Assembly (NCBI GenBank): GCA_028714495.1 | Contig: JAQTMH010000003.1 | Span: forward strand, 72,496 to 136,495 | Length of the DNA stretch: 64,000 nt | Direction: 5' to 3' | Origin: Patescibacteria group bacterium | GTDB taxonomy: Bacteria; Patescibacteriota; Patescibacteriia; JAHIZJ01 | Part shown: piece after piece, positions 1 to 64,000 of the stretch | How positions within the stretch are numbered: position 1 is the first letter of the stretch | Layout of the letters: each line of letters starts with the position of its first letter | Position numbers and translations under genes: made by a program | Notes under the pieces: model-generated | Told to the model about the DNA's origin: nothing | Database searches by the model: none | Seen by the model: only the letters and a program-made list of their open reading frames with translations

Positions 1-1741
1 CGCTGAATTCCGCGGTCAGGGCGGCAATCGACTCTCCCACCCTGGCCGGAACTTTGTTAATCTTCCATTCAATCGCGCGGGTAGCCTGATCAAACGCCAG
101 GGGTTCGCCGGCCGATACCACGCCCTGGCCGATCCAGCTGACTGTTTCCGGCAAAGTGGTTTTAATGCTGGCCTTGGTCAATTCATTCGAAGAATTTTTT
201 AGAGTCCAGAATATTTTAAAAACCGTGGCCTCACCTTCCACCGGCGGCAGCGGTCCGACCCCGATAGCCTTGCCTGATCGATCATAATAGCGCGCTTCAA
301 CCGTTAAAGTCGGCTGGCTCAAAATTCTGGCAGCGACCGCCTGGCTGGTAGCCGAAAATGGTACTGGCTCAGTCCCGCCCGAATTCACCCGCTGCCCGCG
401 ATATTCGATACTAGGCCGTATCTCAAAATTTTCCTTGCCTACGAGTTCGGCCGGCGGCGCTTCGAGCAACTCTATTTCCAGGGTTATTTCAGCCTTATCC
501 CCGGGCTTCAGCTCTTTCAAGGCTTCGACTCCTTTCGCGTCCCAGGTAAGAATCTGGCCTTCTCGGGTAGCGTTTTGGGGATTGATCAAATTCTCCCAAT
601 CTAACGCGTTGACCGCGACTTTTTCATTGTTGCTATATAACTCAAAAGTGGCAATTATTTTTCCTTCATCAAGCTTCACGTCTCCGGCGTTATTTACGTT
701 GATCGCGTAAGCCAAAGTATCGCCCCATTTAACGGCCTGGGTATCGGTTTCTTCATTTAGGTTGGCCGTAACCTGAAGTTGTGGTTCGATCATCAGGATC
801 ATGAAATTTTCCTCCAATTGTTTCTTGACTGAGCCGTCTGATTGAGCCAGGCCAAGACTGCACACTATTTCCTGACTGGCACCGGGCTCGCTTTCAAATT
901 GTCCGTTTATCTTAATACTGCCCGATTCGCCAGCGGGCAGACGATCGATTAACCATTCATCGGATTCATGGCTGGGCTCTGGGTCGGCTGAATTCAGCTT
1001 AAACCCGCTGGGCCAAGTAACCGTCAGCTTGATTTGTTCTAAATCTCGCTTCGACACGTTATCATAGGATATTTCATAATCTACCGGCTGGTTGGGAATG
1101 GCCTCGCGGGGACCCTTGAGCTCAAGATTCAGGGTAGATTCTGAAATTACCACTTCCCAATCAATGCTTTTTTGGAATTCAGAATGGAAATTGAGCGGCG
1201 TGTAGGAGAGCGTGGCGGAAAACTTTTTGCTGGAACCAACTTCGCCAATCATCTGCCCGGTAATTTCCAGGGTGTCGTCCGCGTTCGATAATACGTTATT
1301 CAGACGCCACTGGTTGTTGTATTGATTGGCCGGTCCGTAATTGGCCTTGGCGTAGGTAAAACCCTCGGGGTATTGCACTTCAATAATCAGGTCGCTTAGA
1401 GCTGATGATTCTCGGTTTTTTATATTTATGTTGAGGGTAAATTCTTCGCCTGAAACCGCTTGAGTGCCGCCCAGATAGGAAAAATCCACCCCTGACTCTT
1501 CAAATGGCTTAGTCCGATTAAACAAAAAGAAGCCGGCAATCGCGGCTCCCACGGCTAAAATTAAAAAAACAATTAAACTGACCAGGGCAATCTTCCTCCA
1601 ATTTCTGGTCTTCCTTTCCATACGGGTCATATCAAGGGTTTGACCTTTCTCATCGCGGAATATCGCCTTCATTAAACCGTGCGCGCTATCTTCGCCCTTT
1701 TCAACCCTCTTGGCTTCTTTATTTTTCCCTTTGGCCATCAT
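1..1741 (-). CDS. Membrane-anchored extracellular protein with Ig-like/DUF11-type repeats (partial, runs off window start)
   Basis: Not in the ORF track because it is truncated. It reads MMAKGKNKEAK... from ATG 1741 (or 1738), with one TM segment (IALVSLIVFLILAVGAAIAGFFLF) followed by beta-rich repeats (LIIEVQYPEGFTY, LTVTWPSGFKL). Confidence 0.7.
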   Translation of the reverse strand, partial: MMAKGKNKEAKRVEKGEDSAHGLMKAIFRDEKGQTLDMTRMERKTRNWRKIALVSLIVFLILAVGAAIAGFFLFNRTKPFEESGVDFSYLGGTQAVSGEEFTLNINIKNRESSALSDLIIEVQYPEGFTYAKANYGPANQYNNQWRLNNVLSNADDTLEITGQMIGEVGSSKKFSATLSYTPLNFHSEFQKSIDWEVVISESTLNLELKGPREAIPNQPVDYEISYDNVSKRDLEQIKLTVTWPSGFKLNSADPEPSHESDEWLIDRLPAGESGSIKINGQFESEPGASQEIVCSLGLAQSDGSVKKQLEENFMILMIEPQLQVTANLNEETDTQAVKWGDTLAYAINVNNAGDVKLDEGKIIATFELYSNNEKVAVNALDWENLINPQNATREGQILTWDAKGVEALKELKPGDKAEITLEIELLEAPPAELVGKENFEIRPSIEYRGQRVNSGGTEPVPFSATSQAVAARILSQPTLTVEARYYDRSGKAIGVGPLPPVEGEATVFKIFWTLKNSSNELTKASIKTTLPETVSWIGQGVVSAGEPLAFDQATRAIEWKINKVPARVGESIAALTAEFS

Positions 1742-1782
1742 AGTTTATAACTATAACATTTTTTGTCTTTTTGGACAATAAT

Positions 1783-1811
1783 AAAAAAGGCGGTCCGCTC
1801 GAGCGAACCGC
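1783..1811 (-). terminator. Intrinsic terminator
   Basis: Minus strand GCGGTTCGCTCGAGCGGACCGC hairpin followed by CTTTTTT. Confidence 0.65.
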
Positions 1812-1827
1812 GTGAGACGCGAAACGG

Positions 1828-1995
1828 CTAGAGAAAGAGCGCGGCGCAGAGACTCAGAACGAGGGCCAGCCCCCCAGCGATGGCGAAGAAGCGAACGCAC
1901 CTCTGCTCACCGCTGAGATTCGGTGTATCACGCAGCTTTCTCTTTATCTTGCGAGGAGTGCGAATTTCACCTACATGGTAACTGGGAAAGTTCAT
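1828..1995 (-). CDS. Small protein (55 aa) with C-terminal TM helix
   Basis: ATG 1995 is preceded by AAGGAGGGG; hydrophobic C-terminus; followed by a terminator. Confidence 0.5.
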   Translation of the reverse strand: MNFPSYHVGEIRTPRKIKRKLRDTPNLSGEQRCVRFFAIAGGLALVLSLCAALFL

Positions 1996-2081
1996 AGTGT
2001 CCCCTCCTTGGCAGACCGCGTCCGCTAGCCTAAACAACTTCCTGCCTTAACTAAGACAGTATACACGAACTTCGATTAATG

Positions 2082-2891
2082 TCAAGGTTGCGCTGACAGG
2101 AGATGCGATTTTTTTTCAAAATATCGTAAAAACTTGACTGATTTCAGTTCTTTTTCCAGGTGAAATGTCACGTACTGATCAATGAATTTTCTCACCTCTC
2201 GCATCGGCTCGCGCGAAACCTTCAGTCGGCGGATATTACCATATGGCTGTTTGAGAGCATAGCGTAAAATTCTGATAGTCAAACCTGTCACCGGCATAAC
2301 GTTGCGGCTATTTTTTGTACCGCCTTGGCAGGCTGGACAAATTAAGCTGCCGTGTGAAAAATTATAGGCGTTGCCATTCTGCAAAACGCGTCGCCGACAG
2401 ATGCCGCAATGAAAAAGCTCCGGCTGATAACCGACTCGGCTGAATATTTTCAGCACAAATCCGGTAATAACAAGCGATCCTTTAATATAGTCATCGCCTC
2501 TTGATAAACGTATTAAATCCAGATTCTTCCAGGTGGCGCCGACCATTCGAAACATTGTCGGATCGGCGTGCGGCACCGGCAGCAAGCAATCAACGATTTC
2601 CGCGATATAATCCGCCCAGGTTTTTTTTACGATATTCTGGCTCAGAGTTTGAAATCTCTTTATCAGCACTGCCGAAACCACCGTGTCAGTTTGTTTGCCT
2701 GACGCCACTAAAAGCTGGACATACGAAAACGGCTCAAGATGAGCCGCCAGCTTGCTTTTTATCTTAGAGGCGCCTCGGCCCAAAAGCTCGAGCTTTCCCC
2801 GATCAGGCGTCAAAACCACGAACCAGCGGTCGGTTTCCCGGAATGGTCGGCGCCGCAAAACCAGTCCGGTTGTTTTATAAGTACCGGGCAT
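2082..2891 (-). CDS. recO: DNA repair protein RecO
   Basis: N-terminal OB fold (GLVLRRRPFRETD, LTPDRGK, LEPFS) and a CxxC...CxxC zinc finger. Confidence 0.92.
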   Translation of the reverse strand: MPGTYKTTGLVLRRRPFRETDRWFVVLTPDRGKLELLGRGASKIKSKLAAHLEPFSYVQLLVASGKQTDTVVSAVLIKRFQTLSQNIVKKTWADYIAEIVDCLLPVPHADPTMFRMVGATWKNLDLIRLSRGDDYIKGSLVITGFVLKIFSRVGYQPELFHCGICRRRVLQNGNAYNFSHGSLICPACQGGTKNSRNVMPVTGLTIRILRYALKQPYGNIRRLKVSREPMREVRKFIDQYVTFHLEKELKSVKFLRYFEKKSHLLSAQP

Positions 2892-2896
2892 GTGAA

Positions 2897-5863
2897 TTAA
2901 TCAAGTTTCTTTAAGCCCAGGGCAATTACCGTCTTTCCCTCTTTGAATTCTTTCTGAACCAGGCTCGTCTCCGGAATCTTGCCGTAAGAAACGCTTCGGC
3001 TGATAGTCTCCTGTTTGACCCAGGCAAGATGCTGCTCCATGGCCAGCTGGTATTTCGCTTCGGCACTATAAAAATAAAACTCGATCGAATCCTTAATCGT
3101 TAAACCCGCTTCCTTTCTTAAGCTGTTTACCTGGCGAATAACTTCCCTGATAAAGCCTTGGTAGTAAAGTTCATCGGTTATCGTGGTATCCAGGGAAACC
3201 GCCACGCCAGCCGCCTCTTTCACCTCCCACTCGGCGCTCTTGAGCAGTTCATTTCTAAAAAATATGTCATGGACATTTACTTCAGCTTTTAGAATATCAA
3301 CAAGTTCAGTCCGGAATGCTTTTGTCCTGACGACCAGCTGGGACAAGGGTTGGCGTACTTTAATACCCCGGCTAGCCCGGGCGGCGTGAACCAGCTCGGC
3401 AATGCGCCTGGTCATATCCATTTCCGCCAACAGTTCCTTCTCTTCCGGCAGATCTTTCAGGTCGGGCCACGGCTCGAGATGAACGCTATCTTTCGCTCCG
3501 CCAACCTCCTGATAAACCGCGTCAGCCAAGAATGGCGTGAACGGAGCCAAATATTCCGTCAAAGTCATTAAAACGTAACCCAGAGTATTTCTTGCCTCAG
3601 CCTGTTCAGATTTTTCGCCGAGCTTAAATCTTTCCCGGCTCCGTCTCACATACCAGGTTGAAAGTTCGGCGATAAAGTCTGCCAGCGTCCGGCCGGCTTC
3701 AGCTATTTGGTATTTGTTCAAACAATCAGTGACTGATTCGCCGGTCTGCCTCAATCTGGCTAAGACCCACCGGTCAAGCACATTCTTGGCTTTGGGCAAG
3801 GCTGGTACCGATGGTTCTGTTTGATATAGCTTATAAAAACTTAGGACGTTCCAAAGGACCAGAAAATTCTTTTTCACGGTTTCCCGCAAGGCCATCGGGT
3901 CAAAGCGCTTGTATTCTCCGGGCTGGTTTACGGTGAAGAAATACCATCTCACCGCGTCAATCCCAAATTCGTTGATGGCGTCATTGGGCTTTACCACATT
4001 GCCCAGGTGTTTGCTCATTTTCCGGCCATCAGCATCCAGAATGTGGCCGAGGCAAACTACGTTTTTATAAGGCGGAAAATTATTGCCCAGGGCGGTTGAA
4101 ATGGCCAGCAGAGTGTAAAACCAGCCGCGCGTCTGGTCAATCGCCTCAGCAATGTAATCAGCCGGGAAACTCACGCCTTTATCAACGCGCTCCTTGTTTT
4201 CAAACGGATAATGCCACTGGGCAAACGGCATCGCGCCGGAATCAAACCAGGTATCAGCCACTTCTGATATGCGTTTCATCTCACCGCCACACTTACAAGG
4301 TATTATTATATCGTCAATAAACGGGCGGTGCGGATCAAACGACTCATCCAGTACTTCCTTTTTACCGCTTCTCTTATTTAATTCCTGATAACTCCCGATG
4401 CATTCCCGTTCTCCGCACTTTTTACACTCCCAAATCGGAATCGGCGTACCCCAGTACCTTTCCCTCGAAATCGCCCAATCCTTTATCTCGTTTAGCCATT
4501 CACCAAACCGGCCTTGTTTGATATATTCCGGCACCCAATTAATTTGCTCATTGTTCTTAATCAGCTGCTCACGCAAAGCCGACATCTTGATAAACCACGA
4601 ATCCTTGGCATAGTACAAAAGCGGGCTGTGGCAGCGCCAGCATTTCGGATAATCATGTTCGTACAATTCTTCCATATAGAGCAGGCCACGTTGTTTAAGC
4701 GAATCAATAATCGCTTGCTCGGTTTTTTTATCCTTTACGTATTGGCCAGCGAACTCTTTAACATCTTTGGTAAAATGCCCATCCGGAGTTACGGTGTGAT
4801 GTTTTGGCAAACTGACTTTTGCGCCGAGTTGATAATCATCTTCGCCGTACATAACCGCGGTATGAACCACACCAGTACCTTCGTCGGTGGTTACAAAATC
4901 AGCAGCGTAAACCTTAAAGGCGTTTTCAAAGCCTTTCACGCTTTCTGGAATCGCACCTGGAAAAAGCGGTTCGTATTCAATGCCAACCAAGTCTTGGCCT
5001 TTTACCCTGTTAATAATATTTATACCAGACTCCATGGGTCTACCACTTTCTATTTTCTTCGATAACGGAAGATTAATAAGCTTCCGTGTTTCATCAGCTA
5101 GAACAAATCTCTCCTCTCCTATTTCAATCTCGATATACTCGGTATCTTTGCTAACCGCCAACCCCACGTTTCCCGGCAATGTCCAAGGGGTAGTTGTCCA
5201 CGACAGAATATAATCTCCTTTTTTGATTTGTCCCTTGTCACTTGTAACTTTAAACTTAACATAAACCGAATTCTCCGTTACTTTCTCATACCCCTGTGCC
5301 ACTTCGTGCGATGACAAGGCGGTCTCGCAGCGCGGACATTGCGGTACGACTTTATAATCCTTAACTAGCAGTTTCTTATCCCAAAGCTGTTTGAAAATCC
5401 ACCACAGCGTTTCGATGTAAGGTTTTTCGTAAGTAATGAAGGGGCGCTCCAGATCCAGCCAATAGCCGATACGTTCGGTCATTTTTTCCCACTCGGCTTT
5501 GTACTTCCAAACGCTGGCCCGGCAGGCTTGGTTGAATTTCTCAATGCCGTACTTTTCAATGTCTTTCTTCCCGGAAACCCCAATCTGCTTCTCCACCTCT
5601 AGTTCAACCGGCAAACCCTGCGTGTCCCAGCCGCCTTTTCGCTCTACGAAATACCCCCGCATGGTCTTGAACCGGCAGATGATGTCCTTAAACGCCCGGG
5701 CTAGCACGTGTCCGATATGCGGCGAGCCGTTGGCTGTCGGCGGCCCTTCGAAAAAAACAAAACGTTTGCCCTGTTTAGTCTGGGCCAGGGATTTTTTGAA
5801 AATATCTTGTTTTTTCCATTTGGCTAGGATGTCCTCCTCTAGCTTCGGAAAGCTCGGTAGCAT
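2897..5863 (-). CDS. ileS: Isoleucine--tRNA ligase (type 2)
   Basis: EGPPTANGSPHIGH, WTTTPWTLP, GTGVVH, DWAISRERYWG, KMSK; IleRS2-type C-terminus (REVIRQVNSLRK). Confidence 0.97.
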   Translation of the reverse strand: MLPSFPKLEEDILAKWKKQDIFKKSLAQTKQGKRFVFFEGPPTANGSPHIGHVLARAFKDIICRFKTMRGYFVERKGGWDTQGLPVELEVEKQIGVSGKKDIEKYGIEKFNQACRASVWKYKAEWEKMTERIGYWLDLERPFITYEKPYIETLWWIFKQLWDKKLLVKDYKVVPQCPRCETALSSHEVAQGYEKVTENSVYVKFKVTSDKGQIKKGDYILSWTTTPWTLPGNVGLAVSKDTEYIEIEIGEERFVLADETRKLINLPLSKKIESGRPMESGINIINRVKGQDLVGIEYEPLFPGAIPESVKGFENAFKVYAADFVTTDEGTGVVHTAVMYGEDDYQLGAKVSLPKHHTVTPDGHFTKDVKEFAGQYVKDKKTEQAIIDSLKQRGLLYMEELYEHDYPKCWRCHSPLLYYAKDSWFIKMSALREQLIKNNEQINWVPEYIKQGRFGEWLNEIKDWAISRERYWGTPIPIWECKKCGERECIGSYQELNKRSGKKEVLDESFDPHRPFIDDIIIPCKCGGEMKRISEVADTWFDSGAMPFAQWHYPFENKERVDKGVSFPADYIAEAIDQTRGWFYTLLAISTALGNNFPPYKNVVCLGHILDADGRKMSKHLGNVVKPNDAINEFGIDAVRWYFFTVNQPGEYKRFDPMALRETVKKNFLVLWNVLSFYKLYQTEPSVPALPKAKNVLDRWVLARLRQTGESVTDCLNKYQIAEAGRTLADFIAELSTWYVRRSRERFKLGEKSEQAEARNTLGYVLMTLTEYLAPFTPFLADAVYQEVGGAKDSVHLEPWPDLKDLPEEKELLAEMDMTRRIAELVHAARASRGIKVRQPLSQLVVRTKAFRTELVDILKAEVNVHDIFFRNELLKSAEWEVKEAAGVAVSLDTTITDELYYQGFIREVIRQVNSLRKEAGLTIKDSIEFYFYSAEAKYQLAMEQHLAWVKQETISRSVSYGKIPETSLVQKEFKEGKTVIALGLKKLD

Positions 5864-5957
5864 TGTCTTCTTGTCATTTAAAAAAACTGATGGCGCTTTT
5901 TATTATAAAATAAAATTCCCACCAAGGCAAGCGCTTGACCTTGGGAAGCTGTGTTTA

Positions 5958-6341
5958 TTATCTAATAATATGCCGCTCAATTTCCTGGATGATTTTTGCC
6001 AAACTGACACTGGTCTTTATCAGATAGTTCGCGGCACCCAATTTCATTCCCTCGTCCTGACTCTCTTTGTCGTCAACATTGCTGACCAATATGACGGGAA
6101 TATCCTTGGTGCAAGATTTGGATTTCAGCGATTTTAACACCTTAAGCCCGTTTAATCCCGGCAAAATAATATCTAAAATTACCAAATCTGGTTTTGTTTC
6201 GACCACCTTCCGCAGGCCGCGCACGCCCTCGATCTCTGATTCAACCCGATAGCCCGAACGAGTTAATTTATCAGTTAAAGATCTGGCTAGAGTTTGCTCG
6301 TCTTCGATAATTAAAATAAATTTCTTTTTCTGTCCAGGCAT
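5958..6341 (-). CDS. Single-domain response regulator (receiver)
   Basis: ILIIEDE, PDLVILDIILP, GAANYLIK. Confidence 0.9.
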   Translation of the reverse strand: MPGQKKKFILIIEDEQTLARSLTDKLTRSGYRVESEIEGVRGLRKVVETKPDLVILDIILPGLNGLKVLKSLKSKSCTKDIPVILVSNVDDKESQDEGMKLGAANYLIKTSVSLAKIIQEIERHIIR

Positions 6342-6365
6342 GTCTAATCAATATTTATCACTCCC

Positions 6366-6743
6366 TTATAAATACCCGAGAACGCGATTTACGATTTCGT
6401 CGCCGTTGGTATCGGTTTTCACCAAATAGTCAGCTGCTCCCAGATTTTTCGCCTTGGTCACGTTCAAATCACCGGACAAATTCGACAGGACAATAATCGG
6501 TATGGCCTTCAATTCGGAATCACTTTTCGCCTTTTCTAAAAATTCAAAGCCGTGCATTCGCGGCAAAATCAAATCAAGCAAGACCAGGCTAGGCCGTCGG
6601 ATCTTAAGCTGTTCCAAACCGATTGCTCCATCAGGCGCGTTAATCAATTCAATCCCGCGTTTTTGGAAAAGATCCCCCAGCGCCCGGGCAGTTGGCTCCT
6701 CGTCCTCAACGAAAAGAATTATTTTTGATTCAGCCATAATCAT
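6366..6743 (-). CDS. Single-domain response regulator (receiver)
   Basis: FVEDE, LVLLDLILP, GAADYLVK. Confidence 0.9.
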   Translation of the reverse strand: MIMAESKIILFVEDEEPTARALGDLFQKRGIELINAPDGAIGLEQLKIRRPSLVLLDLILPRMHGFEFLEKAKSDSELKAIPIIVLSNLSGDLNVTKAKNLGAADYLVKTDTNGDEIVNRVLGYL

Positions 6744-6872
6744 CTAAAATTAGCCTAGTTTCATTTTAGCACAATACCACGGGTGGAGCAATAATTCTAA
6801 GAGTACTTAATCCTACCTAAAGTATATATTTTTGCTCAGGGAAAAACTTAAAAAAGGATACGATTTTTAGAC

Positions 6873-6901
6873 TTGACACGATTTCTTTGTTATGCTAATA
6901 T
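6873..6901 (+). promoter_or_regulatory. Sigma70-type promoter for the 6959 ORF
   Basis: TTGACA-17 nt-TAATAT; AAGGAGG SD lies before ATG 6959. Confidence 0.5.
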
Positions 6902-6958
6902 TTTCAGTTCGTGATACTGCGTGGTTAGTCGTCTATACTAGATAAGGAGGACCCGGAC

Positions 6959-7456
6959 ATGTTCATTGACGCAAAAGAAGCCGATGCAACGATCGAGTAT
7001 GTCAGACACTTGCTGAATCTGATCACCAAGCTTCCAGAGAACGACAAGCCTGGGCGTCGCGGAGTTTATCTCTGCGTCAGGGAACAACAAACCGGCCTGG
7101 TCGTTCTTCTGATGCCGTTCGGACAATTCGAGGACAATCGGTTCGCGGATGGCTGTTTCGACTTCGCTCAGGAGAAGACAATGCGTCTCCTAGGCCATCC
7201 TGATCATATCAGCTCCTGGCAGTCTCGGAGTCCCGATCTGCGGCTCTGGGGCGGCGGCATCGTTTGTCCGAACGTCAGACTGATCGTGGCTCTGTCCGGT
7301 CTGACCGAGGCCGGTGACGAGGCTCTGGCAGTCACCCTGGCCTACAAGATGAATTGGCTATCCAATACTCAGGCAGGCGCCATCACCACGATCAGTGGAA
7401 ACCGAGTGACCCCGGCGCTTCTCACCGCCCTCCACAATTCTCCTCTCACACGCTAG
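6959..7456 (+). CDS. Hypothetical protein, possible GlcG/HbpS-like fold
   Basis: AQEK, WGGGI and SGLTEAGDE motifs recall GlcG-like proteins; strong SD. Confidence 0.55.
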   Translation: MFIDAKEADATIEYVRHLLNLITKLPENDKPGRRGVYLCVREQQTGLVVLLMPFGQFEDNRFADGCFDFAQEKTMRLLGHPDHISSWQSRSPDLRLWGGGIVCPNVRLIVALSGLTEAGDEALAVTLAYKMNWLSNTQAGAITTISGNRVTPALLTALHNSPLTR

Positions 7457-7536
7457 TAAGCAGGCCCTCCGCGTCTAACCACAAAGCGCTGCACGTTACC
7501 AAAACGCCCGTTGCGAATTTCTCGCGGCGGGCGCTC

Positions 7537-8754
7537 TTATTTTTTCCTGGCTTTAGTTTTGACCTTGGCTTTCTTATTTTTTTCTTGTGGCTGTTCTTTG
7601 TTTTTCCGTTGCTGCGCTATCTTCGTGAATTCTTCGGCGTAGACTTTGAGCGTTTCTTCGGCGCACTTACGCCAGCTGAATTTCTTAGCTTGAATTAAAC
7701 CGGCGGAAGACATTCGCTGGCGAAGCGAATCGGAACTTAAAACCTTTCTCATCGCCTCGGTCAATTCCCTCTCGTTTCGCGGATTGATCAGAAACGCGGC
7801 CTGGCCAGCCACTTCAGGGATCGATGCGACATTAGAAGTGATTACCGGCGTTCCCAGGCACATGGCTTCGAGCACCGGCAAGCCGAAACCTTCATAAAGC
7901 GTGGGAAAGACAAAAGCCGTGGCGTTCTTGATCAAAGCCAGTTTATCCAGATGCGGAATGTAGTTTAAGTAAGCCACTTGGTTGGTCAGCCCAAGCTCCT
8001 TTATCTTTTTGAATATCAGATCGCTCTGCCAGCCGCGGTGTCCGGCCAAAACCAGCTTGTATTTGGCCAGATGTTTCTGCCGAGCTATTAGATTATGGTA
8101 GGCCGACACCAACCTGACCAAATTCTTTCGCGGCTCCAGCGTACCGACATAAAGCAAATACTGGCCAGGCAAACCGTATTTTTTACCCAAGCCTTTTGCG
8201 TCGCCTGGGCATTTCTCCAATTTCATGCCCTCGTGGATAACCTTAATTTTTCCTTCGGGGATCTTGAAAATCTTTACAATGTCATTTTTCGTCGCCTGCG
8301 ACACTCCGATAATCCGCCTGGCTCGCTGCAAACTATGCGGCACTAAAATCGAAACGCTGAATTTCTGGCCGCGCGGAAACCATTCAGGGTGACGATAGAT
8401 TGCCAGATCGTGGACTGTCACGATGCTGGGACGGCTGTAGGTGTAGGGGATGACATTGGCCGGCGAATGGAAGATATCCAATTTCTCACGATTAAGAAAC
8501 GCCGTAATCAGCATATGCGAATAGCTGAAGGGAAGAAATTTCTTATACTGGGAAAACGGGAAATATCTGATTTTCACGTTCCGCTGCTGAAACTCTCGCG
8601 GATCTTTAAAACGGTAATCGAAAAACAAAACGTATTCGTTTTTTTTATCCAGGGCCAGCAGATTTTTTACCAGGTAATAGGAATAATGCCCAACGCCGGC
8701 CCTTTCGCCGGTCTTGGGATTTAAAATTGTTCGGCAATCAATTCCAATTCGCAT
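7537..8754 (-). CDS. Glycosyltransferase family 4
   Basis: [21 protein letters not shown]. Confidence 0.93.
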
Positions 8755-8782
8755 AAACCCTCCCTTAAATATTGGCTTGCGC

Positions 8783-10438
8783 TTACATTGAATTTGGCAC
8801 GGACACTCCCATGAGCTTTAAGCAATTTCGCAAAACCACCCGAGTGGCTTTTATTAGAACGACGCGGTTTTGATTTACCTCGCCCTGGTTAATTACCCGG
8901 CACTGGGTGTAAAAATTGTGAAATAATTCAGCCACCTTGATCGTGTAAAACGGCAAACGCTGCACTTCATATGTTTCGCAAACATCCTTCAAAAGGTCGG
9001 GCAGGCGGAGCAGCTCCTTCAGCAGGTCAATTTCGGCCTGGTGGTCAAATTCCTCGATCCTGCTCGGCTGTTTGGAAATTTTCCGCAGCTCTGACTGCTT
9101 CAGTATACTACAAATCCTGGCGTGCGCATACTGAACATAGTATACCGGATTCTTCTCGGACTTTTCTTTGGCTAAGTCTAAATCAAAATCCATGTGGGTA
9201 TCGCTTGAACGCATCAGGAAAAAGAACCGCGCCACGTCCAGCCCGACGTCATCGACCAATTCTTCCAGCGTGACAAAGGTCCCGCTCCGCTTCGACATCT
9301 TCACTTCCTTATTTTGTGAAATCAGCCGGACCAGCTGGACAATTATGATATCCAAGCGGCCGGGCCAGCCCAGGGCCTTTTTCACCGCTTGCATCCTGAT
9401 AACATGGCCCTGGTGGTCCGCCCCCCAAATGTCCACCACGCGGTTAAATCCCCGTTCGACAAATTTGTTCCAGTGATAGGCGACATCGGATAGAAAATAG
9501 GTATTTTCCCGGTTAGCCTTGATCGCGACACGATCCTTGTCATCTCCAAAAGCGCTGGTCTTTATCCAGGTCGCGCCCTCCTGTTTGTAAATCAAGTCTT
9601 TGGCTTTCAGTTGTTCAAGGATGTTTTTCACCGCGCCCTGGCGATAAAGTTCGCTTTCGTAATACCATTTATTGAATCTGATCTTCAGTTTTTCCTGAAC
9701 CATTCGTTGAATATCGTCAATCATGATTTTCAATATTTTTTCCTTAATCCTTTTTTTCAGGCGGTTCAAATCTTTCAGCTTAACATTGCCTAAAGTCAAT
9801 TTTTTTGCCAAATCCTTGATATATTCACCCTGGTAACAGCGTTCGGGGAAATCAACCTTTAGGCCGTGCTTTTGCAGATACCGGCGGATAACCGACTCAG
9901 CTAAAATCTCGAGTTGATTGCCGATATCGTTAATGTAATATTCGCGTCTGGCTTCATAACCCTGGCTCGAAAAAATTCTGGCCAAGGTATCTCCCAAAAA
10001 GGCTCCCCGGCCATTGCCTAAGTGAATCGGTCCGGTGGGGTTCGCGGAAATGAACTCTACCTGCACTTTTTCATTTTGACCACTGTCTCCCTTGCCATAG
10101 TTGCGGTCAGCTTCGATTATCCTGGTCACTTGCTGGCTCAGCCAAAGCTTGCCCAAAGTAAAATTTATGAATCCGGGCATGACCGCTTCAATCCGCGTAA
10201 ATTTATTTTGAAAATTCCGGCTCAGGCTGCCGATTATTTTCTCGGCTAGGTCCAGGGGATTTCGCGACAACCGGCGGGACAGCTGCAGCGCGATTGATGA
10301 AGAGATGTCGCCGAATGAAGCGTCTTTCGTATACTCAACCGTTTGAAAGAAAAAATCCTGACCTACTTCAGTCTTTAGCTCCGGCCAGAGTTCATGGCAA
10401 ACTCGTTTTAATTGGAGTGATATCTCTTTCTTGAGCAT
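8783..10438 (-). CDS. argS: Arginine--tRNA ligase
   Basis: EFISANPTGPIHLGNGRG, WGADH, KMSKRSG, YVQYAHAR. Confidence 0.97.
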   Translation of the reverse strand: MLKKEISLQLKRVCHELWPELKTEVGQDFFFQTVEYTKDASFGDISSSIALQLSRRLSRNPLDLAEKIIGSLSRNFQNKFTRIEAVMPGFINFTLGKLWLSQQVTRIIEADRNYGKGDSGQNEKVQVEFISANPTGPIHLGNGRGAFLGDTLARIFSSQGYEARREYYINDIGNQLEILAESVIRRYLQKHGLKVDFPERCYQGEYIKDLAKKLTLGNVKLKDLNRLKKRIKEKILKIMIDDIQRMVQEKLKIRFNKWYYESELYRQGAVKNILEQLKAKDLIYKQEGATWIKTSAFGDDKDRVAIKANRENTYFLSDVAYHWNKFVERGFNRVVDIWGADHQGHVIRMQAVKKALGWPGRLDIIIVQLVRLISQNKEVKMSKRSGTFVTLEELVDDVGLDVARFFFLMRSSDTHMDFDLDLAKEKSEKNPVYYVQYAHARICSILKQSELRKISKQPSRIEEFDHQAEIDLLKELLRLPDLLKDVCETYEVQRLPFYTIKVAELFHNFYTQCRVINQGEVNQNRVVLIKATRVVLRNCLKLMGVSVPNSM

Positions 10439-10601
10439 GCTGATATTATACTAGAAAATTCATTGACAAACAATAGAAAAACCCGCTTTTGAGCAAAAAC
10501 GGTTTTGTCTGAATCAAACCTTTTCCTGTCGTTATTTTCAAAAGACTCTAGCTAACTCGCTACAAGGCTCATTTTTACTAATTTTACATAACAAGATAAT
10601 A

Positions 10602-10767
10602 TTAGGACTTACGCGTTTGAGCCAAGTTCGAGGAAAAATGCGAGGATTTTGCGAGGCGTAGTCAAACTACGACGAGCAAAAACGTAGCATTTTGACAAAG
10701 AAATTGGCCAAAGCCGCTGATGGAACCGGCTTCGCCGGGCCGAAAGCGGCAAGCGCGTAAGTCCTAA
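10602..10767. mobile_element. MITE-like palindromic element with 18-bp terminal inverted repeats
   Basis: TTAGGACTTACGCGTTTG (10602-10619) and CAAGCGCGTAAGTCCTAA (10750-10767), one mismatch; nested internal palindromes; no ORF. Confidence 0.7.
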
Positions 10768-10788
10768 AAATGATAAAATACAATCAAT

Positions 10789-11241
10789 ATGCCAACCTTA
10801 GCTACAAATAAACACGCCCGCTTTCATTACGATATCCTGGACGAATTTGAAGCCGGGATCGCCTTAACCGGCGCTGAAGTAAAAGCCGCCCGGCTCGGGC
10901 AGGTCAATCTCAAGGGAAGCTATGTTTCAATCCACGAAAATATTCCCCTGCTTTTTAATTGCCATATCAGCCCCTATGCCCCGGCCAAGGGCAACCAGCG
11001 CCATTACTTGCCGACTCGGCCGCGCCTTTTGCTTTTGCGTGAGGCTGAGATAAAAAATCTGATCGGTAAAAGCTCGGTTCAGGGCTTGACATTAATCCCC
11101 TTATCTCTTTATACTAAGGGTAGCTTGATCAAGGTCAGCCTGGGACTCGGCCGCGGAAAAAAGCAGCACGATAAAAGAGCAACCGTCAAAAAACGCGAAA
11201 CCGAGCGCAACATCAGACGGGCCTTGAAACGCTCAAGATAA
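10789..11241 (+). CDS. smpB: SsrA-binding protein
   Basis: NKHARFHY, FEAGIALTGAEVK, RGKKQHDKR; directly upstream of tmRNA. Confidence 0.97.
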   Translation: MPTLATNKHARFHYDILDEFEAGIALTGAEVKAARLGQVNLKGSYVSIHENIPLLFNCHISPYAPAKGNQRHYLPTRPRLLLLREAEIKNLIGKSSVQGLTLIPLSLYTKGSLIKVSLGLGRGKKQHDKRATVKKRETERNIRRALKRSR

Positions 11242-11246
11242 AACCT

Positions 11247-11636
11247 GGGGATGTCCAACATCGACGGGTAGCCCATTCAAAAACCGGCCAATCAGAGCTC
11301 CAGAACTCTGTCAAAATCTGGAAAAACGACAAATGCCAAGTCGACTTTCGCTAAACTGAAGAATGCTTTCGCATCATTCAGTTTTGCGCCCGCTGTTGCC
11401 TAATAATCAACAGCCATCCGTTCTCTTGACTCCTGATAGGGAGATAACGGGTGTCAAATTATCAGGACGGACGATTTATCCGTTTCAGTAAGTCGTTATC
11501 GGGCTATGAAGCTAGAATGAAGAGGGCTTTTGTCTGTCTTGACCCTTTTCATTCGAATCAATCGAGATAGACTATGTTGGTAGAAGGTTTTTGGAAAACT
11601 ATCCAGACAGGGGTGAAAGGCCCCTCATCTCCACCA
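11247..11636 (+). ncRNA. ssrA: tmRNA
   Basis: 5' GGGGATG pairs with 3' CATCTCC-ACCA including G3-U70. Tag ORF 11335-11403 reads (A)AKSTFAKLKNAFASFSFAPAVA followed by TAA TAA. Confidence 0.95.
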
Positions 11637-11687
11637 TGTACCACTCACAGAGTTTACCCCGATGTCTATCGGGGCTCGGGTACATGG
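11634..11687. repeat. Short palindromic REP-like module abutting the tmRNA 3' end
   Basis: CCATGTACC...CCCCGAT-GTCT-ATCGGGG...GGTACATGG; shares TGWACCACTCAC...GCTCGGGTWCA with the rnpB inserts. Confidence 0.55.
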
Positions 11688-11737
11688 CGGCTAGTGGAAT
11701 AAATTGCTCAAATCACTAACCATTAACTTCATAAGAA

Positions 11738-12241
11738 ATTACCACCTACAAAGTTAGAGTCAATCATTTCATCCGCGTACCACAGGTCAGATTGATTGAC
11801 GAAAACCAAGTTCAACTTGGAGTGGTTAACACCCACGAAGCCCTCCGGATTGCCCAAGAACGGGGACTTGATCTGGTTGAAGTTTCGCCGCTCGCAAATC
11901 CGCCAGTCTGCAAAATAATTGATTTTGGAGCCTATAAGTACCGCCAAGAAAAGGCCGAGCGTAAATCAAAAGCCAAACAAAAGAAAATCGAGCTAAAGGG
12001 CATCCGCCTGACTTTCAAAATCGGAACTCACGATTTTGAACACCGCGTCGGCCTCGCCATAAAATTTCTCGAATGTGGCGACAAAGTCAGGCTGGAAATG
12101 ATTCTGCGGGGCCGTGAAATGCAGCTTCAAACCCGGGCTCGCGAAAAAATCAAAGAATTTATTTCCCGCCTTGGCCCGGTGAAAGTAGAGCAGCCCTTAA
12201 GCCGCTTGGGCAACCGTTTAATTATGATAATCGGAAAATAA
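11738..12241 (+). CDS. infC: Translation initiation factor IF-3 (ATT start)
   Basis: The frame extends upstream of the track ORF through RVNHFIRVPQVRLID to ATT at 11738, with an in-frame TAA at 11732; LDLVEVSP, PPVCKI. Confidence 0.93.
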   Translation: MTTYKVRVNHFIRVPQVRLIDENQVQLGVVNTHEALRIAQERGLDLVEVSPLANPPVCKIIDFGAYKYRQEKAERKSKAKQKKIELKGIRLTFKIGTHDFEHRVGLAIKFLECGDKVRLEMILRGREMQLQTRAREKIKEFISRLGPVKVEQPLSRLGNRLIMIIGK

Positions 12242-12438
12242 TGCCAAAAATCAAGACTCATAAAGGCACTAAAAAGAGATTTAGAATAACCTCATCTAAG
12301 AAAATCATGGCGCGTCAATCGGGTCAGGACCATTTTAATTCCCGGGAGCGCGGTCGAACGACCCGCAATAAGCGCCGCGATGAGCAAGTCAATGATAGCA
12401 ATAGATCATCCCTAAGAAAATTAATTCCCTATACCTAG
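12241..12438 (+). CDS. rpmI: 50S ribosomal protein L35
   Basis: MPKIKTHKGTKKRF; infC-rpmI-rplT order. Confidence 0.95.
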   Translation: MPKIKTHKGTKKRFRITSSKKIMARQSGQDHFNSRERGRTTRNKRRDEQVNDSNRSSLRKLIPYT

Positions 12439-12441
12439 AGT

Positions 12442-12786
12442 ATGCGAATCAAACGTGGAACCACCCATCTCAAAAGACGCCGCAGCCTTTTAAATAAAAC
12501 CAAAGGGTATCTTTGGGGCAGGAAGAGTAAAATCAAGCAAGCCAGAATCGCGGTTACCAAGGCCGGCGCCCATGCCTTTCGAGATCGCCGTTCAAAAAAA
12601 CGGGCCTTTCGAAAGCTCTGGCAGCTTCGGATCAACTCCGCCGCCCGCCAACATGGCCTCCCCTACTCAAAATTCATGGACGGAATAAATAAATCAAAAA
12701 TTGGTTTAGATCGGAAAGTTCTGGCTGACCTGGCGATGAACCATCCAAAAATATTCGAAGCGATTGTCAAAGAGGTTCAAAAATAG
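12442..12786 (+). CDS. rplT: 50S ribosomal protein L20
   Basis: MRIKRG, FRKLWQLRINSA, LDRKVLADLA. Confidence 0.97.
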   Translation: MRIKRGTTHLKRRRSLLNKTKGYLWGRKSKIKQARIAVTKAGAHAFRDRRSKKRAFRKLWQLRINSAARQHGLPYSKFMDGINKSKIGLDRKVLADLAMNHPKIFEAIVKEVQK

Positions 12787-12793
12787 AAAATAT

Positions 12794-12824
12794 AAACAGC
12801 CGATACTATCCTCGGCTGTTTTTT
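12794..12824 (+). terminator. Intrinsic terminator after rplT
   Basis: AAACAGCCGA/TCGGCTGTTT stem plus T-run. Confidence 0.75.
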
Positions 12825-12856
12825 GTTACTCAATATATTGTCTACTCAAAACGATA

Positions 12857-14059
12857 TTACCGATTAAATATCGCGTCCAGTATTTTTACCCGGGTAATGA
12901 GAAAGGCCGGTATTAACCCCGAACCCAGCGCCACCCAGATTATCAGCTCCGCCCGGAATATCAAATCGACCGTGCTAACCGCCAGGGTAGCGTCCCCAAT
13001 CGGCAATTCAAACGGATGGGCGTTAAAATACGGGACCAGGGCGCCGAACAGAATGGCTAGGCCCAGCAAAACGCCAAAAACCGAATAGACGGCCGTTTGA
13101 ATCACATAGGTTGAACGAATTAGGTAGGATTTTATTCCAATCGCCCGCAATACGCCGATCTGCTGACGCTTCGAAGAAATATCGATGTAGATGACTATAA
13201 ATATCGTCACCGCGGCAATGAGAATTGCTACTGAAGTCATCAGGGCATTGATAAAGAGAAAGCTGTCTGTCACTGTGGCCATCAAACCAGCAACTTCTTT
13301 CCAGGTGTAAAACGAAAGATTTAATCCCCTAGCTCGCAATTGGTCAATTACTTCCTGTTCGTCGCCTTTCTCATCAAGCCGAACTACGATATTGGTCGCT
13401 ATGCCTTGATAGTTCGGGGTAATAGAATCTAAAGCCGCTTGGGTAATAAAAGCCCTTTGGTCAGTATCAATGAATTTAGTATAAAAAATTCCCTTGATAG
13501 TAAAGTTCTTGGTTAAGCCATCAAGCGTCAGTTTTACCTGGTCTCCGATTTTCGCGCCTTTGAATGAAAACGCGTCCATTTCAACACCCTCGCCGCCGGC
13601 AATTTGCCGGCCGATGATTATCTGGTCGGTATCAGTCACGTCGAGATAGCTCCCTGACGTCATTTTATTCGCGACATTGGTTACCCGCCGCTCTGCCTCG
13701 GGATCAATCGCCACCACCGGCCAACTGCCGCTTCGGTTATTAAAAGAGATGTTGGCTGGTAAAAATATCTGCGCGCTGGCTGCCTTAACCCGGTCAGTTG
13801 ATTCGATCTTGTTAATTGCCTCGGCCACATTTGGAATCACCTTTTCGCCCTCAGCCGGCGACATGGCCAGATGGCCGGTGTAGGTATCGATAATTTGATT
13901 ATTGGCGCTTTCGATAATGCCGGCAAAAAGCGAGGTGATAAACACCAGATTGATAAACGCGATCGCCATTAAAAAAACTATCAGGAGAAAAGTCCATTTG
14001 TTGCTCCGTTTCAAATACCGCCAGACCAGAAAAAATGGGATTTTGGTTTCTTGAGTCAT
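12857..14059 (-). CDS. ABC transporter permease (LolE/MacB/FtsX-like)
   Basis: N-terminal TM, large extracellular domain, QIGVLRAIG, three C-terminal TMs. Confidence 0.88.
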   Translation of the reverse strand: MTQETKIPFFLVWRYLKRSNKWTFLLIVFLMAIAFINLVFITSLFAGIIESANNQIIDTYTGHLAMSPAEGEKVIPNVAEAINKIESTDRVKAASAQIFLPANISFNNRSGSWPVVAIDPEAERRVTNVANKMTSGSYLDVTDTDQIIIGRQIAGGEGVEMDAFSFKGAKIGDQVKLTLDGLTKNFTIKGIFYTKFIDTDQRAFITQAALDSITPNYQGIATNIVVRLDEKGDEQEVIDQLRARGLNLSFYTWKEVAGLMATVTDSFLFINALMTSVAILIAAVTIFIVIYIDISSKRQQIGVLRAIGIKSYLIRSTYVIQTAVYSVFGVLLGLAILFGALVPYFNAHPFELPIGDATLAVSTVDLIFRAELIIWVALGSGLIPAFLITRVKILDAIFNR

Positions 14060-14733
14060 ACGATTTTACCGTCTGAAAGTTTAATCAGCCGATTGGCGCA
14101 AGCCGTCTCTTCCTGCTCGTGCGTGACCATGACAATCGTATGGCCGTCATCACGGTTAAGGGACTGGAAAATCGTTAGGACGTCTTTGGCCGCCAGCGTA
14201 TCGAGATTGGCCGTTGGCTCATCAGCGATAATTATCTTTGGGTCATTAATCAGGGCCCGGGCAATCGCCACCTTTTGCTGTTCACCGCCTGATAAGCGCT
14301 TGATCAGATGATTCAGGCGGTGCTCCAGTCCCACGCGTTTGAGCAGGCGCCTGGCTCTTTCCCGAACCACGGCCGGCTTGGCCAGCATCATGGCTGGCAG
14401 CATGACATTTTCCAAGGCTGTAAGTTCGGCAATTAAAGCGTAATTTTGAAAAATATAGCCGATTTTATTAAGCCGCAATTCCCGCCGATGTTTATCTGAC
14501 AGTTTCACAACCTCCTGCCCCTCCAGAAATATCTCCCCGCTGTCAGGCCAATCCAGCAAGCCCAGCTGATAAAGCAGGGTCGATTTGCCCGAACCATTGC
14601 GGCCAGTGACAACCATAAAATCTCCCGGCTGTATCGCCAGAGTCACATTCTGCAGGGCTTTTACCTGGACTTCACCCAAGCGGTAGGTCTTTGAAATATC
14701 TTTTACGGCGATCAGATCTTTACTAGTACCCAT
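14056..14733 (-). CDS. ABC transporter ATP-binding protein (LolD-like)
   Basis: GRNGSGKST, LSGGEQQ, ADEPTANLD, VTHE. Confidence 0.93.
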   Translation of the reverse strand: MGTSKDLIAVKDISKTYRLGEVQVKALQNVTLAIQPGDFMVVTGRNGSGKSTLLYQLGLLDWPDSGEIFLEGQEVVKLSDKHRRELRLNKIGYIFQNYALIAELTALENVMLPAMMLAKPAVVRERARRLLKRVGLEHRLNHLIKRLSGGEQQKVAIARALINDPKIIIADEPTANLDTLAAKDVLTIFQSLNRDDGHTIVMVTHEQEETACANRLIKLSDGKIV

Positions 14734-14854
14734 ATTACTATAAATAATTGGCTATTCGCTTTTATATATGAAATTTACCACGCTATCAATATTTTTTCAA
14801 ATTATCAAAGCACTCGTTTGACGTTAAGCCAATTCACCCCTATGATATTTATAT

Positions 14855-15648
14855 ATGAACGAAATGGCTACTTCGACAGGCATAATTATCATCGCCACCC
14901 TGGCCGTCAGTTTTGTGGGATTGATGGGCGGTGTTTTATTGATTATTAAAGAGCAATTCACCCGCCGCTGGTCAGCCTATTTTGTGAGTTTCGCCGCTGG
15001 CAGCATTCTCGGTGCCACGTTTCTAAATCTTTTGCCCGAAGCCTTTGACAAGGGAGCGGACAAGACCCGTGACATTATTATGGCTATTTTTATTGGTATC
15101 CTGGTTTTTTTCATACTCGAAAAATTGCTGGTCTGGCACCACACCCCCATGAGGACGAAACTCACGTCCACACCCGGATCTACAGCCATAATCTGGCGAC
15201 TGCCAGGCCATTGATTATTGTCGGCGACGCCCTGCATAATCTTCTGGACGGAGCGATAATAGCCATCGCCTTTATGACTGACACGACACTGGGCCTGATA
15301 ACCTCAGCCGCCGTGATTGCCCATGAAATTCCGCAGGAGATTGGCGACTTCAGTATATTAATCAGCAGCGGCATGGCTAAAGCTCGAGTCCTGATTTGGA
15401 ACATTGCTGGTGCCTTGATTGCGGTTTTGGGTGCGCTCATCGTTATCATCGCCCGGGAAACATTTGAAAATGTTGAAGTTCCAATTCTCGGATTCGTGAT
15501 CGGCAACTTTATCTACATTGCCTTAGCCGACCTTTTACCCACGATTCAGCACGAAAGGAAGCTGACCAATACTCTCAACCAGATCTTTTTGATATTCGCC
15601 GGCATAGGCGTGATCTGGCTTCTTGGCACAATTCTGCCTCACGAATAA
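14855..15648 (+). pseudogene. ZIP family metal (Zn) transporter split by a one-base frameshift near 15144-15148
   Basis: First half has FAAGSILGATFLNLLPEA; second half has GDALHNLLDG and HEIPQEIGDF. The His-rich loop HEDETHVH continues in the -1 frame after CACCACACCCCCAT. Confidence 0.8.
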
Positions 15649-15660
15649 ATAGGCTACCAC

Positions 15661-15687
15661 AAAACTCCGTGTTATCCACGGAGTTTT
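15661..15687. terminator. Bidirectional terminator
   Basis: AAAACTCCGTG-TTATC-CACGGAGTTTT between convergent genes. Confidence 0.75.
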
Positions 15688-15709
15688 GATATTTTCTATT
15701 CTCAAGTTT

Positions 15710-18700
15710 CTAATTTGCCGCGGTCGTGACCTGAACCCCGCCGCGGAATGTCTCGGCATAGGCCATAAACCAGTCTGAAGTCTCTAAGACGCCATTTGTC
15801 AGATTCAGCATTCTGACATTTGGGCCGCCGCCAGAAAGGGGCGAGATAACTATTTCAGACATTTGGTCCGCGTCAATATCAGCCAGTAAAACGTCTAATT
15901 TGGACCTAATAGCTTCACCATAGACCAGCGACCAATCAATTAGTCCGAGGTTCGAGGTTGTGGCGCTGTATTCATAAATCCGGAGGTTGGTTCCAGTCGC
16001 GCTATTTGGTGTTACAATTAAATCTTCGTAATTATCGCCATCAAGATAGCCGGCTGTCACATTGACTCCGCCGCGGAAAGTCTCGGCATAGGCCATAAAC
16101 CAGTCAACCAGACTAAATCCCGCGGTGGCCATGTCGTAGGCATACGTTCTGACGTTTGGGCCGCCGGAAACTGGGACAGTAACAATTTCATCAAGACCGT
16201 CGGCATTGATATCGGCCAGGGTTACCTTGACCCCATCACGGTACGTTTCCTGGTAAGCCATAAACCAATCAGCCAAACTGAATTCCTGAGTAGTCGAACT
16301 GTATTGATAGACGCGGACATTGGGACCGCCTTGGCCAACCGGAGATAACACAACCTCCAGCTTGGAATCGCCCATGACATTGCCAATTGCCAAGTTCACT
16401 CCGCCATTGAATTTCTCGCCATAAGCCATAAACCAATCAACCAGGGTCAAACCTTCAGCCGCGCTCTGGTATTTGTAGACCCGGACATTTGAACCGCCCT
16501 TTTCAGCCGGGACAGTAATAATCTCATCTCGTCCATCTCGATCAATATCAGCAGTTTCCACATTCAATTGTCCACGAAAACCTTCGTTGTAAGCCATTAT
16601 CCAGTCAAGCAAATGCAATTCCCTTGAACCGGTTAGGTAATTATAGACCCGGAGATTCGAACCACCGCCGCTTTTTGGCAAGACCACCAATTCATCACTG
16701 CCATCGGCATTTACATCAGCTGCCTCAACCGTGATTCCATTCTTAAACGCTTCCTGATAGGCAAAGACCTGAGAGATGAATTCACCACTTAGATTGAACA
16801 CCCGGATATGAGGGCTGAATTCCTTGTCTGGATAAGCGATAATTTCATCAGCGCCGTCGCCATTTAAATCAGCGGTTAAAACGTCAAATTTGCCGCGGAG
16901 ATTTTCATTGAAGGCGAAGAACGAAGCAGACACTTCCCCATTCGTGCCAAAGACACGAACTTGAGGACTGCCGTTTTCCGGTACAGTCACAATCTTTTCG
17001 CTGGCCTTGGTCGGTCGGAAAGCTACGGTTCGTGAAATGTCTGTTGAATCACTGTCTGTCTCAGCTGTAACTACCAAGGTATTATATCCCTTTTTCAAGC
17101 CAACAATCATAGCCGAGAAGCTTCCGGTCGAACCAACTGTTAAACTGGTATCAACACCATTCAATTGCGCTGTTACTTCAGCGGTGGCATCAGAAACGGT
17201 CCCGCTGACTGACACTGAATCAGTCGAGGCAACACTATTGTCCGTCGGGCTGGAAAGTGTTAGTTCGAGACCTTCCTCTTCCTGTTCAAGATCAGCGTTT
17301 TGCTTGTTTGTGACTAGGGCAAAATTGGTGAAATGATCTACCAAGAACGAGACAGTGTCATTATCTTTATCAACCGTGACATTATTCACCGTTTTCCAGG
17401 TTCCAGAGGTCTCGTCATAATACCTCGGCGCGATATCATCTTCAGTTATGCCCAGGGCGTCTAACTGCGCGTGAGTGTAGGGAATAGTAATTGTAACATT
17501 TGCCTGAAACGAGGTGATCAATTGATTTTGTGAATCTTTTGCTGTTAAGTCATATGCTAAGGCAATTGGTTTTGACGTAGCCGTAGAAGGCACGCCTTGG
17601 CCTTTTGGCGTGGCTGTCACTGTCACATCGCCGCTGGTATCTAGACTGTAGGCTGGCATATCGATTGTAGTTCCGTCCAATAATTGCATAGTTTTCGATT
17701 CAGTCGAATCAAACGTGGCTGTTTGAGCCGGTGGAATCGTAATGTCCGATTCGATCAAGGCCAAGTCTTGAGCAGCTGTGCCGCTATCAGGAACGGCAAC
17801 ATTAATTTCGTCACTTCGATAAAATTTAGTCACAGTTTCATAAGTGGCGCTGACATGCCAGGCCTGGTTTTTAATAATGTTCAGGCTGTAAGTACCATCA
17901 GAGCTTGCCGTGGTTTCCGAAAAAGCTCCATCCTCTGACCAGGCATTGATATAAGAATTGGCCATTGGTTGATCGTCCAGACTAACTGTGCCGGTAATCG
18001 TGCCATCGGCCTGCCTGAATTGCATTGTCACTTCAGCTGGACTTGAAGGACTTGTCGCCACCGCTTGTGCTTGGGGATAAATATACCCCTGATCTGTTGG
18101 CATTGAGGCTGAAACAAAATAATTTCCCTCTGGCACAGTAACCGAGAAATGACCATTGACATCAGAAATATTCCCCTGATTAAACATCGGACCAAAGAAT
18201 GAATCTGTCGTCGAGCTTCGACCGCCAAGTTCAGTATCAACTGAAACCCAGGCGTTGGACAGAGGCTGGCCGTTTGGATCCAGAATCGTACCACTAACAA
18301 CTGAATCAGCCTTCAGCATGGTTATATTGTGCGTTACCGTGCCATTGGCAATGGCTGTTATGGTGTTATCTTCTCCAAACGAGCTTATATATCCAGAAGC
18401 TGGATCTACCCAATAGCCGATATTCCAATCACCCGCGGCTACAGTTAAGGTGTATGTTCCATTTATAAATTGCGTCCATTGCTGACCGCCTGTACCATTA
18501 TTGGCAAATACTTCTCCCCAGACACTGTTTATCGGATTGCCGTCGCGGTCGAGCAACGAGCCGGAAATTGTGGCGTTGTTTGGCAGAAGCGTTATCACTG
18601 TTCCTTCATGGGTTTCACCCGTGCCAACGGTAACCGTGGCTTCGGCTGAAGGCGTGTAATTAGAGCTCGGGGGCATAAAGAGTCCGATTTGGTAGGTGCC

Positions 18701-20368
18701 GGCTGGCACTTTCAGACTGAAAGCTCCGTTCTCCACCATACCGCCAAGGTCACAGTATCCCATCATATCTCCTTCGGCGCTGACCGAGCGATTTACATCC
18801 CTGGCATAGGCATAGCTACTCAGAGTGTCGAGAGTACTGCCTTCATTGTCCTGGACAGTTCCACTGATAGTAGCGTCTGCAATGGTGAACGTAAAGTCCA
18901 TAGATTCCGTCTCATTGTCGCCAACTACTACCCTTTGGGGCGCCTGGGTTTTCACATAGGTTGTTTGGCCGCTATTCGAAGGGAAAGAGTCGACAAACCA
19001 GGTACCCGCCACTAAGCTTAGGGAATAATTGCCTAAACTGTCTGTTTGAGTATTTCCATAGCCAGAACCGAACATTTGCCAGGCATTTACAAATTCATTA
19101 GCCAATGGATTGCCAACGCTATCAGTAACCTGGCCGGTTATATGGGCGGTTTTTTCTAATAAATATATTGTGCCAATATTCTTCGTCTCCTGGTTGCCTA
19201 TTGGTATTGATGGCACTTCCGGCCCGCCATAATCGTTGCTATTTACCTGGATATTTATCATAAAGGTGCCGTTTGAGGGAACGCCAAGACTGAAATACCC
19301 TTGGGCATCAGCCTGAGTGCTGCCTCCGCCGCCAAAACCGCCCGCGCTCCAGGCATTGATGTTTACTGAATTCGGTGTTGGAATACTGCCGTCTGGATTA
19401 AGCACGCGTCCGGTAATCGTTGAATCGAATACCGTTACCACAAAATCAGCTGTCGCGGTTTCTGCCACGCTGTTGGCTTGGGTAAATGACACGCTGGTTG
19501 GCATGTCGAAATAGCCCCAGTCAGGCGCCCCGCCCTGTCCCCACGATGGCGATAGCATCACTTGAAAATTTCCCCGTCCGATTAACATACTATATCGGCC
19601 ATTTTGATCTGTTTGGTCTTGAGCAAAACCAGATGTCCCATCCATGGAAAAAGCGTTTACCATGGCATCGGTAACTAAGCTCCCGTCCGGTTTTGTGATT
19701 GTTCCCTGGATTGTTTTCATAGCCGCTTCTAGCTGGATCGGCGTAGTGAGATAGTCTGTGTTGGTTGAGCCAGCGGTCACAGTGACCGCCAGACCGATCG
19801 TAGATAGAATTCCATAATCGCTGAAAGACGGATTAATATCTAGATAGTATGTTCCAGATGCCAAATCGGATCCGATTCGAAAATTTCCTGACGTATCAGT
19901 ATTAGCATTTTCAAAATACGTATAAGTGGCATCGCGCAACTGGATACTAGCCGACTGGGCTGGTAAGCTATTCGGATTCAATACGGTTCCCTTGACCCCT
20001 GGCACCACCAAAGCAAGGTTAAGCGTTACCGGCGTACCCGAGTAAGTAAAGCTTGACGCCGGTGGACTTACCTCATCAGGATCGTTTACCCAAACCGTAG
20101 CGTAATATGTGCCGGACTGGGTCAGGGTCGTTTGAATCTGTCCATTCGAATCAGTATATCCATAGTAATAAAATGTGTAGTTGCTTGAATTAATTGCTAC
20201 GCCGGCGCCGGATACGGGTGTGACTTCGTCTGATTTTGTAATCGTTACGGTTAGATTTTCTCCTTCGGCTCTCGCGTATTGCAGGCCGTTTAGGGAATAA
20301 GGTCCTATTAAAACAAGGACTGTCAAAAAAACCATCAGTGTTTTCGCAATTTTTCGATTTGATTTCAT
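15710..20368 (-). CDS. Large secreted/surface protein: carboxypeptidase-regulatory-like beta-sandwich repeats plus C-terminal FG-GAP/VCBS-like repeats
   Basis: Signal peptide ending ARA; repeated ITGxV.D..G.P modules; about 7 repeats of DWFMAYxExFRGGV...DxDGD...GGPNVR. Confidence 0.85.
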   Translation of the reverse strand: MKSNRKIAKTLMVFLTVLVLIGPYSLNGLQYARAEGENLTVTITKSDEVTPVSGAGVAINSSNYTFYYYGYTDSNGQIQTTLTQSGTYYATVWVNDPDEVSPPASSFTYSGTPVTLNLALVVPGVKGTVLNPNSLPAQSASIQLRDATYTYFENANTDTSGNFRIGSDLASGTYYLDINPSFSDYGILSTIGLAVTVTAGSTNTDYLTTPIQLEAAMKTIQGTITKPDGSLVTDAMVNAFSMDGTSGFAQDQTDQNGRYSMLIGRGNFQVMLSPSWGQGGAPDWGYFDMPTSVSFTQANSVAETATADFVVTVFDSTITGRVLNPDGSIPTPNSVNINAWSAGGFGGGGSTQADAQGYFSLGVPSNGTFMINIQVNSNDYGGPEVPSIPIGNQETKNIGTIYLLEKTAHITGQVTDSVGNPLANEFVNAWQMFGSGYGNTQTDSLGNYSLSLVAGTWFVDSFPSNSGQTTYVKTQAPQRVVVGDNETESMDFTFTIADATISGTVQDNEGSTLDTLSSYAYARDVNRSVSAEGDMMGYCDLGGMVENGAFSLKVPAGTYQIGLFMPPSSNYTPSAEATVTVGTGETHEGTVITLLPNNATISGSLLDRDGNPINSVWGEVFANNGTGGQQWTQFINGTYTLTVAAGDWNIGYWVDPASGYISSFGEDNTITAIANGTVTHNITMLKADSVVSGTILDPNGQPLSNAWVSVDTELGGRSSTTDSFFGPMFNQGNISDVNGHFSVTVPEGNYFVSASMPTDQGYIYPQAQAVATSPSSPAEVTMQFRQADGTITGTVSLDDQPMANSYINAWSEDGAFSETTASSDGTYSLNIIKNQAWHVSATYETVTKFYRSDEINVAVPDSGTAAQDLALIESDITIPPAQTATFDSTESKTMQLLDGTTIDMPAYSLDTSGDVTVTATPKGQGVPSTATSKPIALAYDLTAKDSQNQLITSFQANVTITIPYTHAQLDALGITEDDIAPRYYDETSGTWKTVNNVTVDKDNDTVSFLVDHFTNFALVTNKQNADLEQEEEGLELTLSSPTDNSVASTDSVSVSGTVSDATAEVTAQLNGVDTSLTVGSTGSFSAMIVGLKKGYNTLVVTAETDSDSTDISRTVAFRPTKASEKIVTVPENGSPQVRVFGTNGEVSASFFAFNENLRGKFDVLTADLNGDGADEIIAYPDKEFSPHIRVFNLSGEFISQVFAYQEAFKNGITVEAADVNADGSDELVVLPKSGGGSNLRVYNYLTGSRELHLLDWIMAYNEGFRGQLNVETADIDRDGRDEIITVPAEKGGSNVRVYKYQSAAEGLTLVDWFMAYGEKFNGGVNLAIGNVMGDSKLEVVLSPVGQGGPNVRVYQYSSTTQEFSLADWFMAYQETYRDGVKVTLADINADGLDEIVTVPVSGGPNVRTYAYDMATAGFSLVDWFMAYAETFRGGVNVTAGYLDGDNYEDLIVTPNSATGTNLRIYEYSATTSNLGLIDWSLVYGEAIRSKLDVLLADIDADQMSEIVISPLSGGGPNVRMLNLTNGVLETSDWFMAYAETFRGGVQVTTAAN

Positions 20369-20498
20369 TTTTTTATTGTTATTTTTTTATATATAAAAAA
20401 CCGTTTACTTTAAAACGGCTATTTCAAACCACTGAATATAATTGAAGAAAGTCCTTTTTTAACCCCTCCATTTTGATTTTGTCTTTGCTTTTTATATT

Positions 20499-20538
20499 CT
20501 TACATCTTTATTATACTCCCAAAACAGCGTTTTGTCAA
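20499..20538 (-). promoter_or_regulatory. Sigma70-type promoter for the large surface protein
   Basis: Minus strand TTGACA-17 nt-TATAAT. Confidence 0.6.
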
Positions 20539-20644
20539 TAGTTTAGTCATAATTATTCAAACATTAGTTCTGGTTAATATTCACTTATTATTCATTTTCC
20601 TGTATAATACTTTTAGGCGTAATCATTAACCAAATTCAAAACGC

Positions 20645-21100
20645 ATGAAATCAAAAACAGCCTTAATGGCAATCCTGGTCACTTCTTTGGCCGGCGTCAT
20701 CTATTCAGGCTACCTCACCTATAATAACTACTGGGGTGGCGGATGCGAGAAAGCGATTGTAAGTTGCAGCGGCGGCGGACAGCCAGTAGAGATTTTTGGA
20801 CTGCCAACGTGTGTTTACGGTTTCTTTATGTTTCTAATTGTAGCCATTCTCTCGATCATTGGCCTGGGCCAGGATAAAAAAACCTATCTCAAATCAATTT
20901 TCGTTATTTCACTTATCGGCACCCTCTTTGCCCTTGGCGTAACAATATACGAAATGTGGATAATGGAAAATCCAGCGACAACCCTGCCAGCTTGCGCTTA
21001 TGGATTTTTCATATATCTAATCGCCTTAATCTTCGCTTCACTTGGTTTCCGTGGAATGAAGACGACTCCTCCGGCAGTCATCACTCCGCCGCAAGTATAA
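20645..21100 (+). CDS. VKOR-like membrane protein (atypical Cys layout)
   Basis: Four TMs, loop C-x6-C, IFGLP motif; LPTCVYG and LPACAYG instead of CxxC. Confidence 0.6.
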   Translation: MKSKTALMAILVTSLAGVIYSGYLTYNNYWGGGCEKAIVSCSGGGQPVEIFGLPTCVYGFFMFLIVAILSIIGLGQDKKTYLKSIFVISLIGTLFALGVTIYEMWIMENPATTLPACAYGFFIYLIALIFASLGFRGMKTTPPAVITPPQV

Positions 21101-21116
21101 ACTTGGCAGATATAAT

Positions 21117-21145
21117 CAAAAGAGGACATCGAATGTCCTCTTTTG
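21117..21145. terminator. Bidirectional terminator
   Basis: CAAAAGAGGACAT-CGA-ATGTCCTCTTTTG. Confidence 0.8.
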
Positions 21146-21180
21146 TTGTTATAAAACTTTTTTGAACCTTTCCGAAAAAA

Positions 21181-21927
21181 TCACAACTGGCTCGGAGACA
21201 AAGGTTCCAATGGGATCGGCGTGCCTTCGGGTGCGTATTCGATCTTCGTGCCAGCCGGCCAGATAAACTGCACGTCCTCCGGCATTGAGAGATCGAGGTA
21301 GATATCCGCGCCACTGACCTTCATATTTGTCAGATTCGATGCGTCGCTGAAATTCGCCGTGTGCGTGCCAGTAACTGACTTTATATAATTAATCGAACCC
21401 TGGTTCGCGCCGTAGTTAAGCGTGTCGCTGCCGCAAACCCAGTTCCCCGGCTCGCCTGTGACAGTCTCATGAACAGTACCGCTTGGTTTGGCTGGTCCTT
21501 TGCTGGGCAGATCATTCGGTCCAACTTCGAGATCAGTGAGATTGAGATCAATCCAGCCATCAATATAAACAACCTGGTCTTTAGTTGTGTTACAGCCGCT
21601 ACCGATTAAAATTTGGGATGAGCTTTGGACCTGGCTGAAATAAATCTTCCAAGGCACGAAATACGCGTTGTTCTTTATTGTTTCAGCTTCAGGCACTGGC
21701 CGGCCGACAATGTATGTAGTTGTGGCTACACCGCCCGAGACAACTGGCGGAGTCGACCCTCGATAAAAGATTACGTAGTCGGTTCGATCAGTTATACCCG
21801 CTCCCTGATTCTGACTTCCGCTGTTAGCTGATTTATTGTCATTTGACGTATCCGTTTTTTTAGCACAGCCAGTCAAAATCAAAAAAAACACCAAACAAAT
21901 GGCTACTAAGGTGGTTCTTTTTAGCAT
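21181..21927 (-). CDS. Putative lipoprotein
   Basis: Signal peptide with lipobox LTGC and an N/S-rich linker. Confidence 0.7.
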   Translation of the reverse strand: MLKRTTLVAICLVFFLILTGCAKKTDTSNDNKSANSGSQNQGAGITDRTDYVIFYRGSTPPVVSGGVATTTYIVGRPVPEAETIKNNAYFVPWKIYFSQVQSSSQILIGSGCNTTKDQVVYIDGWIDLNLTDLEVGPNDLPSKGPAKPSGTVHETVTGEPGNWVCGSDTLNYGANQGSINYIKSVTGTHTANFSDASNLTNMKVSGADIYLDLSMPEDVQFIWPAGTKIEYAPEGTPIPLEPLSPSQL

Positions 21928-21981
21928 AGCTTAAATATTTAATACTAATAAATAATCTTCATCCGCCAGTTAAATACGGAG

Positions 21982-22779
21982 TTACTCGCTCACCGTGATT
22001 GGCACTGATTGAGCTTCAACTCCGTTCAAGTAAATTTTCATGCTGTACTCGCCCGGAGTCGAGGGCAAACTGAAACAGCAGGAACCGTTGGTGCTGTTTC
22101 CAGCCTGGAGTTGGCTTTCTGGTCCTACGGCCTCAACCACGTTACCGGCGCTGTCGACAATAGCGCGGGAATATTTATCGTTGGCTGTAAAATTTCCAAT
22201 AACACCTATGCCATACAGGTCGCCGACCTCGAATGTGTTTGTCACTTCCATATTGACGTTCGGTGAAAACGTGGTGCCAGCTGGCAGACGCTGGAGCTCT
22301 ACTCTTGTAATTCCGGTAGTGGACGCGTTAGTGTTGGTATTTGCGCTAGCCGGATTTAAATTGACAACGTTTACGGTGATGCTGCCGCACTCGCGATCCT
22401 TACATGTCAGCTGATAGGTTCCACCTGGATCAGTGTTGTTGATTGATGTGCTGAACGTACCGCTAGTGGATACCGCGCCAGTGCCTTTAAATTCAAAGTC
22501 GACTGGCTGGTCATCGCTGGCCAACGTTACCCGAACGATATCTCCGGCATAAAAAGTCATAGTGGTGTAATTAAACCTGTCGTTTACCAGCTTAAGCGTA
22601 AAGACTTTTGTATTGCCAGACATAGTAAAAGGCGCCTCTCCACCAATTGCGTTTGTATTACTATTTGTGTTCGCGTTGTTTGTATTTACATTGTCAGTGC
22701 TTTTTTTCTTTTGCCCACAGCCGGACAATATTAAAACCAACATCAAGAAAAGGGCAATGAATGTGGCTTTCTTTCGCAT
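21982..22779 (-). CDS. Putative lipoprotein, two beta domains
   Basis: Lipobox LSGC, N/T-rich linkers; first domain is cupredoxin-like (GDIVRVTL, GTYQLTC). Confidence 0.7.
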   Translation of the reverse strand: MRKKATFIALFLMLVLILSGCGQKKKSTDNVNTNNANTNSNTNAIGGEAPFTMSGNTKVFTLKLVNDRFNYTTMTFYAGDIVRVTLASDDQPVDFEFKGTGAVSTSGTFSTSINNTDPGGTYQLTCKDRECGSITVNVVNLNPASANTNTNASTTGITRVELQRLPAGTTFSPNVNMEVTNTFEVGDLYGIGVIGNFTANDKYSRAIVDSAGNVVEAVGPESQLQAGNSTNGSCCFSLPSTPGEYSMKIYLNGVEAQSVPITVSE

Positions 22780-23031
22780 TTTATTAAAGTTATTTATTAA
22801 ACTCCAGCTACATTATATCACAATTTTTCAATTCAATAAAACCGTGTCGCCAGAACAAAATACAGAAATCCGCAATTATTTGAAGTGATATAATTAACCT
22901 AACAATATTACCGGGGAATATTATTAACCTTTTAGTTAAAAGGTTTACTTGATTATTGTATCAGAAAATCACCAGGCTAGCGATTTTATTATTAAAAAAG
23001 ATACGAGATTGCTCTCGTATCGAAATGAACA

Positions 23032-23937
23032 TTAGAGACTAGGCCGGGTGTCTCGGAGATATTCCATGAAGTACTGGGCATCTCGAGTACAACCCTTGGG
23101 CAGTCGTGGAACATCGCGGCACAGCACTGGCCGACCCGAGCATTCGCCCACTGCCTGCCAGAGCTTGATGCTCTGATCCAGCACAAACCTGGAAAAATCA
23201 ATCACGCAGTCAGTCGGAATCGAAGCGCCGCTGATCGGATCGCCGAACGGCAGGCAATACGGCAAAGCCACTTCTGGCTCGCACGGAATCACCTGGCTAT
23301 CAACCCGACGACCTGCGGTCCTCCCGGATAAAGGAACGCCGACATAAAAGTCCCGCTCGCAGACCCAATCAACTACAGCTGGGTACTCGCGCACACCGAC
23401 CAGCTCCACCCATGGATGCTTGGCCAGAAGCTGGTTTTCCGGCCGGCCAATGATTATCCCGACGATGACTTGACTGACCACATAGCCATTTTCCCGCATT
23501 AGTTCGGTTATCCGAAGCAGGGTGCCGCCTGAATAGCAACCGTCGTCAACCAGTGAAATCGGACGACCCTTGGGTAAAGATCTGATTTGGTCAACTAATG
23601 ACTCGAAGCCGGCACGACGCGATTCGCCTAGAATCTGGGTCGTGCTGATATCAGCCACGCGGTTGCACTCCAGATGATAGGGCGTCTGGTTGTAGATCTG
23701 GTCGATCGAGACAACGATCGTTCCGGCGGCTCGGGCAGCAATCGCGGCTTGCAGTTTTCCGCTCAAATCAGCCAGTTCGATAAGTTCAAGCGGCCGAAAG
23801 ATCGTTCGCAGATAGCCAAGCAGCTCCTGCTGGAGGGTCCGGAAAAAGTCCGAACTCGGACAGCTGAAGCCAACACGCTCGGCCCATCTGCGCATGAGGA
23901 ATTCCAGATCCTCGGTTACGAGGTAGGGTGGCTTCAT
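23032..23937 (-). CDS. Type I phosphoribosyltransferase-like protein
   Basis: PRPP-binding-like motif ISLVDDGCYSGGTL; overlaps the upstream gene by 4 nt (ATGA). Confidence 0.7.
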   Translation of the reverse strand: MKPPYLVTEDLEFLMRRWAERVGFSCPSSDFFRTLQQELLGYLRTIFRPLELIELADLSGKLQAAIAARAAGTIVVSIDQIYNQTPYHLECNRVADISTTQILGESRRAGFESLVDQIRSLPKGRPISLVDDGCYSGGTLLRITELMRENGYVVSQVIVGIIIGRPENQLLAKHPWVELVGVREYPAVVDWVCERDFYVGVPLSGRTAGRRVDSQVIPCEPEVALPYCLPFGDPISGASIPTDCVIDFSRFVLDQSIKLWQAVGECSGRPVLCRDVPRLPKGCTRDAQYFMEYLRDTRPSL

Positions 23938-24773
23938 GCTCTCCTCCTTTTCCCTAAGGGTTTCGTGGAAATCCGCTGTAGGATTTCCAGAGCTCCAGCT
24001 GTGATCGGCTCCGTAGCCACAAAGTCAGCGACCGCCTGTAATTCAGCGGCAGCATTGCTGACAGCGCAAAGTAGGTCTACATGTCCTAAGAGCCTGGCGT
24101 CGCTCCTGCCATCGCCAATGGCGATCACCCTGTATCCACGATACTTCCGCCGTAGCACGGGAACGGCAAGCTCTTTGTCTAACCCGGCACTTGATAGAAT
24201 CAGCACACCACATTCAGCATTGGCATCGATGTCCACCAACTCGGTTATTCCCAGTCTATCGAGAACCACTTTCACGGTCCCGACCACGCTGGGATAAGCT
24301 CCATAATCAGGAGTCAGCTGGTTTGTCCAGACATGCAGGCCAAAGCCACAGAGACGGAATGGATTGATGACAATCATCGTGCCTGACCGCGCATCTAGCC
24401 CGCGTTGGTTCGACAGGAGATCAAGGTAGTATTCCTCAGTCAGGGCGAAGTCTGGAAAAGCGCTCCGGAGTGAAGATATAATCAGCTGCTTGACCGAATG
24501 CCAGCCGATTACCTGCTGTCGAGTAAGTAGGTGACTGCCGGACAGCGTCGAGACAATGGCTCCTTTTTCACTGACGATCGGACCGGTAAAACCGAATATC
24601 CCCATCCAGCGCCGAAGCGGCTCATACGGAGTATCCGAGTTTAGCCCGAAAAGATCGCCCGCCTCCATCATCTGTCGAACCAATAGTTTGAACGCGTCTA
24701 GCTGGATTGTCGGCTGATAATCCCGACCGATAAGACTCATGTCGAGATCGCAGAGAATCAGTCTGGGTCTCAT
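23934..24773 (-). CDS. HAD superfamily (IIB/Cof-like) phosphatase
   Basis: ILCDLDMSL, NSD, SEKGA, DK, AIGDGRSD, VSNA. Confidence 0.85.
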   Translation of the reverse strand: MRPRLILCDLDMSLIGRDYQPTIQLDAFKLLVRQMMEAGDLFGLNSDTPYEPLRRWMGIFGFTGPIVSEKGAIVSTLSGSHLLTRQQVIGWHSVKQLIISSLRSAFPDFALTEEYYLDLLSNQRGLDARSGTMIVINPFRLCGFGLHVWTNQLTPDYGAYPSVVGTVKVVLDRLGITELVDIDANAECGVLILSSAGLDKELAVPVLRRKYRGYRVIAIGDGRSDARLLGHVDLLCAVSNAAAELQAVADFVATEPITAGALEILQRISTKPLGKRRRA

Positions 24774-25783
24774 ATGGCCACCTCAGCCAGCGAAGAGATT
24801 AGGCGACCGGCCTGTTCCTGCATGGCTTCGATCAGCCAGACCCGTTCAGGATCTAGACAATAGTCACAACGGCAGGCGGCATAGGCACTGTAGTAGACCG
24901 CGCAGCACAATTCATAGAGCTGAGGCGTAAATATCCCCGCCTCAATCATCAGTTGCCGTGCCCTTTTGATTCTGCGCAAGGCGCCAAGATGGAATACAGA
25001 TCCCACAGTCTTTCTGATCTCCAATTCCTTGCGTCTGAGCGAGGCTTCGAGAGCGGCTAGGTCAACTGCGATGTTTCCGTCCGCCAAGCGCTCTTTGGAC
25101 CAAGGCAACGCCATCTTCGGGTCAATGAATCTGACCCGTGGCTGGTCAAGCGATTCGCTAACCAGCACATTGATAGCGACATTATCTTTCAGCGCCATCG
25201 AAGAAGACCAGCGTTCGAAAAACCAGGGAAAACGCTTTTGCAGCCGATCCAGCGCTGGGTTCAATCCGGTCATTTTCGCCCTTTCCAGATTTACCCGAAA
25301 CGCGCTCAGGCATTCCTGGAAAAACGTCTCTTGATCGTCTTGATTGCCGCGACTGGTCAAACTGTAGATCATTCTCAGCTTGTCAATCACCTGGCCGACG
25401 ATGTTGCCGATCTGAGATTGGCGTCGCTGGATGATTGGATGGTGACACGGCAGTGTTTCAAGCCATTCGCACAGGTCCAGGCAAATCGCCTCAAGCGTCC
25501 GTTCCCCCGCCACTTCCAGAAACAGCACTCCTTGATCATCCGTTTGGTTGACGAGTCGAAAATCAGGCAGAAACTCACCATATCGATCACCCAGCCGTGC
25601 CTGAAGAGTCCGATAAGCAGCCACATCGCCATTCAAGATGTCCAGCCGGCCGGCCTTCACCACGCCCCGGACCAGAAATGTGTCAGCGCCAGAAGCACCC
25701 TCTTGCCTGTCAAATGTCATCAAGCTGACTGCCGCTGATGCCGAACCAATCAAACCCTGCTTTGCTAAACCCAAGAATTCCAT
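24770..25783 (-). CDS. Kinase-like (APH/phosphotransferase fold) protein with C-terminal CxCxxC
   Basis: GASGA loop, VVK, LFLE, LKDNVAINVL, FIDP, DLA; SD GAGGAGG. Confidence 0.55.
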   Translation of the reverse strand: MEFLGLAKQGLIGSASAAVSLMTFDRQEGASGADTFLVRGVVKAGRLDILNGDVAAYRTLQARLGDRYGEFLPDFRLVNQTDDQGVLFLEVAGERTLEAICLDLCEWLETLPCHHPIIQRRQSQIGNIVGQVIDKLRMIYSLTSRGNQDDQETFFQECLSAFRVNLERAKMTGLNPALDRLQKRFPWFFERWSSSMALKDNVAINVLVSESLDQPRVRFIDPKMALPWSKERLADGNIAVDLAALEASLRRKELEIRKTVGSVFHLGALRRIKRARQLMIEAGIFTPQLYELCCAVYYSAYAACRCDYCLDPERVWLIEAMQEQAGRLISSLAEVAI

Positions 25784-25939
25784 GGTCTCCCCTCCTCGTT
25801 TGTTGGTCAGTTTTCAAAGAGCCATTATAGTCAATGAGTGACTAGCAAATTTATTCGAGCCGTTTCCTTTAGTCTTTCATCAAATCAATGCTTCAGGTAT
25901 TCAAGGGAATTTAGTATATATAATCCAGTTTGTCAATGC

Positions 25940-27058
25940 TTAAGAAACCAAAGCATTTTTCTGCAATATTATGGCTTGTTTTAACACCTCGAAACTGGCT
26001 GGCCTCAGTTCCCAAATCACGCACAATTTACCATCGCTATTGGCGCTGATCATCTCCAGAACCGTCTTGGCTGATTTGAAAACAAATCCGACTGGAATGT
26101 GGTCGTCAATTACCACATCCCTGACGATTTGCCGCTTGTACCAAAAATCCGCTTTGGCTTTTTTGAGCTGATCCGGGCTGGCTTCTTTCGTAAATTCTTT
26201 GGTTGTCAGAGAATCAGACAGGTGCACTGCTTTTATCCTTTTTAATATTTCGGGATTATCAGCAAGTTCCTTTTTAATTCTCTGGTCAATCGAATCCGGT
26301 CTATCACCTGCTTCTTGCCCTAACACCGCAACACTGTGTGCTGTATCAAAAGTAACACCTACTTCATTTAAGTCACGGTTTATAAATATTTCCCTAAAAT
26401 CCGCCAGCCGCCGCACGCCCCTATCAATCGCACTGCCGTTTTCAAGCGTTAATAGTTTGGCAAAACCAGAATCGCGCTTTATCAAGTCTTCGGTAAATTG
26501 CCGAACTGCGCTGATCACTGCCTGATCAGAATATTTCCGATCGCCAAATAAAATATCATCATAATCAATCTGATTCGCGTGCCAAGTAGCAACCCTGGCA
26601 TCCAGCTCGCCAGCGATATCTAACTCTCTAGTTAAACGTTCAATCATTACTTCTGGTTTATCGCCGCTGAAATATTTTCGGACATTGGCTGGAGTATAAA
26701 AAGTACGCAGCAATCTCGCCTGATCTTGCTTGTAAAAAGGTATCCAGCTGGCCCAGTCTGATAAGTGGACAGTTAAATTTCCCTGAAATCTGATTTTCTT
26801 CAGCGGATTTGGATCAAAATTCTCGGTAAAACCGATAAAATCCTGGATCCGAATTTCCATTCCGTCAAAGCCCTGTTCCAGGCACCAGTTTTCAATTCTC
26901 GACAAATCCCTGTTAAACTCCTTGATAATCAGTGAGTTGACTGACAACAGCTGAAATCTGGCCGACTTTTCTTTCTTCCAAAGCAAATCAAAGTCTGCTG
27001 GCGGTTTGAGCGCCTTGAACTTTTCCTCGATTAATTTGTCTTTGCTGGTTAATTCCAT
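25940..27058 (-). CDS. TIM-barrel metalloenzyme (xylose isomerase/AP endonuclease 2-like)
   Basis: GMEI, VHL, TWH, LEN, FDTAH, VHLSDS, DDH, WEL metal-ligand pattern. Confidence 0.8.
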   Translation of the reverse strand: MELTSKDKLIEEKFKALKPPADFDLLWKKEKSARFQLLSVNSLIIKEFNRDLSRIENWCLEQGFDGMEIRIQDFIGFTENFDPNPLKKIRFQGNLTVHLSDWASWIPFYKQDQARLLRTFYTPANVRKYFSGDKPEVMIERLTRELDIAGELDARVATWHANQIDYDDILFGDRKYSDQAVISAVRQFTEDLIKRDSGFAKLLTLENGSAIDRGVRRLADFREIFINRDLNEVGVTFDTAHSVAVLGQEAGDRPDSIDQRIKKELADNPEILKRIKAVHLSDSLTTKEFTKEASPDQLKKAKADFWYKRQIVRDVVIDDHIPVGFVFKSAKTVLEMISANSDGKLCVIWELRPASFEVLKQAIILQKNALVS

Positions 27059-27063
27059 ACAGG

Positions 27064-27822
27064 TTATTTGCTTAAAAGTTCAACCGCCCGTAAAGCAACC
27101 TTGATAGCTTTATCCACGCCTTGATCTGCCTCGGCTGAAGTCTCCAATTTATAAATTAAACCGGGGTCTTTCGCAATCTCGTCCAGCGGTTCAGTGGTAT
27201 TGACCGATAAAACCGTGCCGGCTTTTAAACCTCGCAGCTGGGCTAGCGTAAACACAGCCGAGCATTCCATTTCCGAACTCACTAGCTCGCCTTTTTTATA
27301 TTCAGGCAAATCCATCAGTTTTAAGAAATTATCAGTTGGCTCGTAAAATGAATCGTGCGTGCGGTTTGTGCCGATGAAATATTTAATATTTAATTCTTCA
27401 GCTGCTTGCTTCAAAGCCCGAAACACCTCAGGGTCGGGTTTGGCTTCGAATTCCTCGCCGACATATTCTTTGGTGGTGCCTTCCTGTCGGATCGCCTTAT
27501 CTGGAATAATTAAGTTCCCTGGAACAATGGTTTTCTTCAGGGCGCCGCAAGTGCCAATACGGATGAATATCTTGGCGCCTACCTTAGCCAGCTCCTCAAC
27601 GGCAATGGCCGCCGAGGGAGAACCAATGCCCGTCGAAGTGGCGGAAATTGGAATGCCTTTATATTTACCCGTGTAGGTCAAAAATTCCCTGTTAAAAACA
27701 ACCTCACGGGATTCGTCCCAATATTCGGCGATTCTCCTAACTCGAGCTGGATCGCCTGGAATCAAAACAATTTCGGCGATATCGCCTGGTTTAATTCTCA
27801 GATGTGGTTGTAAATTTTCCAT
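27064..27822 (-). CDS. Nucleoside phosphorylase (NP-I, Udp/DeoD family), substrate uncertain
   Basis: PGDPAR, NREF, STGIGSPS, RIGTCG, EME. Confidence 0.9.
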   Translation of the reverse strand: MENLQPHLRIKPGDIAEIVLIPGDPARVRRIAEYWDESREVVFNREFLTYTGKYKGIPISATSTGIGSPSAAIAVEELAKVGAKIFIRIGTCGALKKTIVPGNLIIPDKAIRQEGTTKEYVGEEFEAKPDPEVFRALKQAAEELNIKYFIGTNRTHDSFYEPTDNFLKLMDLPEYKKGELVSSEMECSAVFTLAQLRGLKAGTVLSVNTTEPLDEIAKDPGLIYKLETSAEADQGVDKAIKVALRAVELLSK

Positions 27823-27840
27823 TGGTTTGCTTTATTTATT

Positions 27841-28115
27841 AAAAAACTCTCATTCCTCGACAAGTTATTAAAAATAATAACTAGCTAAGGAACGAGAGTT
27901 TACTCCCGCGGTCCCATCCTTATTTCCGGTCTTTACCTTAAATCAGGCAACAACCAGACACTTATTTCAAGCTTCACGATGCGTGACCACCGTTCCCGGT
28001 TTTGACCGGGACTGCTTAAGAGGTGTGTTCAATGGTTTTCTGGGCCTGGCTTCCACTGTCCCAAGCTCTCTATTCAGCCAGAAATGGCCATTTACTATGC
28101 CTCTTTGTTAGCGCA
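27841..28115 (-). promoter_or_regulatory. T-box riboswitch, His specifier (CAC), with terminator/antiterminator
   Basis: Stem I has AGTA, AGAGA and GTGGAA motifs and GAA-CAC-A (CAC at 28025-28027). Stem II and III are present. T-box AATAAGGATGGGACCGCG lies at 27907-27924. Antiterminator is AAGGA-TGGGACC-GCGGGAG/CTCTCGT-TCCTT; terminator is AACTCTCGTTCCT...AGGAATGAGAGTT plus T-run. Confidence 0.92.
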
Positions 28116-28143
28116 TTTGAATTAAATTATCAAGGTAAATATA

Positions 28144-28173
28144 AGATTACACCATTGGCCTATTTCTAGTCAA
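28144..28173 (-). promoter_or_regulatory. Promoter for the T-box leader
   Basis: TTGACT-18 nt-TAATCT about 30 nt upstream of Stem I. Confidence 0.5.
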
Positions 28174-28188
28174 ATATCGGTTGTGGAT

Positions 28189-28222
28189 AAAAAAAGCCGT
28201 TGAGCAAGTTACTCAACGGCTT
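28189..28222 (-). terminator. Intrinsic terminator ending the hisS transcript
   Basis: AAGCCGTTGAG-TAACTTG-CTCAACGGCTT followed by a T-run; overlaps the hisS stop. Confidence 0.8.
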
Positions 28223-29600
28223 CAAGAAGTGAACGAATGTGCGAAATCAATTGGTCGCGCGGAACCGAGTGCTGTTTGCCTGCTGCGCCGAATGTGGTCC
28301 GGAGGTTCTTCACGGAAGCTTCGCCTCGGCTGAGCTCATCAGGACCGACCACGATCGCGATCGGTATCCGCTGAACATCGGCGTATTTGAACTGACGGCC
28401 GATGCGCGTTTCCTCACCCATGTAGAGCTCAGTATTCAGGCCCTCTCGTCTAAGCTCCGTGGCCAGCTGCTGGTAGACACCCAACTGGTTTTGATCAAAG
28501 ACGGTGACCAGAACCTGGGTTTTGCTAGGCGCTGTTCCAACCAAGCCGAGCTGTTCCAGGGCGGCGAAGAGCCGATCTACGCCGATCGAAGCACCGGTAG
28601 CAGGAATGCTGGTTTCGCTGAACCGGCCGATAAGTCCATCAAACCGTCCGCCGGAAAACACGCTGCCCCAGGTCGGCAAATCCAGAAGCCTCGTCTCAAA
28701 CACCGGACCGGTGTAGTAAGCCAGACCTCTGGCAATTGACAGGTCGATGATGAAACGCTCGGGCGGGATGCCTTGGGCTTTGAGTCCGGACAGAATCTGT
28801 TCCAGCTCGACGATCCCTTCGTCAACGGCCGAGCAGCCATTGAAGAAGCGCCTGAGCTGTTCGATCGTCTCAACCGGACTTCCTCCTGAAATGCCGACGA
28901 ATTCCATAATCCGATCAGCAATTTCCGGAGCCAAACCGATGCAGCGAGCACCGGCAGGTACTTCTCTCTGATCCACGCCTTCAGGCCCTTGCTTGGTCAG
29001 GGTGGCTTTGACTTCTTCGAGGCCGACTCTCTCGATCTTGTCTAGGGTCCGGAAGATGTCCGTGGCCCAGAAAGGATCGAGGCCCAAGAAAACCATCAAA
29101 GCGTTCAGGATCTTGCGGTTGCTGAAACGGATCAGGAAACGGGTAAGCCCCAGCTCAACCAAAGTGTCGTGGATGATGGCGATGATTTCAGTGTCAGCGG
29201 CCATTGAGCTGGTGCCGACAGTGTCAATGTCGAATTGCACGAATTCGCGGAAGCGTCCAGGTGCCGGTTCATCGCCGCGCCAGACCGGTCCGACCACGTA
29301 CCGTTTGAACGGTCGGGGCAGATCCGGGTACAGGGCGACAAACCGAGCCAGAGGTATGGTGTGATCGAAACGCAGTCCGGCTGGACGTCCTTCAGGATCA
29401 TCAAATCGGAAGATCTTAAGTTCGCTTGCATCAGTCTCTTCGCCGAGGAGAATCCTACGGTCTTCAATCGCCGGCGTCTCAATCGGTACAAAGCCATAGC
29501 GTTCATAAACGCGACGGATCTTCTCGATTAACGCTTGCCTGGCAATCATTTGAGCCGGCAGGTAATCTCGAAGTCCGCGCAGAAGTCGTGGTTCAATCAT
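28209..29600 (-). CDS. hisS: Histidine--tRNA ligase
   Basis: RGLRDYLP, ETPAIE, LRFDHT, GRFREFVQFDID, RGLAYYTG, GGRFDGL, GVDRL. Start moved to ATG 29600 because the track extension runs through a tRNA. Confidence 0.95.
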   Translation of the reverse strand: MIEPRLLRGLRDYLPAQMIARQALIEKIRRVYERYGFVPIETPAIEDRRILLGEETDASELKIFRFDDPEGRPAGLRFDHTIPLARFVALYPDLPRPFKRYVVGPVWRGDEPAPGRFREFVQFDIDTVGTSSMAADTEIIAIIHDTLVELGLTRFLIRFSNRKILNALMVFLGLDPFWATDIFRTLDKIERVGLEEVKATLTKQGPEGVDQREVPAGARCIGLAPEIADRIMEFVGISGGSPVETIEQLRRFFNGCSAVDEGIVELEQILSGLKAQGIPPERFIIDLSIARGLAYYTGPVFETRLLDLPTWGSVFSGGRFDGLIGRFSETSIPATGASIGVDRLFAALEQLGLVGTAPSKTQVLVTVFDQNQLGVYQQLATELRREGLNTELYMGEETRIGRQFKYADVQRIPIAIVVGPDELSRGEASVKNLRTTFGAAGKQHSVPRDQLISHIRSLLEAVE

Positions 29601-29638
29601 CTTCTGATCACCTGCCTTTCTTGATACGCCAGAAAAGA

Positions 29639-29716
29639 TGGGGGGCCGGACGGGAATCGAACCCGCGACCTCTTGATCCACAGTCAAGCGCTCTGACCAA
29701 CTGAGCTACCGACCCC
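29639..29716 (-). tRNA. tRNA-His(GTG), canonical with G-1:C73 and encoded CCA
   Basis: GGGGTCGG...CTTGA-CTGTGGA-TCAAG...GGTTCGATT...CCGGCCCC-CCA. Confidence 0.95.
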
Positions 29717-29741
29717 CAACACCACGAAGAGCCAAAAGACT

Positions 29742-29815
29742 GGGGCGAGACGGGAATCGAACCCGCGACCTCTTGATCCACAGTCAAGCGCTCTGACCAA
29801 CTGAGCTACTCGCCC
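29742..29815 (-). tRNA. tRNA-His(GTG) variant, no genomic G-1 and no encoded CCA
   Basis: D, anticodon and T arms are identical to the other copy. Acceptor is GGGCGAG/CTCGCCC with C73, C at -1, then AGT. Confidence 0.88.
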
Positions 29816-29858
29816 GTTTTCCCGGCCTGAGTTTGTAACAGACCGGGAACTTGTGCAC

Positions 29859-31478
29859 CTAGAGCGCCGCCGCAACCGCTTGCCGCAAAGCGCCGCTCTG
29901 GATCAGCTTCAACATCTTCTGATGGTCAGCCATGAGGAATCGATCATCATTCATCTCCTCGATGGCCGACCGGATCACCTGAAGGGCGACACTGGTACCG
30001 CGACCGAGCTTCGGATCATTGAGCGACTTCTGAGTCAGAGTAATGCCCTGGGCCGCTCCGATGAGCTCCCACGCGATCACCGCGAAAGCCAGCTCGATCA
30101 CCCGACGCATGTGCCGAGCCGAGATTGAAGCCATGCTGACATGATCTTCCTGGCCAGCTGAGGTCGGGATCGAAATCGCCTTGGCTGGATAGCACATTAC
30201 TGCGCATTCAGCGACTAGGGCAGCCACCGCGTATTGGGCAATCATTAGCCCGGTATTGAGGTCTGACTCACCAGCCAAATCAGCTGGCAAGCCATAGCTC
30301 GATTCCGGGTTCAGCAGAGCGTACAAACGAGAGTTCGAGATGTTAGCCAGGCACTGGGCGGCCAGTTTCATCTGCTCACTGGCATGCCCGAGCGGTTCTC
30401 CGTGGAAATTGCCACAAGACACTGCGACAAACTGCTCGCCAACTTGGAAGATCAGCGGATTGTCAGTCGCCGAGTTTGCCTCGATTGACAGAGCTTCCTT
30501 TGCCCGATCAATGATTTCTCTGACCGGGCCGGCCACTTGCGGATAGCACCGGTAAGAATAGGCGTCCTGAACGCGCGGCACCTTCAGATCATTCGGCTGA
30601 GACTTCACATGCTCAGCTGGCAAATCGACCAGTCGACAAGCATGGGTCATCCGCTCTGAACCAGCAGTCAGCTGACGAATCTCTGCTGCCACCTGGATCT
30701 GACCCGGATAGGGTCTGGCCAGGTGAACCCGTTCGTCAAACGCAGCTGTCTCACCGCGGATCGCTTCGAGCGAGAGCGCAGCTGCCAAATTCGAGTACCA
30801 AAGCAGAGACTCAAGGTCAGCCTGTCCCAGAATTGCCTGGGCCAGAATGAAAGTCGAACCATTGGTCAGAGCCATGGCTTCCTTGCCTTTGAGAACGATC
30901 GGCTGCAGATCAGCGGCAATCAGCGCATACTTGGCCGTCATGAATTCACCCTGATACCAGGCACGCTGTTCTTCCGATCCCATGAGCGTTGCCGAGACAT
31001 GCGCCAGTGGACAGAGATCGCCACTGGCACCGACTGAGCCGATCTGCGGAACATAGGGAATCACGCCGGCATTGTAGAGATTGACCAGACTCGCGCAGAG
31101 TTCAGGCCGTACGCCGGAATGCCCCTTGGCAAAGGAATTGGCCCGCAATACCAGTGCCAGTCTGACTACCTCGTCTGGGAACGGTTCGCCAAAACCAACG
31201 CAGTGAGCCGGAATGTAGTGCCTCTGATACGCGGTGATTTCTTCACCGGGAATCATGACGCACTTGCGACTGCCGCAGCCAGTGTTGAAACCATAGACCG
31301 CGTGATCTTGGCCGTAAGCGACCAGACCATCACGAAACTGACCAATCTCCTGCATTCTTTCCCCGGTGATTTCAACCCGGGGAAAAAGGTGAACGCCGGT
31401 AGCATCATCCTCACCCCGGGCTGCCAGAAGACAATCGGGCAAACCGAGATTTTCGCCATCGAGCCTGATATCGCGCAT
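29859..31478 (-). CDS. hutH: MIO-dependent aromatic amino acid lyase, histidine ammonia-lyase-like
   Basis: VYGFNTGCG, GSVGASGDL (MIO tripeptide ASG), QDAYSYRC, GNFHG, QEDHVSM; AAGGAG SD before ATG 31478. Confidence 0.85.
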   Translation of the reverse strand: MRDIRLDGENLGLPDCLLAARGEDDATGVHLFPRVEITGERMQEIGQFRDGLVAYGQDHAVYGFNTGCGSRKCVMIPGEEITAYQRHYIPAHCVGFGEPFPDEVVRLALVLRANSFAKGHSGVRPELCASLVNLYNAGVIPYVPQIGSVGASGDLCPLAHVSATLMGSEEQRAWYQGEFMTAKYALIAADLQPIVLKGKEAMALTNGSTFILAQAILGQADLESLLWYSNLAAALSLEAIRGETAAFDERVHLARPYPGQIQVAAEIRQLTAGSERMTHACRLVDLPAEHVKSQPNDLKVPRVQDAYSYRCYPQVAGPVREIIDRAKEALSIEANSATDNPLIFQVGEQFVAVSCGNFHGEPLGHASEQMKLAAQCLANISNSRLYALLNPESSYGLPADLAGESDLNTGLMIAQYAVAALVAECAVMCYPAKAISIPTSAGQEDHVSMASISARHMRRVIELAFAVIAWELIGAAQGITLTQKSLNDPKLGRGTSVALQVIRSAIEEMNDDRFLMADHQKMLKLIQSGALRQAVAAAL

Positions 31479-31524
31479 GACCGTTTCTCCTTTTGTGAGA
31501 AGCCCGCGAGCGACTGGTTTCGTT

Positions 31525-31554
31525 CTAGCAGTACGAGATTCCGTTCTCGGCCAT
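31525..31554 (-). CDS. 9-aa upstream ORF MAENGISYC
   Basis: GAGGAGGT SD 5 nt before ATG 31554; TAG at 31525-31527. Confidence 0.45.
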   Translation of the reverse strand: MAENGISYC

Positions 31555-31789
31555 AGACTGACCTCCTCGTGTTTGGATGGTTTGTTTGCGTAGTGGGTAA
31601 TTACAAGATAATCCTGCCCGCTTAACAAGCAAGATTATTGTCAATGTACTAGCTTTTCCAAGAATAACTCATCTTATCACGGGCCCAGAATCACTGTCAA
31701 TTAGCCCTTATGCACATAGCTTACTACATAATATTCTCAATAAAAAAGGCCGGGGGTTCATACACCCTGACAAAGTACTGGGTACGATA

Positions 31790-31987
31790 TTAAACTGATT
31801 TAATAACCTGCACTCTCCCCACTTCCCCGGTTTCCAGGCGTACCTTGATCCCGTGCGGATGATTTGGCGAACTCGTCAAAATGTCTTTGACTACGCCTTC
31901 AGTTAGTCGTCCAGTGCGTTGATCCTGCTTTTGCACGATCTCCACGCGCAAGCCAGGATAGATGTTATCGCGGATTTGATTGTCCAT
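31790..31987 (-). CDS. YwbE family protein
   Basis: KQDQRTG.LT.GVVKDILT.S..HPHGIKVRL..G.VGRV. Confidence 0.9.
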   Translation of the reverse strand: MDNQIRDNIYPGLRVEIVQKQDQRTGRLTEGVVKDILTSSPNHPHGIKVRLETGEVGRVQVIKSV

Positions 31988-32028
31988 CGTATAAATTTAT
32001 TGTTAAATCAAGAAAAACGGCACTTAGT

Positions 32029-32559
32029 TTATTTTTTCGCCATCTGGATTAAAACATCAGCCGCCTTTAAAACGTTCGCCTGGAACTTTTCGTCCGCCAG
32101 CTTCGGATCTTCGGGAAAATCTATCACCCGGCTGACATTGATTGAGAATTGGGAAACGATTAAGCCGAGCTGCCGTAACACCGGCAAAAGATTTTCAACC
32201 ACCCGAGTACCGCCGAAAATTCCCTTTGACACTCCACAGACTACCACCAGCTTGCCAGTATAATTGTCATAATCCTGGTCAAGCAACATTTTCAGTTCAC
32301 CAGGATAACCATGGTTATACTCCGGCGTAACAATTAAAAAGGCGCTGGCTCGTTTAACAATCTCCTGCCACGGTTTTGTGAGTTTGTTATTTTCCGAAGG
32401 CGGTATCGTTCGACCGTGAATATATTCTTTCACGTCAATCAGTTCGATTTCGATATCTTCGCGCGATTTAAGAATGTGAAGCACTGCCTGGGCGACCTTT
32501 TCAGATTGCCTACCCTCTCTGGCAGTGCCGAGCACAATTGGAATATATGGTTTTTCCAT
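32029..32559 (-). CDS. NAD(P)H-dependent FMN reductase
   Basis: LGTAREGRQS, TPEYNHGYPGELK, GGTR. Confidence 0.9.
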   Translation of the reverse strand: MEKPYIPIVLGTAREGRQSEKVAQAVLHILKSREDIEIELIDVKEYIHGRTIPPSENNKLTKPWQEIVKRASAFLIVTPEYNHGYPGELKMLLDQDYDNYTGKLVVVCGVSKGIFGGTRVVENLLPVLRQLGLIVSQFSINVSRVIDFPEDPKLADEKFQANVLKAADVLIQMAKK

Positions 32560-32718
32560 AAGTTAATATTTACTGGTATTTCTCGCGTTTATAAGTATAT
32601 CAAATAAATACGTATCAGGCATCTTTCTGTACAGCTATTTGACTGAATAAAACCAATATACTAATATGCCCGTGCGGTTGTTTTTTCCTTTTTGTACCTT
32701 CATCCCTGGGAGGGAAAA

Positions 32719-33141
32719 ATGGGTGAACCACGTGTTCCTTCTGGACTCGAAGATCTAGCCAGAGGCGCTTCTTACTCGCCGGCGATTGATCTGCCGCCTG
32801 GATCTGAGCTCGTACCCTTTTCCGGCATTGTCGATACACTTCAAGAAGGTGAAGAATCAATCCCTTCTGATCTAGCCTCCCAGACCAAACGCGTCCTTGC
32901 GAAGATGGTTTCGCAGGTTCAAGCTATGGGCTTGACCGCGAGCAACATTGTCAAGGTTACCGTGCTTCTCGTCTGTCCCAAGTCTGAGTTCCCAGTGTTC
33001 AACAAGGCCTGGACAGAATTCTGGGGTACGGCTTTCCCGCCTTGCCGCCGGGCCCATGGCGTAACCTGGGTACCAGGCACTGGCACGCTGATCGAAGTTG
33101 ATCCGATCGTGGTCCGTTTCCCAGAAGAGCCGACTGCCTAA
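32719..33141 (+). CDS. Rid (YjgF/YER057c/UK114) family protein
   Basis: YSPA, FSG, QT, IVKVTVLL, FNKAW, PPCRR, LIEVD; GGAGG SD before ATG 32719. Confidence 0.82.
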   Translation: MGEPRVPSGLEDLARGASYSPAIDLPPGSELVPFSGIVDTLQEGEESIPSDLASQTKRVLAKMVSQVQAMGLTASNIVKVTVLLVCPKSEFPVFNKAWTEFWGTAFPPCRRAHGVTWVPGTGTLIEVDPIVVRFPEEPTA

Positions 33142-33162
33142 TCAAGCGGCCAGCTCGAACCC

Positions 33163-33189
33163 CCTCTCTGAATGGTCAGAGAGGTTTTT
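33163..33189 (+). terminator. Intrinsic terminator
   Basis: CCTCTCTGA-ATGG-TCAGAGAGG-TTTTT. Confidence 0.75.
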
Positions 33190-33257
33190 ATTATGAACAA
33201 GCAAATTATTATTAAAAAAACCGCTAAAGATTTAAGCGGCAATATTATATTTCTTAA

Positions 33258-34289
33258 TTAGGAAAAACTTAACTCACCCGGATATACCCAAATTTCCTTG
33301 AAGTTTTTTAGAGGTATTAGATCGGATTTCACAACCTCATGATCCTGGTTTTTAATTTGCTCAAACTGCTTGGGCGATAGAATTCGGTCAATATAACCGT
33401 CTCCCCTCTTTTCTAACACGCCAAAACCGGTCCAGAATTTCGCTACTGAATTTGAGGTTGTGCCGATTGGAATGGAATTATACTTGGGTAGCGGCGTGGC
33501 GGATAAATCAACCTTGCCTAATCCGCGTATCGCTTCATGAACCCGGGATAACCGGCAATAACCGTCATGGGCAATCGGGCCCATTTTTATTTTCTCCTGC
33601 TTCTCGTTCTCGTTCAGCCGCTTCCAATCTTCAGCGCCTTGCCACTGCAGATTAAGATTGGACGTTGCCTCTCTTTTTTTCTTGCGTTCTTCAGGCCAAT
33701 CTTTATATTCTTGCTTTACTTTATCTATAAAAGGCTCAAGTTCGTCGAGATATTCTTTTTCATTAGGATAAAGCTCGGCAAACGATCTTAATTCCAGCTT
33801 GATATTTCCCGGCAAATGCTCCAGAAATTCACCAAGTAATTTATTAAACGATTGGCGGTAGATTAAACAGTCTTTTTCCGGTATATTGCTCTGTCGTTTC
33901 ATAATTGAGGGATGAGCTGCCCAGTAGGTCATGATTACTCCAGGCTCATAAGCCTGCACAATGAGAGTAATGTATTTCAACATATAGCAAATATTAAAAA
34001 ATTCCGCCCAATCAACCTCCGGGGAGGTCTCAAAACTCCAGAGTTTATACCCGCCGAAAAAATAGGTAGTATTAATCGGCAGATGTTTAGTCACCGCATA
34101 GTGGATAGATTCTTTCAGCTCTTTAACGTAATCTTCACCGACCTTCCATTTGCGGAATTTTTTTGACATGAGACAGCGATAAATAAATGCTTCTGGTCCG
34201 TTTTTATCCAAAAATTCCCGGTCCGCTGTTTGCGGTTCGGTTTTGGAAGAATTTACTTTTTGACTTTTTAAATAATCCTCGACGGTCAT
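33258..34289 (-). CDS. Hypothetical protein, distant PvcA/Dit1 (isocyanide synthase)-like N-terminus
   Basis: LPI...FGGYK...PEVDWAE...AYEPGV. Start moved to ATG 34289 because the track extension overlaps tRNA-Gln. Confidence 0.6.
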   Translation of the reverse strand: MTVEDYLKSQKVNSSKTEPQTADREFLDKNGPEAFIYRCLMSKKFRKWKVGEDYVKELKESIHYAVTKHLPINTTYFFGGYKLWSFETSPEVDWAEFFNICYMLKYITLIVQAYEPGVIMTYWAAHPSIMKRQSNIPEKDCLIYRQSFNKLLGEFLEHLPGNIKLELRSFAELYPNEKEYLDELEPFIDKVKQEYKDWPEERKKKREATSNLNLQWQGAEDWKRLNENEKQEKIKMGPIAHDGYCRLSRVHEAIRGLGKVDLSATPLPKYNSIPIGTTSNSVAKFWTGFGVLEKRGDGYIDRILSPKQFEQIKNQDHEVVKSDLIPLKNFKEIWVYPGELSFS

Positions 34290-34324
34290 TTTCAAAAAAA
34301 GTCCTTTCAATATAGCGAGCTTAG

Positions 34325-34395
34325 CTCCGGGGCCTGGACTCGAACCAGGATACCCGCCTCCAAAGGGCGGTGTCCTACCATTAGACGACCCCGGA
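34325..34395 (-). tRNA. tRNA-Gln(TTG), CCA not encoded
   Basis: TCCGGGG...CCGCC-CTTTGGA-GGCGG...GGTTCGAGT...CCCCGGA-G. Confidence 0.93.
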
Positions 34396-34516
34396 GCAAA
34401 ACTCATTATAAGTTTTTTATTTCTATCGCCTCGAAACGATAGCGCTGACATCCGACCTAATCAAAAAAGGGCGCATCAACCCTATCCTATCAAACATTCG
34501 CAAATATTTCAAATCC

Positions 34517-35845
34517 TTAATTGAATATAACGTAGATACTTGCCAGGGCTACTAAAATCATAAAGATAGTGACGATCCAGCCGAGAAAATTAATCCCTGG
34601 TTTATTCACGTATTCACCCATCCGCTTCTTATCGTTGCTGACCAAGAGTATGAAAACCATGATTATCGGGGCAATCAGGCCGTTGATAATCGCCGCGTAG
34701 ATCAGGGCTTTGATCGGATCAAACCCGGCGAAATTGAGAATTAAACCGATAATGATTGAAGCGATAATGACCCCATAAAAAGCATAGGCATTTTTCAATT
34801 TCCGATACAGCCCCTCGCGCCAGCGGAAACTTTCAGACAGTACATAAGCCGCCGATCCAGCCAGTACCGGGATGGCTAGCAGCCCAACGCCAACCACTCC
34901 GAGAGTAAAAAGCAGCGAGGCGTATTTTCCAGCTAAGGGGCTAAGGGCTTCGGCCGCCTGAGCCGCTGTCTGGATATCGGTAATTCCAGCTGGGTGTAAA
35001 ACCGCTCCCGCTGTCAGGATTATGAAAAACATCACCAGATTAGAAAAAAACATGCCGATCCAGACGTCCCGGCGCATGTTTTTTATCTCAGGCCAGTTAT
35101 TTTCCTGCGATCGGGCTTTGATCGTGGTTTTGCCATCGAGTATTTCCTCCTCCACCTCCTGTGAAGTTTGCCAGAAAAAAAGGTAAGGCGAAATGGTCGT
35201 GCCGAGTATACCGCAGACGAGGAGAATCTGATCGCGCGTTAATTTTAATGAAGGCGAAACAGCGTGTCTGGCGATATCGCCCCAATCAACACCCTTTAAC
35301 GTCAAAGCGGTAATCACGTAGGCCAACAAGACCAGGGCTAAGACTTTTAGAATTTTCGAATACTGGCGATAAGACGTGAATATTTCCAGGATCAGGATAA
35401 CCGCGGTAAAGCCAATCAGCAGAAGGGCGTATTTTAATTGCGGGGCTAATAACTCCGTCGCTTTTGCCATCGCTCCCAAATCGGCCCCAATGTTAAAAGT
35501 ATTGGCGACAAAAAGAAGCGCCGCGCAGACATACAGCATCCAGCGCGGAAAATGAAGACGAATATTAGAGGCTAGACCGCGGCCAGTGACTAAGCCAATC
35601 CGGGCGCACATCTCCTGGATAATGGCCATAAAAGGAAAGGTAAAAACAGCCAGCCACAGCATTTGAAAACCATAACGGCTCCCGGTTTGGGAGTAGGTGG
35701 CAATGCCCGAGGGATCGTCATCAGCCGCTCCGGTCGTCAAACCCGGCCCGAGCCCATGCCAGAATTTGCCGAGACGCTTCAAACGAAATCCGAGATGGTG
35801 TGAAGATTTTTTTCGCGCGAATGTTTTTTCTTGTGTTTTTGTCAT
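34517..35845 (-). CDS. NRAMP-related divalent metal transporter
   Basis: LGPGLTTGAADDDPSGIATYSQ, GTTISPY. Confidence 0.9.
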   Translation of the reverse strand: MTKTQEKTFARKKSSHHLGFRLKRLGKFWHGLGPGLTTGAADDDPSGIATYSQTGSRYGFQMLWLAVFTFPFMAIIQEMCARIGLVTGRGLASNIRLHFPRWMLYVCAALLFVANTFNIGADLGAMAKATELLAPQLKYALLLIGFTAVILILEIFTSYRQYSKILKVLALVLLAYVITALTLKGVDWGDIARHAVSPSLKLTRDQILLVCGILGTTISPYLFFWQTSQEVEEEILDGKTTIKARSQENNWPEIKNMRRDVWIGMFFSNLVMFFIILTAGAVLHPAGITDIQTAAQAAEALSPLAGKYASLLFTLGVVGVGLLAIPVLAGSAAYVLSESFRWREGLYRKLKNAYAFYGVIIASIIIGLILNFAGFDPIKALIYAAIINGLIAPIIMVFILLVSNDKKRMGEYVNKPGINFLGWIVTIFMILVALASIYVIFN

Positions 35846-35878
35846 GCTCAAGATAATGAAACGGCCTGGTGTTTAATT

Positions 35879-36790
35879 TTACACCCGTAAATGCCGCCCA
35901 ATCGCGATCATCGATGAGATTACGGCCAAAAGCAAGGCGATAATTATCTGCAAGGCGAAAATTTCCAAAAACCGATCGGAGAAATAAGTTACTAAATCAA
36001 GATTGTATCCTTCAAAAAAGTTGGTAACTTGAGGTGAAATTATTTTTAGCAGCGGGTAAAGAATCCCCAGCGACAAACCGGTGCTGATGACGGCGTAAAG
36101 AACGCTTTCGAGAATAAAGGGCCCGCGGATAAACCAATTGGTAGCGCCGACTAAGCGCATTATTCCAATCTCCTCGCGGTGGGTATAAATGGTGATTCTG
36201 ATGGTATTGAAAATCACCAAGATAGCGACAACCACGAAGACCAGGCTGAGCACCAAGGCGATTTCGTAAATCCGGTCAGTTATGTTGTTTAACCGGTTGA
36301 TAATCGTCTGATAATCCTCGATGTCTTTCTCATATATCTGCTCCGTGTAATTTGGATCGTTTAAAACGTTTAAGATGTCGTTATACTGTTCGAGGTTTTT
36401 TGACTGAATAATCAAGGTCCCGCCCAGGGGATTGTCTTTTAAAATTTCCAGGGTTTCCTGAATAACCGGGTCGTTTACGTGCTTGGCTTTGAATTCTTCC
36501 AACGCCTGATCTTTGGGAATGTAGCGTACGTCTTTTACGCTTGAGAGGGTTTCCAGCCGCGACTCGATGGCTTTTATTTCAGTCTCTGACACCTCAGGAT
36601 AAAAATAGACGCTTAGATCAACCTTTTCCTTCACTGATTTGATTGCCTGATCGCCGATGATGTTGATCGTTCCGACCAAACTGATCGAAAGCAGGGTTAA
36701 AACCATGATTAAAATAGTGGCCGCGGAAAGCCAGATATTCCGATAAAAGCTCTGAAAGGCGAATTTGAGTGCGCGGAAAAAAGAAATCAT
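35879..36790 (-). CDS. ftsX: Cell division permease FtsX
   Basis: NPL, IFNTIR, REEIGIMRLVGAT..FIRGPF; follows ftsE. Confidence 0.92.
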   Translation of the reverse strand: MISFFRALKFAFQSFYRNIWLSAATILIMVLTLLSISLVGTINIIGDQAIKSVKEKVDLSVYFYPEVSETEIKAIESRLETLSSVKDVRYIPKDQALEEFKAKHVNDPVIQETLEILKDNPLGGTLIIQSKNLEQYNDILNVLNDPNYTEQIYEKDIEDYQTIINRLNNITDRIYEIALVLSLVFVVVAILVIFNTIRITIYTHREEIGIMRLVGATNWFIRGPFILESVLYAVISTGLSLGILYPLLKIISPQVTNFFEGYNLDLVTYFSDRFLEIFALQIIIALLLAVISSMIAIGRHLRV

Positions 36791-36807
36791 GTTTCTATAA
36801 TCTTAGG

Positions 36808-37488
36808 CTAAAGCAAATATTTCCCTTCCTCTTGATCAGAGATTATCTGTCCCTGATCAAGGGTGATGACCCGTTTGCGCAAGGCATTTACGATGTCATG
36901 ATTGTGCGTGACCAAAACTACCGTCGTGCCAAATTTATTTATCTTGAGAAGTAAATCGATAATTTCCTGGACATTGATTGAGTCAAGATTGCCGGTCGGC
37001 TCATCGGCGATAATGATCTTCGGCCGATGAACCAAGGCTCGGGCAATGACGACGCGTTGCTGTTGGCCTCCGGAAAGCTCATTGGGGAAACGATCAAGTT
37101 TATCCTCGAGATTTACGATTTTCAGAGCCTGCGGAACAATATTACGAATCTTTACCGGCTCGGCTCCAGCCACTTCGAGAGCAAAGGCCACGTTTTCGTA
37201 AACGGTTTTCTTTTTCAAAAGCTTAAAATCTTGGAAGACCACGCCGATTTGCCGTCTCAAGGTCGGTATTTCAGCCTGTTTAATATTGGTAATATCCCAG
37301 CCGCCGACGATAATGCTGCCTTTAGACACGTTTTCCTCGGCAATAATCAAGCGGGCCAGGGTGGTTTTGCCTGTGCCGGATTGACCGACAATCGAAACAA
37401 ACTCGCCCGGCTTAATACGCAAATTCACGTTTTTTAGCGCGGCGGTGTTTGGTTTATAGATCTTGCTGACGTTTTTAAAGCGGATCAT
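36808..37488 (-). CDS. ftsE: Cell division ATP-binding protein FtsE
   Basis: GQSGTGKTT, LRRQIGVVFQDFKLL, DEPTGNLD. Confidence 0.95.
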   Translation of the reverse strand: MIRFKNVSKIYKPNTAALKNVNLRIKPGEFVSIVGQSGTGKTTLARLIIAEENVSKGSIIVGGWDITNIKQAEIPTLRRQIGVVFQDFKLLKKKTVYENVAFALEVAGAEPVKIRNIVPQALKIVNLEDKLDRFPNELSGGQQQRVVIARALVHRPKIIIADEPTGNLDSINVQEIIDLLLKINKFGTTVVLVTHNHDIVNALRKRVITLDQGQIISDQEEGKYLL

Positions 37489-37494
37489 GGAATT

Positions 37495-38682
37495 TTAAAT
37501 GATTTTTTCAACCCTCACCCGAATCACCCCGGCTCGGCAATTACCAATATCGTTAAAAGCTTTTTTTGCCAGATCAATCACCCGACCACGAACAAACGGC
37601 CCTCGGGAAACTACTGTCACGATAACCGTTTTGCTATTTTCCAGATTGGTAACCCGCAAACGGGTGTCGAGGTTAAAATCGTTGCTAGCAGCGCCATAAG
37701 GTTTGCTACTACCATACCAGCTGGCCATCCCCTCTAGTGCTTGGACCTCTTCGCTTTCGAAAACCCCGACCATGGCGTATGGTAAATGGATAAAACCTTG
37801 TACTTGCTTCTGATCATAAAAGGTCTGGCCAGGCAGCTCGATCCAGCCAACCTTAACCGAATCCCAATAGCGGATAGTCTTTTTTCTCAAATTCGGCGAC
37901 TGGTAAGCCAGCCAGAGTGAAATCGGCCGTTTAAGCAACGAGTTATCCTCGGTCTTTAGTTGAAAGCGGAAAAGCGGTGAAACCAGCCGAAGATCATCCG
38001 GCACTGCCGCTGGCAAGCCGGGCGAATCCTCGAGAGTAATAATTGTCCGGCTGACTACCGCGTCCGGAGTCAGTTCTAATTGAAAAGACGCATCAGTAAA
38101 AGCAACCTTTGCGCCCTTAGCCGCGTCAGCAGCTAAATAATCAAATTTGGCCGGAGCGTGAACCGGATTCGGCTCTTCAAACACCGCGATCAGAGAGTAC
38201 GGCAAATAGCTTATTGCCTGAACATAATTTTGATCCCAGGCTACCCGGCTCGGCAAAGCCCGCCACTCACCGCTCAGTCTATTCCAAAAATAGATTTGCT
38301 TGTCTCTATAGTTATCAGACTCATAGGCCAGGGTCAGGGCTAAAGGCCGTGAAAATTCTAAAGGCGTTACGCCATTGGTAATGTCGTATTCAAAAATTTC
38401 GCTGACCAACGTTTTATCCTGAGGCAAGGTCACCTCCTCGGTTTCGAACTTCTTTAGTGTAACAACAACTTCTTGATCTAAGGCTCCTGGCATGATTCCC
38501 AGCCGGAATATTCCATCACTGGTTGAGGTTGTATAGCCGCGCTCGACGGTTATATTGTCCAGAGTGATCTCGTTTACCGTCTCCTGAGCTTGAACCGGAT
38601 TCCCTATTAAAAAAAACAAAAATACCGCAAAAGCAATATATAAACATTGACGAACACTAAATTTTTCGGCTATAATAGTCAT
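37495..38682 (-). CDS. Secreted protein with two repeated beta domains and a C-terminal RlpA (DPBB) domain
   Basis: GMASWYG, VTNLENSK, RGPF...RVIDL; start position uncertain. Confidence 0.8.
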   Translation of the reverse strand: MTIIAEKFSVRQCLYIAFAVFLFFLIGNPVQAQETVNEITLDNITVERGYTTSTSDGIFRLGIMPGALDQEVVVTLKKFETEEVTLPQDKTLVSEIFEYDITNGVTPLEFSRPLALTLAYESDNYRDKQIYFWNRLSGEWRALPSRVAWDQNYVQAISYLPYSLIAVFEEPNPVHAPAKFDYLAADAAKGAKVAFTDASFQLELTPDAVVSRTIITLEDSPGLPAAVPDDLRLVSPLFRFQLKTEDNSLLKRPISLWLAYQSPNLRKKTIRYWDSVKVGWIELPGQTFYDQKQVQGFIHLPYAMVGVFESEEVQALEGMASWYGSSKPYGAASNDFNLDTRLRVTNLENSKTVIVTVVSRGPFVRGRVIDLAKKAFNDIGNCRAGVIRVRVEKII

Positions 38683-38729
38683 TGTTACTACTCTCATTAA
38701 AGCGCCAAATTCGTTTCTTGTCAATTTAA

Positions 38730-38805
38730 GCGGGAATAGTTCAGTTGGTAGAACGTCTCCTTCCCAAGGAGAAGGTCGCGGGTTCGAGTCCCGTTTCCCG
38801 CTCCA
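38730..38805 (+). tRNA. tRNA-Gly(CCC)
   Basis: GCGGGAA...TCTCC-TTCCCAA-GGAGA...TTCCCGC-TCCA. Confidence 0.96.
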
Positions 38806-38866
38806 CCTGATACTGCGGAGAAAGTCGCCTCGCCACTCGCGAGCGGCGGGGTTACCCGCTCCTATC

Positions 38867-39265
38867 CTAGAGATATCCCTGAATCTTTTGAACGAGCGCC
38901 GCGGGTGAAAATTCAGCCTTGAGTAGATAATCCGTCACTCCCAATTCTTCAGAAGTAGTTCGATCCTCATGAGTGTCAATATTGCTGAAAACGACTACCG
39001 GCAATTCCCTAGTTTCAGGCAAATGCCTAAGTTCGCGCAACAAGTCAAAACCGACCCGACGATCATAAGCTACCATTTCGCCCTCTCGTTCAGGGATTAT
39101 CAAATCCAGAAGAATTATTTGAGGACGCTTCTCCATGGCTAATCGCCAGCCCTCTTCCTTGGTCCGAGCGGTTAAGAGATTAAAGGGCGAGTGGCGCTGA
39201 AAGGCTTTCCGATAGATCTCAACTATCTGCGGCTCGTCTTCAATGAGAAGAATTGTTTGAGTCAT
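38867..39265 (-). CDS. Single-domain response regulator (receiver)
   Basis: LLIEDE, ILLDLIIP, DYLLK. Confidence 0.88.
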   Translation of the reverse strand: MTQTILLIEDEPQIVEIYRKAFQRHSPFNLLTARTKEEGWRLAMEKRPQIILLDLIIPEREGEMVAYDRRVGFDLLRELRHLPETRELPVVVFSNIDTHEDRTTSEELGVTDYLLKAEFSPAALVQKIQGYL

Positions 39266-40040
39266 GGCTCTTGGTTAGAATAAAGGTTAAGATCTTTTTA
39301 AAAATCATTTCCTTGTCAAGGCCCTGGTCGTAACTGTGTCTCGAATTATCAGCCCAAACAAGTTCCTTTTCACCCGAGCCGATTGTCTGGTGAATAAACC
39401 GCGCGCTCGTCGGCTTAACGACTGCATCGAGACGTGATTGAATAATCATGATCGGCTGTCGGACCAGCTTGATGCTCTGGCGGGTTTTCACGACTAAGCG
39501 GTACATCCGTTGAAGCGCCCGCAGAGGTATTACGGTATATTTGCCGCGTCTCTCGTAATCAGCGCGCTTCTCTGGCTTGACCCAAGGCTTCTTGATACTT
39601 TTAAACATTAGGCTGGCCATCGGATTGATGAAACGATGGAAATATTCCTGAGGAAAAAACATCGGGGTGTTGACGGTGACTATTCCTTGCGGCTTGACTA
39701 GGTTTAAACTTGAGGCTTCAAGAGCTAAATTTCCTCCGAATGAAAATCCGACAATGAAATTTGATTGACACCATTTTTCCAAGTGATTCATGCCCTGAAC
39801 GACGCTGTTCAGCCAGTCTTCCGCTGTCATCCGATTCAGATCATCCGGGCTGGTAACGTGCCCGGGCAGCCGCCAGCCGGCCACGGTAAAGCCATGCCCA
39901 GCCAAATATTCACCCAATTCTCTCATATCGGCTGGACTTCCGCTGAAACCATGGAGCAAAAGCACGCCGACTTCTGACTTCTGACCTTGAAAAAAGAATG
40001 CCCGAGATAAATTTTTATCGGTCATCTGGCTTTTTTCCAT
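39240..40040 (-). CDS. Alpha/beta hydrolase (carboxylesterase-like)
   Basis: LLHGFSGSP, GFSFGG nucleophile elbow, D and H catalytic positions; start uncertain. Confidence 0.88.
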   Translation of the reverse strand: MEKSQMTDKNLSRAFFFQGQKSEVGVLLLHGFSGSPADMRELGEYLAGHGFTVAGWRLPGHVTSPDDLNRMTAEDWLNSVVQGMNHLEKWCQSNFIVGFSFGGNLALEASSLNLVKPQGIVTVNTPMFFPQEYFHRFINPMASLMFKSIKKPWVKPEKRADYERRGKYTVIPLRALQRMYRLVVKTRQSIKLVRQPIMIIQSRLDAVVKPTSARFIHQTIGSGEKELVWADNSRHSYDQGLDKEMIFKKILTFILTKSHDSNNSSH

Positions 40041-40084
40041 CTTCTCCAAACAGTAAAATCATCCAATCTGGCCATTTTTTGCCG

Positions 40085-40160
40085 GCCGACCTAGCTCAAT
40101 TGGTAGAGCAACGGTATCGTAAACCGTAGGTTGTGGGTTCGATTCCCACGGTCGGCTCCA
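40085..40160 (+). tRNA. tRNA-Thr(CGT)
   Basis: GCCGACC...ACGGT-ATCGTAA-ACCGT...GGTCGGC-TCCA. Confidence 0.95.
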
Positions 40161-40190
40161 AAAGACAACCAGATATAAACTTCGTCCGCT

Positions 40191-40223
40191 AAAAACACCC
40201 CAGCGTACTACCGGGGTGTTTTT
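40191..40223. terminator. Bidirectional terminator
   Basis: AAAAACACCCC...GGGGTGTTTTT. Confidence 0.75.
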
Positions 40224-40228
40224 ATTAT

Positions 40229-41437
40229 CTAGATGATGAAATTAAATACTCTGACTATATCCAATTTATTATCCAACCAAGAATCGAGATCTACCCGGAC
40301 TAAGATGTGTCGAACGTGAATAACTTCTTCTCCATTGCTGCTGGTGTCCTCTGAATCAACACCCTTAATTTTTTCATCAACCTTAATGATATGATAACCG
40401 TAACGGGTATGGACAATCTCGCTGACTTTCCCTTCCTCCAGACTAAAGGCGGCGTCAGCGAACACCTGATCCAGGTCAGTCCGGCTGACAAAGCCGAGGT
40501 CTCCGCCTTCGCCCGTTGCTTGATCTTCATTGTATTGGTCAGCTACCTCTTCAAAAGTCTTATTCTCTTTGGTTATCTTAGCATAGGCTTCTTCGATTTT
40601 CTGTTTGGCCGCTTGATTGTAGTTTAGGCTATCGTCGAACGACAGTTTTTCCTGCATCTTCTCACGAAATATGTAGGTTTTCAAAATACTGCTAGTGAAA
40701 TCACTGATTGTCCAGTTATACAATTCTTGCAACGACTGCTCCAATAATTCGCGGCTGCCCGTACTGACGATAACCTTGTCCAGCTCTTGCTGAAGTTCTT
40801 CGTCCGTCACGGATATTTTCATCGCCTTGGCTTGCTGTTTCAAGACTGATTCTTTAATCAGCTTGTTTATTATCATCGATCTCAGATCATCTTCTCCTGG
40901 AATATCGACAACTTCCGGATTCATCTCATTTTGTTTTTGATAATAATTTTTCAGGGCGGCCAGATCTTTGTTGAAACTTTCATAAGAAACCGCTTGATAA
41001 TTGACAATCGCCGCCGGAAACGGCAAGGCTTTGACTATCTTTTGGGTAATCTTGTCGTGCCATTTCAATTGGTACAGACCGAAGCTGAACACGCCTACGG
41101 CCAAGATAAAAATAATGATCACCGCCAATACGACCAGCCCGATTTTTTGGCCCACCTTGGTTCCGCCGGTTGATTTAGCCTTAGTTTTCGACTTGGGTTT
41201 GGGTTTATCAGAGACAGACGAGACTGGTTTGCCCTGCTCGCTGTCTTCTTTAATAATATTAAGGATTTCCCGACGCGCCTCGGCCGTTTCCTTTTCTTCC
41301 GAGGGTTGGTCTTGGGCCAGGGCTGGCTTTGGAACGATTTTCGACTCGTCTTTAGCCTCTGTTTTTATCTCGCCTTTTTTAACTGTTTTCTGACCATTCG
41401 TCTTTTTCGGAATGGACTTAGAACTTGCTTTGGGCAT
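40229..41437 (-). CDS. SurA/PrsA-like peptidyl-prolyl isomerase
   Basis: TM anchor, SurA-N-like region, parvulin motifs GGDLG and YGYHII. Confidence 0.9.
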   Translation of the reverse strand: MPKASSKSIPKKTNGQKTVKKGEIKTEAKDESKIVPKPALAQDQPSEEKETAEARREILNIIKEDSEQGKPVSSVSDKPKPKSKTKAKSTGGTKVGQKIGLVVLAVIIIFILAVGVFSFGLYQLKWHDKITQKIVKALPFPAAIVNYQAVSYESFNKDLAALKNYYQKQNEMNPEVVDIPGEDDLRSMIINKLIKESVLKQQAKAMKISVTDEELQQELDKVIVSTGSRELLEQSLQELYNWTISDFTSSILKTYIFREKMQEKLSFDDSLNYNQAAKQKIEEAYAKITKENKTFEEVADQYNEDQATGEGGDLGFVSRTDLDQVFADAAFSLEEGKVSEIVHTRYGYHIIKVDEKIKGVDSEDTSSNGEEVIHVRHILVRVDLDSWLDNKLDIVRVFNFII

Positions 41438-41453
41438 AATTTATCTATTTAAT

Positions 41454-41861
41454 TTATCGTTTTGCGAAAAAATATTTCCACCATTTGGAGGGCAACCGGG
41501 TATCTTGAGCTGAAGCATCGTCAGCATCATCAGTCCCGGTCTCATTTTGATTGGTCTGGACCTGTGGAATGTTAAGCGCCGACTCCCCCTCCCTTTGAAG
41601 CCCCAGCTTCAACCGAGCCTCTCGTTCTTTGAAGTAATCCGACTGAAAGTAGGCGATCAAACCGGACAATTCGGCCTTGCGCGCTTTTAGCGTTTCAACC
41701 TCGGATCCCAGTTTATCAATTTCCCGCTTGACTTCCCAGCGCCGGATAATTTCTTTCGTCAGGGCCACGGAAAATAAGACAATCACCGCCACTTCAAACA
41801 AAAGCAGCCAGCGGGAGGAAAATATTCTTCTCCAAATACCTGTTTGTTTCTTCACACTCAT
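41454..41861 (-). CDS. Septum formation initiator (FtsB/DivIC family)
   Basis: TM plus coiled coil plus EREARLKLGLQREGE. Confidence 0.82.
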   Translation of the reverse strand: MSVKKQTGIWRRIFSSRWLLLFEVAVIVLFSVALTKEIIRRWEVKREIDKLGSEVETLKARKAELSGLIAYFQSDYFKEREARLKLGLQREGESALNIPQVQTNQNETGTDDADDASAQDTRLPSKWWKYFFAKR

Positions 41862-41906
41862 GGGAGAATTATAACAAAGAAGGAAATACTTGACAAGCCG
41901 CGGCCA

Positions 41907-42530
41907 CTATTTTGATTTCTTTCTTGTTTGGCCAGATGACCGCTCCATCAGCTCTTTAAATTTTTCTTCTCCCAGACCTTCTTTTATTCTAGTCACTAAA
42001 TCGACTAAATCTTTGGCGGTCAGGTCTTGAGGCTGTTTAACTATTTCTGTCTGCAGGCGGATAATCACGTCCTGAATCTTTTTTGGATTAGCGATGCTTT
42101 TAATCTCGAGATTGGCTTGCGTCCCGGCTGTTTGAATCTCGAGATCGCCATAATTAAACAAGGTCGGCATAAAACCATTAATCTTGAAACTGACGTCCTG
42201 TATCTTATCGTAAGTCGTTTCAGAAACAACGCGGTTAAAAAGGCCCTTTTGGTCGAAATCGATGAGTCTTTGTTTGGTAATGACCAGGGCGTTCAAAAAA
42301 TAAATCACTGACTGCCTAAAGAAATAAAGCAGTCCGAAAAAGATTAGCATGATGAAAATAAATACCCCCCACCGGCCCAGGCGAAATAGCGGATAGAGAA
42401 AAAAGAACGCGCTGAATACTATCACCAGAGATAAAATCAGATGGGGCGCGAAAGTCAGATTATAGCGTCGGACGATCAAGATCGCCTCTTCCCCTTCTTT
42501 CAAATGTTTGCTAAAATAATTCTCGAACAT
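41907..42530 (-). CDS. Bacterial PH-domain membrane protein
   Basis: ITKQRLID, KIQDVS, YGDLEIQTAG. Confidence 0.82.
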   Translation of the reverse strand: MFENYFSKHLKEGEEAILIVRRYNLTFAPHLILSLVIVFSAFFFLYPLFRLGRWGVFIFIMLIFFGLLYFFRQSVIYFLNALVITKQRLIDFDQKGLFNRVVSETTYDKIQDVSFKINGFMPTLFNYGDLEIQTAGTQANLEIKSIANPKKIQDVIIRLQTEIVKQPQDLTAKDLVDLVTRIKEGLGEEKFKELMERSSGQTRKKSK

Positions 42531-42542
42531 AACTTAATCTAT

Positions 42543-42650
42543 ATGTTGGTCAAAAAACATCGTCGTAACATCAGAATTATCTGGTTGGTGATAACGATCC
42601 TTGGCGTATTTGCCATGGTGTTTTTCACGATAATGCCCGCGTTTCGCTAG
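42543..42650 (+). CDS. Small membrane peptide (35 aa)
   Basis: MLVKKHRRNIRIIWLVITILGVFAMVFFTIMPAFR: basic N-terminus plus TM; fills the gap between genes. Confidence 0.55.
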   Translation: MLVKKHRRNIRIIWLVITILGVFAMVFFTIMPAFR

Positions 42651-42661
42651 CCTGATTAGAA

Positions 42662-44467
42662 CTATTTTCGCCTCAAAAGGGACAGAAAGGCGCCTGGTGG
42701 AATATCGACTCGGCCCGTTTCTTTCATGCGTTTCTTGCCCTTTTTTTGTTTATCCAGAAGCTTTCTTTTTCGCGTTACGTCCCCGCCATAGAGCTTGGCT
42801 GTGACATCCTTGCGCAACGGAGCCAGGCGGCTCGCGGCGATTATCTTGCCGGATATCGCTGCCTGGATCTTCACTTCAAAGAGTTGTTTGGGTAAAACCT
42901 TCTTTAGATTTTCGACTGCCAAACGGCCCTGGGCGTAGGCTTCAGACTCGCGTACAATCGTAGTCAGCGGTTCGACAACCTCGCCAGCCACTAGAATGTC
43001 CAGTTTTATCAGATCAGCCGGCCGGTAGTCGAAAAATTCGTAGTTCATTGAGGCATAGCCCCGCGTGGCACTTTTCAGTCTATCATAAAAATCCAATATA
43101 ACGCTAGCCAACGGCACTTGGCTGTGAACTACCACCCGCTCTGGATCAAGGTATTCCATCACCTTGTATTCACCGTGGCTTGATTGTATCAGCTTCAATA
43201 TCGGACCAATATAAGCTGACGGGCTGACAATGTCCAGCTTAAGCCAAGGCTCCTCGATCGACTCGATTTCCGCCGGCTCAGGCAATTCCTGCGGGCTGCG
43301 GACCGAAATCATCTCAGCCAGATATCTCTTTTTCACCCGATAGGCAACGGTCGGGGCCATGACCACCAAATCAATCCCGTATTCCCGCTGAAGCCGTTCC
43401 TGGACAATTTCCAAATGCAACAAACCCAAGAAGCCTGCCCGGAAACCAAAACCCAGGGCTGGAAAATTTTCCGGTTCAAAAACAAAAGCGGCGTCATTCA
43501 GCTTTAGCTTTTCAACTGCCTCGCGCAGCTTGGAGTATTCAGCTCCGTCCTTTGAATACAAACCGGCGAACACCATCGGCTTAACCTTTTTATATCCAGG
43601 CAAGGGCTCTGGGTACGGCAGGGCCGCTCGTACAATGGTGTCGCCCACGTGGCACTGAGACACTTCTTTTAAGCTGGTTACGATATAGCCGATCTGACCA
43701 GCGTTTAAAAAGTCCCGTTTCTCAAGCGTAGGTTTAAATATACCCACCTCAAGCACTTCAGCTTCTCGGCCAGTCTGGAGAAATCTGATTTTATCGCCAG
43801 CTTTTATTTCTCCCGCGAACAATCGGATGTAGGCCACCACCCCGCGATACTCGTCATAGATTGAATCAAAGATGAGGGAGCAAGGGCTGTCACTCTTGGC
43901 TTGACGCGGCGCTGGAATAGTTTTTATCACCCGTTCAAGAATTAGATCGACGTTTTTGCCTGTCTTGGCTGAAACCGGAATTATATCATTTGGTTCAACT
44001 CCCAAAAGCTTTACCAAATCAGCTGACACCTTGGCCACGTCAGCATTGGGCAAATCTATTTTATTGATGACTGGAATAATCTCCAAATCCTGCTCTAGCG
44101 CCAAATACAGATGCGAAAGGGTTTGGGCCTCAATACCCTGGCTGGCGTCCACCAGGAGAATCGCGCCCTCGACCGCGGCGAGAGTGCGGGATACCTCATA
44201 GGAAAAATCTACGTGGCCCGGCGTATCAATCAAATTCAAAAAATATTCACGGGAATCCTTGGCCCGGTAGCGCATATGCACGGGCTGTAGTTTAATCGTT
44301 ATGCCACGCTCCCGCTCGAGATCCATCTGGTCCAGGAGCTGGTTTTTCATCTCTCGTTTCGATACCGTACCCGTCAGTTCAAGAAAACGATCGGCCAGGG
44401 TTGATTTCCCGTGGTCAATATGAGCAATGACGCAAAAATTTCTTATCGCCTCAAGAGGAATTTTCAT
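42662..44467 (-). CDS. lepA: Elongation factor 4
   Basis: IAHIDHGKSTLADR, DTPGHVDF, GFLGLLH, RKDVTAKLYGGD. Confidence 0.98.
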   Translation of the reverse strand: MKIPLEAIRNFCVIAHIDHGKSTLADRFLELTGTVSKREMKNQLLDQMDLERERGITIKLQPVHMRYRAKDSREYFLNLIDTPGHVDFSYEVSRTLAAVEGAILLVDASQGIEAQTLSHLYLALEQDLEIIPVINKIDLPNADVAKVSADLVKLLGVEPNDIIPVSAKTGKNVDLILERVIKTIPAPRQAKSDSPCSLIFDSIYDEYRGVVAYIRLFAGEIKAGDKIRFLQTGREAEVLEVGIFKPTLEKRDFLNAGQIGYIVTSLKEVSQCHVGDTIVRAALPYPEPLPGYKKVKPMVFAGLYSKDGAEYSKLREAVEKLKLNDAAFVFEPENFPALGFGFRAGFLGLLHLEIVQERLQREYGIDLVVMAPTVAYRVKKRYLAEMISVRSPQELPEPAEIESIEEPWLKLDIVSPSAYIGPILKLIQSSHGEYKVMEYLDPERVVVHSQVPLASVILDFYDRLKSATRGYASMNYEFFDYRPADLIKLDILVAGEVVEPLTTIVRESEAYAQGRLAVENLKKVLPKQLFEVKIQAAISGKIIAASRLAPLRKDVTAKLYGGDVTRKRKLLDKQKKGKKRMKETGRVDIPPGAFLSLLRRK

Positions 44468-46082
44468 TTTTCTTTTGACCTAAGCTGCCAAATAGCTGGA
44501 TCCTGGCCTTGATTAACCAATGCCTGATAATTTCGATTTCCTCGCACTGTAAAATAATGGCGACCACTAAATATACAAAAGCGCCGATTCCGACGGCCGC
44601 GAGTGTCTGCGTCAAAACGCCATAGAAAGTCTGCATATCCACTAATGGGGCGATAAAATATTTCATCCGCTGGATGACAAAGCCCATCGCCGTTGAACAA
44701 ACCAATATCTTGAAAGTCGAGCGAATTATCAGGCTGTCGTCCAGATCGCCGACCGCCACCCGGAGCGTGACCAGCAGCAAGAGCATATTGACGATACTGC
44801 TGATCGAAAAGGCGAAGGCGAGACCGGAAATCCCCCAGGAGCGGCTCAATAAAATCCCCAGGACAATATTGAGGACCATGGCGATCATACTGATGATTAC
44901 CGGGGTTTTGGTATTCTGAAAAGCGTAAAAAGACCGGGCCAGCACCGGAATCAAGCTTTGGGCGAATAGCGACAAGGAAAAAATTCCCAGGGTCTGAGCC
45001 GTGAAAATCGTATCCGTCCAGTTAAATTCACCCGCCCCTAAAATTAAACGGACGATCTGAGCTCGCAGGATTAATATCACCACTGAAACTGGAATTATCA
45101 AAAACAGGACGCGGCGAAAAGTCTGGGAAAAATGATAGACAAATCCTGGCCGGTCCTGCTCGGCAAAAGCTTTGCTAAAAACCGGAAAAGACGAAATCGC
45201 CAAAGACACCCCGAAAACGCTGATCGGAAAGCTCTGCAGATTATTGGCAAGATTGAAAATGGCCACGCTCCCCGATCTCAGGGTTGAAGCAATCACATTA
45301 ATCACCACCTGGTTCAATTGGACCACGCCCAAGCCCAAAGCCCGCGGCACCATCAGTTTGCCGATTTTTCTCACGCCGGCATGAGCTGTATCGAAAATCC
45401 ACTGATAGCGATAACCAGTGCGCCTAACCGCCGGCAGCTGGACAAGCAGATGAAGCAATGACCCAAAAACCACGCCCAGCGCCAAACCCCGTACTCCCCA
45501 GGCTGGGACAAGAACGTAAATACCAAAAATAATTCCCAGGTTGTACATAATCGGGGCCAGCGAATAGGCAAAAAACCTGCGGAAGGAATTCAAAACTCCG
45601 CTCATTACATTGCTGATACCGAAAAACACTATGCTGATCAGCATCAGCCGGGTCAGGTTAACGGTATCAGCCTGCTTAGCCGCCGAAAAACCCGGAGCGA
45701 TTATTCTCATTAAAAACGGCGCCAAGATAAACATTATCGCCCCTAATATAACTAAACCTACCACGATCAGGTTCAGGACCGAGTTGGTAATCCTCCAGGC
45801 CACGCATTCAGCTTCTGGTTTTTCCTTCTCCCGGTACCAATATTCCAAAAAAATCGGGATGAACGAGGAGGAAAGGGCGCCTAAAACCAGGATATTAAAA
45901 ATAAAATCAGGCAGGCGAAATGCCGCGTAATAAACATCCAGGGTGTCGCCGGCTCCGAAGCTCGACGCCAAAAGCCGATCCCGCAATAAGCCTACGAGCC
46001 GGCTTAAAACCGAGGCCGCGCCTACGACAATCGCGCCGCCGACAATGGTTGTTTCAAGCTTCTGGAATAACTTTTTTAGCAT
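44451..46082 (-). CDS. murJ: Lipid II flippase MurJ
   Basis: SRLVGLLRD, AFRLPD, GALSSSFIP, RSFYAFQNTKTP. Confidence 0.95.
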   Translation of the reverse strand: MLKKLFQKLETTIVGGAIVVGAASVLSRLVGLLRDRLLASSFGAGDTLDVYYAAFRLPDFIFNILVLGALSSSFIPIFLEYWYREKEKPEAECVAWRITNSVLNLIVVGLVILGAIMFILAPFLMRIIAPGFSAAKQADTVNLTRLMLISIVFFGISNVMSGVLNSFRRFFAYSLAPIMYNLGIIFGIYVLVPAWGVRGLALGVVFGSLLHLLVQLPAVRRTGYRYQWIFDTAHAGVRKIGKLMVPRALGLGVVQLNQVVINVIASTLRSGSVAIFNLANNLQSFPISVFGVSLAISSFPVFSKAFAEQDRPGFVYHFSQTFRRVLFLIIPVSVVILILRAQIVRLILGAGEFNWTDTIFTAQTLGIFSLSLFAQSLIPVLARSFYAFQNTKTPVIISMIAMVLNIVLGILLSRSWGISGLAFAFSISSIVNMLLLLVTLRVAVGDLDDSLIIRSTFKILVCSTAMGFVIQRMKYFIAPLVDMQTFYGVLTQTLAAVGIGAFVYLVVAIILQCEEIEIIRHWLIKARIQLFGSLGQKKNENSS

Positions 46083-46381
46083 ATAATCAGTCCAATTCTA
46101 CCACCTTTTACCCTATCTATCAATAAAAACACTAGTCCCGTTGAAATTAGGTGACTAGCTTATTTCTGCCGAATTGAGAGGAGAATGTTTTTTACAAACT
46201 GCCAATCTTGAAATCCTGAGAAGAGAGTTTGTGCCGCCAAAAATGGAGGCAAGGATTCCACAATAACAATTTGTGACAATGCTTCCCTCGGATTCGGCAG
46301 GAATTAACCAATCACGGATGTGTATAACTTTCGGGTTTCAATTATGTATTATACTCCTCGTTAAATATTTGTGAAGAACAA

Positions 46382-46415
46382 AACGTAGGTGAACAAGCGC
46401 TTGTTCACCTACGTT
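46382..46415. repeat. Perfect 34-bp palindrome
   Basis: AACGTAGGTGAACAAGC|GCTTGTTCACCTACGTT. Confidence 0.85.
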
Positions 46416-46474
46416 GGGAAACAAAAAAGGGGGCGAATCCGCAAGATACGCAGACACGCCCCTTGAACCATTCC

Positions 46475-46588
46475 CTACCACTGCCCGAGGAAATAGGCTA
46501 AGTCCTCTGGCTTGAAGATAAGGACGTACAGCACGAACGCCGCTGCAGCGATCAGCAGACCGAGGCCGATCTTATCACTCCGTGACAT
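46475..46588 (-). CDS. Small TM peptide (37 aa)
   Basis: MSRSDKIGLGLLIAAAAFVLYVLIFKPEDLAYFLGQW; purine-rich SD; terminator-like hairpin at 46424-46464. Confidence 0.55.
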   Translation of the reverse strand: MSRSDKIGLGLLIAAAAFVLYVLIFKPEDLAYFLGQW

Positions 46589-46869
46589 CTGAACCACCCC
46601 CTTCCGTGGGTAGTGAAGACCTATCTATTTCCAAAGACCAATCTGAAGACTTGAGCTCGTTGTAAAGAACAATTTGTTACCCAAGTCTTCAGATTGATCC
46701 TCTTACTTTCTAACCGACTTCAGTCGGGTTTTTGGACCTTACGCCACTAAAGTGGCTTTGAAGAGAAAAGTCCCACCTGAGCATTTTATCACACAAAGGC
46801 GATAAAAAGCTCGGGTAGGAGGAGCAGCTTATTCCAAGGGCGAATAAGCTGCTCCGAGTAGGTCATCGA

Positions 46870-47298
46870 TCAGCCACGATTGGCAGGGCCCGCCATGACC
46901 AGAACCATGTTCCTAAGGTAGCGAACCCTATTGGCCGCCAAAGCGATCCTGGCCGCGTTCCGCCGAGCATCCTCGTCCTGACCATCGAGGCGCGGAAGAA
47001 CTTCCCTCCTCAGGACATCCCCCAGCACATCGAGTGTCCTGGCACCGGTCAGCTTGTGCAGGGCGGTCTTGCAGGAGTTGCAGAGGACGAGGATCACCCC
47101 ATCCTCGCGATAGGCGACGTGCATGACCCCTGGATCACCTTCGGTGCCGCATTCTTCGCCGCAGCAGCCCCACTTGGTCATGGCGCGGATCTCGTCAGCG
47201 GTGAGCGACACCGTACGCATGCCCGCGATGAGAAACCTCTGCGTCGCACGCTCGAAAGTGACCTCAGCCGGATTCACACTGACACTCGGACTTGACAT
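46870..47298 (-). CDS. Hypothetical Cys-rich protein (CCxxxC...CxxC)
   Basis: 142-aa ORF with a GGAGGTG SD. Confidence 0.6.
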   Translation of the reverse strand: MSSPSVSVNPAEVTFERATQRFLIAGMRTVSLTADEIRAMTKWGCCGEECGTEGDPGVMHVAYREDGVILVLCNSCKTALHKLTGARTLDVLGDVLRREVLPRLDGQDEDARRNAARIALAANRVRYLRNMVLVMAGPANRG

Positions 47299-47751
47299 GA
47301 TTCACCTCCATGCTTCAAACGACCAGACGACCAAACATCAAGTTGGGCATTTCTGCTCAACCTCAATGCCTTTTCAAGGAACGCATTTGGAGGCGGTAGC
47401 TTTGCTTATCCCAGACTAGCTGGGAACAAAGCTGGATAAGCTGACAGGACAGTTCCAGTTTTTCAACCGGAACAAGGATTGTCCAATCAAGCCTCACCCT
47501 CCCCTCCAAATGTCTTTTGAGAAATATTTAAATTTTCAATTCTGTAGCCGATGCTTCAGCTTCGGCTTTAGCCGCCAAAAAATGGGTGCGAGAATAGCTT
47601 CTTTTTCTCGTCTTCTGTGGTCTTATTGAAGAGAGAACTCTATTAAGAAGCCTAAAGCACCCATTTTTTGACAGCCAAGAGAATACAAAATTTACGCTCT
47701 TCTCTCTTCTCAGTTTGATTTTGAAAAAACCTGGCCACTAATTAACGTGTC

Positions 47752-47780
47752 ACTATATACCCATATTTCATTTTTGTCAA
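47752..47780 (-). promoter_or_regulatory. Near-consensus sigma70 promoter
   Basis: TTGACA-17 nt-TATAGT. Confidence 0.65.
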
Positions 47781-47836
47781 GAGTAGAGCAAACAAAAAAG
47801 GCTTAGATTAGCCTAAAAATATGGTTTATGGAAAAT

Positions 47837-50185
47837 TTATTTCTCGAAAACCACGCCGAAATATATATCGTTCTTTAAGACATCCTCAAGAATAATTCCT
47901 TCAGCGTCACTCTTAAGTTTTGAGCTTTCCGGCCATTGCCAAGTAATCTGATAATCGTCGGGATAACGAATTCGCGAGTGAAAAACACTGTCAAAGCTGC
48001 CAGACTGTTTCTGGACTAAAAGACTGTAGGGCGCTGAATTGTTCATCACGTTATCAAGCCTGACGGTAAACGGCAGACGATAAACCAGTTTGACGGTCAC
48101 GCTTGAGCCTGGTTCCACTTGAACCCAATTTCCGAAAACCGTCTTGCCGAATTCATCATTTATCCGCGTGCCAGTTCGTTCGTCAATAATCACCTGTCCC
48201 TCGATTTTTGTCAGATCAGGATCATTCTCATAACCGTCGGCCGGCCATTGAAACAGCTTGGCGTCCGGCTGGGTAAATCCTTCAGCCTCGAGCAGGGTCG
48301 AGCCGCGCGGCACATAGAGTCTTAGAAAATCAATATTTTTTACGCCAGTCCAAGGATCATCCTTGAGGCCATTATGCACCCGGGTGATTTCAACCGAGGC
48401 GATTGTTTCTCCGCCCGGCTTAATTTCAATCTCATGACTCACGGTTTGATCAATAACCGCGTCAGTTTTACCCCCGCTGATATTGCTGTTGACCACCATC
48501 AGATAGTCGCCCGACGTCTGTTTCACTTCACCGGCCCAATCAAGCTCGTTTATTTTTTTCTGGGCCGCTTCGTCCCCGAGGTAAAAAAGCAGGTCGCGAT
48601 TCGACAAGGCGTCGCTGAAAGCTTCTAAAATGGTGAAAAATTGCTTTTGGTCGCCGGCAAAGACCTTTTGCAGCAAGACCGGCACTAAATCAGCGATAAA
48701 CTGCTTCGGCTGGTTGGTGGCGCGATCGTATTCATTTTCAACTTCGTTTAAAGTTACGTCAATGAAATTCTCGCTGGTGACGGTTACTCCGTATTTTTCC
48801 TGCATATCTATTGAACCGGTAATTTTCAAGAGGTCGATAATCACGTCTGGCGTCAAGCTGATGATACCGTCAACAGTCGGACCCCCGCTTTTTTCATAAA
48901 ACCACATTATCTTCTTGGCCGAGGCCGGAAAATCCGGGAACCAATTGGCGTCCTGGATATACCAGTGGGGATTGACCAAATGCAAAGGACCGGGTGAAAT
49001 CACGTGCTCCTTTAACTGGCCCTGGAGATCATAGGATCCGCCGCCCGGCACCTCGAGCTTAACCAATTGACCCTGGTCAATATCAACCAAGGCCAGGCTG
49101 CCGATAAAACCGCCGGTCGCGCGCAGCTCACGGTTATTTTGAAAAATCAATAGATAGCGTTTCGGCGCTTCGCCTCCCAGCAATGAATAGAAAACTTCGC
49201 TGAACGTCAGAAATTTATCAAAGTCCTGTTGCAGCAATGGTAAAGACTCCTGCACCCTTCTCATTTCAGATTGGTAATTCTCGGGAAGAGCTGAAACCTC
49301 GACTTCTTGTAAATGCTTGTTGGCCTCGCTAATGCGGTCACGGGCTGGCTGGAGCAAAGATCGGCTGTCTTTGAGTAGTTTGGTTAAATCATTTTTGGCT
49401 AATAAATTTTGCCCCGCGGCCACCTCCGGATTTATTAGCTCGATCACCCGAGTCACGTCTTGGCCGGCTAGAGCAATCGCCTGCCCCGCCTCCAAGAGAT
49501 GTTCGCCTGAAGCAAGAACTTTGCCCTTAAAAGGGATGTATTTCAATAAAGTGAACAATGTGCCGCCCATGCGGTTGAGCTCCTTTTCGGCCAAAAGAAA
49601 GGTATCAGAGGCGTCCGAAAAACGCTCCTGCGCCAGGTTATAATCGCTCTCAGTGGCCGCCTCGCCGGCCAAAACCAGTTGATCAAAGGCCTTAATTGAG
49701 ATATTGACAATCCGGCCGCGGAGCTCGACCAAATGCTGATAGCCCCAAAAGCCGAAGATGGGCAAAACTAAGGCTAGGCAGACAACAACGAAAATCGCGA
49801 GAGGCTTTAAGCGCGCCGGCTCAAGTCTCAACCGCGGTTTAGGAAATTCAAACTTTACAGACTTTTTAGCCTTGGCTGATCTTTGTTTGTCTGGCCCAAA
49901 AGCCGCCGGCTCGACCATCTCAATCTTGGCCAAAGGCTCGCTGGCTTTTTCGGGCCCAGGTTTTGAATTTAAATTCTTTGCCCAATCCTTGAGTCGGCCA
50001 ATGCCGGAACCGCTTTTCTTTTTCTGCAGTTCGGTCTTAAGCTTTTCAATTTCCTTCTGCAGCATCAGTTCGCGCAGGTTGATGACGTTGGTATCAGGAA
50101 CCCGGCCGCTCTGGATGGTTTGAGCGGATTGATTTAGCCAGATCTTTTTGGCTACTGGTTTCTTTTTTTTCTTCGGACTGTTCAT
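47837..50185 (-). CDS. DUF4012-domain membrane-anchored protein
   Basis: YLLIFQNNRELRATGGFIGS, DANWFPDFP, LRLYVPRG. Confidence 0.85.
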   Translation of the reverse strand: MNSPKKKKKPVAKKIWLNQSAQTIQSGRVPDTNVINLRELMLQKEIEKLKTELQKKKSGSGIGRLKDWAKNLNSKPGPEKASEPLAKIEMVEPAAFGPDKQRSAKAKKSVKFEFPKPRLRLEPARLKPLAIFVVVCLALVLPIFGFWGYQHLVELRGRIVNISIKAFDQLVLAGEAATESDYNLAQERFSDASDTFLLAEKELNRMGGTLFTLLKYIPFKGKVLASGEHLLEAGQAIALAGQDVTRVIELINPEVAAGQNLLAKNDLTKLLKDSRSLLQPARDRISEANKHLQEVEVSALPENYQSEMRRVQESLPLLQQDFDKFLTFSEVFYSLLGGEAPKRYLLIFQNNRELRATGGFIGSLALVDIDQGQLVKLEVPGGGSYDLQGQLKEHVISPGPLHLVNPHWYIQDANWFPDFPASAKKIMWFYEKSGGPTVDGIISLTPDVIIDLLKITGSIDMQEKYGVTVTSENFIDVTLNEVENEYDRATNQPKQFIADLVPVLLQKVFAGDQKQFFTILEAFSDALSNRDLLFYLGDEAAQKKINELDWAGEVKQTSGDYLMVVNSNISGGKTDAVIDQTVSHEIEIKPGGETIASVEITRVHNGLKDDPWTGVKNIDFLRLYVPRGSTLLEAEGFTQPDAKLFQWPADGYENDPDLTKIEGQVIIDERTGTRINDEFGKTVFGNWVQVEPGSSVTVKLVYRLPFTVRLDNVMNNSAPYSLLVQKQSGSFDSVFHSRIRYPDDYQITWQWPESSKLKSDAEGIILEDVLKNDIYFGVVFEK

Positions 50186-51303
50186 TTTTGCTGTTCGTAA
50201 AGCGCCAGGGTTTGTTCGGCCATTTTTGGCCAGCGATACGTCTTAACTTGCCGATAGCCCAGCTGGCGCAAATTATCTCTGGCTGGTGAGTCGTTTATCA
50301 AATCTGAAAGCACTTTTACTATAGCATGTTTGCTTTTTGGATCAAAGTAGGCGGCGCCTCTGCCTAACACCTCGGGCAGACAGGAAGCCGAGGACGCGAC
50401 CACCGGCAACCCATACTGCATCGCCTCAAGCGGCGGCAAGCCAAAGCCCTCGGCCAGCGAAGGAAAAACATAGAGCATCGCTTTTTGATATAATCCGGGC
50501 AAATCCTCGTCTGGAATATAGCCTGGGAACACCACTCGGCTGGCAAAACCCATTAATTCGCTTTTATTTTTCAGCCGGCCATAGAAATAATCCAAGCGTC
50601 CGACCAAAACCAGTTTCAATTCGGGAAATCTTTCCTTAAGCTCCGCGAAGGCTTCGAGCAAAAGCTCTAAATTTTTATGCGGGTAAGCATTGCCTACGTA
50701 TAAAATGTAGGGTTCATTGATTTTATATTTTGCCAAGACGTCTTGAGCCGGGGTTGGCGTGGCGCTAAAAGGCTCGGCGGCTTCATAAGTCACCGCCACC
50801 TTATCCGGGTTTAAGCGGAAATAGCTGACCAATTCCCTTTTGGTGTATTCCGAAACCGTGATCACTTTCCGGCTCCGTTTTACGGCCGAGGAGATCACCC
50901 ACTGATAGCCTAAACGTTTAAGAAGATATCTGGCTGGCCCGAGGGTGGTGGCTCGGGTTGTCGGAAAATGCGTAATGATTAAATCGTGAATCGTGACTAT
51001 AAAAGGCTGGTAATAAAATAGGGGTACGTTAAAATGGGGGAAATGCATGAGATCCAGCTTTTGGGCTTTGATTAGCCTAGGAAAGGACACTTGCTCTTTC
51101 AAAGAGTACCAGCGAAAAGGCGCTTTGATTTTTCGGAAGCGGGGGTTTTTAGGTTGGTAATAATCCCAATTCTCTTCACGCAAAAAAATCGTGTATTGAT
51201 TTAACGAGTCGATAATTTCCAGATTTTTTACGAGCTTTTCGGTGTAACGGCCGAGGCCCTTGCCCTCTGGACCGAAAAATCTCGCGTCAATTCCGATGTG
51301 CAT
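50182..51303 (-). CDS. Glycosyltransferase family 4
   Basis: VGNAYPHKN, EGFGLPPLEAM. Confidence 0.93.
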   Translation of the reverse strand: MHIGIDARFFGPEGKGLGRYTEKLVKNLEIIDSLNQYTIFLREENWDYYQPKNPRFRKIKAPFRWYSLKEQVSFPRLIKAQKLDLMHFPHFNVPLFYYQPFIVTIHDLIITHFPTTRATTLGPARYLLKRLGYQWVISSAVKRSRKVITVSEYTKRELVSYFRLNPDKVAVTYEAAEPFSATPTPAQDVLAKYKINEPYILYVGNAYPHKNLELLLEAFAELKERFPELKLVLVGRLDYFYGRLKNKSELMGFASRVVFPGYIPDEDLPGLYQKAMLYVFPSLAEGFGLPPLEAMQYGLPVVASSASCLPEVLGRGAAYFDPKSKHAIVKVLSDLINDSPARDNLRQLGYRQVKTYRWPKMAEQTLALYEQQK

Positions 51304-52441
51304 ATATATTGGCAGTAGTTTCTAATAAATTCAAAGTTCGCTCGGCTGTCTTGGCCCAGGAATATTTTTCAGCCAATTCTTGCCGGTGATTCATTAAACG
51401 CTGTTTTAGGCCGGGGCTGTTTAACACCTGACGCATGGCTTCAGTCAATTCCGCTACATTGTACGGCTGGATCATTATCCCGGCTTCGCCTACAACTTCT
51501 GGCAAAGAGGCTGAGGCGGAAATTATAACTGGAGTGCCGGCCATCAGACTCTCCAGCGGCGGAAAGCCAAAGCCCTCGTAAACCGACGGGTAGACAAAGA
51601 CTTGGGCCAGCTTCATTAAGCAGACTTTTTCCGACTCAGAAACATAGCCGATAAAACGAACATCTTCTCTGTTCTTCAGGCTCAATCTCAAACGCTCCAA
51701 TTGGGAATGTTGCCACGAAGATTGTCCCGCCAAAATCAACTGGAGCGGCCTAGGGTATTTTTCCTTGAATAAATCAAAAGCCTGGAGAGTCGCCATCAAA
51801 TTCTTTCTCGGCTCAAGAAAACTCAGTGAGAAAATAAACGACTGGTTAAGCCGATATTTTTCTCGAACCGAAGCAAGGTCTCGACCAGTAACTGAATTGA
51901 ATTTCCGAGCGTCCACTCCAGGATAAATCACCTTGATCTTATCCGCGGAGACTCGGTAAAGTTCGACCAAATCCCGCTTGGTGCTTTCGGAAACGGCAAT
52001 AATCCCGTCAGCGCGTTCGACCAGGCGTCTCGGAGAGATAAACCGGTGCCACAGCCGGCGTTTCCAAGAGAGAAACTTCGGGTATAATTCAAAGGATAGA
52101 TCGTGAATGGTCAGAACCAAGGGGCAGTCCGGCGACAGGCTCAAAAAATTGAGATTGGGCGCGAAAAAAACATCGCATCGTCCAATCAGTGAATCTAACG
52201 CCGGTCTTTTTAAAAAAACCAGGCTGGAGTTGAATAGCTTATTCGGCCAGCGGGTTGTTTTATAATTAACATTTGGATAATCAAAATCCACGCGCTCAGT
52301 CTGAGCCCAGGCATTTAGAAACAAAGTGTATTCATTTTTCTTATCTAACTCAAAGAGGCGTCTTAAAAGCTGCTCGGCGTATCTCGTGACGCCGCCGGGC
52401 TTAGGTTCGGCTAGTGAGCGAATGTCAATGCCTATTCGCAT
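51287..52441 (-). CDS. Glycosyltransferase family 4
   Basis: LEPRKN, YEGFGFPPLES. Confidence 0.93.
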   Translation of the reverse strand: MRIGIDIRSLAEPKPGGVTRYAEQLLRRLFELDKKNEYTLFLNAWAQTERVDFDYPNVNYKTTRWPNKLFNSSLVFLKRPALDSLIGRCDVFFAPNLNFLSLSPDCPLVLTIHDLSFELYPKFLSWKRRLWHRFISPRRLVERADGIIAVSESTKRDLVELYRVSADKIKVIYPGVDARKFNSVTGRDLASVREKYRLNQSFIFSLSFLEPRKNLMATLQAFDLFKEKYPRPLQLILAGQSSWQHSQLERLRLSLKNREDVRFIGYVSESEKVCLMKLAQVFVYPSVYEGFGFPPLESLMAGTPVIISASASLPEVVGEAGIMIQPYNVAELTEAMRQVLNSPGLKQRLMNHRQELAEKYSWAKTAERTLNLLETTANIYAHRN

Positions 52442-53058
52442 CAGACCGGATCGCTTTTAAAATATCGCACCAGGTAGATTAAACCAAGGCTTAAGAATAA
52501 ACCAAGCATCAGGCCAACAATCGTGTTCAAAACGACCGCCGGATTGGCCTCGACTATCACCGGCTGACTGCCAACCACCTCGAATAGGGCTTTTTGATCG
52601 GCTGTCCGATTAAGATCAGCGCCTCGTTTCTGAACCACCTCAATAATTGACTGGGAAATCTTTTCAGCCGTGGCGCGATCCCGCTCCCGGAATGTTAACA
52701 CAATGTTCTGGGAAGAATATTTCTTGGTTTTAAACCGGTTGGTAAAACGCTCGAGTGAGTCAATCTGTGGGTCAACCTTGGCCTGATCATAAATTTCCAA
52801 AAGGACCGACGGGGTGTAAAACCAGCTGACCACGGTCTGCGAAAAAAGGTCGCTGGCCTGAATCGCGTAGTAGCCGTCAAACTGGTATTCGGCTGTCTCC
52901 TGCTTGTTTACCCGGTTGACCGCGAAAGAGATAGAGGTTTTGTAATACGTCGGTGAATACTGGCTGAAGACGTAAGCGGCCGCCCCCACAATTAAAGTCA
53001 GCGCCAAGATAATAACTAGATTCTTTTTTAAAATGGCTTTATGCTCGGAAAATGTCAT
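52441..53058 (-). CDS. Wzz/CpsC-like polysaccharide chain-length protein
   Basis: Two terminal TMs around an extracellular domain, inside the GT cluster. Confidence 0.65.
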   Translation of the reverse strand: MTFSEHKAILKKNLVIILALTLIVGAAAYVFSQYSPTYYKTSISFAVNRVNKQETAEYQFDGYYAIQASDLFSQTVVSWFYTPSVLLEIYDQAKVDPQIDSLERFTNRFKTKKYSSQNIVLTFRERDRATAEKISQSIIEVVQKRGADLNRTADQKALFEVVGSQPVIVEANPAVVLNTIVGLMLGLFLSLGLIYLVRYFKSDPV

Positions 53059-53083
53059 GGGTTAGATATTTATGGATAAATTA

Positions 53084-54169
53084 TTATTTGATTCGCTGGC
53101 TAATGAAATCTTTTATTTTCTGTTTGAAACGGGGCAAGCTGAATTCTTCGGCGTGGCGCCGGATTGTTTCCGGGTCAAAAGTTTCAGGTTTGAAACGCAA
53201 AACGGTGTCGGCCAGAGCGGCCCAATTCTGATCCTGGAAGAGAACGCCGGTTTTACCATCTACCACCGTCTCCAGAGCGCCACCCTTGGCATAGGCAATT
53301 ACCGGCCGGCCTGAAGCCATCGCTTCAATCGCCGTAATGCCGAAATCCTCTTCCTGGGGGTAGAGGAAGGCTTTGGCGTGGCGCATGAGCTCAGCCTTTT
53401 GCTCTTCGGTGACCGAACCAAGAAATTCGATATTCGACTTAGCCATCTTTTTCAGCCTCTCCTCCTCGAGGCCGCTGCCAAAAACCTTTAGCGGCAGACC
53501 GAGCTGATTGAAGGCTTGAATGGCCAGATCGAATCTTTTGTAGGGCACTAAGCGTCCGCCGATTAAATAATAGTTGCCGACATCCTTGGCGATAGAAAAT
53601 TTTTCAATATCAACCGGCGGATGGATCACCGTGCTGGGTCGGCGGTAATATTTTTCAATGCGCTTTTGCACCGCGACTGAATTCGCGATAAATTCATCAA
53701 CTCTCTGAGCCGCCATTTGATCCCAGATTCTGATCCGGGGCAGGAAAAACGGAATCAGCCGCTTGATGAAACGGGGGTAATGAAGTTCTTTAATATAACT
53801 ATGGGTATCGCTCCAGAGATAGCGGGTCGGCGAGTGGCAATAACATATGTGCAAGGCATCCGGCTGGGTTATCACGCCCTTGGCAAAAGCCGAGGCCGAA
53901 GAAAGAACCACGTCGAATTCCGTCAAATCATACTTCTCGACCGCCGTGGGCATCCAGGGTAAAAACCACTGGTAGTGCCGGATGCCGAGGGGCAATTTTT
54001 GTAGAAATGAGGTTTTAATTTTTTTATCGCGAAAAACGGGGTTGGCATGATTGCGATCGTAAACCAAAACATAGATCGGAGCGTCTGGATAGATTTCCTG
54101 AAAGGCCTGTAAAACCCTTTCAGCGCCCCCGTCCTGTGCCAGATGTTCATGGATCAACGCGATTTTCAT
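53084..54169 (-). CDS. Glycosyltransferase family 4 (mannosyltransferase-like)
   Basis: GGAERV, CYCHSPTRY, EDFGITAIEAMASG. Confidence 0.93.
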   Translation of the reverse strand: MKIALIHEHLAQDGGAERVLQAFQEIYPDAPIYVLVYDRNHANPVFRDKKIKTSFLQKLPLGIRHYQWFLPWMPTAVEKYDLTEFDVVLSSASAFAKGVITQPDALHICYCHSPTRYLWSDTHSYIKELHYPRFIKRLIPFFLPRIRIWDQMAAQRVDEFIANSVAVQKRIEKYYRRPSTVIHPPVDIEKFSIAKDVGNYYLIGGRLVPYKRFDLAIQAFNQLGLPLKVFGSGLEEERLKKMAKSNIEFLGSVTEEQKAELMRHAKAFLYPQEEDFGITAIEAMASGRPVIAYAKGGALETVVDGKTGVLFQDQNWAALADTVLRFKPETFDPETIRRHAEEFSLPRFKQKIKDFISQRIK

Positions 54170-54173
54170 AAAT

Positions 54174-55562
54174 TTAACTTGCTGATTTGGTGCTTAAGAC
54201 CACCAGGGGCGTCCGTAAAATAATTTTAATATCCAAAAGCGGCGACCAATGCTCAATATAATATATATCCAAACGCGCCTCATCGTCAAAGCTTAAATCC
54301 GACCGGCCGGAGATTTGCGCGAATCCGGTAATGCCAGGTTTAATAGCCAGCAGTTTTCGGTAGTCGTGACGATAACGACTGACCTCTTCTGGCTCATGGG
54401 GTCGCGGCCCGACCAGGCTCATCTGACCCTTCAAAACGTTAATGAGCTGGGGCAACTCGTCAATGCTCGTCCGCCTAATAAACCTGCCGAAGCGGGTAAT
54501 CCGCGGGTCGTTTTTCATCTTAAAAAGCGGGCCGTCACGACGTTCATTGTACTTCATTAATTCCTTTTTCATGGCGTGGGCGTCTTTTACCATGGAACGG
54601 AATTTAAAAAGCCTAAAGGGTTTACTTCCCTCGCCTACCCGATCAAGCTCCACGAATACCTGCCCAGGTGAATCAAGCTTGATTAAAATGGCTATTACCA
54701 GAAAAAATGGGCTCAAGATTATTAAGGCAACCAGGGAAATAATCGTATCGGCGACCCGTTTCGAAATCCGGCCCCAGCCATCCAAGGCTGTGCGCTTGAT
54801 CTCGATCAGCGGGCGACCGGCCACGGTTTCAATCCGGATATTGGAAATCTTGGCGTCAAGCAGGTCAGCCGCGTATTTGAAACCGACGTGGGAATCATTG
54901 CAGACGTCTAAAAGTCTCATCCGTTCTTCTCGCCCAACTCCCGGATCAGCTAGTATCACTTCATCGACACTCTTGGTTCGAAACATCTCACGAAGTTGAT
55001 TTAACGACTGGTCATCAACTTGTTTTATCTTTTCGACAACAGAGTAGCCTAAATTCAAATTATATCGAAAAAGCTCGCTGATATGGTCGGCCGTCTCGCC
55101 GATTCCGATCAAAACCACGTTTCTCAAACCATAGCCTCGACGGAACAGCGAATGCTGGATATTTCTGACAACTAGCCGGCCAAGGCTTACAAAAACCATG
55201 GCCAAGACCCAGCCACCTAAGATAATAAACCGTGAGGAGAATAATTCGCGCTGAAAGAAAATCAATAATATAATCAGCAAGACGCCGGTGGAACAGCCCA
55301 AAATTATTTTCACAAACTCATCGAGAAATCGGCGCGTGCTCTGGATCGCGTAGAGCCCGCTAAAAATGAAAACTACCACCCAGACTACTCCGACAATTAA
55401 TAGAATCGAAAAATACTCCCGTAAAGGAAGCTCATAGACAACCGGCCTCAAAGTCGCGATTTCAGAAAAACGCAAACGGTAAGCTACCAAACCAGACACC
55501 AGAATCATCAGATAATCAACCGGCACTAAAATTGCGCTGAAAACTAATTCAGATCGCTTCAT
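54174..55562 (-). CDS. Polyprenyl glycosylphosphotransferase (WcaJ/WbaP-like initiating transferase)
   Basis: FKFRSM, DPRITRFG, DELPQL, SLVGPRP, PGITG. Confidence 0.93.
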   Translation of the reverse strand: MKRSELVFSAILVPVDYLMILVSGLVAYRLRFSEIATLRPVVYELPLREYFSILLIVGVVWVVVFIFSGLYAIQSTRRFLDEFVKIILGCSTGVLLIILLIFFQRELFSSRFIILGGWVLAMVFVSLGRLVVRNIQHSLFRRGYGLRNVVLIGIGETADHISELFRYNLNLGYSVVEKIKQVDDQSLNQLREMFRTKSVDEVILADPGVGREERMRLLDVCNDSHVGFKYAADLLDAKISNIRIETVAGRPLIEIKRTALDGWGRISKRVADTIISLVALIILSPFFLVIAILIKLDSPGQVFVELDRVGEGSKPFRLFKFRSMVKDAHAMKKELMKYNERRDGPLFKMKNDPRITRFGRFIRRTSIDELPQLINVLKGQMSLVGPRPHEPEEVSRYRHDYRKLLAIKPGITGFAQISGRSDLSFDDEARLDIYYIEHWSPLLDIKIILRTPLVVLSTKSAS

Positions 55563-55610
55563 TGCCAAAAATTAAAGCGTCTTAAGAAAACCTGTAAGCC
55601 GAATTCTGTC

Positions 55611-55722
55611 CCTGAACCACTCACTTCGCTTCGCGAAGCTCGGGTTCAGGGCTCTGCCCATTAAATATAGTGGGCAAGGCCCTGAATCCCGAGCGACGCA
55701 CCGCGGAGCGAGTGGTTCAGAG
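55611..55722. repeat. 112-bp palindromic element, copy in the rnpB P19 position
   Basis: CCTGAACCACTCACTTCGC...GCGAGTGGTTCAGAG; direct repeat of 56215-56326. Confidence 0.9.
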
Positions 55723-56214
55723 GATGACCATCTATCTAGTCCTGACGTTGCCGTCAGGCTCAAGCAACCTACCCGCCCCGTACCGATCCTAATGGGTCTG
55801 GTACAGGGCCTATTCGGTCTTGCACCTGGCAGGGTTTTTCACGCCAGGCCATTGCTGGCTCAGCCTGTGGGCTTTTACTTTTGCCCAACACCCTTTCGGA
55901 TATTGAGTTTATTCCACACAAAGGTGGACCCACTCTTTTCACCCTTGCTTTTTGCCTGTTAAGTCATTAACAGGCCAATTAGCGGTTTTGTCTCTGTGAC
56001 ACTGTCCCTGGGCTTCTGAGAATCCAAAAAGTCTATAGCACTTTTTAAATCCTCCTTACTCCCGCCTTCATTTCGAAGGTGCCATTGTCCCGCCCACCTT
56101 TCCAGCCATGGTCAACGATAGACATTGGTCAAAGGCGAAGCCGCCTAGCGGCTAACGCATCAGTGAATAACAGCCATTGATAGAAAGGTGGGCGGGGGTG
56201 TTCGGACTTTCCTC

Positions 56215-56326
56215 CCTGAACCACTCACTTCGCTTCGCGAAGCTCGGGTTCAGGGCTCTACCCATATAAAGTTATGAGCAAAGCTCTGAATCCCGAACGA
56301 CGCACCGCGGAGCGAGTGGTTCAGAG
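56215..56326. repeat. 112-bp palindromic element, copy in the rnpB P3 position
   Basis: Same arms as 55611-55722 with a divergent centre. Confidence 0.9.
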
Positions 56327-56486
56327 CGGCCATCCGGTCTTCTTAAGACGCCTAAACCATAACGTAAAATCAATATTTTGTCAACCTCAATAAAATGGGG
56401 CGGAGTAAACCCCTTATTTTTTGCGTAGGTGATTTTTCTACCGCTACCCCTTACGCCTGGCCGATAGATTTAGGTGAGGAAAATAT

Positions 56487-56900
56487 CTATTTAAGTTTTT
56501 TATCCAGCGCCTCGTTGACTAATCGGTCAGCCACTTTGTTCTGCTCACGGGAAATGTGTTTAAATTCCACCTTCTTAAACTGCTGGACCAGATTCCAAAC
56601 TTTTACAAAATACGGCCCCAGCTGGTGGTTTTTGACTTTGTATTTCAAAGTCAGTTGTTTGACCACCAGTTCGCTGTCCAAATAGCAGATCGCGGTCTGG
56701 GCGCCCAATTCCCTTGCCTTGGCCAGGCCCAAACCAACTGCCCGATATTCAGCTTGGTTATTGGTCAGCTCGCCCAAATATTCGGAAATCGTCTCAATTG
56801 CCTTTTTATCTTCGCTGGCGTATATCACAACGCCCGCGGCGGCTGGACCGGGATTGCCCCGGGCTCCGCCGTCTGAATAGATTATCACGCTTTTATCCAT
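56487..56900 (-). CDS. rnhA: Ribonuclease HI
   Basis: SDGGARGNPG, TNNQAEY, DSELV, N..AD. Confidence 0.93.
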   Translation of the reverse strand: MDKSVIIYSDGGARGNPGPAAAGVVIYASEDKKAIETISEYLGELTNNQAEYRAVGLGLAKARELGAQTAICYLDSELVVKQLTLKYKVKNHQLGPYFVKVWNLVQQFKKVEFKHISREQNKVADRLVNEALDKKLK

Positions 56901-58605
56901 GGGATGGTTTTATATCAATCATTTTAAGCTGAAGCTCGCGCGTGCCATTCCACTCGTTGAAGCCGATTTCATAAGCCACGTCAACCTTATCCTGTCTAGT
57001 TAATTTATCGCCCCACTCGCCAAAGCCGAAGCCAATCAGCCGCCGCGCCACCTGCGATTTGTCGCGCACAACTAGACGCAGGTGTTTCTGGTCAGCCCCG
57101 ACTTGCTCCCAGTCTATCACTTCGGCTGAGCGCGTCACGAATCTCGGTATCGGATTCCCCTCGCCGAATGGCGCGAAGGTTTCAAGAGCCTCTGTCAGCG
57201 TCCAATCAATTTGCCCAAACGTTAATTCAGCTTCGAGCTCCAGCTTGGGTTTTAAGTCTACCTGCTTCAATTGACTGGCCGCCAGTTCTTGGAGTCCTTT
57301 TTTGAATTCGGAAACAGTCGCCCCTTCCTTCAGAGTAAATCCGCAAGCTTGCCGATGGCCGCCGTAGTGGCTCAATAAATGCTCCAGCTTTTTCAAAGCC
57401 TCGGTGATGTGAAATTCCGGCAAACTCCGGCCTGATCCGATTATCTGGTTCTGGCGCTTGCCGATTATCACCGTGGGCCGATGATATTCGTCAGTCAGCC
57501 TGGAGGCTACCAAGCCGACCAAACCAGCCGGCCAATCCCGCCCCTGGGCCACCAGCAAATATTGTTCTGGCGTTACTTCGCCAAGCTGAGTTTTAGCCTC
57601 CTGGGTTATTTTTTCCGTGAGGCGCTGGCGCTCCTGATTCATCTTGTGAAGATTTAGAGCCAGCCGGTCAGCTTCTTCCTTCAGCCCGGTGATGATCAAT
57701 TCATAGGCACTGTTGGCGTGATCAACTCTGCCAGCCGCGTTGAGCCTGGGTACGATTTGAAAAGCTACCGCCCGTGAATCGATTGCTTCGGACTTCAGGC
57801 TCATTACCGCATAGAGCGATTGCAAACCCACCCGACGGGTTTTCTGCAAAACGATCATCCCGTATTTCGCCAGGGTTCGATTTTCTCCCACCAGCGAAAC
57901 GTAATCTCCGATCGTCCCAAGCGCCACCAAATCCAAAAGCCATTTTTCCATAGATTCTTTCATCTGCCGCTTTTTGAATAAGGCCTGCGCCAGTTTAAAG
58001 GCGACGCCGGCGCCGCTGAGCTTTTGAAAGGGGTAATTATCTCCCACGCACCAGGGATTGATAATGCTAAAAGCCCGCGGCAATTCCGGATGAGGCATGT
58101 GGTGATCAGTAATAATTACTTCCAGGCCGAGCTGGTTGGCCAAAGCCACTTCCTCAATATTACTGGTGCCGCAGTCAACCGTGATGATCAATTTGGTGCC
58201 GTTTTTTGCCAACTCTTTGACTGTCTGAATATTTAAGCCATAGCCCTCGATTTGGCGGTCTGGCAGATAAACTTCGACCTGGCAATCAGGCTCAATTATC
58301 TTCAAGGCGCTGACCATGATCGCCGCCCCGCACACTCCGTCAGCGTCATAATCGCCATGGACCACGATCGGCTCTTTCTCTTTCAAAGCCTTAAAAATGC
58401 GTTCAACGGTTTTTTCCATGTCACGGAATAAAAATGGGTCGTGGATATCCTGGCCGTAATCTGGATTGGTAAATTCGTCAATGGCTTCCTGGGTACTCAA
58501 GCCGCGGTTGTAGAGCAATTGCAAAATAACCGGATGAATTTCCGGGAAAGAATCTTTATACGATTGCGGCATTGGCTTGGCGATCAGCCAACTTGATTCC
58601 TTCAT
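56893..58605 (-). CDS. recJ: ssDNA exonuclease RecJ
   Basis: GDYDADG, EGYG, TVDCG, TDHH, PRLNAAGR, GGH. Confidence 0.96.
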   Translation of the reverse strand: MKESSWLIAKPMPQSYKDSFPEIHPVILQLLYNRGLSTQEAIDEFTNPDYGQDIHDPFLFRDMEKTVERIFKALKEKEPIVVHGDYDADGVCGAAIMVSALKIIEPDCQVEVYLPDRQIEGYGLNIQTVKELAKNGTKLIITVDCGTSNIEEVALANQLGLEVIITDHHMPHPELPRAFSIINPWCVGDNYPFQKLSGAGVAFKLAQALFKKRQMKESMEKWLLDLVALGTIGDYVSLVGENRTLAKYGMIVLQKTRRVGLQSLYAVMSLKSEAIDSRAVAFQIVPRLNAAGRVDHANSAYELIITGLKEEADRLALNLHKMNQERQRLTEKITQEAKTQLGEVTPEQYLLVAQGRDWPAGLVGLVASRLTDEYHRPTVIIGKRQNQIIGSGRSLPEFHITEALKKLEHLLSHYGGHRQACGFTLKEGATVSEFKKGLQELAASQLKQVDLKPKLELEAELTFGQIDWTLTEALETFAPFGEGNPIPRFVTRSAEVIDWEQVGADQKHLRLVVRDKSQVARRLIGFGFGEWGDKLTRQDKVDVAYEIGFNEWNGTRELQLKMIDIKPSHG

Positions 58606-59039
58606 TTGCGTATGGGTCTTAGACTATTTTTTTGAACATACTTTTCTGCCTGCCGGAGCAGATATTTATAATTGCGATGCTTAAAAAACCGACTAGCCTC
58701 TTTAAACGTGCACCATTTGTACGCGGAATGTTCTCGCGACAGACGTATTCGTTCCCGCGTAAAGCCGAGAAAATAGGTTACCGTGCGCAAAAATAAACAC
58801 CCCTGGGCCCGAAAACGATAGTGAATTATTTCCCGAAAACCCTTTTCGATCTCGATATTTTTTATCCCAATCTCCTCCCCTGCCTCTCGCCGGGCGGCCC
58901 TCATCTCTGATTCACCCCTTTCAATCTTGCCTTTCGAGTATTCCCAAATGCCATATTGCCTTTTAAAAAGAATCAACACCTTGCCAGTGTTTTTATGAAC
59001 AACAATAATGCCGGCGGCCAAACTGCGTTTTTTCTTCAT
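58602..59039 (-). CDS. Nudix hydrolase (Ap4A hydrolase-like)
   Basis: KGKIERGESEMRAARREAGEEIG, LSREH. Confidence 0.88.
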   Translation of the reverse strand: MKKKRSLAAGIIVVHKNTGKVLILFKRQYGIWEYSKGKIERGESEMRAARREAGEEIGIKNIEIEKGFREIIHYRFRAQGCLFLRTVTYFLGFTRERIRLSREHSAYKWCTFKEASRFFKHRNYKYLLRQAEKYVQKNSLRPIRK

Positions 59040-60214
59040 GAACTTTTCTTAATGAATTTGGCGGCGGCGCGGGCTATGATATATTCTTCGCTCGTTGGTA
59101 TAACCAGGACTTTTGTTTCCTTCGGCTTCCTCAACCCCTGGAGGATTAATCGCCTAACCGTGGAATTGCGTTCGCCGATGCCGGCCGTGAAAACTATTGC
59201 GTCAGTCCGCGGCAGTAATGATAAATACGAACCCAAATATTTTTGGACGCTGTAAACGAATACCTCAAGCGCCTGTTTTGCCCGCTGCCGTTCTATTTTA
59301 TTGAACTTCCTTCTGGCCCGAAATCCAGGAACGAGCCAACCGGCCGCTATTAAAACCTCCCGTAAATCAGAGCTTAAACCGCTTAGACCTTGCCAGCCAG
59401 ATTCTTTATTGAGAAGCTTTTTAAGCTCGGGAAGAGACAGACCTAATTCGTCAAGCAAATAAAATACCGCTCCCGGATCAATATCGCCAGAGCGCGTAGC
59501 CATAGTCAAGCCGGCCAAAGGCGTGAAACCCATGGTCGTATCAATTGAGCGGCCGTTCTGAATTGCCGTTAAACTGCAACCGCTGCCCAAATGGCAGGTA
59601 ATGAGATTTAGCTTGGCTAAGGGCCGGCCCAACCTTTTAGCCGCCTCTTCAGCCACGTACTGATGGGAAAGGCCGTGAAAACCGTATTTGCGAATCTGGT
59701 GTTTAGAGTAATATTTAAGCGGCAGGGAGTACAAAAAGGCTTTCGGCTTCAGCGTCGAGTGGAAGGCCGTGTCAAAATGCGCAATGTTCTTTATCCGAGG
59801 CAACAGTCTTAAACAGGCTCTGACCCCATCCGCGTTGGCCGGATTGTGCAAGGGTGCCAGCGACGAGTAACGCTCGATGGTTTTTAAAATTCTGGGGCTA
59901 ATAAGGACGGGCCGAGTTAATTTTTCTCCGCCGTGGACAATCCGATGTCCAACAATGTCAATGCCAAAGTTAAAGCTTTTTATTTTACCCAAGACCAGAC
60001 GTAAAGCTTCGGTATGATTTCTAATCCCAGGCGCGAAATTCACATGGACTAGGCGTTGACCAGCCGCTTGGTATTCGAAAAATGAATTTTTCAAGCCGAT
60101 ACGCTCAACTATCCCCTTCAAGCGCTCACGCAAACCAGCTAATTCGAAAAGTGTGAATTTCAGGGTGGCGCTGCCAGAATTTATTACTAAAATATTTTTT
60201 GGCCTATTTTTCAT
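59036..60214 (-). CDS. ackA: Acetate kinase
   Basis: VINSGS, GHRIVHGG, APLHN, FDTAFH, YGFHG, HLGSG. Confidence 0.95.
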   Translation of the reverse strand: MKNRPKNILVINSGSATLKFTLFELAGLRERLKGIVERIGLKNSFFEYQAAGQRLVHVNFAPGIRNHTEALRLVLGKIKSFNFGIDIVGHRIVHGGEKLTRPVLISPRILKTIERYSSLAPLHNPANADGVRACLRLLPRIKNIAHFDTAFHSTLKPKAFLYSLPLKYYSKHQIRKYGFHGLSHQYVAEEAAKRLGRPLAKLNLITCHLGSGCSLTAIQNGRSIDTTMGFTPLAGLTMATRSGDIDPGAVFYLLDELGLSLPELKKLLNKESGWQGLSGLSSDLREVLIAAGWLVPGFRARRKFNKIERQRAKQALEVFVYSVQKYLGSYLSLLPRTDAIVFTAGIGERNSTVRRLILQGLRKPKETKVLVIPTSEEYIIARAAAKFIKKSS

Positions 60215-60516
60215 AACTGATTGAGTATTGATTTTAAACGTTCAGCTTCTTCGACCACCACCGGCGAGTCGTATTCCCCGGCGTGAGCACGAACTCCTTC
60301 GTAAACCGGTTTTTTCGCGTCGAGGTGAAGATTCGCGGACAAACCGTTTGGGCTAAAATCCTGGATATAAAGGTGTAGCCGTGGAAAGGGCGTCCGGCGC
60401 AGCTGACGAATATAGCTAACTTCGCCTGTCCGCCGATTGAAAATTTCAAAATAGCCGCAGCGCCTCATTAACATTCGCTCGTTTTCACGAAACGCCTTAG
60501 CCAGAACAATTTTCAT
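60211..60516 (-). CDS. Hypothetical protein
   Basis: Overlaps both neighbours by 4 nt; FPRLHLY and HLD motifs. Confidence 0.7.
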   Translation of the reverse strand: MKIVLAKAFRENERMLMRRCGYFEIFNRRTGEVSYIRQLRRTPFPRLHLYIQDFSPNGLSANLHLDAKKPVYEGVRAHAGEYDSPVVVEEAERLKSILNQL

Positions 60517-61112
60517 TTTTCCCCGCCTTTCAAAAGCACCACGCCGTAGGCCCGGCCCTTAACACCCGCGGCGTTAGCTTCGTCAGTATCAATTTGAAAA
60601 GAAAGCCGATCAATGCCCGGGTGGCTGCGCACCACCACTCGGTGAAAAGTCAGCGACCGCTGACCTTCGATTTTAACGCTGACCAGTTGGCGGTGCTTCA
60701 AACCATATTTTTTGGCTAGTTTAGGCTCAAGATGGAGGTGTCTTTGGGCAATAATTACGCCACTGGTCATTTTTATCGACCCGCGCGGTCCAATCACTTT
60801 CACCCCGCCGCTTGTGCCGGTCAAATCCCCTGACCTCCGCATTAAGGGATTTAGTTCGAGAAAATAGGCGTCGGTCCTAGAAATTTCTAGCTGGGTTTTT
60901 AGACGGCCCGGCCCCACAACCCTGACTTTGGGAAAAACTCCGCCGGGGCCTGCTACTTTGACCGTTTCCTTGGCGGCATACTGGCCGGGCTGGGAAATTT
61001 TTCTAAGTAAAGTCAATTTGTAATTTTTGCCAAATAGCCTGAAAAGATCTTTTTGGAACAAATGGATGTGACGCGCTGAAACTTCGATTAGAGTACGAAA
61101 GTTTTTTTTCAT
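60513..61112 (-). CDS. pduL: PduL-type phosphate acyltransferase
   Basis: VSARHIHL, SQPGQYA, Q.EISRTD, RHLH, DTDEANA. Confidence 0.93.
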   Translation of the reverse strand: MKKNFRTLIEVSARHIHLFQKDLFRLFGKNYKLTLLRKISQPGQYAAKETVKVAGPGGVFPKVRVVGPGRLKTQLEISRTDAYFLELNPLMRRSGDLTGTSGGVKVIGPRGSIKMTSGVIIAQRHLHLEPKLAKKYGLKHRQLVSVKIEGQRSLTFHRVVVRSHPGIDRLSFQIDTDEANAAGVKGRAYGVVLLKGGEK

Positions 61113-61113
61113 A

Positions 61114-62139
61114 TTACCAATCTTTTTTATAAATTTTTCTGGCCCGTTCGAGAATTGACGATCTAGACAATAAGCCAGGTTGAGCGCCGATTACCGAAAC
61201 AACTGAACTGCTGTTGACCATGGCTAGGCGCAGAGCGCGCCGGATGTTGTTTTTAAAAAGGATAATCCCGGCTACAAAAGTCGAACTGAAGGCATCGCCG
61301 GCGCCGGTCGTATCAACGACTTTTACCTTGACGGCTTTTTCATGATAGCGGTTCTGTCCGTCAAAAACATAGGCCCCGCGCTCGGCGTCTGTTATCGCGA
61401 CAATTTTTGGTCCCCAGCTTTGAATAGCCTTGAGCAATGGCCAGGGTTGATGGATCTGGCCGATTGAGCCGTGGCTTGAACGCACCAATTCGATCGCTTC
61501 GCTTTTATTCAGAAACAATACTTGGGCAAGGCGGAAAAGTGAAGCCAAGCCGTGTCGTCCCCGCTTGAGCTGTGTTTCGCCTGGATTCCAGGCCAGCCGG
61601 GTCTTTTTGTGTGATTTAAGATAATCAACCAGATTACGGGCCGTGACCTGCCAATGTCTGTCACTGAGCGAGGAGACATAAAACCACTTGGCTCTGGCCC
61701 GCTCAAGCTCAGTCTGGGTCATTTTCATGTTGTCATTGGCCCCACGGTATAAAAAGGCCACGTGTTCTTTCGTCTTTTCGTCAATCACAAAAAAGGAAAA
61801 ACCGGTCGAAAGTTTCTGATCGTATTCGATATACTTGGTGGTGATGTTTTCATCGGCCAATTCGGTTTCAATGATTTTTCCGTCTTTGTCAGATCCGACT
61901 CGGACAAAAGCCGCGGTCTTTAATCCCAACCGGGCAAAACCGACGGCCGTATTGCATCCCCCGCCGCCAAACACAAAATGCGTCGAACTGGGCATGATCT
62001 TCGCGCCGTATTCAAAGCCGATTAAATTCTGAGGCGAAACTTCCTGGCCACCCGGAATCAATGAGCCGGCAGTGGTGTAAAACATTATATCGCGGGTCGC
62101 TCCGCCAATTGTTACGACCGAGTAGGTCTTTCGAAACAT
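61114..62139 (-). CDS. PfkB family carbohydrate kinase
   Basis: GGGGCNTA, NPG, N..EA, DTTGAGDAF. Confidence 0.92.
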   Translation of the reverse strand: MFRKTYSVVTIGGATRDIMFYTTAGSLIPGGQEVSPQNLIGFEYGAKIMPSSTHFVFGGGGCNTAVGFARLGLKTAAFVRVGSDKDGKIIETELADENITTKYIEYDQKLSTGFSFFVIDEKTKEHVAFLYRGANDNMKMTQTELERARAKWFYVSSLSDRHWQVTARNLVDYLKSHKKTRLAWNPGETQLKRGRHGLASLFRLAQVLFLNKSEAIELVRSSHGSIGQIHQPWPLLKAIQSWGPKIVAITDAERGAYVFDGQNRYHEKAVKVKVVDTTGAGDAFSSTFVAGIILFKNNIRRALRLAMVNSSSVVSVIGAQPGLLSRSSILERARKIYKKDW

Positions 62140-62142
62140 AGT

Positions 62143-63720
62143 TTATTCTTTAGTGATAAAACCATCGGGGAAATGACAGAGTGGTTTACCCGTCATTTCG
62201 GCAGGCTGCTTAATTTTATATAAATTTAATATTGTCGGCGCGATGTCTCCGCTTACGCCGTTTTTCTTTAAGCGTAAATTTCGGTATTGCTCGGATATAA
62301 TATAAAACGGGACCGGATTACTGGTATGATTGGTGTTTACTTCTCCCGTCTTGAGATTAAATTTTTCCTCAGCATTTCCATGGTCACTGGTAATAAAAAC
62401 TGTCCCGCGCTTAGCCAAGGCCGCTTTAACTATCCGACCAACGCACTCATCAACCACCTCAATAGCCTTAATCGTTGCCCCGAGATTGCCGGTATGGCCA
62501 ACCATATCGGGATTGGCGAAATTGACGCCGTAAAAATCATACACATAATTTTCAATATTATTAACCACGACCTGCGTAATCTGGTAGGCGCTCATTTCCG
62601 GCTTTTCATCGTAGGATCTGACATCGGGCGACGGAACCAAAACACGATGTTCGCTGGCGACTGGATCGGCGTAGCCGCCATTCATGAAATAAGTCACGTG
62701 AGCGTATTTTTCCGATTCGGCGATATAAAGCTGATGAAAATCCTTTAAAGCCATGGGCAGAGTTCCTTTCAAATCAGCGCTGGGAAAAGCCGTCAGAATT
62801 CCCGGCAAATCTGGACCGAAATCAGTCATGGCCACGAACCGCAATCCCCTGATGATTCTTTTGCGCTTGAAGCCGGCAAAATCGGGCTGAACGAAAGACT
62901 TGGCTAATTGCCGTGTCCGATCCGACCGTAAATTGTAATAAATAATTGAATCGTTGTCATTCATTACGCCGATTGGCTTGCCTTTGTCCGTAATAACCGT
63001 GGGGTGGATGAATTCATCGCTTTCCCCCCGGTTATAGGCCGTGACAATGGCTTTTTCGGGATCGGTATTTTTAATGCCCTGGCCGAGGGCCAGCGCGTTG
63101 TAAGCAAGCTCAGTACGGCTCCAAACCTTTTTCCGGTCCATGGCGTAGAAACGCCCCTGGAGCGAGGCAACCCTCACTTCCGGAAACTTCTTTAGCACTA
63201 CCAGCAAATCTCTGAGATAACCGACTGAGGCGTACTGGGGCGAATCGCGCCCGTCAGTGAAAAGGTGCAAAAAGACCTTTTTCACCCCCTCGCCGTGAGC
63301 CATGGTGATTAAGGCCAATAAATGGTCGGGGTCGCTGTGGGCGCTTTGCTCGGCTGTCAGTAATCCCATAATGTGCAGGTTGGAGTGGTTGCGCTGGGTA
63401 TGGCCAATCGCCTCACGGAACGCCGGATTTTTGAAAAAGGTTCCGTCGCTGATTGCCTTCGAGATTATCACCGAATCCTGGTCGACAATCCGGCCAGCCC
63501 CGATGTTCATATGTCCGGCTTCTGAATTTCCATCCTGGCCCACCGGCAAGCCAACTTCGCGGCTGGATGAATTTAGCTGGGTATGGGGATAAGCTTCGAA
63601 CTTGTCGAAATTCGGTTTCTTGGCCAATAAAATGGCATTGCCGCGACTAGGCGGAGCAATACCCCAACCGTCCATCACGATCAGGACAACCGGCTTATTT
63701 TTAACTTTTTTGGCTATCAA
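62143..63720 (-). CDS. gpmI: 2,3-bisphosphoglycerate-independent phosphoglycerate mutase
   Basis: DGWG, GNSEAGH, DGRD, EKYAHVT, NPDMVGHTG, DHGNAE. Confidence 0.96.
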   Translation of the reverse strand: MIAKKVKNKPVVLIVMDGWGIAPPSRGNAILLAKKPNFDKFEAYPHTQLNSSSREVGLPVGQDGNSEAGHMNIGAGRIVDQDSVIISKAISDGTFFKNPAFREAIGHTQRNHSNLHIMGLLTAEQSAHSDPDHLLALITMAHGEGVKKVFLHLFTDGRDSPQYASVGYLRDLLVVLKKFPEVRVASLQGRFYAMDRKKVWSRTELAYNALALGQGIKNTDPEKAIVTAYNRGESDEFIHPTVITDKGKPIGVMNDNDSIIYYNLRSDRTRQLAKSFVQPDFAGFKRKRIIRGLRFVAMTDFGPDLPGILTAFPSADLKGTLPMALKDFHQLYIAESEKYAHVTYFMNGGYADPVASEHRVLVPSPDVRSYDEKPEMSAYQITQVVVNNIENYVYDFYGVNFANPDMVGHTGNLGATIKAIEVVDECVGRIVKAALAKRGTVFITSDHGNAEEKFNLKTGEVNTNHTSNPVPFYIISEQYRNLRLKKNGVSGDIAPTILNLYKIKQPAEMTGKPLCHFPDGFITKE

Positions 63721-63734
63721 CTGGCTTCTTCCTT

Positions 63735-64000
63735 TTAATTATTCTCGATATGGTCCTCAATCTCCATCAAACGATTGTATTTCACGACCCGCTCGCCTCG
63801 GGAAACTGAACCGGCCTTCAAGTAATCGGCTTTTAGGCCAACCGCCAAATCGACGATTGTGGTATCAGTAGTTTCCCCTGACCGGTGAGACACGACCACT
63901 TGGAAATTGTTTTTCTTGGCGAATTCAACCGTGTCAATCGTCTCGGTAATCGTGCCGATCTGATTTGGCTTGATCAATATGCCATTGCTGGCTTTCCGCT
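63735..64000 (-). CDS. eno: Enolase (C-terminal part, runs off window end)
   Basis: IKPNQIGT, SHRSGET, KAG, R.ERV.KYNRL. Confidence 0.95.
   Translation of the reverse strand, partial: RKASNGILIKPNQIGTITETIDTVEFAKKNNFQVVVSHRSGETTDTTIVDLAVGLKADYLKAGSVSRGERVVKYNRLMEIEDHIENN

What the first reader, a model, noticed from the sequence alone, without database searches (positions are those of the whole stretch)
23032..33141. Candidate undescribed histidine salvage/handling system spanning about 10 kb
Seen on one strand: uORF, HAL-like lyase, 2x tRNA-His, hisS, terminator, His T-box, nucleoside phosphorylase, TIM barrel, kinase-like, HAD, PRTase. An FMN reductase and a Rid protein lie just upstream. 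No his biosynthesis or hutU/I/G genes occur in the window. Four independent His signals converge on enzymes with no known His role. Inference: a probable His auxotroph regenerating His from derivatives (urocanate, ribosyl-His), or a tRNA-dependent pathway using a His derivative. The alternating base composition suggests mosaic assembly.
Basis: inference. Interest (0 to 1): 0.85.

Follow-up and report, generated by a model that had tools for sequence, protein, structure and literature searches.

The report
Histidine-shortage rescue genes of Patescibacteria
A tiny-genome bacterium lacking the normal histidine pathway carries a second histidine-tRNA charging set and an enzyme operon built around an uncharacterised phosphoribosyltransferase-fold family, predicted to switch on when histidine runs short and likely to recover histidine from sugar-linked forms by chemistry not yet described.

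Summary
The genes are real, conserved and tied to histidine; the chemistry is unproven. The genome (Patescibacteria, 98.9% complete) has a normal hisS and tRNA-His elsewhere. The window's hisS is a second, alphaproteobacterial-type enzyme (24% identical) beside a His ammonia-lyase.

A His T-box precedes phosphorylase, TIM barrel, kinase, HAD and PRT. The PRT-fold family occurs in 26 of 401 class genomes, and 36 of 45 loci carry a His marker. Three interchangeable low-His sensors (T-box, HisR repressor, His-rich leader) lie at 24 of 45. Nucleoside phosphorylase and SLOG almost exclude each other (9, 26, both 1). Elsewhere the lyase also sits behind His leaders.

Best reading (0.45): a starvation-induced regulon that frees His from N-(phospho)ribosyl and other masked forms, plus a second charging pair. 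The lyase-tRNA-hisS triad is one widespread unit, not separate signals. The uORF has no His codon, and FMN reductase and Rid do not recur. The scan had noted this module in other genomes. I found no paper on it.

The parts
31525..31554 (-). 9-codon uORF with a ribosome site, no His codon; position kept in G001, sequence not; role unknown
29859..31478 (-). Histidine ammonia-lyase-type MIO enzyme (ASG, His83-, Glu414-, Tyr53-, Tyr280-equivalent residues present; residue labels recalled); divergent subclade
29742..29815 (-). tRNA-His(GUG) copy 1: C at -1, G1-C72, C73, no encoded CCA, 9-nt D-loop
29639..29715 (-). tRNA-His(GUG) copy 2: G-1, C73, CCA (canonical identity)
28209..29600 (-). Second HisRS, 24% identical to the housekeeping hisS (C3:183183-184442); groups with alphaproteobacterial and Acidobacteriota enzymes
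28193..28223 (-). Intrinsic terminator overlapping the hisS stop
27840..28118 (-). His T-box (specifier CAC at 28027-28025, bulge UGGG) with terminator hairpin 27901-27840 (-30.2 kcal/mol); only T-box found in the genome
27064..27822 (-). Nucleoside phosphorylase (NP-I), cluster-specific subfamily (49-80% identity among 10 cluster copies)
25940..27058 (-). Xylose-isomerase / endonuclease IV-type TIM barrel with conserved His/Asp/Glu; accessory (3 loci)
24770..25783 (-). APH-like small-molecule kinase (D-x4-N and IDP motifs); a related second kinase family occurs in other loci
23934..24773 (-). HAD-IIB phosphatase
23032..23937 (-). Core gene: uncharacterised type I PRT-fold family with an intact VDDG..SGGT loop and a C-terminal extension of about 110 residues
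23000..23021 (-). Terminator-like hairpin closing the operon

Best explanation
This is a conserved histidine-linked gene system of Patescibacteria lacking the normal histidine pathway, predicted to switch on when histidine is short and likely to recover histidine from masked forms, chiefly an N-(phospho)ribosyl-histidine, with a second HisRS and tRNA-His likely keeping histidine codons read. Shown: the genes, their co-occurrence, the T-box sequence, the interchange of three His sensors, and the missing his and prs genes. Inferred steps: (1) uncharged tRNA-His lets transcription read through the T-box; (2) HAD and kinase interconvert ribosyl-His and its 5'-phosphate; (3) the phosphorylase (elsewhere SLOG or a nucleoside hydrolase) cuts the N-glycoside to give His; (4) the PRT-fold enzyme runs backwards with pyrophosphate to give His plus PRPP, which suits a cell without PRPP synthetase; (5) the TIM barrel may trim a larger adduct such as His-ADP-ribose. 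The lyase-tRNA-hisS triad is a separately acquired unit that settled beside the operon; the lyase either disposes of excess His or re-aminates urocanate. The source of the conjugate is unknown.
For: His T-boxes with a CAC specifier precede NP/HAD/PRT in 5 loci. A YerC/HisR gene lies at 13 of 45 loci against 11 copies in 40 control genomes; operator matches of 12-13 of 14 were found at 4 of 8 examined; His is the HisR corepressor (PMC9413887, section 11). His-rich leaders precede the PRT, the lyase or tRNA-hisS in 7 more loci. All three sensors switch on at low His or low His-tRNA. No HisA/F match in 27 of 28 other PRT-positive genomes; the one match lies in a polysaccharide cluster. NP 9, SLOG 26, both 1, any de-ribosylase 35 of 45. 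No PRPP synthetase in this genome or in 12 of 29 PRT-positive genomes. Other neighbours would also yield L-His from masked forms: His-racemase-like proteins, M20/ASPA deacylases, S58 and M15 peptidases. A metagenome contig has the window's order NP-TIM-kinase-HAD-PRT behind HisR (L173). His-ADPR with an N-tau ribose link exists in bacteria (bioRxiv 10.1101/2024.01.03.573942, passages).
Against: No substrate was tested, and no abundant natural source of ribosyl-His is known to me; a literature search returned only metabolomics and chemistry listings. GNAT acetyltransferases (9 of 45 loci, one GNAT-PRT fusion), the lyase and a His decarboxylase (L188) would consume His, and some lie inside the low-His operons. 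17 of 29 PRT-positive genomes do have prs (controls 14 of 30), so the forward reaction is open there. Distant PRT relatives sit in NAD-synthesis contexts, one fused to an NMNAT-like domain, which suggests forward nucleotide synthesis. Paralog expansions (up to 3 PRTs, 3 HisRS) look more like conflict than plain salvage. A promoter-like site between TIM and kinase may uncouple kinase-HAD-PRT from the T-box here. 9 of 45 loci show no His marker.
Confidence: 0.45

Rival explanations
1. Forward synthesis: the PRT attaches phosphoribose to His, N-acetyl-His or urocanate to make a caged store, an uptake trap or a nucleotide signal. HAD, kinase, SLOG/NP and deacylases mature or reverse it.
For: Intact PRPP loop and type I fold, nearest OPRT/UPRT (Z 10-11, rmsd about 3-3.7 A over 114-128 residues). 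GNAT-PRT, HAD-PRT and NMNAT-like-PRT fusions. NP plus PRT is the usual order for nucleoside to base to nucleotide (own knowledge).
Against: Induction at low His is the wrong time to spend His. This genome and 11 other PRT-positive genomes lack prs. No effector or sensor recurs in the neighbourhoods.
Confidence: 0.22
2. Resistance island against a His-like antimetabolite or a His-nucleotide inhibitor of HisRS. A spare, differently built HisRS/tRNA pair works with enzymes that deaminate, acetylate, racemise, phosphorylate or de-glycosylate the toxin.
For: An extra HisRS in 12 of 13 other genomes where hisS is linked to the PRT. Variable modifying enzymes, including an APH-like kinase, GNATs and an S66 peptidase. 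T-boxes and leaders sense charging, so they would fire on HisRS inhibition. It explains why the lyase is induced. Resistant synthetase paralogs are known for other inhibitors (recalled).
Against: HisR senses free His (PMC9413887), which would not fall on HisRS inhibition, yet HisR genes stand at 13 loci. About half of the PRT loci (22 of 45) have no HisRS nearby. I know of no natural HisRS inhibitor of this kind.
Confidence: 0.18
3. No single pathway: unrelated His-themed genes and a generic ribose-phosphate or PRPP-supply module gathered under His control and beside tRNA-His.
For: Two GC classes; the triad exists without the PRT in other phyla; order and strand vary; the PRT lies beside hisG or hisZG-IE in three non-CPR-like contigs and beside NAMPT in a genome without prs.
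Against: Three unrelated His sensors directly precede the PRT module in genomes with no hisG, and NP and SLOG replace each other.
Confidence: 0.1
4. tRNA-dependent pathway or altered decoding: HisRS2 charges its own tRNA with a His derivative made by the cluster.
For: 29 of 31 tRNA-His genes beside HisRS2-type enzymes (assigned by best BLAST hit) lack G-1, so a canonical HisRS should ignore them (PMC3064791).
Against: HisRS2 keeps ordinary HisRS motifs. One window tRNA has canonical identity. No tRNA-dependent transferase recurs. The same enzyme type occurs in Paracoccaceae genomes, a group in which I recall it being the normal HisRS.
Confidence: 0.05

Closest known systems
His T-box, HisR and His-leader regulons of Firmicutes (PMC9413887; PMC2965389)
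   Same: The same three sensors, swapped between lineages, all switching on at low His; a leader also controls a Bacillus hisS paralog.
   Different: There they control his biosynthesis genes, transporters or hisS. Here they control an uncharacterised PRT, de-ribosylases, a kinase and a phosphatase, in genomes without the his pathway.
Caulobacter-type (no G-1) HisRS/tRNA-His pair (PMC3064791)
   Same: HisRS2 falls in the same clade; 9-nt D-loop; one tRNA lacks G-1.
   Different: The window's tRNAs have G1-C72 and C73 rather than U72 and A73, one has G-1, and the pair coexists with a canonical pair.
Purine, pyrimidine and pyridine nucleoside salvage (PRT, nucleotidase, kinase, NP-I, IUNH, LOG)
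   Same: The same set of enzyme types that shuttles a base between free, nucleoside and nucleotide forms.
   Different: The PRT has at most 21% identity to solved PRTs and an extra C-terminal part; NP scores below the uridine and purine phosphorylase cut-offs; control is by His.
hut pathway (hutHUIG)
   Same: HAL-type lyase and a urocanase in the genome.
   Different: No hutI; the only arginase-family gene lies in a polyamine operon; hutU is unlinked and rare; the lyase follows low-His leaders in other genomes.
His-ADPR of type II Thoeris (bioRxiv 10.1101/2024.01.03.573942)
   Same: Shows that an N-tau-ribosylated His exists in bacteria; a possible source of the substrate.
   Different: No TIR or Macro gene was identified among the neighbours I annotated; the link is chemical speculation.
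Plant cytosolic HisRS with an N-terminal HAL-like domain (PMC7564348)
   Same: The same two families joined.
   Different: The plant domain lacks the MIO triad; here the lyase is a separate gene with the triad intact.

Membership tests
His-specific T-box riboswitch | RF00230 architecture with terminator and antiterminator | tested here: met
   Full-length match, E 3.8e-19, 90.6 bits (just under the gathering score of 93); hairpins fold
His-specific T-box riboswitch | His codon as specifier and bulge base pairing with C73 | tested here: met
   GAA-CAC and UGGG here and in 4 other genomes
His-specific T-box riboswitch | Read-through on binding uncharged tRNA-His | not testable with these tools
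   needs in vitro transcription
Canonical His biosynthesis | hisG, hisD, hisB, hisA/F, hisIE present | tested here: not met
   PF00977 no match; tblastn with HisG, HisD, HisB, HisHAF and HisIE from related loci found none; one 26% aminotransferase match only
hut catabolic pathway | HAL and urocanase | tested here: met
hut catabolic pathway | hutI and hutG | tested here: not met
   TIGR01224 no match; the arginase-family gene lies beside a decarboxylase and a deoxyhypusine synthase gene
Histidine ammonia-lyase | MIO triad and His-type pocket residues | tested here: met
   motifs; best NCBIfam model hutH but below its cut-off (471 vs 539)
Histidine ammonia-lyase | Activity on L-His | not testable with these tools
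   the subclade has pocket changes
Caulobacter-type HisRS/tRNA-His pair | HisRS in the alphaproteobacterial clade, no Gln in the motif 2 loop | tested here: met
   18-row set with Paracoccaceae rows, SH-aLRT 95, quick tree only; meaning of the Gln recalled
Caulobacter-type HisRS/tRNA-His pair | tRNA without G-1, with U72 and A73 | tested here: not met
   both window tRNAs have C72 and C73; one has G-1
Type I phosphoribosyltransferase fold | PRT core and PRPP loop | tested here: met
   model pLDDT 97.8; Z 11.2 to OPRT; loop conserved
A named PRT family (OPRT, UPRT, HPRT, APRT, PRPS, PRTase-CE) | Score above the family cut-off | tested here: not met
   NCBIfam scores at most 16 bits; PF24390 only weak, in 14 of 142 members
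Uridine or purine nucleoside phosphorylase | Equivalog cut-off | tested here: not met
   TIGR01718 214 vs 280; deoD models about 120-130 vs 230
TIM barrel: isomerase versus endonuclease IV-like hydrolase | Closest solved fold | tested here: inconclusive
   xylose isomerase Z 20.1, endonuclease IV Z 18.5, many near ties; model pLDDT 65.7 from 3 sequences

The most novel reading that the evidence does not exclude
Patescibacteria live on a previously unknown histidine economy. They harvest N-ribosylated histidine (for example His-ADP-ribose from host NADase or immune enzymes) with a new PRT-fold pyrophosphorylase that yields histidine and PRPP at once. Under the same starvation control they run histidine ammonia-lyase backwards on urocanate, pulled by a dedicated second HisRS/tRNA pair.
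Probability: 0.2. Interest if true: 0.92.

Novelty: categorically new. Interest (0 to 1): 0.74.

Why it matters
How Patescibacteria obtain amino acids they cannot make is open. Here three unrelated His sensors converge on one uncharacterised enzyme family (721 representatives at 50% identity with E up to 1e-10), which points to the metabolite class to test. If the reading holds, it gives a new salvage route and a new PRT chemistry on an amino acid. It would also explain a His-degrading enzyme placed under low-His control, the hutH-hisS pairing seen across phyla and in plant HisRS, and a natural case of two HisRS/tRNA-His pairs in one cell. All of it can be tested with purified enzymes and an E. 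coli auxotroph.

Tried and rejected
Non-orthologous His biosynthesis: rejected; no dehydratase, dehydrogenase or cyclase partners were found. The uORF as a His attenuator: rejected; no His codon. FMN reductase, Rid and YwbE as members: no match in the related loci searched. Thg1 repair of the tRNA: no PF04446 match. Phage origin: no PRT relative in viral contigs with this query. The genome's own YerC-like gene (C3:14930-15310) lies among nucleotide-metabolism-like genes (my reading of the sequences), and no HisR-type operator lies in the cluster. Relaxed ARAGORN output was noise. Sequence searches of solved structures with the kinase and TIM alignments gave nothing usable. No RNA holder was listed; the DNA holders come from one landfill study that may be the source, so this is no habitat evidence. 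A frameshift in the PRT, suggested by an earlier scan note: 19 loci each gave single-frame HMM hits, so I did not see it there. Fisher tests overstate because genomes are kin. A lyase-HisRS complex prediction was not obtained, so binding is untested. Literature: 10 searches returned no description of this module; subscription papers are not covered and no supplements were read, so supplementary tables of PMC9413887 could bear on HisR distribution.
Full report
Observation. Every listed part is in the sequence. The T-box scores 90.6 bits (E 3.8e-19), has the specifier CAC and the bulge UGGG that pairs with C73, and is the only T-box found in the genome. The GC alternation is real and recurs in G001. 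Corrections: the Rid gene is on the other strand, and the uORF has no His codon and is not conserved in sequence.

Genome context. The assembly is 1.17 Mb and 98.9% complete. Relatives include Buchananbacteria records, and an earlier scan note names Patescibacteria. There is a canonical tRNA-His (G-1, C73, CCA) on C1 and a second hisS on C3 that is 24% identical to the window's. No HisA/F, HisG, HisD, HisB or HisIE was found. hutU is present, hutI and Thg1 are not, and the arginase-family gene lies in a polyamine operon. No PRPP synthetase was found.

The lyase-tRNA-hisS triad. In a quick tree of 52 HisRS rows, the window enzyme falls with Paracoccaceae, Acidobacteriota and Bacteroidota sequences (SH-aLRT 95; the careful search did not finish). 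tRNA-His, hisS and hutH are adjacent in many such genomes, and 0 of 40 genomes behind the HisRS2 hits carry the PRT family. So these three signals are one unit. The Caulobacter pair lacks G-1 and uses U72 and A73 (PMC3064791, passages). Of the tRNA-His genes beside HisRS2-type enzymes, 29 of 31 lack G-1, but most keep C72, and the window's second copy has G-1. It therefore resembles that pair without meeting its tRNA test. Plant HisRS carries a HAL-like domain without the MIO triad (PMC7564348, passages). The lyase keeps HAL-type motifs (residue roles recalled).

The core module. The PRT family occurs in 26 of 401 class genomes and 5 of 401 in a phylum sample, with 721 representatives at E up to 1e-10. 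The model (pLDDT 97.8) is a type I PRT, nearest OPRT/UPRT at Z 10-11; the extension is barely covered by the matches. A HisRS2-like gene is in 14 of 26 PRT-positive genomes against 29 of 375 others; a lyase-family gene is in 9 of 26 against 9 of 375 (kin are not independent). I tabulated 63 loci, dropped 4 duplicates and 1 whose PRT my ORF filter missed, and kept the 45 of at least 5 kb. Within 8 kb of the PRT: HisRS 23, lyase 13, NP 9, SLOG 26, both 1, any de-ribosylase 35, HAD 22, kinase 12, GNAT 9, deacylase 15, any His marker 36. One of the 36 rests on a weak decarboxylase match; L142 is added by its leader. G001 and G281 keep the lyase-tRNA-hisS-T-box-NP order, and L173 has the window's five-gene order behind HisR. 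In 12 of 13 other genomes with hisS linked to the PRT, hisS is an extra copy. 27 of 28 other PRT-positive genomes have no HisA/F match, and 3 of 28 have hutU.

Regulation. His T-boxes stand at 5 loci; in G366 the T-box directly precedes HAD-PRT. YerC/HisR genes stand at 13 loci, against 11 copies in 40 control genomes. Four of 8 examined have Firmicutes-type operators (12-13 of 14), and the other four show TrpR-like palindromes by eye. His is the corepressor of HisR (PMC9413887, sections 6, 11, 12). Prompted by an earlier scan note, I searched for His-rich leaders: 29 short ORFs in 2.45 Mb, of which 12 near cluster genes were examined. Ten of these have a hairpin of -9 kcal/mol or better before a U-run, against 1 of 9 at -8 in the window's own genome. 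They precede the PRT (L136, L142), the lyase (L150, L205) or tRNA-hisS runs that go on to HAD, SLOG and PRT (L148, L170, L191, L192). In all, 24 of 45 loci have a low-His sensor. Such sensor swapping is known for his and hisS genes (PMC2965389, passages), but I found it nowhere reported for these enzymes.

Mechanism. The common input of T-box, leader and HisR is shortage of His, so the products most likely supply His. PRT, kinase, phosphatase and interchangeable N-glycoside-cleaving enzymes are the toolkit of nucleoside salvage, so the substrate is likely a ribosylated base, and the regulation points to His itself as that base. With no PRPP synthetase here, the reverse PRT reaction is the simpler reading. 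His-ADPR shows that N-tau-ribosyl-His exists in bacteria (bioRxiv 10.1101/2024.01.03.573942, passages), but nothing here shows it is the source. The TIM barrel ties between isomerases and endonuclease IV. The kinase is APH-like. Racemase-like proteins, deacylases and peptidases in sister loci fit recovery from D-His, acyl-His and dipeptides. Against this reading: GNATs, the lyase and a His decarboxylase consume His; 17 of 29 PRT-positive genomes have prs; and distant relatives sit in NAD synthesis. The lyase under low-His leaders is unexplained unless it runs in reverse, which is unfavourable without high ammonium and capture by HisRS (recalled), or acts on an analogue.

Verdict. A real, conserved, His-controlled system that fails membership in his biosynthesis, the hut pathway and the named PRT and NP families. 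Odds: salvage 0.45, forward synthesis 0.22, analogue resistance 0.18, loose accretion 0.10, special decoding 0.05. Three earlier scan notes describe the same module in other genomes; they are leads, not support. Ten literature searches found no description; papers not named above were seen as listings only, and no supplements were read. Interest 0.74.

Noticed in passing
window 33258-34451 (-): ORF of no Pfam or NCBIfam family, 61% identical to a gene near the cluster in G001; it reminds me of PvcA/DIT1 isonitrile synthases (recalled resemblance only)
   Followed up: partly
G000 whole genome: ARAGORN's default run found 48 tRNAs but no tRNA-Asn
   Followed up: no
L165 and L206: Distant PRT relatives in NAD contexts: NrtR-like, NAMPT, NMNAT-like and NadE genes; one NMNAT-like-PRT fusion. 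Possibly a type I-fold pyridine PRT
   Followed up: partly
L199, L201, L202: PRT beside hisG-tRNA-His-hisS (with a PIN gene) or hisZ-hisG-hisS-hisIE in contigs that do not look like Patescibacteria
   Followed up: partly
L158 (G211:C12): A class member with a near-complete his operon headed by a HisRS2-like gene
   Followed up: partly
L236:5151-8167: HisR followed by a variant radical SAM protein and a Lyase_1-family enzyme, without the PRT; the same radical SAM family follows HisR in L135/L174
   Followed up: no
L217, L218, L226: A second T-box-like element, in two cases before an LMW-phosphatase-like gene, once right after tRNA-His; specificity not determined
   Followed up: no
L002:8816-10459: Lone urocanase with the same high GC (0.575) as the lyase and hisS2, no hutI
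   Followed up: partly
window 31638-31700 (-): A stretch upstream of the lyase with two TTGACA boxes is well conserved in G001
   Followed up: no
window 11247-11636 (+): tmRNA found by Rfam, missed by ARAGORN
   Followed up: no

Follow-up and report, generated by a model that had tools for sequence, protein, structure and literature searches.

A predicted histidine T-box leader precedes a nucleoside phosphorylase of a distinct subfamily in a Patescibacteria genome

T-box specifiers have been used before to assign functions to unknown genes. Among the closest described systems are the histidine T-boxes of Firmicutes, which precede the his operon, hisXYZ or hisS and which, according to the main text of the study describing them, interchange over the same genes with HisR (YerC), a TrpR-family repressor whose operators respond to free histidine; histidine-dependent binding is shown there for R. 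gnavus HisR (PMC9413887). A second is the hdc island of Lactobacillus parabuchneri, outlined in PMC5313534 as a mobile histidine island with a histidine-consuming enzyme, a spare HisRS and tRNA, a His T-box on hisS and a second one on scavenging genes, namely a peptide transporter and an M20 peptidase. A third is type II Thoeris, in which bacteria make an ADP-ribosylated free histidine (His-ADPR) as a phage-triggered signal, as a preprint reports (bioRxiv 2024.01.03.573942). A word count of the main text of PMC9413887 gives 0 for both "phosphorylase" and "Patescibacteria" (supplements outside this count), and a literature search, with the TBDB tables and HisR supplements outside its scope, found neither T-box or HisR control in Patescibacteria/candidate phyla radiation nor a T-box on a nucleoside phosphorylase.

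Here we describe such a predicted leader in a stretch of 64,000 nucleotides from a Patescibacteria group bacterium with a tiny genome (the window; all its features named below lie on the minus strand). It shares with its Firmicutes counterparts the transcriptional anatomy, the CAC specifier and the predicted induction by uncharged tRNA-His; unlike them, leaders of this kind precede phosphorylase, HAD and PRTase genes, and the Patescibacteria-type genomes concerned yielded no His synthesis genes. The surroundings resemble the hdc island, except that the consumer is HutH, the spare hisS lacks a T-box and the scavenging genes encode ribosyl-bond enzymes. The His T-box and HisR operators would independently tie three uncharacterised enzyme families to histidine shortage (the phosphorylase subfamily, which at present carries the label "uridine phosphorylase", the PRTase and SLOG cluster 4), and therefore three small soluble proteins would suffice to test a short substrate list directly. 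If correct, this would be, to our knowledge, the first T-box over nucleoside-type enzymes, and these the first enzymes dedicated to ribosyl-histidine.

The leader (27841..28118), delimited by RF00230, folding and covariation over five loci, comprises stem I, a short stem II, IIA/B, stem III and an antiterminator/terminator. RF00230 covers 27885-28118 (-) at model positions 1-219 with 90.6 bits (E 2.5e-20). Because this score falls slightly below the Rfam gathering score of 93 bits, a default Rfam scan overlooks the leader, with the full model covered; leaders of relatives score 77-89 bits, and the cut-off is reached in just 2 of 14 control genomes. Genome-wide it is the only convincing T-box, the next-best match scoring 17 bits. 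Stem I has the AGUA/GAA motif, the distal motifs and the specifier loop of a T-box, with CAC (His) at 28025..28027 in the loop GAA-CAC-A, and stem II lacks the AGUA S-turn. The antiterminator (27886..27922) reads AGGA-UGGGACC-GCG and folds with a 7-nt bulge in which UGGG occupies 27916-27913, the variable base being G at 27913. It overlaps, and is mutually exclusive with, an intrinsic terminator (27841..27901; -30.6 kcal/mol over 27901-27844, z -8.7, equalled by 0 of 200 shuffles), whose U-run stops at 27841, 18 nt 5' of the phosphorylase ATG at 27822. A preliminary description of this DNA had claimed an intact T-box with a CAC specifier and a UGGG bulge and a terminator about 18 nt ahead of that ATG; the Infernal search that it proposed and the folding bear this out. 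Judged from these features, the leader very probably turns on the phosphorylase and TIM-barrel genes when tRNA-His is uncharged.

The same leader stands before the phosphorylase gene at five loci (the window, G001, G661, G122 and L122), all with GAA-CAC-R and UGGG, and a sixth full-length T-box (G742), itself behind a HisR-type box, precedes HAD and PRTase genes. Covariation over the five phosphorylase leaders gives 38 pairs, with 95% of cells paired; in 20 of the 38, both partners have changed. Of 500 shuffles, 0 reach as high, and slid controls give 1-4 pairs. The first genes behind the leaders are the phosphorylase or HAD genes, rather than genes for HisRS, His biosynthesis or His/peptide transport. 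No T-box precedes any hisS in six genomes scanned whole; its presence on hisS in relatives, with the phosphorylase linkage confined to this genome, had been named as what would overturn the phosphorylase assignment. Likewise, hisS is absent among 26 ORFs (2 of them not confidently called) downstream of 29 T-box loci of the class, and a T-box pattern scan over viral contigs gave 0 matches. These comparisons support a His-specific, non-orphan leader whose gene is the phosphorylase and not hisS, in line with the earlier claim of control over the phosphorylase.

The phosphorylase gene (27064..27822) encodes a 252-aa protein of the NP-I family (PF01048), the only NP-I member found in this genome (G000). 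Its model (pLDDT 95.7) matches hexameric NP-I enzymes, with T. thermophilus PNP at Z 36.0 and S. pyogenes UP at 35.8; at Z 36 the rmsd is 1.5 across 232 residues. It keeps all of the H/G/R/R/R/T/EME residues that we take to bind phosphate and ribose. The base pocket differs: FYEPTDN replaces FYPGQER of E. coli Udp, with T163/N165 at Udp Q166/R168, and VNT replaces VSD of DeoD, with Thr209 at the catalytic Asp204. Scores fall below both family cut-offs (Udp TIGR01718, 214 versus 280 bits; DeoD TIGR00107, 120 versus 232 bits). The protein instead represents its own subfamily (NRTHDxFYE, SSEMECS, VNTxE), in which the catalytic NP-I residues are invariant and R154, H156, E161, N165, T209, E211 and Y224 are likewise retained; these residues other than E161 form a private set present in 59-61 of 61 sequences. 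The phosphorylase tree comes from a quick rather than a finished search, with two fragment rows left out. The absence of the Udp Q-x-R and the DeoD Asp, noted previously, thus holds, and a plain Udp or DeoD is rejected on residues and cut-offs alike. The missing Q-x-R alone does not exclude uridine, because the V. fischeri protein 4lnh, deposited as a uridine phosphorylase, also lacks it.

Starting 5 nt behind the phosphorylase is the gene for a 372-aa AP-endonuclease-2-type TIM barrel (25940..27058; PF01261, 30.0 bits versus a cut-off of 31.1). Nine invariant His/Asp/Glu follow the endonuclease IV order in 31 sequences; five of these ligands are aligned to E. coli Nfo by hhalign (probability 96.5), the other four by order only. 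Profile searches gave no solved relative by sequence, and a gene-context search of clostridial relatives gave two weak matches only. We predict that the protein acts on the same ribosyl intermediates as the module described below, as an accessory, metal-dependent hydrolase or epimerase, and its gene follows the T-box in only two of six full-length T-box loci. Further downstream, a promoter-like site (TTGACA-17-TAAATT, 25908..25936; consensus match only) may separately drive a trio of genes with GC of 0.53-0.56, versus 0.43-0.46 in the phosphorylase-TIM block. The first encodes an accessory 337-aa protein (24770..25783) with a CxCxxC tail and no Pfam match, which we read as kinase-like from its aminoglycoside-kinase-like motifs (family pattern HxDxxxxN, DP; LKD in the window copy). 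The other two encode a Cof-type HAD phosphatase (23934..24773) and a type I PRTase of an uncharacterised family (23032..23937). The PRTase has the PRT core fold, an OPRTase aligning at Z 11.8 with an rmsd of 3.8 across 121 residues, and the PRPP loop LVDDGCYSGGT; it has no close solved relative.

The phosphorylase, the HAD and the type I PRTase, a novel one, form the conserved unit, which neighbours a second HisRS, an extra tRNA-His and hutH. Of the two enzymes first proposed as the T-box target, the phosphorylase therefore stands, and the place of conserved partner passes from the TIM barrel to the HAD and PRTase (23032-24773), which lie beyond the coordinates first given. Of the FYE-type phosphorylase loci, 30 remain when redundant ones and those with less than 3 kb on either side are set aside; 23 of these carry a His marker and 22 carry a PRTase or HAD gene within 6 kb. 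An independent PRTase query matched 26 of 401 genomes of the class, and at 19 PRTase loci not reached via the phosphorylase a His marker occurs in 16, SLOG in 14 and a nucleoside hydrolase with ribokinase in 1; phosphorylase, SLOG and nucleoside hydrolase thus replace one another beside the PRTase. Proximity to hisS is weak evidence alone, because a group of "other" phosphorylases also has a His marker at 6 of 10 long loci (hisS at 4 of the 6, with the copies placed on the tree clustering with the housekeeping enzyme). Beyond the core, gene content varies.

In the window, the second hisS (28209..29600; profiles and tree) lies upstream of the leader with its own terminator, as had been described and as folding confirms; this terminator (28193..28223) overlaps the last hisS codons. 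Its product belongs to a different clade from the housekeeping copy (G000:C3:183183-184442), to which it is 24% identical. A predicted complex of this HisRS with the PRTase, after a HisZ/HisG-like idea, scored 0.00, which speaks neither for nor against it. Next come two tRNA-His(GTG) genes with C73, one with G-1 and an encoded CCA (29639..29715), the other without genomic G-1 or encoded CCA (29742..29815), and a hutH-like histidine ammonia-lyase gene assigned by profiles (29859..31628, start probably near 31478); a urocanase gene lies elsewhere in G000. Neither hisG, hisD nor hisA/F was found in this 98.9% complete genome; of five genomes tested, none gave hisG or hisD and one, not G000, gave a clear hisA/F. 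Searches of G000 and G661 revealed no PRPP synthetase.

Elsewhere, the T-box's place at the head of these genes is taken by a YerC/HisR-type gene with HisR-consensus operators. With the operator consensus of PMC9413887 (main text), a box with at most 3 mismatches lies upstream of 10 of the 17 yerC genes that belong to phosphorylase loci, versus 16 of 1,082 other ORFs. At locus L094 a box without any mismatch stands 17 nt ahead of the phosphorylase ATG, and L056 reproduces the window's operon (phosphorylase, TIM barrel, kinase-like, HAD, PRTase) headed by yerC. As in the known HisR regulon, predicted operators matching cacTTTAnnnnnnTAAAgtg overlap the yerC-phosphorylase and yerC-SLOG-PRTase promoters; unlike it, the loci here lack his biosynthesis or transporter targets, and no HisR box was found near the window's own operon. 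A second palindrome type, differing from the published consensus, occurs at L055, L056, L167 and L168. Relatives are thus predicted to keep the module genes under His control, by T-box or by repressor.

We give an even chance to the reading that the phosphorylase, acting within a conserved module with HAD and PRTase, frees histidine or a closely related imidazole from an N-ribosylated form, a release already put forward in the preliminary description. By the established biology of both, T-box and HisR would be on when histidine is short. The base would be histidine or near it, given an operon that responds to His and has a second HisRS, an extra tRNA-His and hutH for neighbours. By family, phosphorylase, SLOG and nucleoside hydrolase would all break the base-ribose N-glycosidic bond, and the release reading gains support because SLOG or nucleoside hydrolase swaps for the phosphorylase. 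The HAD would turn a ribotide (base-ribose-5-P) into a riboside, from which the phosphorylase would yield the base and ribose-1-P; the SLOG protein (PF18306, TIGR00725-like), with an activity predicted from the LOG/SLOG phosphoribohydrolases, would cleave the ribotide directly. The PRTase could make the ribotide from PRPP, trapping or hoarding the base, or break it with PPi. The PPi-driven direction is favoured in G000 because no PRPP synthetase was found there, and a PRPP synthetase gene inside the L081 and L088 clusters argues for the forward direction at those loci. A bond-making PRTase co-regulated with bond-breakers would form a futile cycle unless it runs backwards.

Somewhat more tentatively, Patescibacteria and DPANN-like archaea may hold an undescribed His branch that treats free histidine, or an imidazole close to it, as a nucleotide: the PRTase would interconvert base and N-phosphoribosyl form, HAD with phosphorylase, SLOG or nucleoside hydrolase would release the base, and the genes would be under His T-box or HisR control in an island that also carries a second HisRS/tRNA-His pair. 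With histidine as the base, this would be a new chemistry for salvaging or storing an amino acid, and it would hint at how auxotrophic epibionts handle one that they apparently cannot make. We know of no abundant natural source of ribosyl-His, and literature mentions of ribosylhistidine are mainly metabolomics listings. Again with histidine as the base, the module could also be a sink for His-ADPR-type conjugates; unlike type II Thoeris, its loci have no recognised TIR or Macro gene, and a known anti-phage defence system is rejected, 0 of 7 module proteins matching PADLOC at E <= 0.001.

It is unlikely, in our view, that the locus is a resistance or detoxification island, in which a His-like antimetabolite or HisRS inhibitor would leave tRNA-His uncharged and the induced enzymes would modify (PRTase, GNAT, kinase-like) or cleave (phosphorylase) it, with the second HisRS and tRNA-His as a bypass. 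This would account for the joint induction of bond-making and bond-breaking enzymes, for the divergent second HisRS and tRNA-His, many without genomic G-1, and for the recurrence of GNAT, AspA/M20 deacylase, kinase-like and racemase-like genes. However, HisR-type operators sense free histidine (PMC9413887, main text), which a HisRS inhibitor would not lower, the spare HisRS is already accounted for by hutH and urocanase, on the pattern of the hdc island outlined in PMC5313534, and no such inhibitor has been identified.

An ordinary broad phosphorylase supplying ribose-1-P, and then PRPP, to a PRTase that alone handles the His-type base is distinctly doubtful. It would suit the sole NP-I member of G000, the nearest solved relatives and the PMM-like, PRPP synthetase and ribokinase genes at some loci, but G000 and G661 appear to lack the PRPP synthetase, and the private invariant pocket and the swap with SLOG, by family no ribose-1-P donor, fit a dedicated base. 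There is a slim prospect that the genes make a His-containing nucleoside or ribotide (a signal or antimetabolite) from His-tRNA charged by the second HisRS: PRTase, kinase-like, GNAT, deacylase and phosphatase presumably recall peptidyl-nucleoside clusters, but a terminator-type T-box switches on at His scarcity, the wrong time to spend histidine, and outside the core the genes vary between loci. A role in disposing of AICAR or further ribosylated intermediates of His biosynthesis is very improbable and was rejected: the archaeal-looking loci L108, L113, L114 and L120 hold hisG, hisI, hisE and hisD beside the module, but the genome survey above found none of hisG, hisD and hisA/F in G000, which also makes AICA-riboside from the cell's own His synthesis, listed earlier among the substrates to try, unlikely.

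There is very little chance that the leader instead reads tRNA-Thr, even though either adjacent specifier frame gives ACA or ACG (Thr) and the variable G could form a G:U wobble with U73, carried by 3 of 3 tRNA-Thr. The register is calibrated by argG and proB leaders of the same class of bacteria, where it yields CGC and CCC, respectively, and CAC stands in the +0 frame in 6 of 6 full-length leaders; thrS leaders of the class use UGGA, and gene context and the HisR swap indicate His, so the Thr reading was rejected. The variable G does complement C73, as stated earlier, in both adjoining tRNA-His(GTG), and genome-wide C73 is confined to 3 tRNA-His among 48 tRNAs. CAC and the G/C73 match hold as His signatures, their full independence does not, because TBDB omits discriminator pairing for His T-boxes, C73 being able to pair inside the tRNA (as described in the TBDB article, PMC7778990), and because the neighbouring frames read Thr.

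An orphan leader left over from a relocated hisS, offered in the preliminary description as the alternative, has next to no chance and is largely refuted: hisS adjoins and the phosphorylase-TIM block has GC below its flanks, but T-boxes before hisS are lacking in the six genomes, no hisS lies within the 12 kb examined at G122, and compensatory changes and fixed CAC/UGGG mark five loci, four of these from three families. In one phosphorylase subclade (8 of 61), mostly without a His marker, the gene adjoins NIF3 and an AlaRS-like gene.

In the window, no T-box is reported by Rfam at the gathering threshold, and a permissive scan matches RF00230 over the whole model at 27885-28118 on the reverse strand, with 90.6 bits (E 2.5e-20) against a cut-off of 93. 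A scan of the whole genome (1.17 Mb, 98.9% complete) gives this leader as its only convincing T-box. GAA-CAC-A forms the specifier loop and UGGGACC the bulge, and antiterminator and terminator are mutually exclusive folds (terminator z -8.7). The terminator U-run stops 18 nt upstream of the ATG of an NP-I family phosphorylase (27064-27822, reverse strand), and the hisS of the island (28209-29600) ends in its own terminator. The preliminary description of a CAC/UGGG T-box serving the phosphorylase and not hisS is thus borne out. Its two histidine signatures are both present, C73 occurring among the 48 tRNAs of the genome only in the three tRNA-His. However, TBDB leaves the discriminator out of account for His T-boxes, as pairing of C73 with G-1 is possible (PMC7778990), and both shifted specifier frames hold a Thr codon; the signatures are therefore less independent than claimed. 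Judged from sequence, the leader and operon are very probably real and histidine-regulated. The closest named homologues of the window genes are from Patescibacteria.

The same T-box lies immediately upstream of the phosphorylase in G001 (another genus of the same family), in G661 and G122 (from two further families) and in L122, a metagenome locus, and a sixth full-length T-box lies upstream of the HAD phosphatase-phosphoribosyltransferase (PRTase) pair in genome G742. Across the window leader and the first four, 95% of alignment cells are paired and 20 of 38 pairs have changed on both sides, a level reached in 0 of 500 shuffles (slid controls gave only 1-4 such pairs), while CAC and UGGG are invariant. 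No T-box was found upstream of any hisS in six genomes scanned whole, and hisS is none of the 26 downstream ORFs read from 29 T-box loci of the class (two ORFs have no confident call; the three unread loci have a Phe specifier). We therefore reject an orphan leader left by a relocated hisS, as the leader is kept on module genes with compensatory pair changes and fixed CAC and UGGG.

On sequence grounds, the specifier register is calibrated by same-class leaders with GAA-CGC upstream of argininosuccinate synthase (L013, L014, L024) and GAA-CCC upstream of a glutamate-kinase-family gene (L019). The thrS leaders of the class carry UGGA, and the exact UGGG motif was found in 2 of 401 phylum genomes, the window's own and G479, there before a tRNA-His gene. 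In a second, short T-box type, CAC sits in the 7-nt loop of a small hairpin, and AGGAUGGGACCGCG is shared with the long type. This short type occurs at L111:1150-1330 (forward strand; terminator unclear) upstream of PRTase-phosphorylase-hisS, and at L242:11925-12185 (reverse strand; the G479 locus) upstream of the tRNA-His gene and an unknown 227-aa ORF. By eye, valS and aspS leaders of the class (L020, L021, L023, L025, L030, L031) resemble short-stem-I T-boxes, their small loops holding Val or Asn codons. Of 151 class genomes, 55 contain a T-box match at E <= 1e-4.

The gene order in the window is hutH, two tRNA-His, hisS, T-box, phosphorylase, TIM barrel (25940-27058), kinase-like gene (24770-25783), Cof-type HAD phosphatase (23934-24773) and type I PRTase (23032-23937), all on the reverse strand; the conserved unit is larger than the phosphorylase and TIM barrel originally described. 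Elsewhere the genome carries a housekeeping hisS as well as a third tRNA-His, and the island HisRS falls in a different clade from the housekeeping enzyme. From 106 loci gathered via the phosphorylase (105 clustered with phosphorylase), removal of copies above 95% identity left 61 loci with the FYE pocket motif, a group partly defined by selection, since the motif was itself part of the metagenome search. Thirty FYE loci extend at least 3 kb to both sides; 23 of these have a histidine marker (hisS 17, tRNA-His 12, hutH 9, yerC 6, T-box 3, hisD/I/G 2) and 22 have PRTase or HAD within 6 kb. All 10 loci of the sister group (FYG/FYA) have a marker; so do 6 of 10 long loci of the remaining group (hisS in 4), which counts against marker specificity, and the tested hisS copies of that group cluster with the housekeeping enzyme. 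Eight of the 61 FYE phosphorylases adjoin NIF3 and an AlaRS-like gene instead. The family is rare (18/401 class and 7/401 phylum genomes at E <= 1e-60, more distant phosphorylases included). The TIM barrel, once proposed as partner enzyme, follows the phosphorylase in the window, G001 and locus L056; for five more homologues the longest contig equals in length that of a phosphorylase homologue, which is indirect evidence of linkage. It is an accessory gene. Nine metal-type residues are invariant in its protein, of which five align with E. coli endonuclease IV, and it has distant Bacillota relatives.

In other loci a second His regulator, YerC/HisR, stands where the T-box would be on the same genes. 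Immediately upstream of the phosphorylase, yerC is found in 9 and a His T-box in 4 of 58 non-redundant loci with upstream DNA. YerC is HisR, a TrpR-family repressor requiring histidine for DNA binding, with operator consensus cacTTTAnnnnnnTAAAgtg (PMC9413887). A HisR box (<=3 mismatches) lies upstream of 10/17 yerC genes in phosphorylase loci versus 16/1082 other ORFs. In L094 two boxes match perfectly, one of them 17 nt upstream of the phosphorylase start; G742 has one immediately upstream of its T-box; and L056 has the window's five-gene operon with yerC at its head and a palindrome differing from the consensus. By analogy with established T-box and HisR biology, both regulators would imply expression when histidine is short. 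The genome's own TrpR-family gene (G000:C3:14939-15187) is far from the island and flanked by a different, ATGCTATATAGCAT-like palindrome.

The PRTase profile matches 26/401 class genomes, seven of them also phosphorylase-positive. In the other 19 loci, a histidine marker lies within 6 kb in 16, a SLOG cluster-4 protein (TIGR00725-like, distantly LOG-like) occurs in 14 and a nucleoside hydrolase with HAD and ribokinase in one; four have neither enzyme, one of these being a weak, probably unrelated match. Among phosphorylase loci, SLOG cluster-4 occurs only in L162 and weakly in L163, a second SLOG type in four more; no SLOG was found in the window's genome. Three unrelated enzyme types therefore alternate beside one PRTase, and by family all three would break base-ribose bonds. 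GNATs, aspartoacylase-like and M20 deacylases, the kinase-like family and racemase-like genes are recurrent accessories.

The phosphorylase model (pLDDT 95.7) matches T. thermophilus PNP (Z 36.0) and S. pyogenes UP (Z 35.8) equally and keeps all phosphate- and ribose-binding positions. Comparison with the E. coli enzymes confirms that it is without the Udp Gln-x-Arg and DeoD Asp204; the V. fischeri entry 4lnh, deposited as 'uridine phosphorylase', is also without Gln-x-Arg, so motif absence alone does not exclude uridine as substrate. Of 61 sequences, 59-61 share R154, H156, N165, T209, E211 and Y224, and we would guess that two acids and an Arg/His pair in the pocket could accommodate the side group of an amino acid. 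For the PRTase, the model (pLDDT 96.4) shows a type I core; its best structural match scores Z 11.8 with rmsd 3.8 over 121 residues, and no close solved relative was found.

We tentatively propose, at slightly below even confidence, an undescribed histidine-ribotide pathway. Uncharged tRNA-His would open the terminator, and HAD with phosphorylase, or SLOG alone, would free histidine or a near imidazole from a ribotide. Leader anatomy, its conservation and the regulator and enzyme swaps are all observed; the originally suggested release from an N-ribosyl form, which the enzyme swap favours, is a deduction. No hisG, hisD, hisA/F or PRPP synthetase was detected in the window's genome (control genomes positive 14/14). 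PRPP synthetase was likewise not found in G661, so in both the PRTase may run backwards with PPi; its gene sits inside the cluster in L081 and L088, suggesting forward trapping there. A urocanase gene stands alone at G000:C1:80815-82458, with no other hut genes recognised beside it, and occurs in G001. HutH and urocanase would drain histidine, which would explain why a spare HisRS, additional tRNAs and a starvation switch are present, as likewise argued for the hdc island (PMC5313534). The source of ribosyl-histidine is the weak point. Ribosylhistidine reportedly appears in metabolomics papers. His-ADPR exists in bacteria (bioRxiv 2024.01.03.573942). As a source, either would still have to reach these cells. 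Resistance to a histidine analogue is the main rival and improbable; the phosphorylase as generic ribose donor is still less likely. The riboswitch is of a known kind, and a phosphorylase/HAD/PRTase target is absent from described T-box targets in the literature searched, which does not establish absence from print, TBDB tables and supplements lying outside its coverage.

In L104 and L106, yerC and tandem phosphorylases are preceded by two Nudix genes plus a CYTH gene and have a gene resembling D-Ala-D-Ala dipeptidase behind them; a Nudix enzyme would link an ADP-ribosyl conjugate to the pathway, a step otherwise missing. L218 and L219 carry SLOG fused to an aspartoacylase-like deacylase, then GNAT and PRTase, all under yerC with HisR boxes. 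In archaeal-looking L108, L113, L114, L115 and L120 the module is joined to hisG, hisI, hisE and hisD, with no hisA/F/H/B/C recognised within the sequenced stretches; SSF transporter, SLOG and several unknown families are also present. One phosphorylase subclade (L058, L062-L066, L070-L078, L086, L164) is flanked by NIF3/DUF34 on one side and, on the other, by a convergent gene resembling the AlaRS catalytic domain, with sulfatases, an NMT1-type ABC system and leuS nearby. The 48 tRNAs reported by ARAGORN include tRNA-Ile(TAT) but not tRNA-Asn, which may reflect assembly gaps. Island tRNA-His genes are often without genomic G-1, some with A73 (window 29742-29815; L008, L009, L085, L091, L160, L161). 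At 33258-34289 in the window, a 343-aa protein without Pfam match lies behind tRNA-Gln and a Rid-family gene (32692-33141), and relatives of both proteins are also close to the island in G001.

Follow-up and report, generated by a model that had tools for sequence, protein, structure and literature searches.

A histidine ammonia-lyase-like gene grouped with two tRNA-His genes and a second histidyl-tRNA synthetase in a histidine-sensing island of a CPR bacterium

The cassette and its neighbourhood

The window analysed here is a stretch of 64,000 nucleotides from the genome of a CPR bacterium (G000; 1.17 Mb in six contigs, 98.9% complete). A lyase gene, two tRNA-His genes and hisS follow each other on the minus strand (Table 1) with intergenic gaps of 43, 26 and 38 nt, and the GC content of this cassette is 0.56-0.58 compared with 0.44-0.48 for the six contigs of the genome. 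The original prediction, made from the letters of the window, had described a co-oriented hutH-like gene, two tRNA-His genes and hisS with small gaps and one terminal terminator, and this is borne out by the coordinates and the closing hairpin. Every motif that it named (ASG, AH where Pseudomonas putida has SH, QEDHVSM, RGLAYY, GGRFD) is present as well. The cassette is real and conserved, and it adds a second HisRS and two tRNA-His genes to the canonical set of the genome.

Table 1. Features of the cassette, its leader region and the downstream operon
Feature	Position in window	Strand	Remarks
Predicted sigma-70 promoter of the lyase cassette	31671..31700	minus	TTGACA-18-TAAGAT with TG extension; consensus scan, 10/12 matches
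Leader hairpin without strong U run	31608..31638	minus	z = -2.0; 8/200 shuffles fold equally well
Upstream ORF of 9 codons	31525..31554	minus	strong ribosome-binding site, zero His codons; from sequence
HAL-like MIO ammonia-lyase	31478-29859	minus	539 aa; mainly CPR 'AH' clade
tRNA-His(GTG) copy 1	29815-29742	minus	C at -1 (no encoded G-1), C73, CCA not encoded
tRNA-His(GTG) copy 2	29715-29639	minus	G-1, C73, CCA encoded
hisS, second HisRS, eukaryote-type ('type A' clade)	29600-28209	minus	463 aa
Intrinsic-terminator-like hairpin closing the cassette	28223-28193	minus	14 pairs and T run; overlaps hisS stop
His-specific T-box leader of the next operon	27885..28118	minus	RF00230 90.6 bits, E 1.9e-20; specifier CAC; bulge UGGGACC
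Uridine-phosphorylase-like gene, first under T-box	27064..27822	minus	TIGR01718 214 bits, cut-off 280
TIM-barrel (AP_endonuc_2-like) gene	25940..27058	minus	Pfam E 5e-7, just below cut-off
APH/choline-kinase-like gene, lead only	24770..25783	minus	atlas feature matches 0.97; PF01636 on 10-68% of cluster members; no Pfam match
Cof-type HAD phosphatase	23934..24773	minus	PF08282
Type I phosphoribosyltransferase-fold protein (PRTase)	23032..23937	minus	predicted model, pLDDT 90

Upstream of the lyase of G001 we found a sequence resembling the predicted promoter and a hairpin resembling the leader hairpin of the window. Short upstream ORFs also precede the lyases of G001 and G659.

The T-box leader scores 2.4 bits below the RF00230 gathering score of 93 and is the only T-box match in the genome. 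Its antiterminator bulge matches a C73 tRNA, and an identical specifier and bulge were found in four further genomes (G001, G507, G659, G740). The predicted model of the phosphoribosyltransferase-fold protein had OPRTase as its best match (Z 11.9, rmsd 2.8 over 112 residues), a fold from which the substrate is not inferable, and the PRPP-binding motif VDDG is kept in all six aligned sequences. The T-box operon, an unlinked hutU and the missing G-1 of one tRNA were all absent from the original prediction.

The cassette sits within a histidine-sensing island. Across the genomes the sensors comprise T-boxes in 5 clusters, HisR-type boxes in 8 loci and classical His leaders. Other island genes resemble functions of histidine supply, namely M20 deacylases and His-racemase-like genes (G698, G760, G751), the latter with best matches of 60-82 bits, far below the cut-offs of 300-400.

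Conservation of the linkage and identity of the enzymes

The lyase survey covered 401 genomes, 18 of which had any lyase match; G333, with a partial match, was left out of the locus counts. A locus search that used one protein as query gave no match. Among the CPR HAL-type loci hisS occurred in 15 of 18 and tRNA-His in 12 of 18. As a control we used general HAL loci, mostly generic HALs among the matches listed and many of them short, where hisS was present in 14/160 (directly adjacent in 3). CPR genomes also have a second, TAL-like class of lyase, and none of its nine loci contained hisS. At least two hisS genes above the cut-off were found in 13 of the 17 other HAL-type genomes, compared with 0/24 lyase-negative controls and 0/9 TAL-like genomes. 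Kin genomes in these counts are not independent of each other. The grouping of lyase, hisS and tRNA exceeds chance, and the hutH-hisS linkage, the lack of which had been named beforehand as refuting the original prediction, is thus present.

Gene order differs among the genomes. In the trees the HisRS of G659 is sister to those of G000 and G001 (SH-aLRT 96) and its lyase falls in another clade, which means that the pairing survived an exchange of the lyase.

In a profile scan the best family of the window lyase was hutH (TIGR01225) with 471 bits, below the equivalog cut-off of 539, which was exceeded by five of the seven linked relatives tested. Against the models of MIO aminomutases (TAM, PAM) it reached 303, 280 and 140 bits, with cut-offs of 501, 800 and 1250, and none was passed. 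Alignment to 1GKM showed that the MIO-forming ASG and the catalytic residues are kept; we take these, in numbering and role, to be the equivalents of Tyr53, His83, ASG, Gln277, Tyr280, Arg283, Asn313, Phe329 and Glu414. The predicted model (pLDDT 94.5) had the HALs 6V6H and 1B8F as nearest solved folds, with a TM-score of 0.86 and an rmsd of 1.9 to 6V6H and similar TM-scores for other MIO enzymes. The substrate is likely L-His.

In the specificity pair of the window lyase the His is kept and the Ser is replaced by Ala (AH). Furthermore, the pocket is remodelled (F59C and L79Y in P. putida numbering), and in the AH clade, for which roughly 60 homologues were found, a Lys close to the pocket is nearly invariant and two Tyr in the same region are invariant or nearly so. 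We discarded the AH pair as an explanation of the linkage, as 11 of the 15 hisS-linked lyases have the ordinary SH pair; AH also occurs in 12/160 general HAL loci among the matches listed.

The check for a second hisS that had been proposed was positive: a separate housekeeping hisS lies at G000:C3:183120-184484, and the cassette HisRS is 24% identical to its product. The cassette HisRS passes TIGR00442 (356 bits, cut-off 287), contains the anticodon-binding domain PF03129, keeps the His-pocket motifs and has 3NET, 6NHI and human HisRS as nearest solved structures. We do not count RGLAYY and GGRFD as changes of specificity, since the same variants (RGL[AGN]YY and GGRFD) are seen in ordinary HisRS: RGLNYY in 3NET, RGLGYY in G014 and GGRFD in G737. 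With SH in most linked lyases and the His-pocket motifs of the HisRS kept, the odd motifs of the two enzymes are, as judged from sequence, not a specificity switch.

A complex prediction for lyase and HisRS (one chain each, with alignments) gave a score of 0.00, which decides neither for nor against an interaction. Among 28 long matches, a small sample, there was no bacterial lyase-HisRS fusion with an intact MIO motif. His-sparing, seen as a low His content of the accessory HisRS, was rejected as evidence, since family membership confounds it (compared with sole eukaryote-type copies, p 0.71).

No G-1 is encoded in 17 of the 18 CPR tRNA-His genes adjoining a type-A HisRS, and six carry A73. 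G-1:C73 is present in 4/4 tRNA-His genes adjoining a type-B HisRS and in the housekeeping copy of the window's genome. The window itself holds one tRNA-His of each kind. Thg1 was not found in any of the five genomes examined. The 17/18 count predicts that type-A HisRS and G-1-less tRNA-His form a Caulobacter-like, G-1-independent pair. A GG dipeptide in HisRS is said to admit G-1 (PMC4357726); it is absent in all 18 type-A-like HisRS listed and also in 11 of 17 bacterial-type housekeeping HisRS.

Histidine pathways and leaders

HisG, HisA/F and HisD were not found in the 98.9% complete genome, and the same holds for FTCD, HutI and the amidohydrolase family as a whole. HutG was not found either; the arginase-family gene of the genome was rejected as a candidate, being an agmatinase. 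A hutU gene is present, unlinked to the cassette (671 bits, cut-off 375), and is thus the only part found of a full Hut pathway, taken as HutU, HutI and HutG or FTCD. The original prediction had named hutUIG elsewhere with ordinary HAL kinetics as speaking against it; hutU does lie elsewhere, but hutI and hutG were not found. hutU occurs in 3/14 HAL-type genomes and in 4/387 others. The His content of the lyase is 2.8%, compared with 2.6% in ordinary HAL, and it is not His-poor; SLOG, at 0.18%, is.

His-rich leader ORFs directly 5' of the lyase were found in 4/17 CPR loci (G256, G376, G648 and G332, the first two from one family) and in 0/154 general HAL loci among the matches listed. Family-level searches around G256, G648 and G332 returned no more lyase loci, leaving the leader sample at n=4. 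In all four the terminator begins before the leader stop codon (gaps of -14, -72, -2 and -30 nt; the G332 terminator was called by one of two analyses), and the antiterminators are weak, at -3.7 to -8.2 kcal/mol. In contrast, leaders before tRNA, hisS, PRTase, SLOG or GNAT genes have their stop 11-47 nt 5' of the terminator in 10 of 11 cases (the terminator of the eleventh, G561, was not called), with antiterminators of -12.9 to -28.2 kcal/mol. In G698 a classical leader precedes tRNA-hisS-lyase, with the lyase set apart by a hairpin resembling a terminator and a site resembling a promoter.

Since the lyase leaders run into the terminator, the lyase is predicted to be on when histidine is plentiful, as an inverted attenuator. 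The two classes are not told apart by equilibrium folding alone: the stall terminator probability was 0.78-0.96 for the lyase leaders, and three classical leaders reached 0.75-0.94. Upstream of the window's own lyase the search for a His leader, a T-box or a HisR box found none, so its direction is borrowed from relatives with SH-type lyases.

Interpretation and comparison with known systems

The original prediction offered three options for the cassette, and histidine depletion with self-protection by extra tRNA and HisRS is the best supported of them. We give a probability of about 0.5 to this reading, a forward lyase with backup decoding in the manner of the lactobacillar hdc-hisS-tRNA island. 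The lyase would turn surplus histidine into urocanate and ammonia, HutU would remove the urocanate formed, and the spare HisRS and tRNA-His would sustain the decoding of His codons while the pool shrinks. We infer the forward direction from the leader geometry in the four relatives. The spare HisRS may charge tRNA-His without G-1, which would give a second decoding pair beside the canonical one. The island could then work as a push-pull homeostat for histidine: surplus would switch on the lyase, and shortage the tRNA, synthetase, PRTase, SLOG, HAD and phosphorylase genes.

Some observations run against the forward reading. Without HutI or HutG the flux yields no glutamate, and it is costly where His synthesis genes were not found. 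The window lyase scores below the hutH cut-off with a remodelled pocket, and one window tRNA keeps G-1:C73. Furthermore, the racemase-like and deacylase genes of the island look like His supply.

Reverse amination pulled by HisRS, also among those options, stays a rival, unlikely but to be taken seriously. Urocanate from a host or the environment would be aminated to L-His and the co-expressed HisRS/tRNA pair would pull the unfavourable equilibrium, as a one-step supply for an auxotroph. This agrees with HisG, HisA/F, HisD and HutI not being found, with an island dominated by sensors of His shortage and with the racemase-like and deacylase neighbours. However, the four leaders found immediately 5' of a lyase are built the opposite way, the His content of the lyase is not low, a housekeeping HisRS could pull equally well, and the co-occurring hutU would, given the direction of the HutU equilibrium, drain urocanate. 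The HAL equilibrium needs high ammonium in reverse, and an ammonium transporter (Amt) was not found in any of the five genomes tested. It is unlikely, too, that the AH-clade lyase runs backwards in vivo as an auxotroph's histidine synthase with its product passed to a private G-1-independent HisRS/tRNA-His; if true, this would be a one-enzyme His pathway in a cell whose two natural His decoding systems are orthogonal to each other. The remaining option, a His aminomutase with an altered, dedicated synthetase charging beta-His or another non-standard residue, is highly improbable. The AH pair, the altered pocket and the score below the hutH cut-off would fit it, and a separate tRNA identity would permit a private code. 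The aminomutase models, at 303 bits or less, nevertheless stay well short of the 471 bits for hutH, most linked lyases are of SH type, most tested relatives pass the hutH cut-off, the motif variants of the HisRS are those of ordinary enzymes with the pocket kept, and, the anticodon being GTG, a non-standard residue would be inserted by misreading at every His codon.

The enzyme types of the island are typical of antimetabolite resistance and nucleotide-centred conflict. The island might protect the cell from an antagonist of His or from an attack aimed at the G-1 tRNA-His/HisRS system, with uncharged tRNA-His inducing GNAT, kinase, lyase, PRTase and SLOG and the second pair, which differs in tRNA identity, bypassing the target. 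We regard this as quite unlikely: the patchy distribution (18/401 genomes with any lyase) and the shifted GC content are in line with it, but PADLOC had no match for any of the eight window proteins tested, and in the available part of the regulon study HisR boxes respond to free histidine and not to tRNA charging (PMC9413887). It is decidedly improbable that urocanate is the wanted product, feeding the PRTase, HAD, SLOG and phosphorylase set so that an imidazole ribotide is made or cycled as store or signal. The PRTase does occur in 9/14 HAL-type genomes compared with 16/387 others, the enzymes jointly interconvert base, nucleoside and nucleotide, and the AH-clade Lys and Tyr lie near the pocket. 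On the other hand, 16 of the 25 PRTase genomes have no lyase match, and lyase and PRTase are apparently under opposite control. Accidental hitchhiking at a tRNA-His gene serving merely as integration site would suit a high-GC island with variable gene order. It is largely refuted and very improbable, as the linkage holds across differing lyase and HisRS clades, three independent His sensors were found, and the TAL-like class is never linked (0/9).

CPR bacteria are regarded as scavengers of amino acids. Against this background, a conserved island with three modes of histidine sensing, which apparently serves both to spend and to protect the amino acid, suggests that minimal cells actively maintain amino-acid homeostasis. 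An open-access literature search at the level of titles and listings returned no description of a lyase-tRNA-His-hisS cassette in CPR/Patescibacteria. The inverted-logic His leaders and the G-1-less tRNA-His beside type-A HisRS both appear to be new. The predictions of wider interest are an inverted-logic His-codon attenuator on a catabolic gene and a G-1-less HisRS/tRNA-His pair beside the canonical pair.

The canonical hut operon is hutHUIG under HutC or HutP control. Our cassette shares with it the HAL fold and catalytic residues, a hutU in the genome and a lyase predicted to be on in His surplus. It differs in that hutI, hutG and FTCD were not found, hutU is unlinked and the lyase is linked to hisS and tRNA-His.

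The nearest parallels are the likewise horizontally gained decarboxylase islands hdcP-hdcA-hdcB-hisS of Lactobacillus parabuchneri (PMC5313534) and tdc-tyrS of Enterococcus durans (PMC3315439), which, in the accessible parts of both reports, link a degrading enzyme to a second cognate aaRS, as found here. The L. parabuchneri island also holds a tRNA and an M20 peptidase with a His T-box, and the authors, in the same partial text, assume that the extra hisS sustains translation as histidine is drained (PMC5313534). Those islands have a decarboxylase and an antiporter, whereas ours has an MIO lyase for which an energy gain is not known, and the scan of window genes turned up no antiporter. Additionally, the synthetase is eukaryote-type, tRNAs lack G-1, a PRTase module is attached, and the catabolic gene of relatives is preceded by a His-codon leader of its own.

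As far as the excerpted regulon study goes, the sensor types are identical to known His attenuators, His T-boxes and the HisR regulon, including the TTTA-N6-TAAA box consensus (PMC9413887). The island targets are not biosynthesis or transport, and the overlap of the lyase leaders with the terminator predicts an inverse response. Plant cytosolic HisRS with a fused HAL-like domain (PMC7564348) shows a similar association of HAL family and eukaryote-type HisRS. In our cassette lyase and HisRS are encoded by separate genes with an intact MIO motif in the lyase, whereas the plant fused domains, in the text available, lack ASG; the likeness is one of association. The pair of Caulobacter crescentus is alike in a tRNA-His without encoded G-1, with A73 in some of ours, and in that Thg1 was not found; in the part of that study at hand it is the only pair of the cell, whereas the predicted pair here stands beside a canonical G-1:C73 pair (PMC3064791). 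U72 is mostly absent from our tRNAs. The same part of the study discusses a cell with both pairs as one that could be built for incorporating His analogues (PMC3064791).

The cassette and its enzymes

The cassette was present as the original prediction had it, running on one strand from the lyase through two tRNA-His genes and hisS to a closing terminator-like hairpin, with intergenic gaps of 43, 26 and 38 nt in that order. Its GC content is 0.56-0.58 versus 0.44-0.48 for the contigs of the window's genome (G000; 1.17 Mb, 6 contigs, 98.9% complete), and among the lyase's close homologues most of those with a name come from Patescibacteria (CPR), so the genome is treated as CPR. The suggested check for a second hisS gave a canonical gene with 24% identity to the cassette copy. 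Because G000 has this gene and a third tRNA-His elsewhere, the cassette is considered accessory.

Features of the window and of its genome (C1 and C3 are contigs of G000)
Feature	Position	Strand	Remarks
Lyase	31478-29859	minus	
tRNA-His(GTG) copy 1	29815-29742	minus	
tRNA-His(GTG) copy 2	29715-29639	minus	
hisS	29600-28209	minus	
Terminator-like hairpin	28223-28193	minus	
His T-box leader	27885-28118	minus	specifier CAC, bulge UGGGACC
Rid-family gene	32692-33141	opposite to lyase	enamine/imine deaminase-like; ~1.2 kb upstream of lyase
397-aa ORF	33258-34451		no match in Pfam or NCBIfam
Urocanase (hutU)	G000:C1:80815-82458		GC-rich, no hut neighbours
Canonical hisS	C3:183120-184484		
Third tRNA-His	C1:121249-121324		

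The 397-aa ORF overlaps a tRNA-Gln at its 5' end, and its true start is probably later. A gene 61% identical to it sits downstream of the island (cassette plus neighbouring genes) of genome G001.

The best family model for the lyase is hutH (histidine ammonia-lyase, HAL), at 471 bits and under the cut-off of 539, and the solved folds nearest its predicted structure are HALs. The ASG motif is retained together with equivalents of the catalytic Tyr, His83 and Glu414. The clade that holds the lyase is mainly CPR and shows GCG, Y-x3-Y and AH around its pocket. The window HisRS, of eukaryote-like type (type A), exceeds the TIGR00442 cut-off and retains its histidine-pocket motifs; the motif variants flagged earlier are there, but ordinary HisRS carry the same ones. 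HAL-like domains without ASG are fused to eukaryote-type HisRS in P0132, P0133, P0134, P0141 and P0143, which do not resemble land-plant proteins; PMC7564348 terms such a fusion plant-specific.

Conservation of the pairing and a predicted second decoding pair

Lyase-family genes occur in 18/401 genomes of the class and 11/401 of the phylum. By motif and tree the loci were split into HAL-type (18) and TAL-like (9) groups, with the partial match in G333 left out of the counts. The hutH-hisS linkage is conserved: hisS lies in 15 of the 18 HAL-type loci and tRNA-His in 12, and in two of the three loci lacking hisS the lyase sits at a contig end. Neither gene was found in the nine TAL-like loci. 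Among 160 general HAL loci hisS was nearby in 14 and adjacent in 3. At least two hisS above cut-off were found in 13/17 other HAL-type genomes versus 0/24 lyase-negative controls. The AH pair does not underlie the linkage, as 11 of the 15 linked lyases carry SH; since G659 moreover combines a HisRS sister to that of the window (quick tree) with a lyase from a different clade, the pairing is kept across lyase types.

The pairing may extend beyond CPR: hisS directly adjoins HAL in L009 (483-3850; record titled Chitinophagaceae) and in the metagenome contigs L093 and L096. TAL-like loci are L184-L188 and L215-L218, of which one member, G075, the only one scanned with models, is nearest the flexirubin TAL FlxA; five of the nine genomes have a degenerate, below-cut-off hisS-like gene elsewhere. 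Loci L008, L206 and L213 (G027, G600, G698) each hold two different accessory HisRS types, with another hisS or hisS-like gene outside the locus.

For lyase loci the HisRS type was read from the tree; four lyase-negative loci were typed by their best tblastn score. Among 18 CPR tRNA-His adjoining type-A HisRS, 17 lack an encoded G-1 (window copy 2 being the exception) and six have A73. G-1:C73 is found in all four tRNA-His beside the other type (type B) and in the housekeeping copy of G000. The L009 tRNA-His, a nineteenth, lacks G-1 and has A73, and its HisRS falls outside the type-A clade. A GG dipeptide, linked to G-1 binding in PMC4357726, is absent from the window HisRS and every type-A-like HisRS compared and present in the G000 housekeeping enzyme; it is also missing in 11/17 bacterial-type housekeeping HisRS. 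Thg1 was not found in the five genomes searched. According to PMC3064791, E. coli HisRS charges tRNA-His over 100-fold less when G-1 is lost, and Caulobacter relies on a G-1-less pair. From these sequences we infer that the island HisRS is probably G-1-independent.

Histidine sensors, the lyase leaders and the remaining pathway

Recurrent island neighbours are a type I PRTase-fold protein, HAD phosphatases, SLOG, a uridine-phosphorylase-like enzyme, an APH-like kinase, GNATs, M20 deacylases, enolase-family epimerases, YerC/HisR and His-racemase-like genes scoring under cut-off. The PRTase occurs in 9/14 HAL-type genomes versus 16/387 others of the same sample, kin genomes not being independent; in six of these 16 lyase-negative genomes it still lies beside hisS and tRNA-His. 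Three types of histidine sensor were identified. The T-box directly follows the cassette terminator, heads the phosphorylase-to-PRTase operon and recurs in four relatives; boxes that match the HisR consensus given in PMC9413887 were identified in 8 loci, and about 15 loci have His-codon leaders. Further elements resembling T-boxes, with different specifiers, were seen in CPR genomes at L295 13772, L296 12998, G740:C1:78185-78405 and G323:C5:13897-14190.

Directly 5' of the lyase, His-codon leaders were found in 4/17 CPR loci (G256, G332, G376, G648; two genomes kin, all four lyases SH-type) versus 0/154 controls; no His sensor was found upstream of the window's own lyase. In these four the terminator starts before the leader stop and antiterminators are weak only, whereas, of the 11 leaders that precede other genes of the island, 10 show the classical layout with the stop before the terminator (G561 not called). 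A ribosome stalled at the His codons would not obstruct the terminator, and one reading through would cover it. This geometric model, whose two leader classes equilibrium folding separates incompletely, predicts that the lyase is ON in histidine surplus. G698 and G046 have a terminator-like hairpin and a promoter-like site between the upstream hisS and the lyase. SLOG is His-poor; the lyase is not.

HisA/F, HisG and HisD were not found in the 98.9% complete G000. Of hutUIG, hutU is present above its cut-off, alone on C1; searches found neither HutI nor any member of the amidohydrolase family, nor FTCD or HutG, so that histidine breakdown could reach imidazolone propionate at furthest. The sole arginase-family gene was rejected as HutG, being an agmatinase. 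No lyase was found in 4/7 class genomes with a clear hutU match. In G709, which has the PRTase module and no HisG match, a lone histidinol dehydrogenase (L342 7113-8354) possibly serves histidinol salvage.

Interpretation and related systems

The most likely reading, with a probability of about one half, is a histidine homeostat. The lyase would deaminate surplus histidine, HutU may remove urocanate, the co-located HisRS and tRNAs would buffer translation, and uncharged tRNA-His would switch on the neighbouring operon through the T-box. This reading does not account for the gain from burning histidine without HutI or HutG, and rival readings therefore stay alive. The shortage sensors had pointed to reverse amination by the lyase, which is unlikely now that the leader geometry has changed the reading to surplus-ON. 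A role against an antagonist or in conflict defence seems improbable, and a lyase that supplies the PRTase set with urocanate slightly more so. An aminomutase is very doubtful, as the models for it score the lyase far below hutH, and mere hitchhiking of the genes is just as hard to credit.

Searches of open-access paper listings turned up no account of the cassette, though supplements could hold CPR examples. Compared with the hut pathway, the set in G000 is incomplete. Among described systems the closest is the hdc island of L. parabuchneri, which according to PMC5313534 has an extra hisS, a tRNA and a His-T-box peptidase. The cassette would act like a decarboxylase-aaRS island but is no member of that family.

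Follow-up and report, generated by a model that had tools for sequence, protein, structure and literature searches.

The window analysed here, a 64,000-nucleotide stretch of the 1.17 Mb, 98.9% complete genome of a member of the Patescibacteria (G000), contains a minus-strand block in which a predicted ammonia-lyase, two tRNA-His(GUG) genes, a second histidyl-tRNA synthetase (HisRS2) and a T-box leader follow one another. In this direction the block comprises a promoter-like site (31671..31700), the lyase gene (29859..31478), an 11-bp hairpin between the lyase stop codon and the first tRNA gene (29819..29849; z -3.44 for a 53-nt stretch), the upstream tRNA gene, copy B (29742..29816), a 25-nt spacer (29717..29741), the downstream tRNA gene, copy A (29639..29716), hisS2 (28209..29600; 463 aa), an intrinsic terminator-like hairpin with a U tract (28193..28223; z -6.31), the T-box leader (27885..28118), about 90 nt beyond the end of hisS2, with its own terminator hairpin and U tract (27841..27901), and a run of genes (23032..27822) for a nucleoside phosphorylase, a TIM-barrel protein, an unassigned 337-aa protein, a HAD hydrolase and a PRTase-like protein. 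The promoter-like site (TTGACA-18-TAAGAT, 10/12, with TG before the -10 element) is a consensus match, of a kind found five times against 2.9 expected; a 14-bp inverted repeat between this site and the lyase (31608-31638) may represent an operator or a leader hairpin. The GC content of the lyase (0.57) and hisS2 (0.56) exceeds the mean of 811 long genes (0.47, sd 0.05).

The two tRNA genes had been described, in an earlier note made from the letters of the sequence, as twins that are alike except at the acceptor end, with different but fully paired stems, the upstream copy having C at -1 and lacking CCA, and all of this is borne out. The genes repeat with a period of exactly 100 nt and share a 61-nt identical run; their D, anticodon and T arms are the same and their loops are canonical. 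The extra D-loop base 20a, one of the characters of the alphaproteobacterial pair, is present (C) in both G000 copies and missing from the copies in the related genome G001. Copy B has C-1 (29816), G1-G2-G3 and C73 (29742), followed by AGT in place of CCA, and its acceptor stem is GGGCGAG/CTCGCCC, whereas copy A (GGGTCGG/CCGGCCC) has G-1 (29716) opposite C73 and an encoded CCA that ends at 29639. Three of the seven acceptor pairs differ between the copies, two of them altered on both strands and one on a single strand, which leaves a U.G wobble (4:69) in A, and all seven pairs are kept in both. The Rfam tRNA model scores B at 74.4 and A at 72.1 bits; energy folding recovered the anticodon arm of neither copy. 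An alternative structure of B, with a 5-bp stem and CCA taken from C72-C73-A74, was dropped because the 7-bp stem is perfect and the GGG start is that of the family. The twins are unlikely to be an assembly artefact, since a 99-nt public contig covers the B-spacer-A junction in both of two runs (from one study, one run possibly being the source of the assembly), although such contigs cannot settle the copy number. The acceptor stem of B (29743-29815) is identical to that of a tRNA-Leu(CAA) gene elsewhere in the genome (contig C1, 29722-29808), possibly by chance. The absence of both G-1 and CCA could be read as the decay of a non-functional duplicate; this is scarcely credible, given that the perfect stem of B carries changes on both sides, that its Rfam score exceeds that of A, and that its ends are typical of the family, the same type having been kept in G001.

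In the genome as a whole, CCA is encoded by 37 of the 48 tRNA calls and absent from 11, among them, as the earlier note had it, tRNA-Gln(TTG). A third, housekeeping tRNA-His gene (contig C1, 121249) has G-1:C73 and CCA. C73 is confined to the three His genes, and G stands at -1 in four of the 48 calls, two of which are His. One gene belongs to the CCA-adding/poly(A) polymerase family (PF01743), and an RNase P RNA scores 91 bits against a cut-off of 100. The search for Thg1-like genes that the earlier note had called for yielded no match to PF04446 in this 98.9% complete genome, and repair of G-1 by Thg1 was dropped as an explanation for want of a gene. Two further tRNA calls (contig C4, 122090-122386; contig C1, 5881-6071) have long insertions in the anticodon loop, possibly introns. 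The 3' end of the housekeeping tRNA-His gene coincides with the end of an open reading frame (contig C1, 119643-121324) that adjoins a DNA methylase-like gene; the start of this frame has what we take to be a serine-recombinase-like motif, and it is probably part of an integrated element.

The genome likewise encodes two histidyl-tRNA synthetases, both above the hisS cut-off and 23.6% identical; HisRS matches number two each in G000 and G001 and one each in five cassette-free members of the family. The product of the housekeeping gene hisS1 (contig C3, 183183-184442), in which FRRERPQAGRQREF aligns with FRHERPQKGRYRQF of Escherichia coli, retains the canonical motif-2 residues Arg116, Gln118 and Arg123 (E. 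coli numbering), whose roles are described in PMC4357726 and PMC10100707; this set is absent as such from HisRS2. The motif 2 of the latter, WRGDEPAPGRFREF, has Glu, Ala113 and Arg in place of Arg, Gln and Arg, with Glu111 at the first position and the Gln lost. HisRS2 keeps RGLxYYTG and GGRxD and reads LRFDHT, in agreement with the R-F-D-x-T signature from which a eukaryote-like or alphaproteobacterial class had been suggested for it. This assignment is upheld by the comparison with solved structures (3net, 237 bits; 6nhi, 220; the cytoplasmic enzyme 4g84, 199; E. coli 2el9, 108) and by a FastTree phylogeny of 83 proteins (midpoint root; three short or HisZ-like rows dropped), where the HisRS2 clade is sister (0.979) to a group with Paracoccus, Roseovarius, acidobacterial, Bacteroidota and planctomycete enzymes. 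The motif-2 Glu is restricted to four proteins (those of G000 and G001, P0124 and P0122; support 0.989), the nearest relatives having Lys, and where both partners are known Glu accompanies tRNAs with C72/C73 (G000, G001) and Lys accompanies tRNAs with U72/A73 (G281, G779). In Thermus HisRS, according to an excerpt of PMC4357726, the matching Arg115 forms salt bridges with the G-1 phosphate and contacts G1, and in E. coli C73 is read by Gln118 (PMC10100707, partial text); for the Glu of HisRS2, repulsion of the G-1 phosphate and recognition of the C73 amine are both conceivable roles. Separately, motif 2 is degraded (no GRxRxF) in canonical-type HisRS at eight loci (L311, L322, L323, L321, L313, L310, L308 and L144, in genomes G220, G107, G154, G739, G700, G046, G281 and G204) where other HisRS types are present; six of those others form a distinct clade (FRDGP..GRYREF), mostly adjoining G-1:C73 tRNA-His, and the inherited enzyme of these eight genomes may be a pseudo-synthetase.

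The absence of G-1 is linked to this type of synthetase. Among Patescibacteria-type loci, G-1 is found in 3 of the 25 tRNA-His genes that adjoin a hisS2-type gene (L091, copy A and the corresponding copy of G001) and in 20 of 20 that lie elsewhere; these rows were compiled by hand, kin among them are not independent, L051, which duplicates the G001 locus, was entered once, and the acidobacterial and similar loci as well as the metagenome or viral loci L229, L249, L250, L265 and L275 were left out. The acidobacterial and similar loci mostly have U-1, G1.U72 and A73, with G-1 opposite A or G in L067, L085 and L093. By this comparison copy B is the family-typical partner of the synthetase and copy A the exception. 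The locus L229, where a G-1:C73 tRNA-His lies beside a lyase and hisS2, counts against the pattern.

In our preferred reading, to which we give a probability of about 60%, B is a ribosomal substrate of HisRS2, A can also be read by the housekeeping synthetase, and the block as a whole is an accessory, likely horizontally acquired unit that supplies His codons. From the known behaviour of RNase P, A would retain G-1 because it pairs with C73, and B would be cut at +1 and then receive CCA; there being no Thg1, B would remain without G-1 in its predicted mature form. Under the identity rules, the housekeeping HisRS, with its motif-2 Arg, Gln and Arg, would charge A and the housekeeping tRNA, and B poorly, while HisRS2 would charge B. 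The lyase, by analogy with histamine islands, would drain histidine, and the extra synthetase and tRNA copies would keep His codons supplied. Two codes for the recognition of histidine tRNA thus likely operate in parallel in this cell. The earlier note had proposed a G-1-independent substrate as one of three possibilities for B, and this is now the best reading; its view of the HisRS class and of G-1 independence stands, but the accessory status of the pair, the canonical HisRS and the third tRNA-His had been overlooked. Against the preferred reading stand L091 and L229, in each of which a G-1:C73 tRNA-His adjoins a hisS2-type gene.

The acceptor rules of HisRS2 would have to differ from those of its best-studied relative. 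As reported in PMC3064791, the Caulobacter enzyme charges G-1-less tRNA, an added G-1 costing it 5-fold, A73C 3-fold and U72C 91-fold; since A and B both have C72, altered rules are predicted for HisRS2.

The cassette is scattered among other genomes. The lyase is matched in 18 of 401 genomes of the class, with a non-housekeeping HisRS within about 6.5 kb in 11 of the 18; nine further matches were found in the phylum, and four of the seven inspected with wide flanks have a non-housekeeping HisRS. A lyase lay within about 2 kb in 9 of 16 loci inspected out of an 80-locus set. Among metagenome and viral lyase loci, hisS or tRNA-His accompanies the lyase in 8 of 82; when metagenomes were searched with the lyase alignment, generic lyases came up, and the viral scans did not find a close cassette. 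Many of the large viral contigs L356-L390 have two adjacent tRNA-His genes with differing bodies, and in L356 and L383 one of the pair has U72/A73 and lacks G-1. Just past smpB lies the start of the cassette in G281 (L132, 6105-7115, where a tmRNA is also present) and in G779 (L510, 1400-1870), a possible integration site.

Twins recur as well. In G001, from another genus of the same family, the lyase is followed by a C-1 copy, an A-1 copy, a G-1 copy with CCA and a hisS2 at 71%, and a hairpin-like inverted repeat occupies the position matching that of the lyase-to-B hairpin. A gap of 100 N, with flanks that join without a break, interrupts the G-1 copy of G001, and for this reason the ends of that gene may derive from different copies. 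In G779, of another family, twins 109 nt apart share a 58-nt identical run and identical arms and have different stems (GGAGCCA/TGGCTCT and GGGGATA/TATCCCT), both with U72/A73 and without G-1 or CCA. A tandem pattern matched in 2 of the 401 class genomes is too narrow for twins of the G779 type, a genome outside that sample, and the count is therefore a lower bound. Common to all three sets of twins are two intact but differing acceptor stems, and G-1 is split between copies in two of the three; since neither G779 copy has G-1, such a split is not required and a host-readable copy is not fixed in the design. The arms of the G000 copies resemble those of the middle copy of G001 and the stem of A matches that of its last copy, which points to exchange between tRNA copies. 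The twins would probably have arisen by tandem duplication, after which repeated exchange would have made the arms uniform and left two intact stems in place.

These data bear on a simpler explanation, duplication for dosage only, in which the copies are equivalent substrates of HisRS2, the G-1 and CCA of A are incidental and access of the housekeeping enzyme to A is irrelevant. The G779 twins, with identical arms, different stems and neither G-1 nor CCA, agree with it, as do the single tRNA-His copy of the G281 cassette and the body shared by B1 and A of G001 on either side of the gap, which free exchange predicts. It is harder to reconcile with the arrangement shared by G000 and G001 (their genera differ and their arms have diverged), where a G-1:C73 copy with CCA comes last, after copies without, with the rarity of G at -1 in G000 (the 4 of 48 calls given above), and with G220 and G700, whose lyase clusters hold one G-1 and one G-1-less tRNA-His, each beside its own HisRS. 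Dosage alone we consider unlikely, if worth keeping in view; the persistent differences at -1 and in CCA could be neutral, these bases lying at the edge of the homology.

The T-box leader carries a His specifier, CAC (28027-28025), in a specifier loop GAA-CAC-A, an antiterminator bulge UGGG (27916-27913) and an alternative terminator hairpin with a U tract, and aligns with RF00230 from end to end (90.6 bits, E 1.5e-19), short of the gathering threshold of 93. Close relatives are found in G001, G281, G122, G742 and G779, and the phosphorylase, HAD and PRTase-like genes also follow His T-boxes in several genomes or related cassettes. T-box bulges pair with the NCCA end of the tRNA (PMC7583486, in excerpt), and TBDB sets the discriminator aside for His T-boxes because G-1 pairs with C73. 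As B lacks G-1, its C73 would be available for pairing with the last base of the UGGG bulge, and B might be kept as the preferred ligand, which when uncharged would report low histidine via HisRS2. Besides the specifier, bulge and terminator, conserved in the five other genomes, this idea draws on the restriction of C73 to tRNA-His in G000 and on the His T-box of the Tetragenococcus histamine plasmid NC_019354.1 (86.7 bits), which lies beside a G-1:C73 tRNA-His and has UGGA. It is nevertheless quite improbable: in G281, G779, G122 and G742 the sole C73 tRNA-His found is of the canonical G-1 type, the cassette tRNAs of G281 and G779 having U72 and A73; the six T-boxes are close kin and count as one observation; UGGG was also found in a glyS leader; and the plasmid is the single outside His control (n=1). 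The lyase of G122 runs off the end of its contig, so a cassette there may be unassembled. The proposal in the earlier note that B is a T-box ligand thus gains a His T-box downstream of hisS2 and loses its necessity, since the same T-box occurs where no B-type tRNA was found: B is possible as a ligand, not required.

In a regular-expression survey of 47 T-box loci in two Bacillota records, none was identified as His-specific, and the bulge base, read in 40 (seven did not parse), was never G; across 161 genomes the UGGG pattern gave mostly chance matches. Short T-box-like leaders with UGGA bulges precede thrS-like genes in Patescibacteria-type genomes (L336, L337, L342, L350), and in G107 a weak T-box match with a CAC specifier and a degenerate antiterminator (L338, 1501-1858) lies directly before a G-1 tRNA-His and HisRS. 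Literature searches, which left most subscription papers outside, returned nothing on T-box riboswitches together with the Candidate Phyla Radiation or on Patescibacteria together with histidyl-tRNA synthetase; a search on Patescibacteria and histidine ammonia-lyase returned nothing relevant, and none on a lyase-HisRS-tRNA cassette.

A fuller division of labour can be imagined, with the Glu of HisRS2 rejecting G-1 tRNAs, B serving HisRS2 only and being the preferred T-box ligand, and A feeding the host HisRS. Such orthogonal codes are distinctly doubtful; if true, they would amount to a circuit for sensing histidine that is both insulated and portable, and to a counterpart in nature of the cell with two orthogonal HisRS that has been proposed for engineering the genetic code.

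The lyase (539 aa) belongs to the MIO family, with the intact Ala-Ser-Gly triad at 151-153, and is nearest to histidine ammonia-lyase: the hutH model TIGR01225 is the best-scoring function at 471.4 bits, yet below its cut-off of 539.15, and aminomutase models score 303 and 280. It retains His and Glu at the positions matching those of HutH, which we take to be the substrate-specificity residues, and in the YGxNTGxG motif Cys replaces Phe throughout the subfamily. A stand-alone urocanase gene (contig C1, 80815-82458; L327; GC 0.58), above the hutU cut-off, lies at a distance from the lyase. Other cassettes repeatedly contain GNAT, M20, AstE/AspA and enolase-family genes. An enzyme, a tRNA and a synthetase laid out together, the sub-cut-off lyase with its Cys, the recurrent GNAT and M20 genes and the His in LRFDHT of HisRS2 invite the thought that the block makes a histidine analogue, such as beta-histidine via an aminomutase, and loads it on B for non-ribosomal use or recoding. 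We hold this to be very improbable, considering that hutH far outscores the aminomutase models and the HutH-aligned His and Glu are kept, that the genome has a urocanase above cut-off, that HisRS2 scores above the hisS cut-off, with RGLxYYTG and GGRxD preserved, that the T arm of B equals that of A, and that neither a GNAT nor an M20 gene is among the 12 window proteins scanned. In non-ribosomal carrier tRNAs, changes in the T stem or in the D/T loops weaken binding to EF-Tu. B has no such changes, its D, anticodon and T arms being the same as those of A, so that another suggestion of the earlier note, a non-ribosomal carrier, is unsupported.

As an identity element of tRNA, G-1 is nearly universal, and the loss described from one clade of alphaproteobacteria was regarded as a replacement event. 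The genomes considered here appear to hold both HisRS systems together, the G-1-independent one on an accessory block. Being identical but for the acceptor end, A and B form a matched pair provided by nature that makes direct tests possible, and this pair bears on the shift of a G-1-independent HisRS from U72/A73 to C72/C73, on whether G-1 hinders T-box binding, and on the orthogonality of HisRS2 and B in E. coli for the incorporation of histidine analogues.

Several known systems share features with the block. The histidine decarboxylase islands of Lactobacillus parabuchneri and Tetragenococcus (PMC5313534, partial text; NC_019354.1) are mobile blocks that likewise combine a histidine-consuming enzyme (here a predicted one) with an extra hisS, a tRNA and His T-boxes; in the L. 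parabuchneri island hisS has the T-box and is accompanied by a tRNA and an M20 peptidase, and the authors assume the same supply role for that island. Here, in contrast, an ammonia-lyase replaces the decarboxylase, the tRNAs are twins, the T-box follows hisS instead of preceding it, and the scan of 12 window proteins showed neither an hdcA decarboxylase nor an antiporter. In Tetragenococcus the tRNA-His pairs G-1 with C73 and the T-box bulge is UGGA, against C-1 in B and UGGG here. The leader resembles transcriptional T-box leaders (RF00230; TBDB) in its Stem I with specifier, antiterminator bulge and terminator, and differs from the usual ones in its Patescibacteria-type genome, its place before phosphorylase, HAD and PRTase-like genes, and its His specifier together with a bulge G complementary to C73. 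A lyase fold upstream of a eukaryote-like HisRS is also seen in the cytosolic HisRS of plants, which has a HAL-like domain at its N terminus (PMC7564348); that domain is fused and lacks the MIO triad, whereas the block has two separate genes and a lyase with an intact triad. Other tRNA-His without G-1 are known from phages and an alphaproteobacterium (PMC5389517, in excerpt; see also extracts of PMC9976931). The canonical pairing of G-1 with C73 is kept in A and in the housekeeping gene and not in B. A further counterpart is the G-1-independent pair of alphaproteobacteria such as Caulobacter crescentus (PMC3064791 and PMC3937112, in part), with whose synthetases HisRS2 groups, and which shares with it the loss of the motif-2 Gln, linked tRNA-His mostly without G-1 and the absence of Thg1. 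Unlike in Caulobacter, the HisRS2 pair is an accessory one found alongside an intact canonical pair, an arrangement that PMC3064791 put forward in 2011 as something to engineer; A and B have C72 and C73 (G1:C72 in B) in place of G1.U72 and A73; Glu stands where the Arg that binds the G-1 phosphate sits; and one linked copy has G-1. Each part of the block is of a known kind, and the combination of a linked His T-box with two systems of HisRS identity in one cell is a variant of them.
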